From: Candidatus Sigynarchaeum calidifontis
GTDB taxonomy: Archaea > Asgardarchaeota > Lokiarchaeia > Sigyniarchaeales > Sigyniarchaeaceae
Assembly (NCBI GenBank): GCA_030587475.2
Contig: JAUQYZ020000155.1
Coordinates: forward strand, 1 to 23,480
Length of the DNA stretch: 23,480 nt
Direction of reading: 5' to 3'
How positions within the stretch are numbered: the stretch's first letter is position 1; each line of letters begins with the position of its first letter. A model generated the notes under the pieces. The model did no database searches. It was not told where the DNA came from and was given only the letters and a program-made list of their open reading frames with translations. Below, piece by piece: positions 1 through 23,480 of this stretch. The position numbers were made by a program, and so were the translations under genes.

Positions 1-2
1 GT

Positions 3-353
3 GAGGGCCAAGAAAGTGCTGCTGTGAGGCTCGTGTGCGAAAATCCCTTGTGTAACTTTATACTTGACGTGCCGCAATCGTTCGCGGGTAAGATGGAGCG
101 AACGGGGAAGAAATGCTTGATATGTCCGATGAATGCCGTCCTTGTGATGGTCAAGGAAGGTACTTCCTTCCATGTATGCATCAACTGTTACAACCAGCAC
201 TTGAAACGCAAGGAGGAGCAAATCGGTTTTTGCTTGGGATGCATATATCACGATGCATGCTTTACGAACGAGCTCAAACGGATAGAGATCAAGGAAAGCA
301 TAAAGGATTTGGTTCGTAAAAGGATGAACGAAGCGTCTATGAACAAGCAATGA
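3..353 (+). CDS. C-terminal Cys-rich (Zn-binding) region of a probable type IA DNA topoisomerase (TOP3B-like tail); 5'-truncated by the window edge
   Basis: The frame is open from position 3 (EGQESAAVRLVCENPLC...). Cys clusters CENPLC, CLIC, CINCYN and CLGC..HDAC have the spacing of topoisomerase IA/III C-terminal zinc ribbons. The catalytic core is not in the window. Confidence 0.55.
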   Translation, partial: EGQESAAVRLVCENPLCNFILDVPQSFAGKMERTGKKCLICPMNAVLVMVKEGTSFHVCINCYNQHLKRKEEQIGFCLGCIYHDACFTNELKRIEIKESIKDLVRKRMNEASMNKQ

Positions 354-563
354 GATTAGAAGAAGAATTTTTGGTTTCAGCGGATGAGCGTACAAAAATC
401 ATGCTTTTTTGTTTTGTTCTTTTCATTGCTTTACCAAGAACTTTCGATCCGCTAAGGAATGGTGGCCCACACAACTCAACAGTAACTAATATGAAATGTG
501 GTGGAGATACTCGCATAATCCCTTTATTAGGAATAAATCCATAGTGAATAACGGCGATAGAGC

Positions 564-2018
564 ATGAAGTGGACTCGTAGAAATGTATTGGAGTCAATAG
601 GTGGAACGCTTCTGATTACACTTGCGGTCGCATCCTTTACTGAGCACCCGCCAACGTGGTTGGGGATAACGGTCGGTATATGTTGTATCGGAGTAATCGT
701 ACTTATAACTCTCTTGAGGATTATCCGGCCGGATAAGCCGAAATCACCTAAGGATATCAATCTTGATGACATCAAAGAAAAAGAAATTGGAGATACTGAA
801 GTTGATGATGATAAGGAAGTGTATCCCCCAATAGATGATGATCTGTTCGAAACAAACAAGTTGAGTCCAGAGGATCTGGTAGATAGTAAGATTCGGAACG
901 AGGTATCCTTCGACATCGAGGTTTCGGCCGAGTCGAATAAGAAGATTGCTTACGAGTTCCTCGCGAATATGTACAAGAAGCATTTCTGGGCTTTATTCAT
1001 TGGAAGCATCGTTGCATTCATCGTGCTGTTAATATTGATCAGTTTCCTTGGAACGATACAACTGTTCGGAGGATTGGTTATAGACATTCGATTAGTCATG
1101 GGCGCCGGCCTCCTTGCGATACCCATTTCCGTGCTGGTCTTGATGCCTTTGCTGGAGCGAAATGTCTATGCAAGAGACCCTTGGACGCTCGAACGCCTAG
1201 GAATCCAGCCGCTTACAAGCTCATACTCGAAGAACGCGTATCTTGCGGGATTGTTGCCCTTGGTTTTGTTACTGATCAAATTTATCGACTCGACATGGGG
1301 CTTAAACCCAATGTTTATTAACCCGCTCTACGTTTTCGTTGTCGTTGGCGGGATACCCATCGTGATTTTTGAGGAGGTCATCTTTCGTGGCGTTTATTGG
1401 AAATATATTATGATCCGGTACGCGAAGACGAATTCTGTAAAAAATGTATACATCATCAACGCGCTGCTCTTTACAGCCATCCATATGCCCCGATTATTCA
1501 TAGCCTATTCAGGATCCGTGCTAGGTAATACTTTGATGAGCCAGTTACCGTTCTTTTTGCAACAAATTGCAATCTATTTCGTGGCCGGCCTCCTCCTTAG
1601 CATTCTCAGGGATGCTTTCAATAGTTTGCTCGCACCCGTTTCCTATCACTTGGTTTTTAATACCATATTGTTCACGCTTGTCATGGATGGTTGGTGGATA
1701 TTGCTCTTTATAGCAATAACCCTCTTGGTGGTGATCCTTGCTTTGAAAATGGAATGGCTCAAGCTTGCTAGGGCTCCCACTAATCTTACTATGCCATCCG
1801 AGTACAACAAAAACGTGTTGGAAACCCGGCTACACGCGATCCTCCGCTTGGCGTTCCTTCTCGGGAATGGGCTCGTACTCTTCTATTACGGGTCGGAAAT
1901 GTCTTGGGGCAACCCATTACTGTTCTTGATCTCTTCGATCATCATCATCGCATCCTTTGCACTCGTGGGGTACTTGTACGTGAAACGCATCTGGTTCTTC
2001 AAATTACCATCGCGGTAA
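564..2018 (+). CDS. CPBP (CAAX protease/Abi/Rce1-like) family intramembrane metalloprotease with N-terminal membrane and acidic extension
   Basis: 484 aa with many TM segments; motifs EEVIFRG, FTAIH and HLVFN match the CPBP EExxxR / FxxxH / HxxxN signature. Confidence 0.85.
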   Translation: MKWTRRNVLESIGGTLLITLAVASFTEHPPTWLGITVGICCIGVIVLITLLRIIRPDKPKSPKDINLDDIKEKEIGDTEVDDDKEVYPPIDDDLFETNKLSPEDLVDSKIRNEVSFDIEVSAESNKKIAYEFLANMYKKHFWALFIGSIVAFIVLLILISFLGTIQLFGGLVIDIRLVMGAGLLAIPISVLVLMPLLERNVYARDPWTLERLGIQPLTSSYSKNAYLAGLLPLVLLLIKFIDSTWGLNPMFINPLYVFVVVGGIPIVIFEEVIFRGVYWKYIMIRYAKTNSVKNVYIINALLFTAIHMPRLFIAYSGSVLGNTLMSQLPFFLQQIAIYFVAGLLLSILRDAFNSLLAPVSYHLVFNTILFTLVMDGWWILLFIAITLLVVILALKMEWLKLARAPTNLTMPSEYNKNVLETRLHAILRLAFLLGNGLVLFYYGSEMSWGNPLLFLISSIIIIASFALVGYLYVKRIWFFKLPSR

Positions 2019-2049
2019 TTCTAGATGCCAGGCCTTCGTATTCGGAAAA

Positions 2050-2072
2050 TTCTTTTTACCGCGTTTTTTCAT
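2050..2072 (+). terminator. T-rich archaeal-type terminator after the CPBP gene
   Basis: ttctttttaccgcgttttttcat about 30 nt after the stop codon. Confidence 0.35.
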
Positions 2073-2134
2073 TTCCATCACGACCCAGCGTACAAGACTG
2101 AAATCCACGCTCCGCGATAGAGAACGCTATTGCC

Positions 2135-4879
2135 ATGACACCGCAAGATCCCTTTTTCATAGTTCTGGATCCGACCGGAACGAAGGATGGCACCATCGAT
2201 TGCAATCTCATCGTTTATCCGTTCTTGACTTCTGGCGAGAAGGATAACGTGCTCATTCAAAAGCCATTACACTTATACATTTGTCAATTCTCCGATCAAG
2301 GTAATGCCGAAAGCGACGGCAAGGAAGGCACGCTCTCGGTCGAGAAACTAAGGCCGTTCCGCATCTGGGAGCCACCGCGTGGCAACGAGCGGGACGTGAA
2401 GACCTATTACGATCAAAAACTACTAAAGCGCCTTCTTAAAGAAGCTAGCTTCACGATAATCCCGGCCGACGTGCCTGACAAGCGCCTTGCCGGTTTAGTT
2501 ACCATGTACAAGGATCTCCAACTGAAAGAGATACGCAGGGCCACGTTCTGCTCGTTATGCCGGTCGCGCGCATCGAGATACATCGCCTTGAAAGATGCGG
2601 AAGCTATCCCGCTTGTCAAGGAGGCAAACCAGTACGTGTGCGAGTCTTGTGGATGGAACGTGCTCATTAGCAGGCTCGAAATGAAGGGCGTGAAGATTAC
2701 GGCCGGCTTGCAAGAGATCCTATCAGTTAAATTCAAGAAGATCCGTAATATCGAGAAAATCGAGCGCACGTTCGACCCGAAATGGAATCCCATCGAGGAT
2801 GTCGACTATTCGTTGTATGATGTATGCGATCTCGTGCAAGAACCGCATGTTCCCGTCAACGTCAAGGATATCAAGATCGACCCGGGACTCAAGAATGCCC
2901 TCCTGGCGCAAGGCATCGAAACGTTGCTCCCCGTGCAAGTGAAGGCGATAAAAGAAGGGCTCTTAGACGGCAAGAACATGCTCGTCGCGTCATCGACCAG
3001 CAGCGGCAAGACCTTGATAGGCGAGCTCGCTGGCATCAACAACATCTTGGCAAAAAAGAAAGGCATGTTCGTTTTCGTCGTGCCCCTCGTCGCGCTAGCG
3101 AATCAAAAGTACCAGGACTTCAAGAAACGGTACGGGGACCTGGGGCTAAAGGTGTCACTCCGCGTAGGGAAAAGCCGTATAGACAAGTCTGTCGAGGCCA
3201 ACACAAAGAGCGCGTCGTTAAAGGATGCTGATATCCTGGTAGGCACGTACGAGGGGGTCGATTACTTGCTCCGCGCGGGGAAATCCTCCGCGTTGCCGAG
3301 GGTTTCGACTATCGTGATCGACGAGATCCAGATGTTCAAGGACGAGGAGCGCGGTGTCAGGCTGGATGGCTTCATTTCCCGCATGAAGTTCTTGTTTCCC
3401 GACGCGCAAGTGATTTACTTGAGCGCGACCATCGCTGCCCCCCGGAAACTCGCGCGGAGCCTCGGAGCCACGATCGTCGAGTACAACGAGCGCCCCGTCC
3501 CGATCGAGCGCCACCTTATTCCTTGCTTGAACGATGCAGAAAAACTCAAGATTATAGGTTGGCTTGTAAAGAAAGAATTCCGTAAGGTCAGTTCATTCGG
3601 TTTCAAAGGACAATCGATCATTTTCACAAATTCTCGTCGCACCGTTCATGATATCGTCGATATATTGCGAATAGACGGGATCCAAGCCGATGCATATCAT
3701 TCTGGGTTAACATACGGCGAGCGGGTGCGTGTTGAACGTCGATTCGAGAAACAACAAGTCGCGGCTATCGTTACGACCGCTGCACTCGGTGCCGGGGTTG
3801 ACCTGCCCGCGAGTCAAGTGATCTTCCACTCGCTCGCCATGGGTATAGAATGGCTCACGGTCGCGGAATTCAACCAGATGCTTGGCCGGGCCGGGCGTTT
3901 CCAAAAACATGACATGGGGAAGGTTTACTTGCTCGTCGAGCCAGGAAAGTCCTACCATGCGAGCCAGCAAGGCGAGGAGGACAAGGTTGCATTGAAATTG
4001 CTCAACGGCACGCTGCAAGAGTCCGTACCTGACTTCGACATCGACAAGATCGCCGCCGAAGTGCTCGCGTTCATTGCAATGCGCGGGACAACGACGATCG
4101 ACGAGATCAATAAGTATCACGATGCGCTGTTGACCAAGGCGATCTCTGTTGTAAAGATATTGAACCATCTTCACCAAGCAGAGCTCATCTCCGTCAAGAA
4201 TCAAGGCACGAGCATCACGATCCTACCGGTAGGTCGTGCTATCACCGAAAGCTTCTTGAGTATCGAGGATGGTCTCAAGCTGAAGCAAGCCGTGCTCGAT
4301 TACGAAGAATCTGTCATTGACATTGCGTCGAGTCTGAATCCGCTCAAGAATGTTTACGTGACCGATGCTATCGTATCTGAAATGTCGCGGTATAAGACGG
4401 GCCACGCGGCAATCTCGTCGAAGTTCTTCGGCGGGCAGATCCTCGATTTTATGACCCTTGAACAAGGTCAATTTTCGGGAACGGCGTTGAAGCGCAAGAA
4501 AATGAGCCGGTTCGCCATCGAGATCTTGTCACGGTGGGCAATGGATATATTCACGTGCGAGTGCGATGACAAGCCATACTGCGACCACGGGGTCAAGAAC
4601 CTCGCGCGAATCATGGTTAAACTCCGCCGCCAGAAGCGCCTGGAACCGCGTCAAATTTCCCAGCATCTCCGGGAGACTTACCAAATACAAGTCTACACGG
4701 GCGACGTTTACGAGTTTCTTGATTCTATCTTGCATGCTTTGGACGCCATCCAACGATTCGCCCGGATATTTGAGAATGCGCAGATGCTCGGCGCCGTGTC
4801 ACGCTATCGGGCTTCCATCGAGGATCCAGCCGCCGTCAAGGACGATGCAAGCTCGTGTAAGCCGGATGACGAGGATTGA
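2135..4879 (+). CDS. Archaea-specific superfamily II DEAD/DEAH helicase (ASH-Ski2 / COG1202-like, DUF5814-type C-terminal domain)
   Basis: 914 aa; Q motif LLPVQ, Walker A SSTSSGKT, VPLVALANQK, DEIQ, LSAT, motif VI QMLGRAGR; N-terminal CxxC..CxxC and C-terminal CECDDKPYCDHG. Confidence 0.9.
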   Translation: MTPQDPFFIVLDPTGTKDGTIDCNLIVYPFLTSGEKDNVLIQKPLHLYICQFSDQGNAESDGKEGTLSVEKLRPFRIWEPPRGNERDVKTYYDQKLLKRLLKEASFTIIPADVPDKRLAGLVTMYKDLQLKEIRRATFCSLCRSRASRYIALKDAEAIPLVKEANQYVCESCGWNVLISRLEMKGVKITAGLQEILSVKFKKIRNIEKIERTFDPKWNPIEDVDYSLYDVCDLVQEPHVPVNVKDIKIDPGLKNALLAQGIETLLPVQVKAIKEGLLDGKNMLVASSTSSGKTLIGELAGINNILAKKKGMFVFVVPLVALANQKYQDFKKRYGDLGLKVSLRVGKSRIDKSVEANTKSASLKDADILVGTYEGVDYLLRAGKSSALPRVSTIVIDEIQMFKDEERGVRLDGFISRMKFLFPDAQVIYLSATIAAPRKLARSLGATIVEYNERPVPIERHLIPCLNDAEKLKIIGWLVKKEFRKVSSFGFKGQSIIFTNSRRTVHDIVDILRIDGIQADAYHSGLTYGERVRVERRFEKQQVAAIVTTAALGAGVDLPASQVIFHSLAMGIEWLTVAEFNQMLGRAGRFQKHDMGKVYLLVEPGKSYHASQQGEEDKVALKLLNGTLQESVPDFDIDKIAAEVLAFIAMRGTTTIDEINKYHDALLTKAISVVKILNHLHQAELISVKNQGTSITILPVGRAITESFLSIEDGLKLKQAVLDYEESVIDIASSLNPLKNVYVTDAIVSEMSRYKTGHAAISSKFFGGQILDFMTLEQGQFSGTALKRKKMSRFAIEILSRWAMDIFTCECDDKPYCDHGVKNLARIMVKLRRQKRLEPRQISQHLRETYQIQVYTGDVYEFLDSILHALDAIQRFARIFENAQMLGAVSRYRASIEDPAAVKDDASSCKPDDED

Positions 4880-4944
4880 GCTATCCGTCGTGGTCAACTT
4901 ATTACTATTGCCGCTCCTTAACCCCTTATATTGCGCGGTGATGG

Positions 4945-6060
4945 ATGAATATGCAGATTCTCGTCACAGGCGGGCTTGGCTTCATCGGGGGACACCTGGT
5001 CGACAAGCTCGTTGAGAAAGGCCACGCGGTCCGCGTGCTAGATAGCATGGAATTTCAAGTACACCAGGGGAAATTTCCATCCTATGCGAACGCCAAAGCA
5101 GAGTATATCGTCGGAAATATATTAGATCGCGCCACGGTAAAAAGGGTACTCGATGGGGTAGACATCGTGTTTCACGAAGCGGCCGCAGTGGGCGTGGGTC
5201 AATCCATGTACGAGGTGCATCGCTATGTCGAAGCCAACGCTGCTGGCACTGCAATGATCCTCGACGAGATCGTGAACGGCAATCACCCGATCAAGAAATT
5301 CATCGTCGCGGCGAGCAACACGATCTACGGAGAGGGGCTCTATGAGTGCCCGAATTGCGGAAAGATAGAGGCTCCACTGCGGGACGCGGAGCAGATGAAG
5401 CGAAAGGAATGGGATGTGAAATGCCCGAAATGCAAGGCGATCTTGAAGCCGGTTCCAACGCCAGAGACGAAATCACTCGATTCGACCAACGTCTACGCGT
5501 TGACGAAGAAATTCCAAGAAGAGCTCTGCATGAGCATTGGAAAGACATATGGCATCCCCGTGGTGAGCTTGCGATATTTCAACGTTTATGGTCCGCGCCA
5601 GAGCTTGTCGAACCCGTACACGGGCGTCGCTTGTATTTTCATCAGTCGCCTCAAGAACGGCAACCCGCCTTTTGTATATGAGGATGGACTGCAGACACGG
5701 GACTTCGTCCACGTTAGCGATGTAGCCGGTGCCAATATATTCGTGATGGAACATTCAAACGCCGATTATCAATGCATCAACATTGGCACAGGTAATCCGG
5801 TCACGATAAAAGGCCTCGCCGAGCAGATCGCGGCAAAGATCGGCTCCAAGCTGATGCCGACCGTGTCAAACGACGGACGGCCAGGTGACATACGGCATTG
5901 TTTCGCCGACATCGCGAAGCTAAAGGGGCTCGGTTACAAGCACGAGTTTCCAACCCTTGATCTTAACACGCTCGTCGAATGGAGCAAGAACACGGTCGCC
6001 ATCGACAAATTTACCGAGGCAAAGAAGGAATTCGACCATAAACTTGGCATGAAAAGGTAA
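4945..6060 (+). CDS. NAD-dependent nucleotide-sugar epimerase/dehydratase (extended SDR) with a zinc-ribbon insert
   Basis: TGGLGFIG, FHEAA, YALTK (YxxxK), LRYFNVYGP, RDFVHV, RPGDI; inserted CPNC...CPKC. GGTGA SD-like motif upstream. Confidence 0.9.
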   Translation: MNMQILVTGGLGFIGGHLVDKLVEKGHAVRVLDSMEFQVHQGKFPSYANAKAEYIVGNILDRATVKRVLDGVDIVFHEAAAVGVGQSMYEVHRYVEANAAGTAMILDEIVNGNHPIKKFIVAASNTIYGEGLYECPNCGKIEAPLRDAEQMKRKEWDVKCPKCKAILKPVPTPETKSLDSTNVYALTKKFQEELCMSIGKTYGIPVVSLRYFNVYGPRQSLSNPYTGVACIFISRLKNGNPPFVYEDGLQTRDFVHVSDVAGANIFVMEHSNADYQCINIGTGNPVTIKGLAEQIAAKIGSKLMPTVSNDGRPGDIRHCFADIAKLKGLGYKHEFPTLDLNTLVEWSKNTVAIDKFTEAKKEFDHKLGMKR

Positions 6061-6076
6061 TTGGGGGGCGACTGGC

Positions 6077-7375
6077 ATGGCGACGGAAACACAAGACATT
6101 TGCATCGTCGGTGCCGGGCCCGCGGGATCCATCGCGGCCGAGCGACTAGCCCGCGCAGGTGCGCGTGTTTTGCTCCTCGATGGCCAGCAATTCCCGCGTT
6201 ATAAATGCTGCGCGGCGGGGGTTCTCTGGCATGACATCGAGGATTTTCCCGAGATCAAGCCCGTTATCGAGACCTATAACCATGCTATGACGTTTCATTC
6301 CCCGTCTTTTAAACACGAGTTTACCATCCGATCGGACGAGCACTATCTCCTCGGCCAGACCTACCGTACTTTATTGGACAGTCATCTCGCCCAGCTCGCC
6401 AAGAAGGCGGGAGCCGATTTTCGCCAAGGAAATCTCGTTACTGGCGTGAAATTGCTTGATGATCGGCGAGGGATCGTGCTGTCCGTGAAGGATAAGGCAA
6501 CTGGAAACACCTACAGCGTGAGATCAAAGCTCGTGATAGGGGCAGATGGCGTGAAGTCGATCGTCCGGAAATGCCACCCGGACTTCGTACCATGGAACAA
6601 GGCGGACTTGCTCATTGCATCCGAGCTCGATGTCCCGATGGGCGAGCAAAGGATCATCGATATATTCGGGAAAGACAGGACCACGCACATCTTCATGTAT
6701 TTCGACAACCTTCCCGGTTACTCGTGGATCTTCACGAAAAAAACGTCTGTCTCCGTCGGCATGGGCACAATGCTCGAGTTCCAAGGCAAGACCTATGGGG
6801 GAAAGGCGTTGGCCGACAAGTTCAAGGCATTCGTGGGTTTTCTCCAGCAGAAGGGACTGCTACCGCTTAATGCAGCAGATACGTCAAGGACAAACTACGC
6901 CCTCATCCCGTCCGTCTCGCTGAAGGCATCGATCACTCACGGCAGGAATGCCTTGCTCGCGGGCGACGCGGCGGGGGCCTTCGTTTCGGCGCTTAGCGGC
7001 GAGGGCATCTACTACGGCATGTTGAGCGGACAGTTTGCAGCCCAAGTTGCCTCGAAGGCACTCGCCGCGGATGATTTCTCGTCACGGATGCTCGCTGAAT
7101 ATCCCCGATTGTGGCGTGCACGTCTCGAGCGGGAGCTCAACTACCAATACTTCGCGAAGCGGTACATGCTTGAAGTGAAGCGCCGCTGCGAAAAGGCAGT
7201 GCGTTGGGGGGAGAACGACGAAACCATACGGAACATGATGAAAGTATTCTTCACCGGCATCTGGAAAATCGACCGAAACTTTATGCTGCGGTTGTATGGC
7301 CATTACGTGCGGCTAAAAGTAAAGGACCTGTTTGGAATGCTCGGGGAAAAGGAGAATAAAAAGGATTATTCATGA
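6077..7375 (+). CDS. Geranylgeranyl reductase family FAD-dependent oxidoreductase
   Basis: VGAGPAG, FPRYKC, IGADG, GYSWIF, AGDAAG and GEGI motifs; 16 nt after the epimerase stop, so probably co-transcribed. Confidence 0.88.
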   Translation: MATETQDICIVGAGPAGSIAAERLARAGARVLLLDGQQFPRYKCCAAGVLWHDIEDFPEIKPVIETYNHAMTFHSPSFKHEFTIRSDEHYLLGQTYRTLLDSHLAQLAKKAGADFRQGNLVTGVKLLDDRRGIVLSVKDKATGNTYSVRSKLVIGADGVKSIVRKCHPDFVPWNKADLLIASELDVPMGEQRIIDIFGKDRTTHIFMYFDNLPGYSWIFTKKTSVSVGMGTMLEFQGKTYGGKALADKFKAFVGFLQQKGLLPLNAADTSRTNYALIPSVSLKASITHGRNALLAGDAAGAFVSALSGEGIYYGMLSGQFAAQVASKALAADDFSSRMLAEYPRLWRARLERELNYQYFAKRYMLEVKRRCEKAVRWGENDETIRNMMKVFFTGIWKIDRNFMLRLYGHYVRLKVKDLFGMLGEKENKKDYS

Positions 7376-7410
7376 TCTGGCTCGTTCTAAGAACTTTATG
7401 CGGATATTAC

Positions 7411-7434
7411 TTTGCGGCTGATTTCACCCGCAAA
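7411..7434 (+). terminator. Hairpin after the GGR gene (possible terminator or operator)
   Basis: tttgcgg (7411-7417) pairs with ccgcaaa (7428-7434). Confidence 0.3.
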
Positions 7435-7440
7435 TCGAGA

Positions 7441-7450
7441 CATTTAAATG
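7441..7450 (+). promoter_or_regulatory. Putative TATA box for the BAR gene
   Basis: catttaaatg (TTTAAA core) about 110 nt upstream of ATG 7556; GGAGG SD-like motif at 7540-7544. Confidence 0.35.
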
Positions 7451-7555
7451 CACGGTAGGGGAGATAAACGTGCTATCCAGGTAACCAATTTGACCACCGT
7501 GGTGGCTCGATTGAACCATCGCACGTGACCCTGGAAACCGGAGGCTAATTGAATC

Positions 7556-8230
7556 ATGCCAGGATTCTTTGATAAACTCAAGGGTGGCTTTTCTGACTTC
7601 GTTGCCAAGCTTGCAAATCAAGATGCCGCTTTGAAGAAGGCTATCGACGAGAACAAGGATTTTCTCGATGCGTCGTTAAAACTGGTCAAGGAATCAACCG
7701 AAGCTATCGACGCGCTGAAGGAGTTTGCTGCAAACGAGACCCCCGCGATAAAGCAAGCGTATATTGCCGTTTCGGAGGTGCTCGGCAGCATTGAAAAGAG
7801 CAGGACGGAGCTCGTGACGAAGCTGCAAGCACAATTCCTCGGGCCCTTGAACAAGCTTGCTGACGAGTACAAGAAAGTCGCCAACGCCACCAAGGAGCAC
7901 GAGTCTTCTACGAAGAACCTCAAGAATGCCCAACAAGACCTCGAGAAGTCGAAAAAGAAGCCATCGGAGAAGCTCAAACCGGGGGAGATCGAACAGGCCG
8001 AGATTAAGGTCAAGGCAGCACAAGAAAAAGCAGCCAAGGATCAGGAAATCTTGGCCAGCGTGACCGCGGACTTTGCGAAAATGAAAGTCGCCACGTTGAA
8101 AGAGGTAATCCAAACCCTCGTGATCCTGGAAGGCGAGTTTTACCAGATCGCATCTTCCACGCTCAGCGGTACCAAGGATATCATCGCCGCTATCAATGTC
8201 CAGAAGGAATTGGAAGCGGCGGCAAAATGA
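7556..8230 (+). CDS. BAR-domain superfamily protein (N-BAR-like; resembles FAM92/CIBAR)
   Basis: 224 aa, all-helical coiled coil; N-terminal amphipathic helix (FFDKLKGGFSDFVAKL), helix-2 kink FLGPL, basic tip loop KSKKKPSEKLK; GGAGG upstream. Confidence 0.75.
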   Translation: MPGFFDKLKGGFSDFVAKLANQDAALKKAIDENKDFLDASLKLVKESTEAIDALKEFAANETPAIKQAYIAVSEVLGSIEKSRTELVTKLQAQFLGPLNKLADEYKKVANATKEHESSTKNLKNAQQDLEKSKKKPSEKLKPGEIEQAEIKVKAAQEKAAKDQEILASVTADFAKMKVATLKEVIQTLVILEGEFYQIASSTLSGTKDIIAAINVQKELEAAAK

Positions 8231-8243
8231 GCTAATGTATCAC

Positions 8244-8253
8244 TTGTTTTTTT
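8244..8253 (+). terminator. Oligo-T terminator after the BAR gene
   Basis: ttgttttttt about 14 nt after the stop codon. Confidence 0.4.
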
Positions 8254-8470
8254 CATTCCTTGATTTTAAGTTCCATTTGTGCCATGCACGGGAATCATCA
8301 CCTTTAGAAAGGCGAAAGGACTATTTAACATCAAGGTTGCTTTGGCTTTCGAACTCAAGGGAAGATTCACGTGCCATTAGCTCTTTACCGAATGCAGAAA
8401 AAATAGCAAGGAAAGGTATCCGGTCGAAAACGGTTGACCAAAAACTCCGTACACAAAAATAGTGAATGAA

Positions 8471-8635
8471 ATGACTCTCATACGCGGAAAAACTTGCCCA
8501 AAGTGCAAAAAAGGCGATCGCATTATCGAAATCCAAGACAAATCAAAGGTTTTATATTATAATATGCAAGGCGCACCTCAATATGCCCGGATGTTCAAAT
8601 GTGGGAATTGTGGTGAGCTTTTTAAGCCAGAATAA
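8471..8635 (+). CDS. Small zinc-ribbon protein, 54 aa (not in the ORF track)
   Basis: Manual translation: MTLIRGKTCPKCKKGDRIIEIQDKSKVLYYNMQGAPQYARMFKCGNCGELFKPE*; paired CPKC/CGNC knuckles; followed by a T-rich tract. Confidence 0.8.
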   Translation: MTLIRGKTCPKCKKGDRIIEIQDKSKVLYYNMQGAPQYARMFKCGNCGELFKPE

Positions 8636-8638
8636 AAG

Positions 8639-8658
8639 GTTCTTTTCCTTTTTTCCTT
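8639..8658 (+). terminator. Pyrimidine/T-rich terminator after the zinc-ribbon gene
   Basis: gtttcttttccttttttcct directly after TAA 8635, in a convergent gap with hsp20. Confidence 0.45.
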
Positions 8659-8713
8659 GTTAGTTCAAGACTGCTATTATTCTGTAAAACCACGGAGAAT
8701 AAGAGATATCCGG

Positions 8714-9403
8714 TCAATCGATCGGTATGCTCGATATGCGCTTCTCCTTCTCGCCGACCTTTTGCAGCCGCACCTCCAGGATCCCGTTCGTGTAGCGCGC
8801 CTTGGCGTGATCGGGATTGATTTTCGCGGGGAGATCGAGGCGTGTTTGGTATTTTCTTTTGCCCTGGGCATCAGCACTTATCTCGATCGAGTAGTCGGTC
8901 GCGTCGAGCTTGATCGCATTCTTGTCGACGCCGGGCAACTCGACCACGACGACAATCTCCTTTTCCTCGTTGATCACGTCCGAAACGGGTTTCCTGATGA
9001 TCGTCCCGGGTTCTTGTTCCGGCACGGCTTCGCTCGCCTCATCATCGGCGGGTTGGGGCGCTATCTTGATGTCGCCGAATTTGTTGATGATGGGTTTACC
9101 GTCCGGCCCGATGCGGACGCTAAAGCCATACACGAATGGCCCCTTGATTTCTGGCTTTCCCTTTTTGGCGTCATCCGGGTTTGCGCTTTCTGAACCTGGA
9201 AGGCCAAGTTGGTTGAAGATGTTCCTGGAGAAATTGATGAAGTCCTTGCTCTTGAACTGTTTCATGAGATTCTTGAATATATCCTGAAATTGATTGAAAA
9301 AGTCGTCGGGTATATCTCCGAAAGGCGATATTTCATCGTCATTGTCTTCGCTGTCATCGTCGTCGTCGAATGGTCCAAAGATCTTGCGCTTCTTTTTTCC
9401 CAT
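8714..9403 (-). CDS. hsp20: Archaeal small heat shock protein (Hsp20/alpha-crystallin)
   Basis: PFVYGFSVRIGPDGKP archaeal N-domain motif, ELPGVDK, AKARYTNGILEV, C-terminal IPI (IxI) motif. Confidence 0.92.
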   Translation of the reverse strand: MGKKKRKIFGPFDDDDDSEDNDDEISPFGDIPDDFFNQFQDIFKNLMKQFKSKDFINFSRNIFNQLGLPGSESANPDDAKKGKPEIKGPFVYGFSVRIGPDGKPIINKFGDIKIAPQPADDEASEAVPEQEPGTIIRKPVSDVINEEKEIVVVVELPGVDKNAIKLDATDYSIEISADAQGKRKYQTRLDLPAKINPDHAKARYTNGILEVRLQKVGEKEKRISSIPID

Positions 9404-9487
9404 ATACCGTTCACCAACACGATTATTACAAACAGCCTATCTACTCGAGACAAGAAAAACTTCCCTTAAATCATTGGTGGTGCACGT

Positions 9488-10336
9488 CTACCCGAGAAAA
9501 TCACCGAGCGTCTTCTGGTTTTTACCCGCACCGCCGAACGTTGCCGGCTTCATGCCGATCATCTCGCGGAAGAGATTCACGCTTGCCGGGCCGAAACCAG
9601 CGTAATGATTGTTGAAGAATACAAACGTATCACGAACATCTTGAAGCTCGACATCCATACGATGCTTGATCTCTTCCATTTGTCGTTGCTTGTCACGCTG
9701 GATGGCTCCGAACCGATCCAGCTCCCGGTTGCCTATGAAGCGGAACACGTAGAAATCCGCGGTCTTTCTCACGAATGGCTCGACCGCCGGGTGGATGCTT
9801 CCCGCTATCGAGACATTTCCTTGCCGCTCGATCCTGTCCAACACTCTGACATCCGTGAACCATGAGGCGTCCCGGAACTCGATCGCGTGCTTGATATTAG
9901 CGGGTAACACGTCGAGCAAGGCAAAGAAATCTTCGACATGCCTCGATCGGAATCCAGGTGGCATTTGGACGAGTATAGCAGCAATCTTAGTTCCCAGCTT
10001 CGCAATAGCTTCGAAATACTTGTCGACAAGGGTCTCCAGAGACTTTTCTGCGACTGCTTGGTGCAGGTCGTGCGAGATGCCCTTGAACAGCTTGGGCACG
10101 AACATGAACCCCTCGGGAGTACGTTTTCGCCAGCCCTCCACGATATCCGGCTTTGGCATCGTGTAGAACGTCGAGTCGACCTCCACGACGTCGAAGACCG
10201 ACGCGTAATACTCGAGCTGCTTTGCTACCGGAAGATTTTTCGGGTAGAACGTGCCCTTCCAATCGTCATACGACCAGCCCGAGCAGCCAACGTGATACAA
10301 TGGCCATCTGGCTCGATTAACGCGCGCCACGAGCAT
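9488..10336 (-). CDS. DUF72 family protein (TIM-barrel, YecE-like)
   Basis: GCSGWSY..W...FYP, VEVDSTFY, LVQMPP, IEFR..SW, FFNNHY. Start uncertain (ORF extends to 10381; ATG 10336 chosen). Confidence 0.9.
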   Translation of the reverse strand: MLVARVNRARWPLYHVGCSGWSYDDWKGTFYPKNLPVAKQLEYYASVFDVVEVDSTFYTMPKPDIVEGWRKRTPEGFMFVPKLFKGISHDLHQAVAEKSLETLVDKYFEAIAKLGTKIAAILVQMPPGFRSRHVEDFFALLDVLPANIKHAIEFRDASWFTDVRVLDRIERQGNVSIAGSIHPAVEPFVRKTADFYVFRFIGNRELDRFGAIQRDKQRQMEEIKHRMDVELQDVRDTFVFFNNHYAGFGPASVNLFREMIGMKPATFGGAGKNQKTLGDFLG

Positions 10337-10427
10337 CACCCGTGCACAAGGATTGATTTCAAAGTTATTATCTCCGCCCACTTTGGATTATTAACGCGTC
10401 TTGGTTTGTTCATGTGAGCTGATAACC

Positions 10428-12122
10428 ATGCTTATCAAAAAATACCAACTTGGCCTGACGCTCCTGTTCCTTGGCCTCACCATTTTAGGTTCCATCGGGC
10501 TCAACACCTACCCCGGCGACATCGTGCGACAGACGCACGTCGCGATGACGTCCGACGGGGTCCAGATCTCGTTTAACATTTACCACAAGTCGACGATCCC
10601 GGCCAATCGCCCAGTGATCGTCATGGGGCACGGGGTTATCGTCAACAAGGAAATGATGACGAACTATGCAATCGAGCTCGCGACACACGACTTTTTTGTT
10701 GCAAGCATCGACTGGCGCGGCCACGGCCATTCCGGCGGCACGCTAGAAACCGAAAAGCTTGGCCTCGACCTCGAGGCCGTCATCGCGGCCATCCCCGCCC
10801 TCGTTCCATCGGCCAACACGAGTGCCCTCGGCTTGATCGGGTATTCGATGGGTGGTTTTCCAACGTTCTCGTATGCTGTGAGCCATCCGGCCGTCAAGGC
10901 ATGGATCGGCGTCGGAACCGCACCGAATGGGGCCACCGGCAATATCACGATGCCGCACAACGTGCTCGTCATTCGCGGCGAGCTCGACGAGGCCTTCAGC
11001 CTCGACACGTTGAAAACGCAGATGTACAACCTGACGGGCGACGCGTCGCCCAACGACGTGCAAACCGAGCACCTCTACGGTTCCATCGCCGCGGGTAATG
11101 CACGCAAAATCGACACGGTTCCGGGAGCAGACCACCTCACGACCCCGTGGGACCGGGCATTCATCTCGGCAGCAACAGATTGGATGGTGCAAACCTTCGA
11201 CGGCGCAGCGCCCGACCTGTCATTCATGGCCTATGATGTGCGGGCCATAATGCTCTTCGCGTCGCTGATCGGACTCGTTGGATTCGTCTACGGCATCGGC
11301 TTGCTGATGGCGCGGGCGCTCGGTTTCAAGGACAAGGACCATGGCCAGGAAACACGGGCTATTGCCGTAGCAAATGGTGGCATCGAGACCCGTACCGAGC
11401 TCCCCGCTCACAAGTTCGTGGCATTGTACTATGCATGGACGCTATTGCTCATCCCGACGGCGATCATCCCGGCGATGACGTTCTTCTTGCCCCTGTTCAT
11501 GACGTCGTTCATCGTCACGCTCGTGGGTTGTTACTCGATCAACGTGGCGATCTTCTCGTGGCGGTACTTCAAGCGATCAGGCGGGTCCTTCAAGACGGCG
11601 TTCACTGCAGGGATGCGGGATTGGCGCATATGGCTCCTGGGGCTCGTCATCACCGCCGCGATCGTGCCAATGTTTTGGCTCATCGTTGGTCAAAACTACC
11701 TGGGATCCATCCCGCCCATCGATAGACTCGGTTTTGTCCTCATCTACGGCACGATAATGTTATTTTGCTACATGGCGATATTGAACTTCGGGGAGCGTGT
11801 CTTGATGCACTATATTGACCGGAAGATGCGGTTCAAGAACGAGAAGGTGCGCTACCTAATAGAATCTACCATGTCATTCTTGCTCGTGTATTCCTGGTTC
11901 CTCGTGGTTCTTTTGTTGTTATGTGCAGCGATGGGAAGCATGTTCTTGTTCATGATCGCGATACTCATGGTGCCGATATACTTGTTCGGGAGTTTCGCCG
12001 GTGTCTACATCCAGGGGTTAACGGGATCGTCGATACCAAACGCATTGCTCCAAGCAACGTTGATGACCTTGCTGATCGTATCTTTATCACCCATGGGCTC
12101 GCTGCTGCGCATGTTCATGTAG
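10428..12122 (+). CDS. Membrane-anchored alpha/beta hydrolase with multi-pass C-terminal membrane domain
   Basis: N-terminal signal/TM helix; HG, DWRGHG, nucleophile GYSMGG, candidate Asp (ELDE) and His (ADH); about 8 C-terminal TM helices. ATG 10428 preferred over TTG 10401. Confidence 0.85.
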   Translation: MLIKKYQLGLTLLFLGLTILGSIGLNTYPGDIVRQTHVAMTSDGVQISFNIYHKSTIPANRPVIVMGHGVIVNKEMMTNYAIELATHDFFVASIDWRGHGHSGGTLETEKLGLDLEAVIAAIPALVPSANTSALGLIGYSMGGFPTFSYAVSHPAVKAWIGVGTAPNGATGNITMPHNVLVIRGELDEAFSLDTLKTQMYNLTGDASPNDVQTEHLYGSIAAGNARKIDTVPGADHLTTPWDRAFISAATDWMVQTFDGAAPDLSFMAYDVRAIMLFASLIGLVGFVYGIGLLMARALGFKDKDHGQETRAIAVANGGIETRTELPAHKFVALYYAWTLLLIPTAIIPAMTFFLPLFMTSFIVTLVGCYSINVAIFSWRYFKRSGGSFKTAFTAGMRDWRIWLLGLVITAAIVPMFWLIVGQNYLGSIPPIDRLGFVLIYGTIMLFCYMAILNFGERVLMHYIDRKMRFKNEKVRYLIESTMSFLLVYSWFLVVLLLLCAAMGSMFLFMIAILMVPIYLFGSFAGVYIQGLTGSSIPNALLQATLMTLLIVSLSPMGSLLRMFM

Positions 12123-12141
12123 GGATTCATATCCCCTTTTT
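12122..12141 (+). terminator. Hairpin plus T-run terminator
   Basis: gggat-tcat-atccc followed by cttttt. Confidence 0.45.
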
Positions 12142-12312
12142 CAGCTATTTTTCACCCGCTTCGCAAAGATTAATTAGAATCATCACGATATTAACAATAG
12201 AATGGGAGTTTCGTTGTCCTTCCATCGAAGTGACCATGTAGCTCGCCAATTCTGCGACATAATTGCAATACCATGTAAGGATGGTACAAAGCTGGTTTAG
12301 GTTGAAGATGAC

Positions 12313-13122
12313 GTGATTCGCGGGCTGTTCGTGATCAAGCAAGGGATCGCCGTGTTCTCGTGGACGCACGAGATCAAGCTTGACGTGAGCAAGGACTTGC
12401 TGGCCGGTTTCTTGTCGGCCTTGCCCGCTTTTGCGAAAGAAATCGAAGAATCGCAGCAAATCGAGGGTTTCAAACTCAGCGAGTACGTGTTCACGTTCAA
12501 GTCCTTGAAAAACTCCGATGATCCCTCGGGCAACTTCATGGTGTTACTCTCGGACGCGAAAGACAAGGACGAGTCCATCAAGAAGACGCTTGACCTTCTT
12601 GTCCAAGCGTTCGAGGCAAACTTCAAGCTGGAGGACTGGAACAGCAACCTGGATGTCTTCAAGCCGTTCAAGGCCTACGCCGACCAGATCATCCTCAACC
12701 GCGTGCCGGTCCCGCTCGAGCTCTCCCCGGACATGATCGAAACCATCTCAGAAACCATAGCAGAGTCGAAGTACAACTTCCTCATCCTCAACAAGGATAA
12801 CGACATCGTGCTCACGTCGCTCAAGCGCATCTCCAAGAGCTTCACGAGCGACACGCTCAACGACATCAAAGATGCCATCATCCAGTACACGGTCTTCCCG
12901 CCGATCATCGGGTCGAAGCTGGAAACTTCCTTCATCAACACGGACAAGATGTGCATCGTCTTCGATAAAATTCTCGATTCATACTTCATCGCCTTCGTGC
13001 TGAAGGATGATGATGATACCGGCCCGAAAGTGAATGCTTACGAGATGGTAAAGGAAGTTTTCGAATCGCTGGATGAAATCAAGTTTACCTTGACGACCAT
13101 GTTCGTCGTGGAAAAGTTTTAA
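12313..13122 (+). CDS. Longin-like N-terminal domain fused to a putative roadblock/LC7-like domain
   Basis: N-domain MIRGLFVI..GIAVFS...LLAGFLSAL..FAKEI...IKKTL..L...F...F....W....F..F matches the Asgard longin pattern; C-domain has an alpha-beta-beta-alpha-beta-beta-beta-alpha pattern. GTG start. Confidence 0.65.
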   Translation: MIRGLFVIKQGIAVFSWTHEIKLDVSKDLLAGFLSALPAFAKEIEESQQIEGFKLSEYVFTFKSLKNSDDPSGNFMVLLSDAKDKDESIKKTLDLLVQAFEANFKLEDWNSNLDVFKPFKAYADQIILNRVPVPLELSPDMIETISETIAESKYNFLILNKDNDIVLTSLKRISKSFTSDTLNDIKDAIIQYTVFPPIIGSKLETSFINTDKMCIVFDKILDSYFIAFVLKDDDDTGPKVNAYEMVKEVFESLDEIKFTLTTMFVVEKF

Positions 13123-13146
13123 AGGACTGGAAAAGGATACTTTCTC

Positions 13147-13368
13147 TTATTTCTTTTTGACGACATCAACGTAGATTTGCTTGATGACGACCTTTCCGCC
13201 ACATTTTTTACACTGTTCCCCAGCATCCGCGAACACGATGTCCCCCTCCTTGTATTCGCGGGTGGTTTCATCGCCGCACGACGTGCAACCGAGGACGGTG
13301 ATCGTGACCTCGGTCTCACCCTTCTTCAGCTTTTCTATGCCGATGGAAGGTAATATGGGCATAGCCAT
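13147..13368 (-). CDS. Small archaeal zinc-ribbon protein
   Basis: 73 aa, CTSC..TREYKEGDIVF....CKKCG....IKQIY, a pattern seen in conserved small archaeal hypothetical proteins. Confidence 0.75.
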   Translation of the reverse strand: MAMPILPSIGIEKLKKGETEVTITVLGCTSCGDETTREYKEGDIVFADAGEQCKKCGGKVVIKQIYVDVVKKK

Positions 13369-13430
13369 AATAATTCAGAGATGTATTCTTCCTTATTGAA
13401 TTTACCCGAATATATTGGTTATCTTCTCCG

Positions 13431-13448
13431 ACGGCTCATTCGAGCCGT
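13431..13448. other. Perfect 7-bp hairpin (terminator or operator)
   Basis: acggctc-attc-gagccgt in the gap between two minus-strand genes. Confidence 0.4.
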
Positions 13449-13517
13449 TAATAGAAAAGTACCGCAAGAATTGAAAAGATATAAGGAGGAAAAGCAAAAT
13501 AAGATTGGTTATCGCAA

Positions 13518-14009
13518 TTATTTCTTCCCGCCGAAGATCCTACCTTTACCAGGGCCAATGAACGTAAGCATTATGGCTGGTATTGCTACGCCTATACAGC
13601 CCCAATAGGAGAACACGGCAAGCAAGATCCACATGATCCACATCTTTTTCCCATCCGCTACGAGGGCCTCCCAATCCTTGGCAGCGCATTTGATCGAGAA
13701 CGGCTTGAGCACGTAGATGAAGATGAGGACAAGGGTCACGCCCATACCAATGAAATTCCAGATCGCTTGGCCGAGTGCTGCATTCGCAGCCAATTGGAAT
13801 GGCGCAGCATATGTAGGCCAGCCTATGCCAACATAGTAATTATACCATCCCATGGCCGAGTTGTATGCATTAATCCCCATTATCCCTTGTATAAGCATCA
13901 CAATTGCACTGCCAAGAGCTATCAACCAAGAAAATTTCCCAAGCACCGACATGGGCTGTTCCATCTTTGTCCAGGTATCGCTTGTTTGAGACTTTTTTTC
14001 ATCAACCAT
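13518..14009 (-). CDS. Hypothetical membrane protein, paralog A of a tandem pair
   Basis: 163 aa, 3-4 TM helices; shares EKKSQ, MSxLGK, IYVxKPFS..CAxKxWExL, KMW and LTFxGP with 14216-14707. Confidence 0.8.
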   Translation of the reverse strand: MVDEKKSQTSDTWTKMEQPMSVLGKFSWLIALGSAIVMLIQGIMGINAYNSAMGWYNYYVGIGWPTYAAPFQLAANAALGQAIWNFIGMGVTLVLIFIYVLKPFSIKCAAKDWEALVADGKKMWIMWILLAVFSYWGCIGVAIPAIMLTFIGPGKGRIFGGKK

Positions 14010-14215
14010 AGTAAACCATCTTTCTTTCTATTCAAAGAATACTTGATACACATGAATTACCTACGTGTACCACATACCTTCCCTTAATTTGAAGATTACG
14101 CTAGAGATCTGTACTCCGGTTTATTACTTGAACGAATTGTGTAGGAAAGAAAACTTGGTTTAGAAAGAAGGCAAAGTTGGTTGATGTTTGCAGCGAGCAA
14201 AAAATGCAATTAGTA

Positions 14216-14707
14216 TTAAAAGACTCTCCTCTTTTCTGGCCCGAAGAACGTAAGCCAGAGGACGGGAACGAGCAGGCCAAGGCCCCCGATACCATAAGTC
14301 GTGGAGGCGAGGAGAAGGGTCATTAACCACATTTTCGAAAATTTTCCACCGATTTTATCCGTTATTAACGGTTCCCAATTTTTCGAGGCGCACGATGCGC
14401 TGAACGGCTTGATAACGTAGATCACGAAGATGAACACGCACACGCCGAGGAAGATATAATGCACCACTGCCCACGTAATTGCATTCGTGGCTTTAGGCAT
14501 GTATAGATTATACAAATAGATGTCATAATGGTATTGATTTGCAAGTTGCATGTTCGTGTTGAATATATTCGTATATACCAACGCCACGATGAGGTCAATG
14601 AGTATGCCTATCAAAACAAATATCCATGCTTGTTTTCCCAAATTGGACATCGTATTCTCCAGCCCTAACCCTGTGCTCGTCGCTTGGGATTTCTTCTCTG
14701 CTGTCAT
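14216..14707 (-). CDS. Hypothetical membrane protein, paralog B of a tandem pair
   Basis: Start set at ATG 14707 (MTAEKKSQ aligns with MVDEKKSQ; GGTGA SD-like motif upstream); same motifs as paralog A. Confidence 0.8.
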   Translation of the reverse strand: MTAEKKSQATSTGLGLENTMSNLGKQAWIFVLIGILIDLIVALVYTNIFNTNMQLANQYHYDIYLYNLYMPKATNAITWAVVHYIFLGVCVFIFVIYVIKPFSASCASKNWEPLITDKIGGKFSKMWLMTLLLASTTYGIGGLGLLVPVLWLTFFGPEKRRVF

Positions 14708-14812
14708 GTTATTCACCGAGAATGCCTATTTCTCGTGAGATGCTTGTTGCTATTATATCACGGCTTCTTAATTCTTTTGAATATTTCGACGAGGCAAAGA
14801 AAAAGACACGGC

Positions 14813-16024
14813 TTAGGACGACTTGGATGCACGCTTTTTCTCTTGCTGTTTCTGGATCTCTTGTTCTTGCCGCGCGAATTTCTCATGTATCCGTCCAAGG
14901 TATTTCTTCGCGAGGTCCTCGTAGCACTGACGCTCGTCGTGATCCATCTCCTTCACCTTTGGGACGTCGATGGTGAGGGACAAGAACAAGTCGCCGCGGC
15001 GGTTTAACTTGTCACGGAACACGGGAACGCCGTGACCCTCGATGCGCAGCATGGTACCGGGCTTTGTACCCGGCGGTATCCGCACCTTGACCCATTTTCC
15101 GTCAAGGGTCGTCACGGATATCTCGTCCCCGAGTAAAAGTTGCAAGTAATCGACCACGATCTCGCGCACGAGGTGCTTGCCGTCCCGCGTGAACACGGGA
15201 TGTGGGTTTACCGTCACGTTCAAATGCAAGTCACCCGGGATACTACCCGCTTCCTCCATATTTCCTTTACCTTCGACAGGTATCACGACGCCCTCGTCGG
15301 GGAATCCTGGCGGGATCTTGAGACTGATCTTGTCAATTTCGGTAACCACGCCGGTACCCTTGCAATTCGAGCATTTTTTCTTGATGGTTTGCCCACGACC
15401 ATTGCACGTGGAACAACCGGTAATTTGCTGCATTATACCAAAAGGAGTCCGGGTCGTTCTGGCTACCTGGCCAGATCCGCCGCACGTCGAGCACGTCTCT
15501 GGCTTGGTTCCTGGTTCCGCCCCGGTCCCGTTACAAGTGTCGTCGGGCACTCGGCGCCGAACGGGGATTTCCTTTTCCACGCCGAACACTGCTTCCTCGA
15601 ATTCAAGCTGTAGATCCATTTCGATGTCTGATCCTTGCCGCTGTTGTGGTCGACCAGCTCGCCGGCCACCTCGTCTGCTCCCGCCAAAGAAACTACTGAA
15701 GATATCACCGAATCCAAAGAAATCATCAGCATCGAAGCCACTGACGCCGGAAGTATCAAAACCATGGGAGGGATCCACGCCTGCAAATCCAAATTGATCG
15801 TATCGCTCCCGCTTGCTCGGGTCGGAGAGGATATCATGTGCTTCGTTGATCTCCTTGAATTTCTCTTCCGCTTCCTTGTTATTCGGGTTCAGATCCGGGT
15901 GATACTTCTTGGCTAGCTGCCGGAACGCGCGCTTGATATCGTCTGCGGACGCGGAACGTGGGACGCCAAGCACTTCGTAGTAATCACGTTTTTCTTTCTT
16001 CGGGCTGCTCGTAAACGCCACCAT
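14813..16024 (-). CDS. dnaJ: Molecular chaperone DnaJ (class A)
   Basis: [12 protein letters not shown] motif, G/F-rich linker, CxxCxGxG repeats, GDL motifs in the C-terminal domain. Likely start ATG 16024 ([16 protein letters not shown]), not 16135. Confidence 0.95.
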
Positions 16025-16060
16025 CGGTAGATGCGCTAAGGATCCGACTCCTACCACGTC

Positions 16061-16108
16061 AGAATGATGATGGGTAAAAAAAGAGTTTTTCCGTCGCTGC
16101 ATCATTCT
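16061..16108. promoter_or_regulatory. Inverted repeat/hairpin upstream of dnaJ
   Basis: agaatgatg (16061-16069) is the exact reverse complement of catcattct (16100-16108); inner aaaaa/ttttt pairing. Confidence 0.4.
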
Positions 16109-16227
16109 CGGCCAAGGTAGGCCAACGATCACCACTCATCACATCGCGTTACCTTGTTCACAAAGCATTTTTATCGCCAGCACGAAGCTAGTGTAGGTAT
16201 CACCAATTCACGAAAGGTGTTCGTTTC

Positions 16228-17193
16228 ATGGTTGAACCGGTTAGACACGCAGAATTTGCTGGTTCGTGGTATCCAGGGCGTAAAGATACGCTTGAACGCA
16301 TGATCGAGACATGTTTTTGTTCCACGTTCGGTCCCGGCTCGTTACCGAAGCGCGGGAAGCCCGCGGGACCCGGCGGTTCGCTCGTCGGCATCATGTCCCC
16401 TCACGCTGGCTACACGTACTCGGGTGGCGTCGCTGCTAACGGTTACTCCGCGATCGCCCAGGACGGCATTCCGGACACGGTCGTTCTCATCGCCCACCAC
16501 GGCGGCTTTGATAGCATTTATTTGCAAGATAAAGGCGCGTGGGAAACACCACTCGGTACAAGTATCGTGGATGCGGACGTGGCTAGCAAGATCGCTGCCG
16601 TGGCCAAAGAAATACGGGTTGATAGCCACCGTGTCATCTCGCTCGCAGACAACACGTTCGAGCTCCAGTTGCCATTTATCCAATACTTGTCGCTCGATAC
16701 CAGCATCGTGCCGATCGCGGCCGGCTCGCGGACCTACAGCAAGATCAAGGCAGCCGCGGGCGAGCTCGCGGCCGGGCTTGCATCCTTCTTCACGAAAGAT
16801 GCAAGCAAGAAGGTAGTTATTGTTGCATCCACGGATCTCACGCACTATGGGCTGCTCCACTTTGGCTTCGCGCCAGCACATGGAAAACCCGCGAAGGATC
16901 AGAACGCATGGGTTCGGGCCAATGACAGCCGCGTTTTGACAATGATTGAGAAGTTGGACCAGTATGACACGGCCGACATCCTCGCCGAGGCACTCGCCAA
17001 CCAGAACTTGTGCTGTCCCGGCGCGATAACGCTGGCGATGGAGACCATGAAGCAGCTCAAGGTGAAATGCGGTTTTTCCGGCTTGAACGTCCGCTTGCTC
17101 AAGCAAGCGACCAGTTACGACGTCGAACCCCGCGGGGAGGGTGCAGCCTTCTCCGCGGTCGGTTACGCGTCAATTGCGATAACACGCACTTGA
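16228..17193 (+). CDS. MEMO1 family protein (AmmeMemoRadiSam system protein B), divergent
   Basis: R...FAGSWYP, PHAGYTYSG, WETPLG, ELQLPF, VASTDLTHYG, ATS.DV, VGYASI motifs. Confidence 0.9.
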   Translation: MVEPVRHAEFAGSWYPGRKDTLERMIETCFCSTFGPGSLPKRGKPAGPGGSLVGIMSPHAGYTYSGGVAANGYSAIAQDGIPDTVVLIAHHGGFDSIYLQDKGAWETPLGTSIVDADVASKIAAVAKEIRVDSHRVISLADNTFELQLPFIQYLSLDTSIVPIAAGSRTYSKIKAAAGELAAGLASFFTKDASKKVVIVASTDLTHYGLLHFGFAPAHGKPAKDQNAWVRANDSRVLTMIEKLDQYDTADILAEALANQNLCCPGAITLAMETMKQLKVKCGFSGLNVRLLKQATSYDVEPRGEGAAFSAVGYASIAITRT

Positions 17194-17214
17194 ACCGGTG
17201 GAGGAGAACCTTAC

Positions 17215-17754
17215 ATGAGAACATCAAGTGTCAGGCTCATCAGGAAATTGGTCGGGATCGTATTACTCGTGATCAACACGACCTTGTCGCTCATGAGCGC
17301 CCTTGCCATGTACAGCATCGTGGAATTCGCGAGCGATGCCGACAATTATGATTTCAATGTCGCCAGCCCGATCACCTATAATTTTACTATCTCGCCAAAC
17401 GGTTACATTAATCTCGGCAGTATGACGATCAACAACACGGGACTTTTCGATTTCAACGACTTCGAGATACGATTCGAATTCAACAACCAGACCAACGGCG
17501 GCCTGGTACGCCTCTTGTCATTCAACGGAAGTTTCGGCGACGTGCCTGCAGGCGAGAAAAAAGTCCTAGATCTCACGCTGAAAAACGACACGGTATCAAG
17601 AAAGTCCTTGTGGGTGAATCCTGCATTAAATGACATGTCCACGATCAATCCAGCAAACGTATCTGGATTCCTGGAAGTGACAGGGAAATACGTTCTGGCT
17701 TTGTTCCGGTTTGATTTCAGGTTCACGAATCTCTCGCTATGGACTTGGACGTAG
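17215..17754 (+). CDS. Hypothetical membrane-anchored protein with extracellular beta-rich domain
   Basis: N-terminal TM helix, then a beta-rich region (INNTG.F......I....DVPAGEKK) with many N-x-S/T sequons; GGAGGA upstream. Confidence 0.7.
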   Translation: MRTSSVRLIRKLVGIVLLVINTTLSLMSALAMYSIVEFASDADNYDFNVASPITYNFTISPNGYINLGSMTINNTGLFDFNDFEIRFEFNNQTNGGLVRLLSFNGSFGDVPAGEKKVLDLTLKNDTVSRKSLWVNPALNDMSTINPANVSGFLEVTGKYVLALFRFDFRFTNLSLWTWT

Positions 17755-17762
17755 TGATTGCT

Positions 17763-18299
17763 ATGGGAGCAGCAAAGAACATCTTCTCGGGCGTTGTCTC
17801 GGCCGCCATTTCCCTCGCCACGTACGTGATCATCCCGTGGATCGGGCTGACGGTCGCCAAGAGCTTGACGATTCCCATCGAGAGCGGCTTCACGATCGAC
17901 CTTTTCCGGCAAAAGATCGATGACATCCTCTTTTATATCATCGCCATGGGCATCATTCAGGTTGGCATCGCATTCGCGAAGGGGAGCTCGCCCAAGTACT
18001 CGAAACGAAGGGCCATCTTTTCGCTTTTTAACTTTTTAGGGGCGGCCTCGTATTCCTACATCATTAAATTCTCTGGCCTCTCGCGCATCCCCATCACGGT
18101 CACGAACATCGGGGAGATCACTGTTTCACTCGATGCATTTGTGTATTTCGTGTTTGGAATCGTCGTGCTGAATTCCTTACTAGCTATATTCGATTTAATC
18201 ATCGCCATCAAGGATCAGCGGAATAAAATGGTCTATTCCCTCGATGAAGTACGCAAGCAAGAGATGATCGCAGCCGAGAACCTGGGGGTGAAGGCATGA
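17763..18299 (+). CDS. Hypothetical 4-TM membrane protein
   Basis: Four hydrophobic segments, tightly coupled to its neighbours; start 17763 or 17739. Confidence 0.75.
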   Translation: MGAAKNIFSGVVSAAISLATYVIIPWIGLTVAKSLTIPIESGFTIDLFRQKIDDILFYIIAMGIIQVGIAFAKGSSPKYSKRRAIFSLFNFLGAASYSYIIKFSGLSRIPITVTNIGEITVSLDAFVYFVFGIVVLNSLLAIFDLIIAIKDQRNKMVYSLDEVRKQEMIAAENLGVKA

Positions 18300-18970
18300 T
18301 GAAGAAAATCAAGGTCGCAGCATGTTTCCTGGCACCATTGACGTGCTTCGCGCAAGCATCGCTCCCGCTCTCGCTTATGCAGGCTGTTAACTCTATCCTC
18401 GGTTTCCTTCGCCCGGCCATGCCGTATATCTCCAGTTTTCTCGGTTTTTTCGCGTCATTCCTCATCCCGCTCGGCGAATTTTTCGGGACATTGCTCCAAG
18501 GGCCATTAAACGCCTTGAGTGAAGCGATACCGGCGCGCAGCGTCACCGGTTACGCGTTGTATTTCGTGATTTTCGGGGCAATCCTCGTCGTTGCCATGTA
18601 CTTGAACGTGGTATGGCGTCCCCTTGGCTATGCGACGTCGGATAGTCGCGCCAAGCGGGAAGAAAAGGAGGCGAAAGAGGCCGAGCGAGAAGCCGCCAAG
18701 GAAGAAGCCAAGGCTCAACGCAAGGCCAAGCGAGAAAGTACAAAGAGAAAGCCTGCCGAAAATATCGAGGTAACCGTGCCAGACAAGGCTGGATCTGGCG
18801 AGAAAATCACTGGCCAAGCGCCAGACAGCATTAAACCATCGTCCGTTCCTGAACCTCCGATCAAGGTCGTCACGGAGAAGGATATCGAAAAGTCCGAGCA
18901 AGTGGATAAAATTGATGATGCAGATAAGGTTGACGCGAAAATGGATGAACAAGGTAGCAAGAAAGACTGA
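18296..18970 (+). CDS. Hypothetical membrane protein with charged low-complexity C-terminal tail
   Basis: ATGA overlap with the upstream stop; TM helix (YALYFVIFGAILVVAMYL) followed by a K/E/A-rich helix and a disordered tail. Confidence 0.7.
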   Translation: MMKKIKVAACFLAPLTCFAQASLPLSLMQAVNSILGFLRPAMPYISSFLGFFASFLIPLGEFFGTLLQGPLNALSEAIPARSVTGYALYFVIFGAILVVAMYLNVVWRPLGYATSDSRAKREEKEAKEAEREAAKEEAKAQRKAKRESTKRKPAENIEVTVPDKAGSGEKITGQAPDSIKPSSVPEPPIKVVTEKDIEKSEQVDKIDDADKVDAKMDEQGSKKD

Positions 18971-18972
18971 AA

Positions 18973-19008
18973 AGGTGCCGAGAAAGGCATCTGTTTCAAC
19001 TTCTTTTC
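18973..19008 (+). terminator. Hairpin plus T-rich terminator closing the MEMO1 operon
   Basis: ggtgcc-gagaaa-ggcatc followed by tgtttcaacttcttttc. Confidence 0.4.
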
Positions 19009-19037
19009 ATCAATGCTTCGTGATCACGTGATCCCCC

Positions 19038-19526
19038 GTGATCACGCGGCTCGATCGAAAGAGCGTCGTCGTGACGTCGCCGGGCGAGGAGGGCGGGCAC
19101 GTCTTGCGGGGCCGCGACATCGACACGCTCGACCTCGTGGCCGAGTTGGATGTCAAGCAATCCGCCGCCAAGCCCACTGCCGCCGTGTTAGCACGGGCCC
19201 TGGAAGACATGGGACAAGAAGCACTAGACGAGCAGCTCAAGGAGCCTGGCGCGTTCTTCGGCTTCGACTATGTCAAGCAAGTATGCGATGGCTGGTTCGT
19301 CACGTGCCAGAGTTACGACGGGAACGAGCACGTCGTCGACATCCACGCGAAACCGTGGAAATTACATCAAATCTGGCCGAATCATTTCCCTTGGTTCAAG
19401 GGAGTGTACTCGCCCGACGGGACGATGTTCGCGTGGGCCGAGGAGAACAAAGTGCTCGTCCGTGCGGTCGATCCGAGTCGCGAGCAGCCGTCTTACCAGC
19501 GGATCTTGTCCCGCGGGTGCGTTTAA
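19038..19526 (+). pseudogene. Probable gene fragment (beta-propeller/WD40-like remnant) or short hypothetical protein
   Basis: GC-rich, coding-like codon usage; YSPDGTMFAW...VLV is a propeller-blade-like motif; no convincing start and too short for a propeller. Confidence 0.4.
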
Positions 19527-19628
19527 GCACTGAAAGCCCTTAACACCGTTTTATTCCACCAAGATCGCGATGTACCGGGAACCGCCGCATATTTATTCCC
19601 CTAAAGTAAAGGAAATACGTGAACCATC

Positions 19629-20804
19629 ATGTGCGCATCCTCAAATCTTGAGCCAATTCGCAAATATGCATTCATTTGTGCTCGCTGCAATTCATGCAAG
19701 GGAATATACCATAATGGTGAACCCGATGCATATATGGAATGTTGTCCTGGAGGTTCATATTATGTATTCGAGCCATATTGGGCAAGCGGAAAAAACCTCA
19801 TAGCACGGGCTCTGATGGAGAAGGAATACGAGATGACCGAATCGACCGTGCAAATAATCTATTCTTGCATTCTCTGCGGAAATTGCCAGGAGCAATGCAT
19901 GCAAGACGTGAGTGATCACTTGGTCGAGGTCTTCGAGGCATTACGCGCGGAAGCTGTGGATAGCGGCCTCGGCCCGCTGCCAGCGCATAGAACATTCAAG
20001 GACAACGTCGAAAAAGTGGGCAACCCGTATGGCGAGCCCACGGACCAGCGCTTCGCCGAGGAGCATGTCAAGAAACACGTGAGGGACAAGGCGGAAGTCG
20101 TGTATTTCATGGGCTGCACGGCGGCGTACCGGGAAAAGGATCTCGTCAAGCACACGATCTCCGTGCTGGAAAAGCTGGGAACCGATTTTGCCATCCTCAA
20201 GGACGAGACTTGCTGTGGATCTCCTTTGATAACCACGGGTCAGGTCGCCGCGGCAAGATCCCTTGCAGAAAAGAACATTGCTGCGATGACGAACGCTGGT
20301 GCCAAGCTCGTCGTCACGTCATGCGCGGGCTGCTTCCGAACGTGGGCAAAACAATACGAGACAAAATTCGGCTTGAAGTTACCGTTCAAGGTGCAGCACA
20401 TTACGGAATACATCAAGGACAACATCAAGAAGCTCGCGATCAAGCACCCGAAGCAGCGGATCAAGGTCACCTACCACGATCCGTGCCACCTCGGCCGCCA
20501 CGGCGGCGTGTACGAGGCGCCACGCGATATCCTGAAGAAACTGCCTGGTGTCGAGCTCGTCGAGATGCCGCGCAACCGGAAGAATGCGTGGTGCTGTGGT
20601 GCCGGGGCGGGCGTGAAGTCCGCCATCAAGGATCTTGCATTGGAGACGGCAAGGAAACGCATCGTGGAGTCCGAACAGACGGGTGCAACAGTCCTGGTAA
20701 CTGCATGCCCGTTCTGCGAACGAAATCTCGGTGATGCCATCAAGGCATCGGGATCCAAACTCGTCATGAAGGATATCATTGCCCTGGTCGACGAGATGAC
20801 CTAA
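19629..20804 (+). CDS. (Fe-S)-binding oxidoreductase with two CCG domains (HdrD/GlcF/GlpC-like)
   Basis: CARCNSC...CP and CILCGNCQEQC ferredoxin-type motifs; YFMGC, ETCCG, TSCAGC, TYHDPCHLGR, WCCGAG, TACPFC. Confidence 0.9.
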   Translation: MCASSNLEPIRKYAFICARCNSCKGIYHNGEPDAYMECCPGGSYYVFEPYWASGKNLIARALMEKEYEMTESTVQIIYSCILCGNCQEQCMQDVSDHLVEVFEALRAEAVDSGLGPLPAHRTFKDNVEKVGNPYGEPTDQRFAEEHVKKHVRDKAEVVYFMGCTAAYREKDLVKHTISVLEKLGTDFAILKDETCCGSPLITTGQVAAARSLAEKNIAAMTNAGAKLVVTSCAGCFRTWAKQYETKFGLKLPFKVQHITEYIKDNIKKLAIKHPKQRIKVTYHDPCHLGRHGGVYEAPRDILKKLPGVELVEMPRNRKNAWCCGAGAGVKSAIKDLALETARKRIVESEQTGATVLVTACPFCERNLGDAIKASGSKLVMKDIIALVDEMT

Positions 20805-20819
20805 AAAATAGGTTTTTTT
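20799..20819 (+). terminator. Hairpin plus oligo-T terminator
   Basis: accta-aaaaa-taggt followed by a T run at the stop of the CCG gene. Confidence 0.5.
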
Positions 20820-20884
20820 CTCATGCTTTCGTGAACCATGCAGCAATGCTTTTCTTTCTCGGCATGATACTTTATTCATCCACG

Positions 20885-21370
20885 ATGAATGCCACAAAAG
20901 CATCGAACCGCATCGACGAGCTCGTTCCAAGAGAAATGCTCCGCGACCTGCCTGGCTGGTCGATCGCCCCCGTTCCCGCTTGCCACGGGGGTGACCCGCG
21001 TTCGCTGACCTTTTGTTGCCATCCGGGTTACGCGCTCACCTTCGCCGCCACGTGCCAGCGCGATGCCTTGCTCGAAAAGGTGGGCTTGTCCAAGGCCGAA
21101 TTCATCCGCATCAAGGACGCGTTTTCCAAGGCGCACGACTGGGATGACGAACGCACGTGTTTCGGGAGCTTGTCGTATTGCTGCATGAGAGCAGGTGGTT
21201 GCCCGGGAAACCGCGACCAAGTGCTTCAAGAGAAATACCCAGACAAAAGCTGGGAGGAGATAAAAGCTGTCTATTTCTCCCTCAAGCAGAGGTTGAGCCT
21301 GGAATTGCTCAAGGCTTGTAACAACAAGGCTCTAGTCCAGCCATTCATCGATATCGAGGAATCAAGGTGA
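20885..21370 (+). CDS. Methanogenesis marker 9-like Cys-rich domain protein
   Basis: W..AP..ACHGGD.R.LTFCC.P ... GLS..EFIRIK..F ... TCFGSLSYCC....CP..RD matches the marker-9 pattern (C.GGD.R.LAFCC, TCFGSL.WCC). Start uncertain (20831 GTG or 20885 ATG). Confidence 0.75.
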   Translation: MNATKASNRIDELVPREMLRDLPGWSIAPVPACHGGDPRSLTFCCHPGYALTFAATCQRDALLEKVGLSKAEFIRIKDAFSKAHDWDDERTCFGSLSYCCMRAGGCPGNRDQVLQEKYPDKSWEEIKAVYFSLKQRLSLELLKACNNKALVQPFIDIEESR

Positions 21371-21423
21371 TGTTCCCGTGGAACCGGAAATCAAAATCGT
21401 TAACCTTTTTTCTCAAAACTTGA

Positions 21424-22218
21424 ATGATGTTCCACGTGGATCCAAACGAAAGATCCTTGCTTGCCGCGATTGAAACCACCGCATCATGGATCGTCAATGC
21501 CCATCACGTCGTGATCTTCACCGGGGCCGGAATATCCACGGCGTCGGGCATCCCCGATTTTCGCGGCCCGGACGGTGTCTGGACTCGCCGCGATAAGGGA
21601 TTGCCGCCCCCGGCATATAAAGTACCCCCGGATCAGGTCAAACCGAATGAGGGGCACATGGCAATCGTGGAGCTTGAAAAACTCGGCAAGGTACAGTTCC
21701 TCATCAGCCAGAACGTCGATGGCTTGCACGTGGAATCCGGGTTCCCGGTCGAAAAGCTCGCGGAGCTCCACGGGAACAAGCACCTTGTCAGGTGCCTTGG
21801 GTGCGATGCCGTTTTCAGGAAGGCAAAGGTCGGTTGGAACGAGCTCGTGCATGGTAACGGGTATCGCACCGATCGCGAACGCCCGAACCAGCCACGATGC
21901 CCGGAATGCGGCGGCCGGCTCATCTCCTCCATCGTGAATTTCGGCGATCCCCTTCCCGAAAAAGACCTCGAGGAATCCGTTCGTCATTCGAAACAGCTAT
22001 GCGACCTTTTCATCGTCCTCGGCTCGTCTCTTGTCGTGAACCCGGCAGCTCGCATGGTCGCTCTCGCAAAACACCATGGCGCGAAGCTCGTGATCAATAA
22101 CAAGGGCACTACACCCTACGATAAGATCGCTGATATTCTTGTTCCGAATCCCATCAACGACTTCTTCCCACCCGTCGTCTCGCGTGTCCGCGAGCTGCTG
22201 AAGAAACGTGAACCATGA
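21424..22218 (+). CDS. Sir2 family NAD-dependent protein deacylase, class IV (SIRT6/7)-like
   Basis: [38 protein letters not shown]/CPEC zinc site, GSSL, [8 protein letters not shown]. Confidence 0.92.
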   Translation: [264 protein letters not shown]

Positions 22219-22231
22219 ATCGACGCCTGGC

Positions 22232-22927
22232 TTAAACACGTGGCTTAGACGCGCGAAGGTAGTGCCCCCAGGCAAAGGTACCGAGCGCGAGCATGCCGAA
22301 AGCGAGGACGATCCACCAGATCCATGCAATTCCAATCACGATCGCGAGCAAACCGATGAGAATCGCCATGCAAGTGAGCCCGGCGGCTTTCAGATAGGCG
22401 ATCGCCCCCTTTTTCAGGTAATGGCAATCCGGGCACGACGCGTGGAATTGCTGGTTCTGTCGCGCCGTGATGGGGGCACCACACTCGAAGCAGAGCAAGT
22501 CTTCTTGCGTGGCATTCATGATGGCCGATGCATGGAAACAATTGATGTGATAGACCAGGTCGCGGTTGTTTAGCTTTTCCACATTCCCGGCTAACACCGT
22601 GCCGGTGATGTCGAGGGCGCGCAGCTCCTCGAGAAGAAACGCATGGTCTTGCGCCTCGCGCTTCATGTTCTTGATGCATTCGTTGAAGACAGGGAAACCG
22701 ATGAATGCCAGGATGATTCCGACAAACATGTACCCTGATTGGCTCCCGAGAAAATCGAGCACGGTCGATGGCCCCGTGGGATCGCGCGGGATGCCAGGGA
22801 ACACCAATACTTGCACCACCCAAGCGAGGTAAGAGATGAATGGGAGCAAGATCAAGACAAGGGCTGCGATGATCGGCACGCAGCCCGCCAACACGCTGAT
22901 CTTTACCTTGGTCCAGCTCATTGTCAT
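22232..22927 (-). CDS. Hypothetical membrane protein with an internal CxxC...CxxC zinc finger
   Basis: Two N-terminal and two C-terminal TM helices flanking CFECG...CPDC. Confidence 0.65.
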   Translation of the reverse strand: MTMSWTKVKISVLAGCVPIIAALVLILLPFISYLAWVVQVLVFPGIPRDPTGPSTVLDFLGSQSGYMFVGIILAFIGFPVFNECIKNMKREAQDHAFLLEELRALDITGTVLAGNVEKLNNRDLVYHINCFHASAIMNATQEDLLCFECGAPITARQNQQFHASCPDCHYLKKGAIAYLKAAGLTCMAILIGLLAIVIGIAWIWWIVLAFGMLALGTFAWGHYLRASKPRV

Positions 22928-23074
22928 CTACCCCTTTACATTCATCCAACCACCAGCATATCTAGTATTCCCGCATTGATCCTCTGCAAGGCTAACCTCA
23001 TCAATCTTCCACCTTCAAAACATATGTGCATCGACAAACAAGAGCGGGAAACCATGTGAAGCTAGATTGAAAAG

Positions 23075-23479
23075 CTACAAGTATCTCTCGAAGAAAGCTG
23101 GCAATTTCTTGAAAATGAACTCGTGTCCGACATCCGCAACATCCCGGTCGAGCCGCTCTGGATAACCAGCCGACTTGTAGATTTCGACGAGCCGGTCGTA
23201 TGCTTTCGTCGTGTCCGGGAACACGAAGCAATCGTCGTGCTTTCCCGCCTCGATGAGCAGCGGCCGGGGCGCGATGAGGCCCACGACGTCGGGAATATCC
23301 CCCCATTCGAGCAAGCCGGGCAGATATTGCGCACCGCAATAATTGCCGAGACCGCGGCGCGACATTGCATCATCGAGCGTGCTTAAATACCCGGAAATGC
23401 ATGCCGCCTTGATCCGGTCATCGAGAGCTGTCGTGTATGCCGTCATAGTGCCGCCGTATGACTTGCCGACCATGCCGAT
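23075..23479 (-). CDS. Alpha/beta hydrolase (dienelactone hydrolase/acetyl xylan esterase-like), C-terminal part; runs off the window
   Basis: IGMVGKSYGG nucleophile elbow, ALDDRI, LIAPRPLL, G..D and GHEF catalytic Asp/His. Confidence 0.85.
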   Translation of the reverse strand: MGMVGKSYGGTMTAYTTALDDRIKAACISGYLSTLDDAMSRRGLGNYCGAQYLPGLLEWGDIPDVVGLIAPRPLLIEAGKHDDCFVFPDTTKAYDRLVEIYKSAGYPERLDRDVADVGHEFIFKKLPAFFERYL

Positions 23480-23480
23480 G

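Follow-up and report, generated by a model that had tools for sequence, protein, structure and literature searches.

A stand-alone classical BAR-fold protein of Candidatus Sigynarchaeum calidifontis from an archaeal family with apparent kinship to eukaryotic FAM92/CIBAR

The protein P0001, encoded within the analysed window (i.e., the whole 23,480-nucleotide stretch of contig JAUQYZ020000155.1 from Candidatus Sigynarchaeum calidifontis), is read here, with a probability of about 0.78, as a stand-alone classical BAR protein of a CIBAR-like archaeal family that is proposed to sense or stabilise membrane curvature as a dimer. Its fold, its CIBAR-specific kinship, its predicted dimer and its conserved residues matching those of FAM92A were each observed in silico. 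Judged from profile and model comparisons, the closest relative of the P0001 family outside archaea appears to be the eukaryotic FAM92/CIBAR family, a placement that is well supported; CIBAR1/FAM92A acts in cilia and mitochondria. The features of the gene and its product are as follows.

7443-7449, plus strand: candidate TATA-like box of archaeal type, TTTAAAT, about 107 nt 5' of the start codon, inferred from reading of the sequence
7540-7544, plus strand: GGAGG, candidate ribosome-binding site, 11 nt 5' of the ATG, likewise inferred from the sequence
7556-8230, plus strand: coding sequence of P0001, stand-alone CIBAR/FAM92-like classical BAR domain protein of 224 aa (reading frame, model and profile)
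7565-7618, plus strand: amphipathic N-terminal stretch, residues 4-21, first turns of helix 1 (hydrophobic moment, periodicity in the family and model)
7565-7729, plus strand: helix 1, residues 4-58, with the dimer core around L43 (DSSP on the model; contacts 43-43, 36-50 and 33-50)
7733-7744, plus strand: N-E-T-P turn, residues 60-63, joining helices 1 and 2 (alignment; ETP also in CIBAR1)
7742-7957, plus strand: helix 2, residues 63-134, with the invariant P97 (codon 7844-7846) where FAM92A has its kink proline (model and alignment)
7946-7984, plus strand: basic tip region, residues 131-143 (model loop 135-143, FAM92A alignment and conservation)
7985-8167, plus strand: helix 3, residues 144-204, with its C-terminal half (F195, Y196, A199) in the dimer core (model; contacts 196-196 and 196-199)
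8171-8224, plus strand: pair of short C-terminal helices (residues 206-211 and 215-223) in the centre of the dimer (model; interface 206-223)
8247-8253, plus strand: run of seven T, candidate archaeal terminator, 17 nt past the stop codon, inferred from the sequence

The reading frame had been drawn exactly in an earlier note made from the sequence alone, i.e., 224 amino acids from ATG to TGA on the plus strand at 7556-8230. The gene is present in one copy in its own genome, and homologs of its product, with E values from 1e-117 down to 1e-21, fell into 64 representative clusters in a search of 1.84 billion proteins. Gene order around the locus (FAD oxidoreductase, BAR, a zinc ribbon of 54-57 aa, Hsp20, DUF72 and hydrolase) was kept in Sigynarchaeota only and was not present in L. 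ossiferum. A class-wide survey of 23 loci revealed no neighbour common to the BAR loci, the locally recurrent neighbours being HdrD-like CCG, radical SAM, EMC3/YidC-like and GtrA proteins; thus, gene context yields no functional or pathway lead. Minus-strand ORFs at 7618-8037 and 7694-8113 within the gene were discounted as shadows cast by the plus-strand frame, which is conserved.

The AlphaFold2 model of P0001 (mean pLDDT 94.4, pTM 0.82) contains three long antiparallel helices (residues 4-58, 63-134 and 144-204) that extend over about 200 residues in the manner of a BAR domain, in agreement with the three-helix coiled coil foreseen from the sequence, and then two short C-terminal helices that align to the C-terminal IDEDED region of CIBAR1. 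In an alignment of 14 homologs, residues E61, T62 and P63 of the turn between helices 1 and 2 are invariant. The FLGPL segment (residues 94-98), correctly identified beforehand as a proline kink, includes P97, which is invariant in 14 of 14 close homologs and aligns to P102 of the matched chain, i.e., Pro167 of mouse FAM92A, the residue that induces the α2 kink of that protein (PMC12269497). The lysine-rich distal loop that had also been predicted, KSKKKPSEKLK (residues 131-141), spans the helix 2-3 loop (135-143) of the model. The basic tip region as a whole comprises K131, K133, K134, K135, P136, K139, K141, P142 and G143, and across 52 diverse homologs K131 and K139 each show at least 90% conservation. 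Overall, the protein carries no net charge (35 K+R against 35 D+E).

Prediction of a P0001 homodimer gave an ipSAE of 0.77 in three runs, compared with 0.00 for the best control, although this score may stem from the model's memory of solved BAR dimers; among proteins solved as one-chain pairs, 20 of 30 attained this ipSAE mark, and among those solved as single chains 1 of 23 did. Contacts agreed between runs to at least 95%, with a partner pLDDT of at least 86. Contacts in the predicted dimer are symmetric (43-43 and 196-196) and the chains antiparallel, joined through helix 1 and helix 3 as in BAR dimers. The top Foldseek and VIA-align matches of the model were all BAR domains (Z 14-19). The best was FAM92A (9uhd; Z 18.9, rmsd 2.6 over 213 residues), with a narrow lead over arfaptin (Z 17.7) and with a second FAM92A1 entry at Z 15.8. 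In the fold search of the ESM Atlas, a FAM92B cluster was matched with TM 0.83/0.86 and all other rows lay below 0.5. Scores of P0001 against the Pfam models BAR (PF03114; 24.7 vs 28.5 bits, E 2e-5) and BAR_3 (PF16746; 21.6 vs 31.7 bits, E 2e-4) were below the respective cut-offs. On the evidence of the model, P0001 is considered to be a stand-alone BAR-fold protein.

The specific link to FAM92/CIBAR that had been put forward was borne out by profile searches of the PDB. CIBAR1 was the sole match of P0001 in a single-sequence phmmer search (E 2.8e-4), and a 14-sequence Sigyn/Loki profile matched CIBAR1 at 7e-11 and the next family at 1.3e-5. With a profile of 52 homologs, built without eukaryote-type FAM92 hits, CIBAR1 was matched at E 1.1e-20 (77 bits) and 5.7e-20, while amphiphysin, the next family, was matched at 8.7e-6 (28 bits). 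Thus, the family is nearer by profile to FAM92 than to other BAR families, the gap between CIBAR1 and every other PDB BAR being 49 bits, or 15 orders of magnitude. The alignment of the 52-sequence profile to CIBAR1 is colinear, from profile positions 14-213 to chain positions 20-217. This link is clear only with the family profile, since P0001 by itself scores lower with Pfam FAM92 (13.1 bits) than with BAR (24.7) and BAR_3 (21.6). The FAM92 score of P0001 lies below the gathering score of that model (PF06730; 23.6 bits, E 0.067), and a Pfam FAM92 search of its own genome gave no match. In contrast, of 400 Asgard genomes 40 exceeded the cut-off at the orthologous loci, with up to 40.8 bits, compared with four for BAR_3 and none of 14 controls; homologs that passed include P0018 (37.4 bits), P0062 (25.1 bits) and P0081 (23.6 bits). 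P0001 was therefore filed as a divergent relative within a FAM92-like archaeal family rather than as a FAM92 member by the Pfam threshold. The eukaryote-type matches confirmed among the 1.84 billion representatives, where the origins of hits were checked in part, were three FAM92 proteins only. In the ESM Atlas, the cluster nearest to P0001 (score 0.95) is archaeal and automatically named 'FAM92 protein domain-containing protein', and with Hydractinia CIBAR1 as the query this archaeal cluster outranked BIN3 and arfaptin; by Atlas feature scores, BIN3 and CIBAR1 were equal at 0.91.

Each of the block matches to CIBAR1 that the earlier note had listed was found in HMMER alignments to 8ceg_A and 9uhd_A. 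CIBAR1/FAM92A and CIBAR2/FAM92B (PF06730; PDB 8ceg and 9uhd) carry their BAR domain at the very N-terminus, and this domain is equal in length to P0001. Alignment is colinear from end to end, with the ETP turn, the kink proline, a basic proline-containing tip loop, hydrophobic dimer-core residues and F195 in common, and an antiparallel homodimer is predicted for P0001 as well. At the tip, K131, K133 and K134 align to R201, R203 and R205 of FAM92A, which form one of five basic clusters that contribute to liposome binding as determined by mutagenesis (PMC12269497). The HMMER alignment also places L43 opposite L113, F57 opposite Y127, L188/V189 opposite F256/I257 and Y196 opposite H264, all of them dimerisation residues of FAM92A tested by mutagenesis (PMC12269497). 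While this tip cluster is kept, only one or two of five central basic residues of FAM92A are kept in P0001 (K42, K45). Identity between P0001 and CIBAR1 is only 16-19%, and the hydrophobic amphipathic N-terminus of P0001 was covered by none of the HMMER alignments to CIBAR1. P0001 also differs from CIBAR in having no C-terminal tail after the BAR domain; the Hydractinia CIBAR1-like protein continues for about 50 residues past its FAM92 match, and FAM92A1 has been described with a short C-terminal region (PMC11266426). Its host, unlike that of CIBAR, has neither cilia nor mitochondria. Chibby (CBY1; PF14645), a partner that FAM92/CIBAR binds through its BAR dimer, gave no match in the 89%-complete genome of P0001, which is a weak test given that the controls were without a match too.

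The degree of novelty claimed in the earlier note was overstated. Reports of BAR proteins in Lokiarchaeota go back to 2015 (PMC4917890), and these proteins belong to the same family as P0001, as indicated by the match of P0016 (E 1.5e-49) and by identical conserved motifs. One family member is the 451-aa tandem protein of L. ossiferum (NEF87_003839/UYP47554); whereas tandem two-domain fusions and several copies occur in that organism, the Sigynarchaeial P0001 is a single-domain, single-copy protein. Asgard Vps5-BAR proteins (Eme et al. 2023, PMC10307638), which are retromer-like and in Thorarchaeia commonly carry a Vps28 fusion, are likewise of the BAR superfamily but of a different subfamily. 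Thus, SNX/Vps5 chains matched the P0001 family profile with E 0.004-0.04 only, and P0001 has no Vps28 fusion and belongs to a CIBAR-like family detected in its own class only. BdpA of Shewanella oneidensis (PMC8687657), a bacterial BAR-like protein proposed to sculpt membranes, was absent from the matches of searches with P0001. A literature search found no paper naming both FAM92 and Asgard and none with the CIBAR-specific kinship, and none of the searched FAM92/BAR accessions was in the examined supplements of Eme et al. 2023. Public automatic annotation, however, already names archaeal relatives "FAM92". P0001 is thus a member of a family previously noted in Asgard archaea rather than a new kind of protein, and its CIBAR-specific kinship is already visible in automatic annotation, so that the gain is one of precision, not discovery.

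Family-profile matches were found in 60 of 400 Asgard genomes, all in families f1-f4 of the same order and f7 of the same class, and the remaining sampled Asgard families gave no match at E 1e-5. By sequence comparison, then, P0001 belongs to a family found in its own Asgard class, the Lokiarchaeia (taken broadly, with Sigynarchaeota included). The archaeal family is diverse: clustering at 50% identity leaves 64 groups, paths through the tree measure 2-3 changes per site, and its architectures include stand-alone and tandem proteins and a fusion to HEAT repeats (P0044). In the tree, which has hydrozoan FAM92 as its only eukaryotes and no other BAR family as an outgroup and which gives neither direction nor rooting, eukaryotic FAM92 forms one long branch (2.5) on a poorly supported archaeal backbone and not within a shallow subclade. 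A pre-eukaryotic origin of the module, as had been suggested, does not follow from a family seen in one Asgard class among 400 genomes and from a point of tree attachment without support. A word-indexed search with Hydractinia CIBAR1 returned hydrozoan relatives only. A FAM92-like cluster from Oomycota was noted in the ESM Atlas as a lead only; it hints at a wide eukaryotic range.

P0001 might be a generic member of the BAR superfamily with no special kinship to CIBAR, the likeness reflecting only that both are minimal classical BARs, equal in length and reduced to the domain itself. This would fit the higher Pfam scores for BAR and BAR_3 than for FAM92 with the single sequence, the structure Z values of arfaptin, SNX1 and amphiphysin (within 1-2.5 of FAM92A) and the tie of BIN3 with CIBAR1 in Atlas feature scores (0.91). 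Such a reading is nevertheless improbable given the 49-bit lead of CIBAR1 over all other PDB BARs with the archaeal-family profile and the colinear CIBAR1 alignment, the gaps of which are small and located in or adjoining the tip loop. It is likewise opposed by the ETP turn, kink proline, basic proline-containing tip and F195 common to CIBAR1, by a eukaryote-built FAM92 HMM that exceeded its curated cut-off in 40 Asgard genomes as opposed to four for BAR_3, and by FAM92B as the sole Atlas fold match above TM 0.5. Very improbable is a coiled-coil scaffold that does not act on membranes, i.e., a cytoskeletal adaptor or a PspA/ESCRT-III-like or chemoreceptor-like bundle. The absence of net charge on P0001 is compatible with a scaffold, as is the presence of BAR proteins, not significantly enriched, in a Lokiactin co-immunoprecipitation from L. 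ossiferum (PMC13716822), which would also fit an actin-linked role. Fold matches were, however, uniformly to BAR domains, the basic cluster that has a part in lipid binding by FAM92A is retained at the tip, and no PspA, ESCRT-III or MCP was among the significant matches, the best of these being pneumococcal PspA at E 0.13. PspA, ESCRT-III and chemoreceptor identities, which the earlier note had named as outcomes that would speak against a BAR domain, were rejected because they gave no significant matches, and the predicted dimer was symmetric and, as the earlier note had anticipated, antiparallel.

Assignment of P0001 to the CIBAR-like family leaves the nature of its N-terminus to be weighed. 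A strong N-terminal hydrophobic moment, as in N-BAR proteins, was evident. Thus, residues F4, F5, L8, F12, F15, V16 and L19 lie on one face, window 4-21 has the highest moment in P0001 (muH 0.62; mean H 0.40, net +1), and the moment of window 3-20 (0.59) was matched by 33 of 10,000 shuffles. The periodicity is kept across the family, most members of which begin exactly at the amphipathic segment, the predicted dimer interface does not involve residues 1-17, local pLDDT is about 50 for residues 1-10 and 85 for residues 11-20, and a G10-G11 pair is present. All of this could be accommodated by a true N-BAR protein in which residues 1-20 form a separate membrane-inserting H0 that drives tubulation, as in amphiphysin and endophilin, but that assignment, made in the earlier note, is doubtful. 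In structural alignments, residues 1-3 of the model sit opposite amphiphysin 26, endophilin 25-27 and BIN2 34, positions that come after H0 in those proteins, and pair with residue 2 in the crystal chains of the FAM92A BAR. P0001 therefore starts where the BAR core starts, with no extra H0 ahead of it. AlphaFold2 also renders residues 4-58 as a single continuous helix, and the wider family does not conserve G10-G11. Amphiphysin/BIN and endophilin resemble P0001 in their classical BAR fold (Z 16.6 and 16.3) and amphipathic N-terminus, but P0001 is without a separate H0 (residue 1 of the model aligning to amphiphysin residue 26) and has no SH3 or other effector domain, and profile similarity of N-BAR proteins to the archaeal family is weak (28 bits, helices 2-3 only). 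The BAR domain of human FAM92A1, at residues 2-211, has been described as a classical BAR in a paper that never uses the word "amphipathic" (PMC11266426). Thus, the amphipathic character proposed for the N-terminus stood, whereas its description as a separate helix did not; in the model, as in CIBAR1, helix 1 begins with this segment. With respect to the origin of the CIBAR kinship, horizontal transfer in either direction between an early eukaryote and the ancestor of the class, rather than vertical descent, is somewhat unlikely. Transfer would suit the confinement of family-profile matches to f1-f4 and f7 and the finding that Pfam FAM92 outside the class was represented by one weak, sub-threshold match (G056; 20.8 bits) with internal stop codons. 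On the other hand, the archaeal family is deep and diverse, in clusters and in architectures, the FAM92 branch joins the backbone and is not nested in a shallow subclade, the Oomycota lead hints at a broad eukaryotic range, and absence elsewhere may reflect loss or divergence past E 1e-5.

For P0001 as a CIBAR-like classical BAR protein, we infer binding to membrane, a sign of curvature and a cellular site of action along the following lines. Two chains would pair antiparallel via helix 1 and the C-terminal half of helix 3 to form a six-helix core from which two three-helix arms extend, with the conserved P97 as their probable bend. Tip lysines (K131, K133-135, K139 and K141) and lysines of helices 1 and 2 (K42, K45, K106, K107 and K113) would then bind anionic headgroups on the cytoplasmic leaflet of the membrane, and the dimer would sense or stabilise positive curvature at necks, protrusion bases, inward tubules or constriction sites. 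A shallow hydrophobic wedge may further be contributed by the start of helix 1, the amphipathic turns of which are conserved and exposed. A role in shaping cell protrusions, as had been suggested, is disfavoured in that form, since a concave classical BAR would suit necks, bases and inward tubules but not the negatively curved shaft of a protrusion.

Eukaryotes shape their membranes with BAR domains as central tools, and the question of eukaryogenesis includes where these domains came from. The P0001 gene provides a clean single-domain, single-copy archaeal example, the residues of which map one to one onto those of the structurally and mutationally characterised FAM92A/CIBAR1, so that sharp mutant experiments are possible. 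Similarly, with family members in the cultivated L. ossiferum and BAR proteins in the Lokiactin pull-down, a cellular role is now testable. It is possible, albeit unlikely on present evidence, that the archaeal CIBAR-like family is the direct forerunner of FAM92/CIBAR and perhaps of classical BARs generally, with a pre-eukaryotic BAR dimer at protrusion necks or bases. If so, a curvature-sensing BAR dimer would have worked in the archaeal lineage before eukaryotes, acting at the necks or bases of the actin-driven protrusions known from cultivated Asgard cells much as CIBAR1 does at the ciliary base.

The gene and its product are as follows:

7556-8230, plus strand: BAR gene, encoding the 224-residue protein P0001

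A GGAGG motif was noted 11 nt upstream of the ATG of this gene and a run of seven T 3' of its stop. The gene is set off from its neighbors by 181 nt on the upstream side and about 230 nt on the downstream side, spacing that suggests a transcription unit of its own. One copy was present in the genome, which is 89% complete. The close homologs with a source name belong to Candidatus Sigynarchaeum springense (93% identity) and to MAGs of Sigynarchaeota and Lokiarchaeota, which places the window in a Sigynarchaeum-like Asgard archaeon.

The AlphaFold2 model of P0001, built with 55 homologs, had a mean pLDDT of 94.4 and a pTM of 0.82, with values below 50 at residues 1-3 only and helices at 4-58, 63-134 and 144-204, plus two short C-terminal ones. 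The leading Foldseek matches in the PDB were all BAR-superfamily domains. With VIA-align, the top match was mouse FAM92A (9uhd; Z 18.9, rmsd 2.6, 213 aligned residues), followed by arfaptin (Z 17.7), SNX1 (17.0) and amphiphysin (16.6); because the human FAM92A1 entry reached just Z 15.8, FAM92 would be preferred on structure alone only narrowly. The sole ESM Atlas match with TM above 0.5 was a FAM92B cluster (TM 0.83/0.86, rmsd 2.4, 213 residues).

The kinship with CIBAR/FAM92 that the earlier note had proposed was evident from results of family profile searches. P0001 alone scored 24.7 bits against Pfam BAR, 21.6 against BAR_3 and 13.1 against FAM92, none of which reached its own cut-off. Comparison of FAM92 with other BAR families, which the earlier note had named as a refuting test, looked bad on the single sequence but clearly favored FAM92 by family profiles. 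Even on the single sequence, phmmer against all PDB sequences returned CIBAR1 only (E 2.8e-4 and 7.6e-4), and each of the CIBAR1 block matches given in the earlier note was reproduced in this alignment. A 14-sequence Sigyn/Loki profile found CIBAR1 in the PDB at 7e-11, with MIM the next family at 1.3e-5, and a 52-sequence profile found CIBAR1 at 1.1e-20 (77 bits; profile positions 14-213 aligned to chain 20-217) as opposed to 8.7e-6 for the next family, amphiphysin (28 bits, helices 2-3 only). A family search of 1.84 billion sequences matched 64 representative clusters, among which the confirmed eukaryote-type proteins were three FAM92 only (origin checked for part of the remainder), i.e., the Hydractinia CIBAR1-like protein P0070 and two close relatives, all of which had been taken out of the 52-sequence profile. 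In the reverse test, 45 of 400 Asgard genomes had a hit of the eukaryote-built Pfam FAM92 model at the orthologous loci, as against none of 14 control genomes; the curated cut-off of this model was passed in 40 of the 400, that of BAR_3 in only 4. The ESM Atlas cluster nearest to P0001 was archaeal and auto-named "FAM92 protein domain-containing protein", and in a search from Hydractinia CIBAR1 this cluster outranked BIN3 and arfaptin. On these comparisons we conclude that the archaeal family is specifically FAM92-like and that P0001 is a divergent Sigynarchaeial member missed by the Pfam FAM92 threshold.

Correspondence with FAM92A extended to single residues. The turn E61-T62-P63 between helices 1 and 2 was invariant in the alignment of 14 close homologs, and an ETP turn is also present in CIBAR1.

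Residues of P0001 and of mouse FAM92A, counted along the alignment to 9uhd_A (chain index + 65 = mouse residue); roles in FAM92A are given after the mutagenesis study PMC12269497
P97 (invariant) = Pro167: kinks helix 2 in FAM92A
K131, K133, K134 = R201, R203, R205: distal-tip basic cluster, contributes to FAM92A liposome binding
K42 = R112: FAM92A central basic patch
K106, K113 = K176, K183: FAM92A peripheral basic regions
L43, F57, L188/V189, Y196 = L113, Y127, F256/I257, H264: FAM92A dimerization

Two copies of P0001 were predicted to pair with an ipSAE of 0.77 in 3/3 runs, whereas none of three controls rose above 0.00. Among proteins of solved structure, 20 of the 30 that form same-chain pairs reached this mark, as did 1 of the 23 that were solved as a single chain. 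At least 95% of contacts agreed between runs, and partner pLDDT was at least 86. Predicted contacts were symmetric (43-43, 196-196, 36-50) and involved helix 1 together with the first part of helix 2 and the last part of helix 3, an interface that in the model corresponds to the classical antiparallel BAR core. Since solved BAR dimers exist, this result may partly reflect model memory of them, and the score would indicate likeness to BAR dimers rather than binding.

P0001 had also been read as an N-BAR protein, and the amphipathic N-terminus is indeed real and conserved: the window of residues 4-21 gave the maximum hydrophobic moment of the protein (muH 0.62), and this periodicity was kept across the family, members of which mostly begin at that segment. 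The separate amphipathic helix, H0, that lies ahead of the BAR core in N-BAR proteins did not, however, find a place. Because model residues 1-3 aligned opposite residue 26 of amphiphysin, 25-27 of endophilin, 34 of BIN2 and 2 of the FAM92A chains, the model leaves no room for H0, and the amphipathic segment forms the opening turns of helix 1. Human FAM92A1 shows this layout too; its BAR domain (residues 2-211) is termed classical (PMC11266426). Residues 1-17 were outside the predicted dimer interface and residues 1-10 were of low model confidence; a short hydrophobic wedge at this end is a candidate that we regard as rather unlikely.

The family profile matched 60 of 400 Asgard genomes, which belonged to four families of the order that the window comes from and to a fifth family elsewhere in its class, with no match in roughly 30 other sampled Asgard families. 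Its forms comprised stand-alone genes, three-in-row paralogs, two-domain tandem fusions and one HEAT-repeat fusion. Three stand-alone paralogs (225, 253 and 223 aa) lay head to tail in a genome from another family of the class (L016 4241-6711; G128:C3), and L. ossiferum (L006 6001-7356; G138:C1) carried two tandem two-domain genes, e.g., for the 451-aa protein NEF87_003839, and one single-domain gene. Because the N- and C-terminal halves of these tandem proteins fell in different subclades, the tree indicates an old duplication and fusion, not a recent repeat. The metagenomic protein P0044 (467 aa) joined an N-terminal HEAT-repeat array (HEAT_2 E 1e-39) to a BAR domain at 235-432, a possibly adaptor-like architecture. 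In the maximum-likelihood tree, the hydrozoan FAM92 branch (2.5 changes per site) arose on an unresolved archaeal backbone; the tree had no outgroup and few eukaryotes, and vertical descent and ancient transfer are therefore not separable. The suggested pre-eukaryotic origin was thus not borne out by a family detected in one Asgard class only among the 400 genomes sampled and a tree without direction, the one-class restriction being itself an argument for caution.

Comparison of loci across the class gave no functional lead for P0001 from its gene neighborhood. Other genes of the window were:

564-2018, plus strand: Rce1-like CAAX protease homolog
2135-4879, plus strand: DEAD/Helicase_C protein, DUF5814 at the C-terminus
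4945-6060, plus strand: NAD-dependent epimerase/dehydratase, inserted CxxC...CxxC zinc-ribbon-like segment at about residues 134-163
6077-7375, plus strand: FAD-dependent oxidoreductase directly 5' of the BAR gene (Pfam FAD_binding_3, weak Lycopene_cycl)
8462-8635, plus strand: 57-aa zinc-ribbon microprotein (CPKC...CGNC) adjoining the BAR gene downstream
12313-13122, plus strand: 269-aa ORF, no Pfam match at E 0.001

The protease homolog and helicase were syntenic in other Sigynarchaeota (L002), and the epimerase insert broke the Pfam Epimerase match into two. The zinc-ribbon gene had a T-rich stretch of its own after the stop; the same position held a 54-55-aa ORF in other Sigynarchaeota (L002 6845-7009, L004 6959-7126) and the L. 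ossiferum BAR locus had no such ORF. Adjacency of the oxidoreductase and BAR genes was kept within Sigynarchaeota, even where BAR identity was 52% (L004), and may be plain synteny. The oxidoreductase presumably resembles geranylgeranyl reductases, a likeness that would suggest a link to lipids.

A putative BAR protein is already on record from the first Lokiarchaeum genome (PMC4917890), Vps5-BAR in Asgard archaea was described by Eme et al. [quoted passage not shown] The FAM92 label already stands on archaeal relatives in automatic annotation, and our literature search found no paper naming FAM92 together with Asgard. What is confirmed here is the observation of P0001 and its CIBAR kinship, not the N-BAR reading or the origin. 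No Chibby homolog was seen in the genome that carries P0001 (a weak test). By homology, P0001 should act as a dimer that senses or stabilizes positive curvature from the cytoplasmic side of the membrane; necks, the bases of protrusions, inward tubules or constriction sites are plausible places for it. Along the shaft of a protrusion, where curvature is negative, an I-BAR-like geometry would be needed instead.

Follow-up and report, generated by a model that had tools for sequence, protein, structure and literature searches.

A compact SIRT6-like class IV sirtuin gene in an Asgard archaeal genome

SIRT6 and SIRT7, the class IV sirtuins, have been regarded as a eukaryotic type, and a gene in the genome of Candidatus Sigynarchaeum calidifontis raises the question of what such an enzyme is doing in an archaeon and where it came from. 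A sequence-only reading of the window (the whole stretch of 23,480 nucleotides analysed here) had proposed a SIRT6/SIRT7-type sirtuin, possibly an archaeal precursor of the eukaryotic enzymes acting on tailed histones, and had left open whether such homologues were already described. They are: Asgard class IV-type sirtuins have been published and in part bench-tested (10.1101/2021.11.30.470311; 10.64898/2026.07.02.735847), and the 264-aa sirtuin is one more orthologue. The subfamily bears on how eukaryotic chromatin regulation arose, and the main value of the present case is one of caution, as the SIRT6-like architecture turned out to be a widespread prokaryotic type common to bacteria.

Class IV architecture of the 264-aa sirtuin

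The sirtuin ORF (21424..22218, forward strand, as are all features below) is complete and intact, and encodes 264 aa plus a stop, a predicted class IV-like Sir2 NAD+-dependent protein deacylase in which the catalytic and zinc residues are complete. Its Pfam match to Sir2 (PF02146) scored 116 bits vs a cut-off of 24. In an alignment of 23 class IV-like sequences, the GAGIS NAD+-binding motif (G34-S38, 21523..21537) was invariant at G34, A35, G36, and S38 and nearly so at I37; T33, R47, and W53 were invariant, together with Q96, N97, and D99 of the QNVD motif (Q96-D99, 21709..21720), the catalytic His116 of ELHGN (21769..21771), and the zinc cysteines C124, C127, C159, and C162 (C124-x2-C127 ... 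C159-x2-C162, 21793..21909). Between its cysteine pairs the zinc module carries a 31-residue insert (GW..G.GYRT..QP.C), which in the same alignment was common to most Asgard and bacterial members and absent from the eukaryotic ones. The GAGIS and QNxD motifs, the catalytic His, the four zinc cysteines, and the Rossmann fold place the protein in the Sir2/sirtuin superfamily. An A/T-rich stretch, cgttaaccttttttc, was read by eye 12-26 nt upstream of the ATG (21398..21412) and is a possible candidate for the gene's own promoter element.

The helical module of other sirtuins had been described as missing, and this was borne out by the profile match, the motif spacing, and the structural model. The Pfam SIR2 match fell into two pieces, covering profile positions 1-26 and 55-180, and positions 27-54 stayed unmatched, so the profile segment covering the helical module is missing. 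In place of the module, both the sequence and the model have a short linker from R47 to H78, ending in KPNEGH (21562..21657), with 19 residues from T54 to K73. The distance from GAGIS to QNxD is 62 residues, equal to the median in archaeal, bacterial, and eukaryotic class IV sirtuins, vs 78-98 in the non-class-IV sirtuins examined. Sir2Af2, Sir2Tm, and CobB (class U/III) are of similar overall length and share the Sir2 fold and chemistry, but in the non-class-IV sirtuins examined the linker is extended by about 16-36 residues, and from N to the catalytic His there are 17 residues in the outgroups vs 19 in the class IV rows, His116 lying 19 residues past N97. In the AlphaFold2 model built from the 23-sequence alignment (mean pLDDT 93.8, pTM 0.89), the region between the FRG motif and the PN..H helix consists of a single short helix (52-57) and a loop, with no helix bundle.

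A HMMER search of all PDB chains gave human SIRT6 as the best match (E 1.4e-48, residues 20-247 against SIRT6 40-263), followed by Sir2Af2 (1.8e-41), Sir2Tm (3e-33), SIRT7 (4.9e-31), SIRT5 (4e-24), SIRT3 (2e-23), and SIRT1 (3e-20), with SIRT7 scoring lower than Sir2Af2. The strings that the sequence-only reading quoted are present in the protein, and the SIRT6 strings it set beside them agree with this alignment. Foldseek against the PDB returned SIRT6 for all of its top 33 matches, at a TM of about 0.80 and an identity of about 38-39% in the structural alignments, and Sir2Tm, Af1, and Af2 chains at a TM of 0.62-0.72. SIRT6 (PDB 3K35, 3PKI, 8G57) is therefore the best match by both sequence and fold, and its linker differs by a single gap; its full-length chains have 355 aa vs 264, about 90 C-terminal residues being without counterpart here. 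SIRT6 has no helix bundle, and its second cysteine pair spans a longer loop bearing the nucleosome acidic-patch arginine. In the 264-aa sirtuin, by contrast, the second pair is a canonical CxxC, and the insert between the pairs differs from SIRT6. Vertebrate SIRT7 (PDB 9GMK) has the class IV core in common with the archaeal protein, although it is a weaker match than SIRT6 (4.9e-31 vs 1.4e-48) and lies inside the eukaryotic clade.

A placement in class III/U, which the sequence-only reading had named as evidence against itself, was not seen. All seven NCBIfam CobB-type models (NF001753, NF040867, and others) stayed below their cut-offs, the best scores being 199.6 vs 243 and 196.4 vs 320, and the protein is for this reason put outside class III/U; every one of these models matched it in two or more pieces. 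The genome encodes three sirtuin paralogs. The other two found their best PDB matches in Sir2Tm and Sir2Af2/Af1, as ordinary Sir2Tm/Af2 types, and SIRT6 was not among the best 60 PDB matches of either. The sequence, model, indel, and paralog evidence taken together established the class IV architecture as genuine and as confined to this one of the three paralogs; its class IV features cannot be due to chance.

The protein thus belongs to class IV by its short linker without helix bundle, by resembling SIRT6/7 more than it does classes I, II, III, or U, and by its grouping in the tree described below. In NCBI CDD, model cd01410 stands for a class IV group with eukaryotic and prokaryotic members. 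The 264-aa sirtuin is not a SIRT6 or SIRT7 orthologue proper: it falls in the prokaryotic sister clade (98/99), has no terminal extension of the kind that serves them in nuclear or nucleosome targeting, and differs in the zinc-module loop. With an exact ORF, a short linker, SIRT6 as best match, and Asgard sequences as nearest homologues, the proposal of a class IV sirtuin in an archaeon was confirmed.

A compact prokaryotic subfamily and its probable function

More than 7,800 homologues were scored in 90% clusters, in which Loki-, Hod-, Hermod-, and Promethearchaeota reached 60-83% identity and named bacteria (Actinomycetota, Acidobacteriota, Myxococcota, and Thermoanaerobaculia) 57-61%; bacterial relatives overall were 50-61% identical to the 264-aa sirtuin, and the nearest large ESM Atlas clusters were mostly bacterial. 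When one genome per species was scanned, at least 591 stretches encoding the family turned up. Among the matches listed were the Asgard lineages Loki, Hod, Thor, Hermod, Heimdall, Hel, Jord, Borr, and Frey, and outside Asgard one Bathyarchaeia as well as Acidobacteriota, Polyangiaceae, Rubrobacter, Dehalococcoidia, Desulfobacterota, Spirochaetales, and Pseudomonadota. Compact class IV relatives were present in 114 of the 301 Asgardarchaeota genomes sampled and in 39 of the 90 of high quality, with a patchy distribution by family within the phylum (58/68, 22/28, and 6/6 vs 0/76 and 0/19). The bacterial forms (Acidobacteriota, Myxococcota, Dehalococcoidia, Desulfobacterota, and others) have the same length, linker, and N-to-His spacing, and mostly the same insert; they form one clade with the Asgard sequences (98/99), although their hosts are without histones and the Asgard members have a sub-clade of their own (89/64). 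Judged by these homologues, the protein belongs to a prokaryotic class IV subfamily of compact enzymes (about 250-265 aa) that many Asgard lineages have in common with many phyla of bacteria. The view of class IV as a eukaryotic type did not hold up, since the same compact form is widespread in bacteria; a review likewise reports bacterial class IV sirtuins, mainly in Streptomyces, whose species are said to carry class II and class IV (PMC8603916).

One member of this type has been studied at the bench. A 2026 preprint ('Emergence of histone-based chromatin complexity in Asgard archaea'; 10.64898/2026.07.02.735847) gives an account of three Loki-B35 paralogs, of which LoSIR2b is reported to have deacetylated Loki histone-tail and yeast H4K16ac peptides in a NAD+-dependent manner; it was the most active of the three on histone-tail peptides, its activity was comparable to that of SIRT1 in a fluorogenic assay, and Asgard SIR2 chimeras rescued a yeast sir2 deletion. 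LoSIR2b (GNAMCCOK_01652, Lokiarchaeum ossiferum B35) has the same compact architecture, short linker, and zinc-module insert as the 264-aa sirtuin, with QPN.GH in the linker and WGNGYRT...QP in the insert, unlike LoSIR2a and LoSIR2c with their long linker. Over the diagnostic region, a 75-aa stretch of LoSIR2b was 75% identical to the 264-aa sirtuin (P0001) without gaps; the formal alignment is confined to this fragment, taken from the preprint's supplementary table, as LoSIR2b is absent from our sequence pool. By this likeness in sequence the two enzymes are of the same type, although LoSIR2b comes from a different Asgard lineage and is a measured histone-tail deacetylase, while the present protein is known by its sequence. 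In its accessible text the preprint leaves the sirtuin class of LoSIR2b unstated; our analysis ties the bench-tested enzyme explicitly to the class IV architecture, a link that is not made there.

We infer activity and substrates from the sequence, motifs, fold, family placement, and distribution observed above. The protein is very probably an intact, catalytically competent NAD+-dependent protein-lysine deacylase with SIRT6/7-like architecture, which belongs to the compact prokaryotic class IV subfamily of LoSIR2b type. A Rossmann domain is combined with a zinc module of four cysteines, and the small domain has no helix bundle. From the conserved residues and general sirtuin chemistry, the interdomain cleft would take up acyl-lysine and NAD+, His116 would serve as the general base, nicotinamide would be released, and the acyl group would move to ADP-ribose. 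The enzyme would likely strip acetyl, and possibly longer acyl, groups from cellular proteins. By analogy with LoSIR2b, its substrates may include lysines at histone N-termini.

The protein ends at residue 264 with no SIRT6/7-like N- or C-terminal extension, so any targeting must lie in the core. A PF00808 search of the genome gave six clear histone genes of HMf type with products of about 69-80 aa (contigs C50, C205, C257, C82, and C116 of G000; L089-L094) and two weaker histone-fold matches on C174 and C53. Their N-terminal extensions are at most about 12 residues (MKTDKKSEDRV..., MAKKKALAW...), and no long Lys-rich histone tail was found by this search in the 89%-complete genome, so a histone-tail role here is uncertain. 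Alba is encoded in the genome. The suggested action on tailed histones is thus backed in vitro for LoSIR2b by the preprint, but tails of that kind were not found in the 89%-complete host genome. One survey also reported that sirtuins of class IV lacked significant activity on the small peptide substrates it used (PMC10652111).

The strongest alternative is a general metabolic protein deacetylase, acting for example on AMP-forming acyl-CoA synthetases, as bacterial sirtuins do, with no special link to chromatin; we put it at slightly below even odds. The subfamily is abundant in histone-less bacteria at 50-61% identity, and the insert in the zinc module is kept there, which points to a general function and not to one specific to nucleosomes. 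According to the same review, Streptomyces SlSrtA and CobB1 deacetylate Acs/Aacs, their class being unstated (PMC8603916). The neighbours of the gene encode a CCG/HdrD-TfrB-like protein, a marker-9-like protein, a membrane protein, and a hydrolase, that is, redox and membrane functions; no chromatin gene adjoins the sirtuin, and neighbours vary between relatives. Together with the lack of a long-tailed histone in the 89%-complete genome, the neighbours and the insert shared with bacteria therefore make a general protein deacetylase at least as likely as a chromatin-specific one. On the other hand, it was on histone-tail peptides that LoSIR2b outdid the other two Loki paralogs, the place of the Streptomyces enzymes in this exact subfamily is only presumed, and metabolic and chromatin roles can coexist.

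Phylogeny and the origin of SIRT6/7

The phylogeny was inferred from 103 catalytic domains with IQ-TREE (LG+C20+F+G4, PMSF). The rows comprised the 264-aa sirtuin and six named Asgard relatives, 42 named prokaryotic species representatives, three fused prokaryotic forms, 32 representatives from a plant SRT1 search (at most 50% mutual identity), seven other eukaryote-type sequences including plant SRT1, four vertebrate SIRT7, and eight outgroups. The prokaryotic rows were drawn from the best matches to the 264-aa sirtuin, and the outgroups consisted entirely of prokaryotic sequences (class U/III-like, SIRT4-like, and fused forms), with eukaryotic classes I-III absent. SIRT7 was sampled from vertebrates only, with a 78-aa bait fragment that matched human SIRT7 records at 100%. 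In the plant SRT1 search none of the best 150 matches scored below 225 bits, and the ten looked up by name included diverse eukaryotes. Six of the eight name-checked tree representatives were eukaryotic (Balamuthia, Willaertia, Thecamonas, Pterocystis, Riccia, and Planoprotostelium), and all 32 rows from this search fell in the eukaryotic clade. Eukaryotic sampling was gained in this way, and no prokaryotes closer to the eukaryotes appeared among those best 150 matches.

In the 103-row tree, class IV (95 rows) split from the prokaryotic-only outgroups at 100/98, and the grouping with SIRT6/7 that the sequence-only reading had proposed to check by a maximum-likelihood tree was therefore recovered against these outgroups. 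Eukaryotes formed one clade (100/99) with SIRT7 and plant SRT1 inside, and prokaryotes formed its sister clade (98/99). Within the prokaryotic clade the bacteria were paraphyletic, with Asgard nested among them; the archaeal sub-clade held 29 rows, including one from Spirochaetales, at 89/64. The 264-aa sirtuin grouped with Sigyn, Loki, and Hod sequences at 100/100. In the first tree the bootstrap was not fully settled. Without the outgroup, the eukaryotes were again monophyletic (100/100) on a long stem of 2.8, which joined among Dehalococcoidia/Desulfobacterota-type bacteria, and nine bacterial and 28 archaeal rows made a clade at 100/100.

A second alternative concerns descent: eukaryotic SIRT6/7 could be vertical descendants of this Asgard enzyme, and the bacterial copies secondary transfers. 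We consider this unlikely, although several observations are consistent with it. The subfamily occurs in many Asgard lineages (114 of the 301 genomes of the phylum), and the archaeal rows form a single, near-exclusive clade. An Archaea+Eukaryota clade was not rejected by the AU test (p 0.189 with the outgroup and 0.199 without), the tested clades having been named after the first tree was seen. A published tree also has a well-supported sister relation between eukaryotic SIRT7 and a Heimdall/Loki sirtuin clade (Grau-Bove et al., 10.1101/2021.11.30.470311). Against it, both of our maximum-likelihood trees put the eukaryotes outside the prokaryotic clade, with bacteria paraphyletic and Asgard nested, and without the outgroup the eukaryotic stem lay among bacteria, and the clade of nine bacterial and 28 archaeal rows was fully supported. 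Eukaryotic proteins scored equally high against archaeal and against bacterial members (a median of about 155-175 bits in either case), and among the 301 genomes no Asgard family stood markedly nearer (33-45% identity) to a eukaryotic member that evolves slowly. The zinc-module insert is present in most aligned Asgard and bacterial members but not in eukaryotic ones, and the distribution within Asgard is patchy, with none in two of the families (0/76, 0/19). A clade of Archaea with vertebrate SIRT7 was rejected by the AU test (delta lnL 123, p 9.5e-5).

The trees thus give no positive support for a specific Asgard origin of SIRT6/7, and the suggestion of an archaeal precursor was not upheld: Asgard nest among bacteria and the eukaryotes lie outside both, yet the AU test leaves the alternative standing at p 0.19-0.20. 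A fuller scenario appears somewhat more doubtful still: SIRT6/7 would descend vertically from an Asgard enzyme of LoSIR2b type whose action on histone N-termini predated eukaryogenesis, and ancient transfers from archaea to bacteria would have given rise to the bacterial copies. Because the architecture is common to bacteria, its presence in an Asgard genome is on its own no evidence for an archaeal origin of SIRT6/7 or for a histone-directed function.

Two candidate relations to SIRT7 were tried separately. SIRT7-specific sisterhood was rejected in this data set, in which SIRT7 is from vertebrates only (AU p 9.5e-5), and the protists P0134, P0143, P0131, and P0130 were rejected as SIRT7-like, since each has a better match in SIRT6 than in SIRT7. 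Inside the Asgard sub-clade nest two outsiders, L050 (Bathyarchaeia) and L058 (Spirochaetales), which suggests occasional transfer out of Asgard, or binning errors.

Side activities, genomic surroundings, and related forms

A further alternative is that the enzyme is mainly a long-chain defatty-acylase or a mono-ADP-ribosyltransferase, in line with the side activities of SIRT6, and this we regard as improbable. SIRT6, the closest solved relative, has these activities described, and the structure of Sir2Af2, which ranks second among the PDB matches, contains a myristoylated peptide. The JGI names of some homologues read 'mono-ADP-ribosyltransferase sirtuin 6', but such names are automatic transfers, and deacetylation by LoSIR2b was robust, at a SIRT1-like level in the fluorogenic assay.

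That the gene comes from contamination, or was acquired very recently from a bacterium or eukaryote, is scarcely credible: bacterial homologues do reach about 60% identity, but the nearest homologue is from Sigynarchaeum (87%), followed by Loki-, Hod-, and Hermodarchaeota, the relatives at 71-87% identity are all Asgard, the GC content is even across the region and the same as in the gene's surroundings, a 71%-identical Lokiarchaeia contig keeps the synteny in part (CCG protein, sirtuin, and convergent hydrolase), and the sirtuin nests in the supported Sigyn/Loki/Hod clade (100/100). Contamination and recent transfer were rejected on these four grounds (GC, nearest relatives, synteny, and tree position), which support a gene native to the archaeal genome and an archaeal host. 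The sequence-only reading had named recent transfer and contamination among the findings that would speak against it; neither was seen.

A conserved operon or chromatin neighbour was rejected as well. The 68%-identical relative has unrelated neighbours, and no functional linkage emerged from the gene's own locus and those of the 71%- and 68%-identical relatives. Directly upstream of the sirtuin, the ORF at 20831-21370 (+) has no Pfam match and resembles methanogenesis marker 9 (TIGR03277; E 2.3e-19, 69.6 bits, below the cut-off of 96.2). It is preceded by an ORF for a CCG-domain Fe-S protein (19629-20804, +), whose best match is of TfrB/HdrD type (242 bits, below the cut-off of 385). Between this CCG gene and a Memo-like gene (16228-17193) sit four successive same-strand ORFs (17215-19543, +; 179, 186, 224, and 176 aa) with no Pfam family at E <= 0.001.

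Several other forms were observed among the homologues. Tandem pairs of class IV-like sirtuins occur in several genomes of the host's order (G276:C29:28126-29718; G282:C323:18475-20069; G243:C190:72314-73957; G210:C9:775435-777150), and one copy in two tandem pairs has in-frame stop codons. Long class IV sirtuins fused to the chromatin or ubiquitin reader domains YEATS (PF03366), zf-CW (PF07496), and zf-UBP (PF02148) were found in P0130, P0132, P0131, P0133, P0135, P0138, P0139, and P0140, two of which are EukProt records and the rest metagenomic. Among P0122-P0126, P0150, and P0152, some long forms carry the class IV-like domain at the C-terminus behind a Pfam-less region of 230-290 aa, and three of these C-terminal-domain forms nest in a Dehalococcoidales clade of the tree; two other proteins combine VWA domains with the sirtuin domain.
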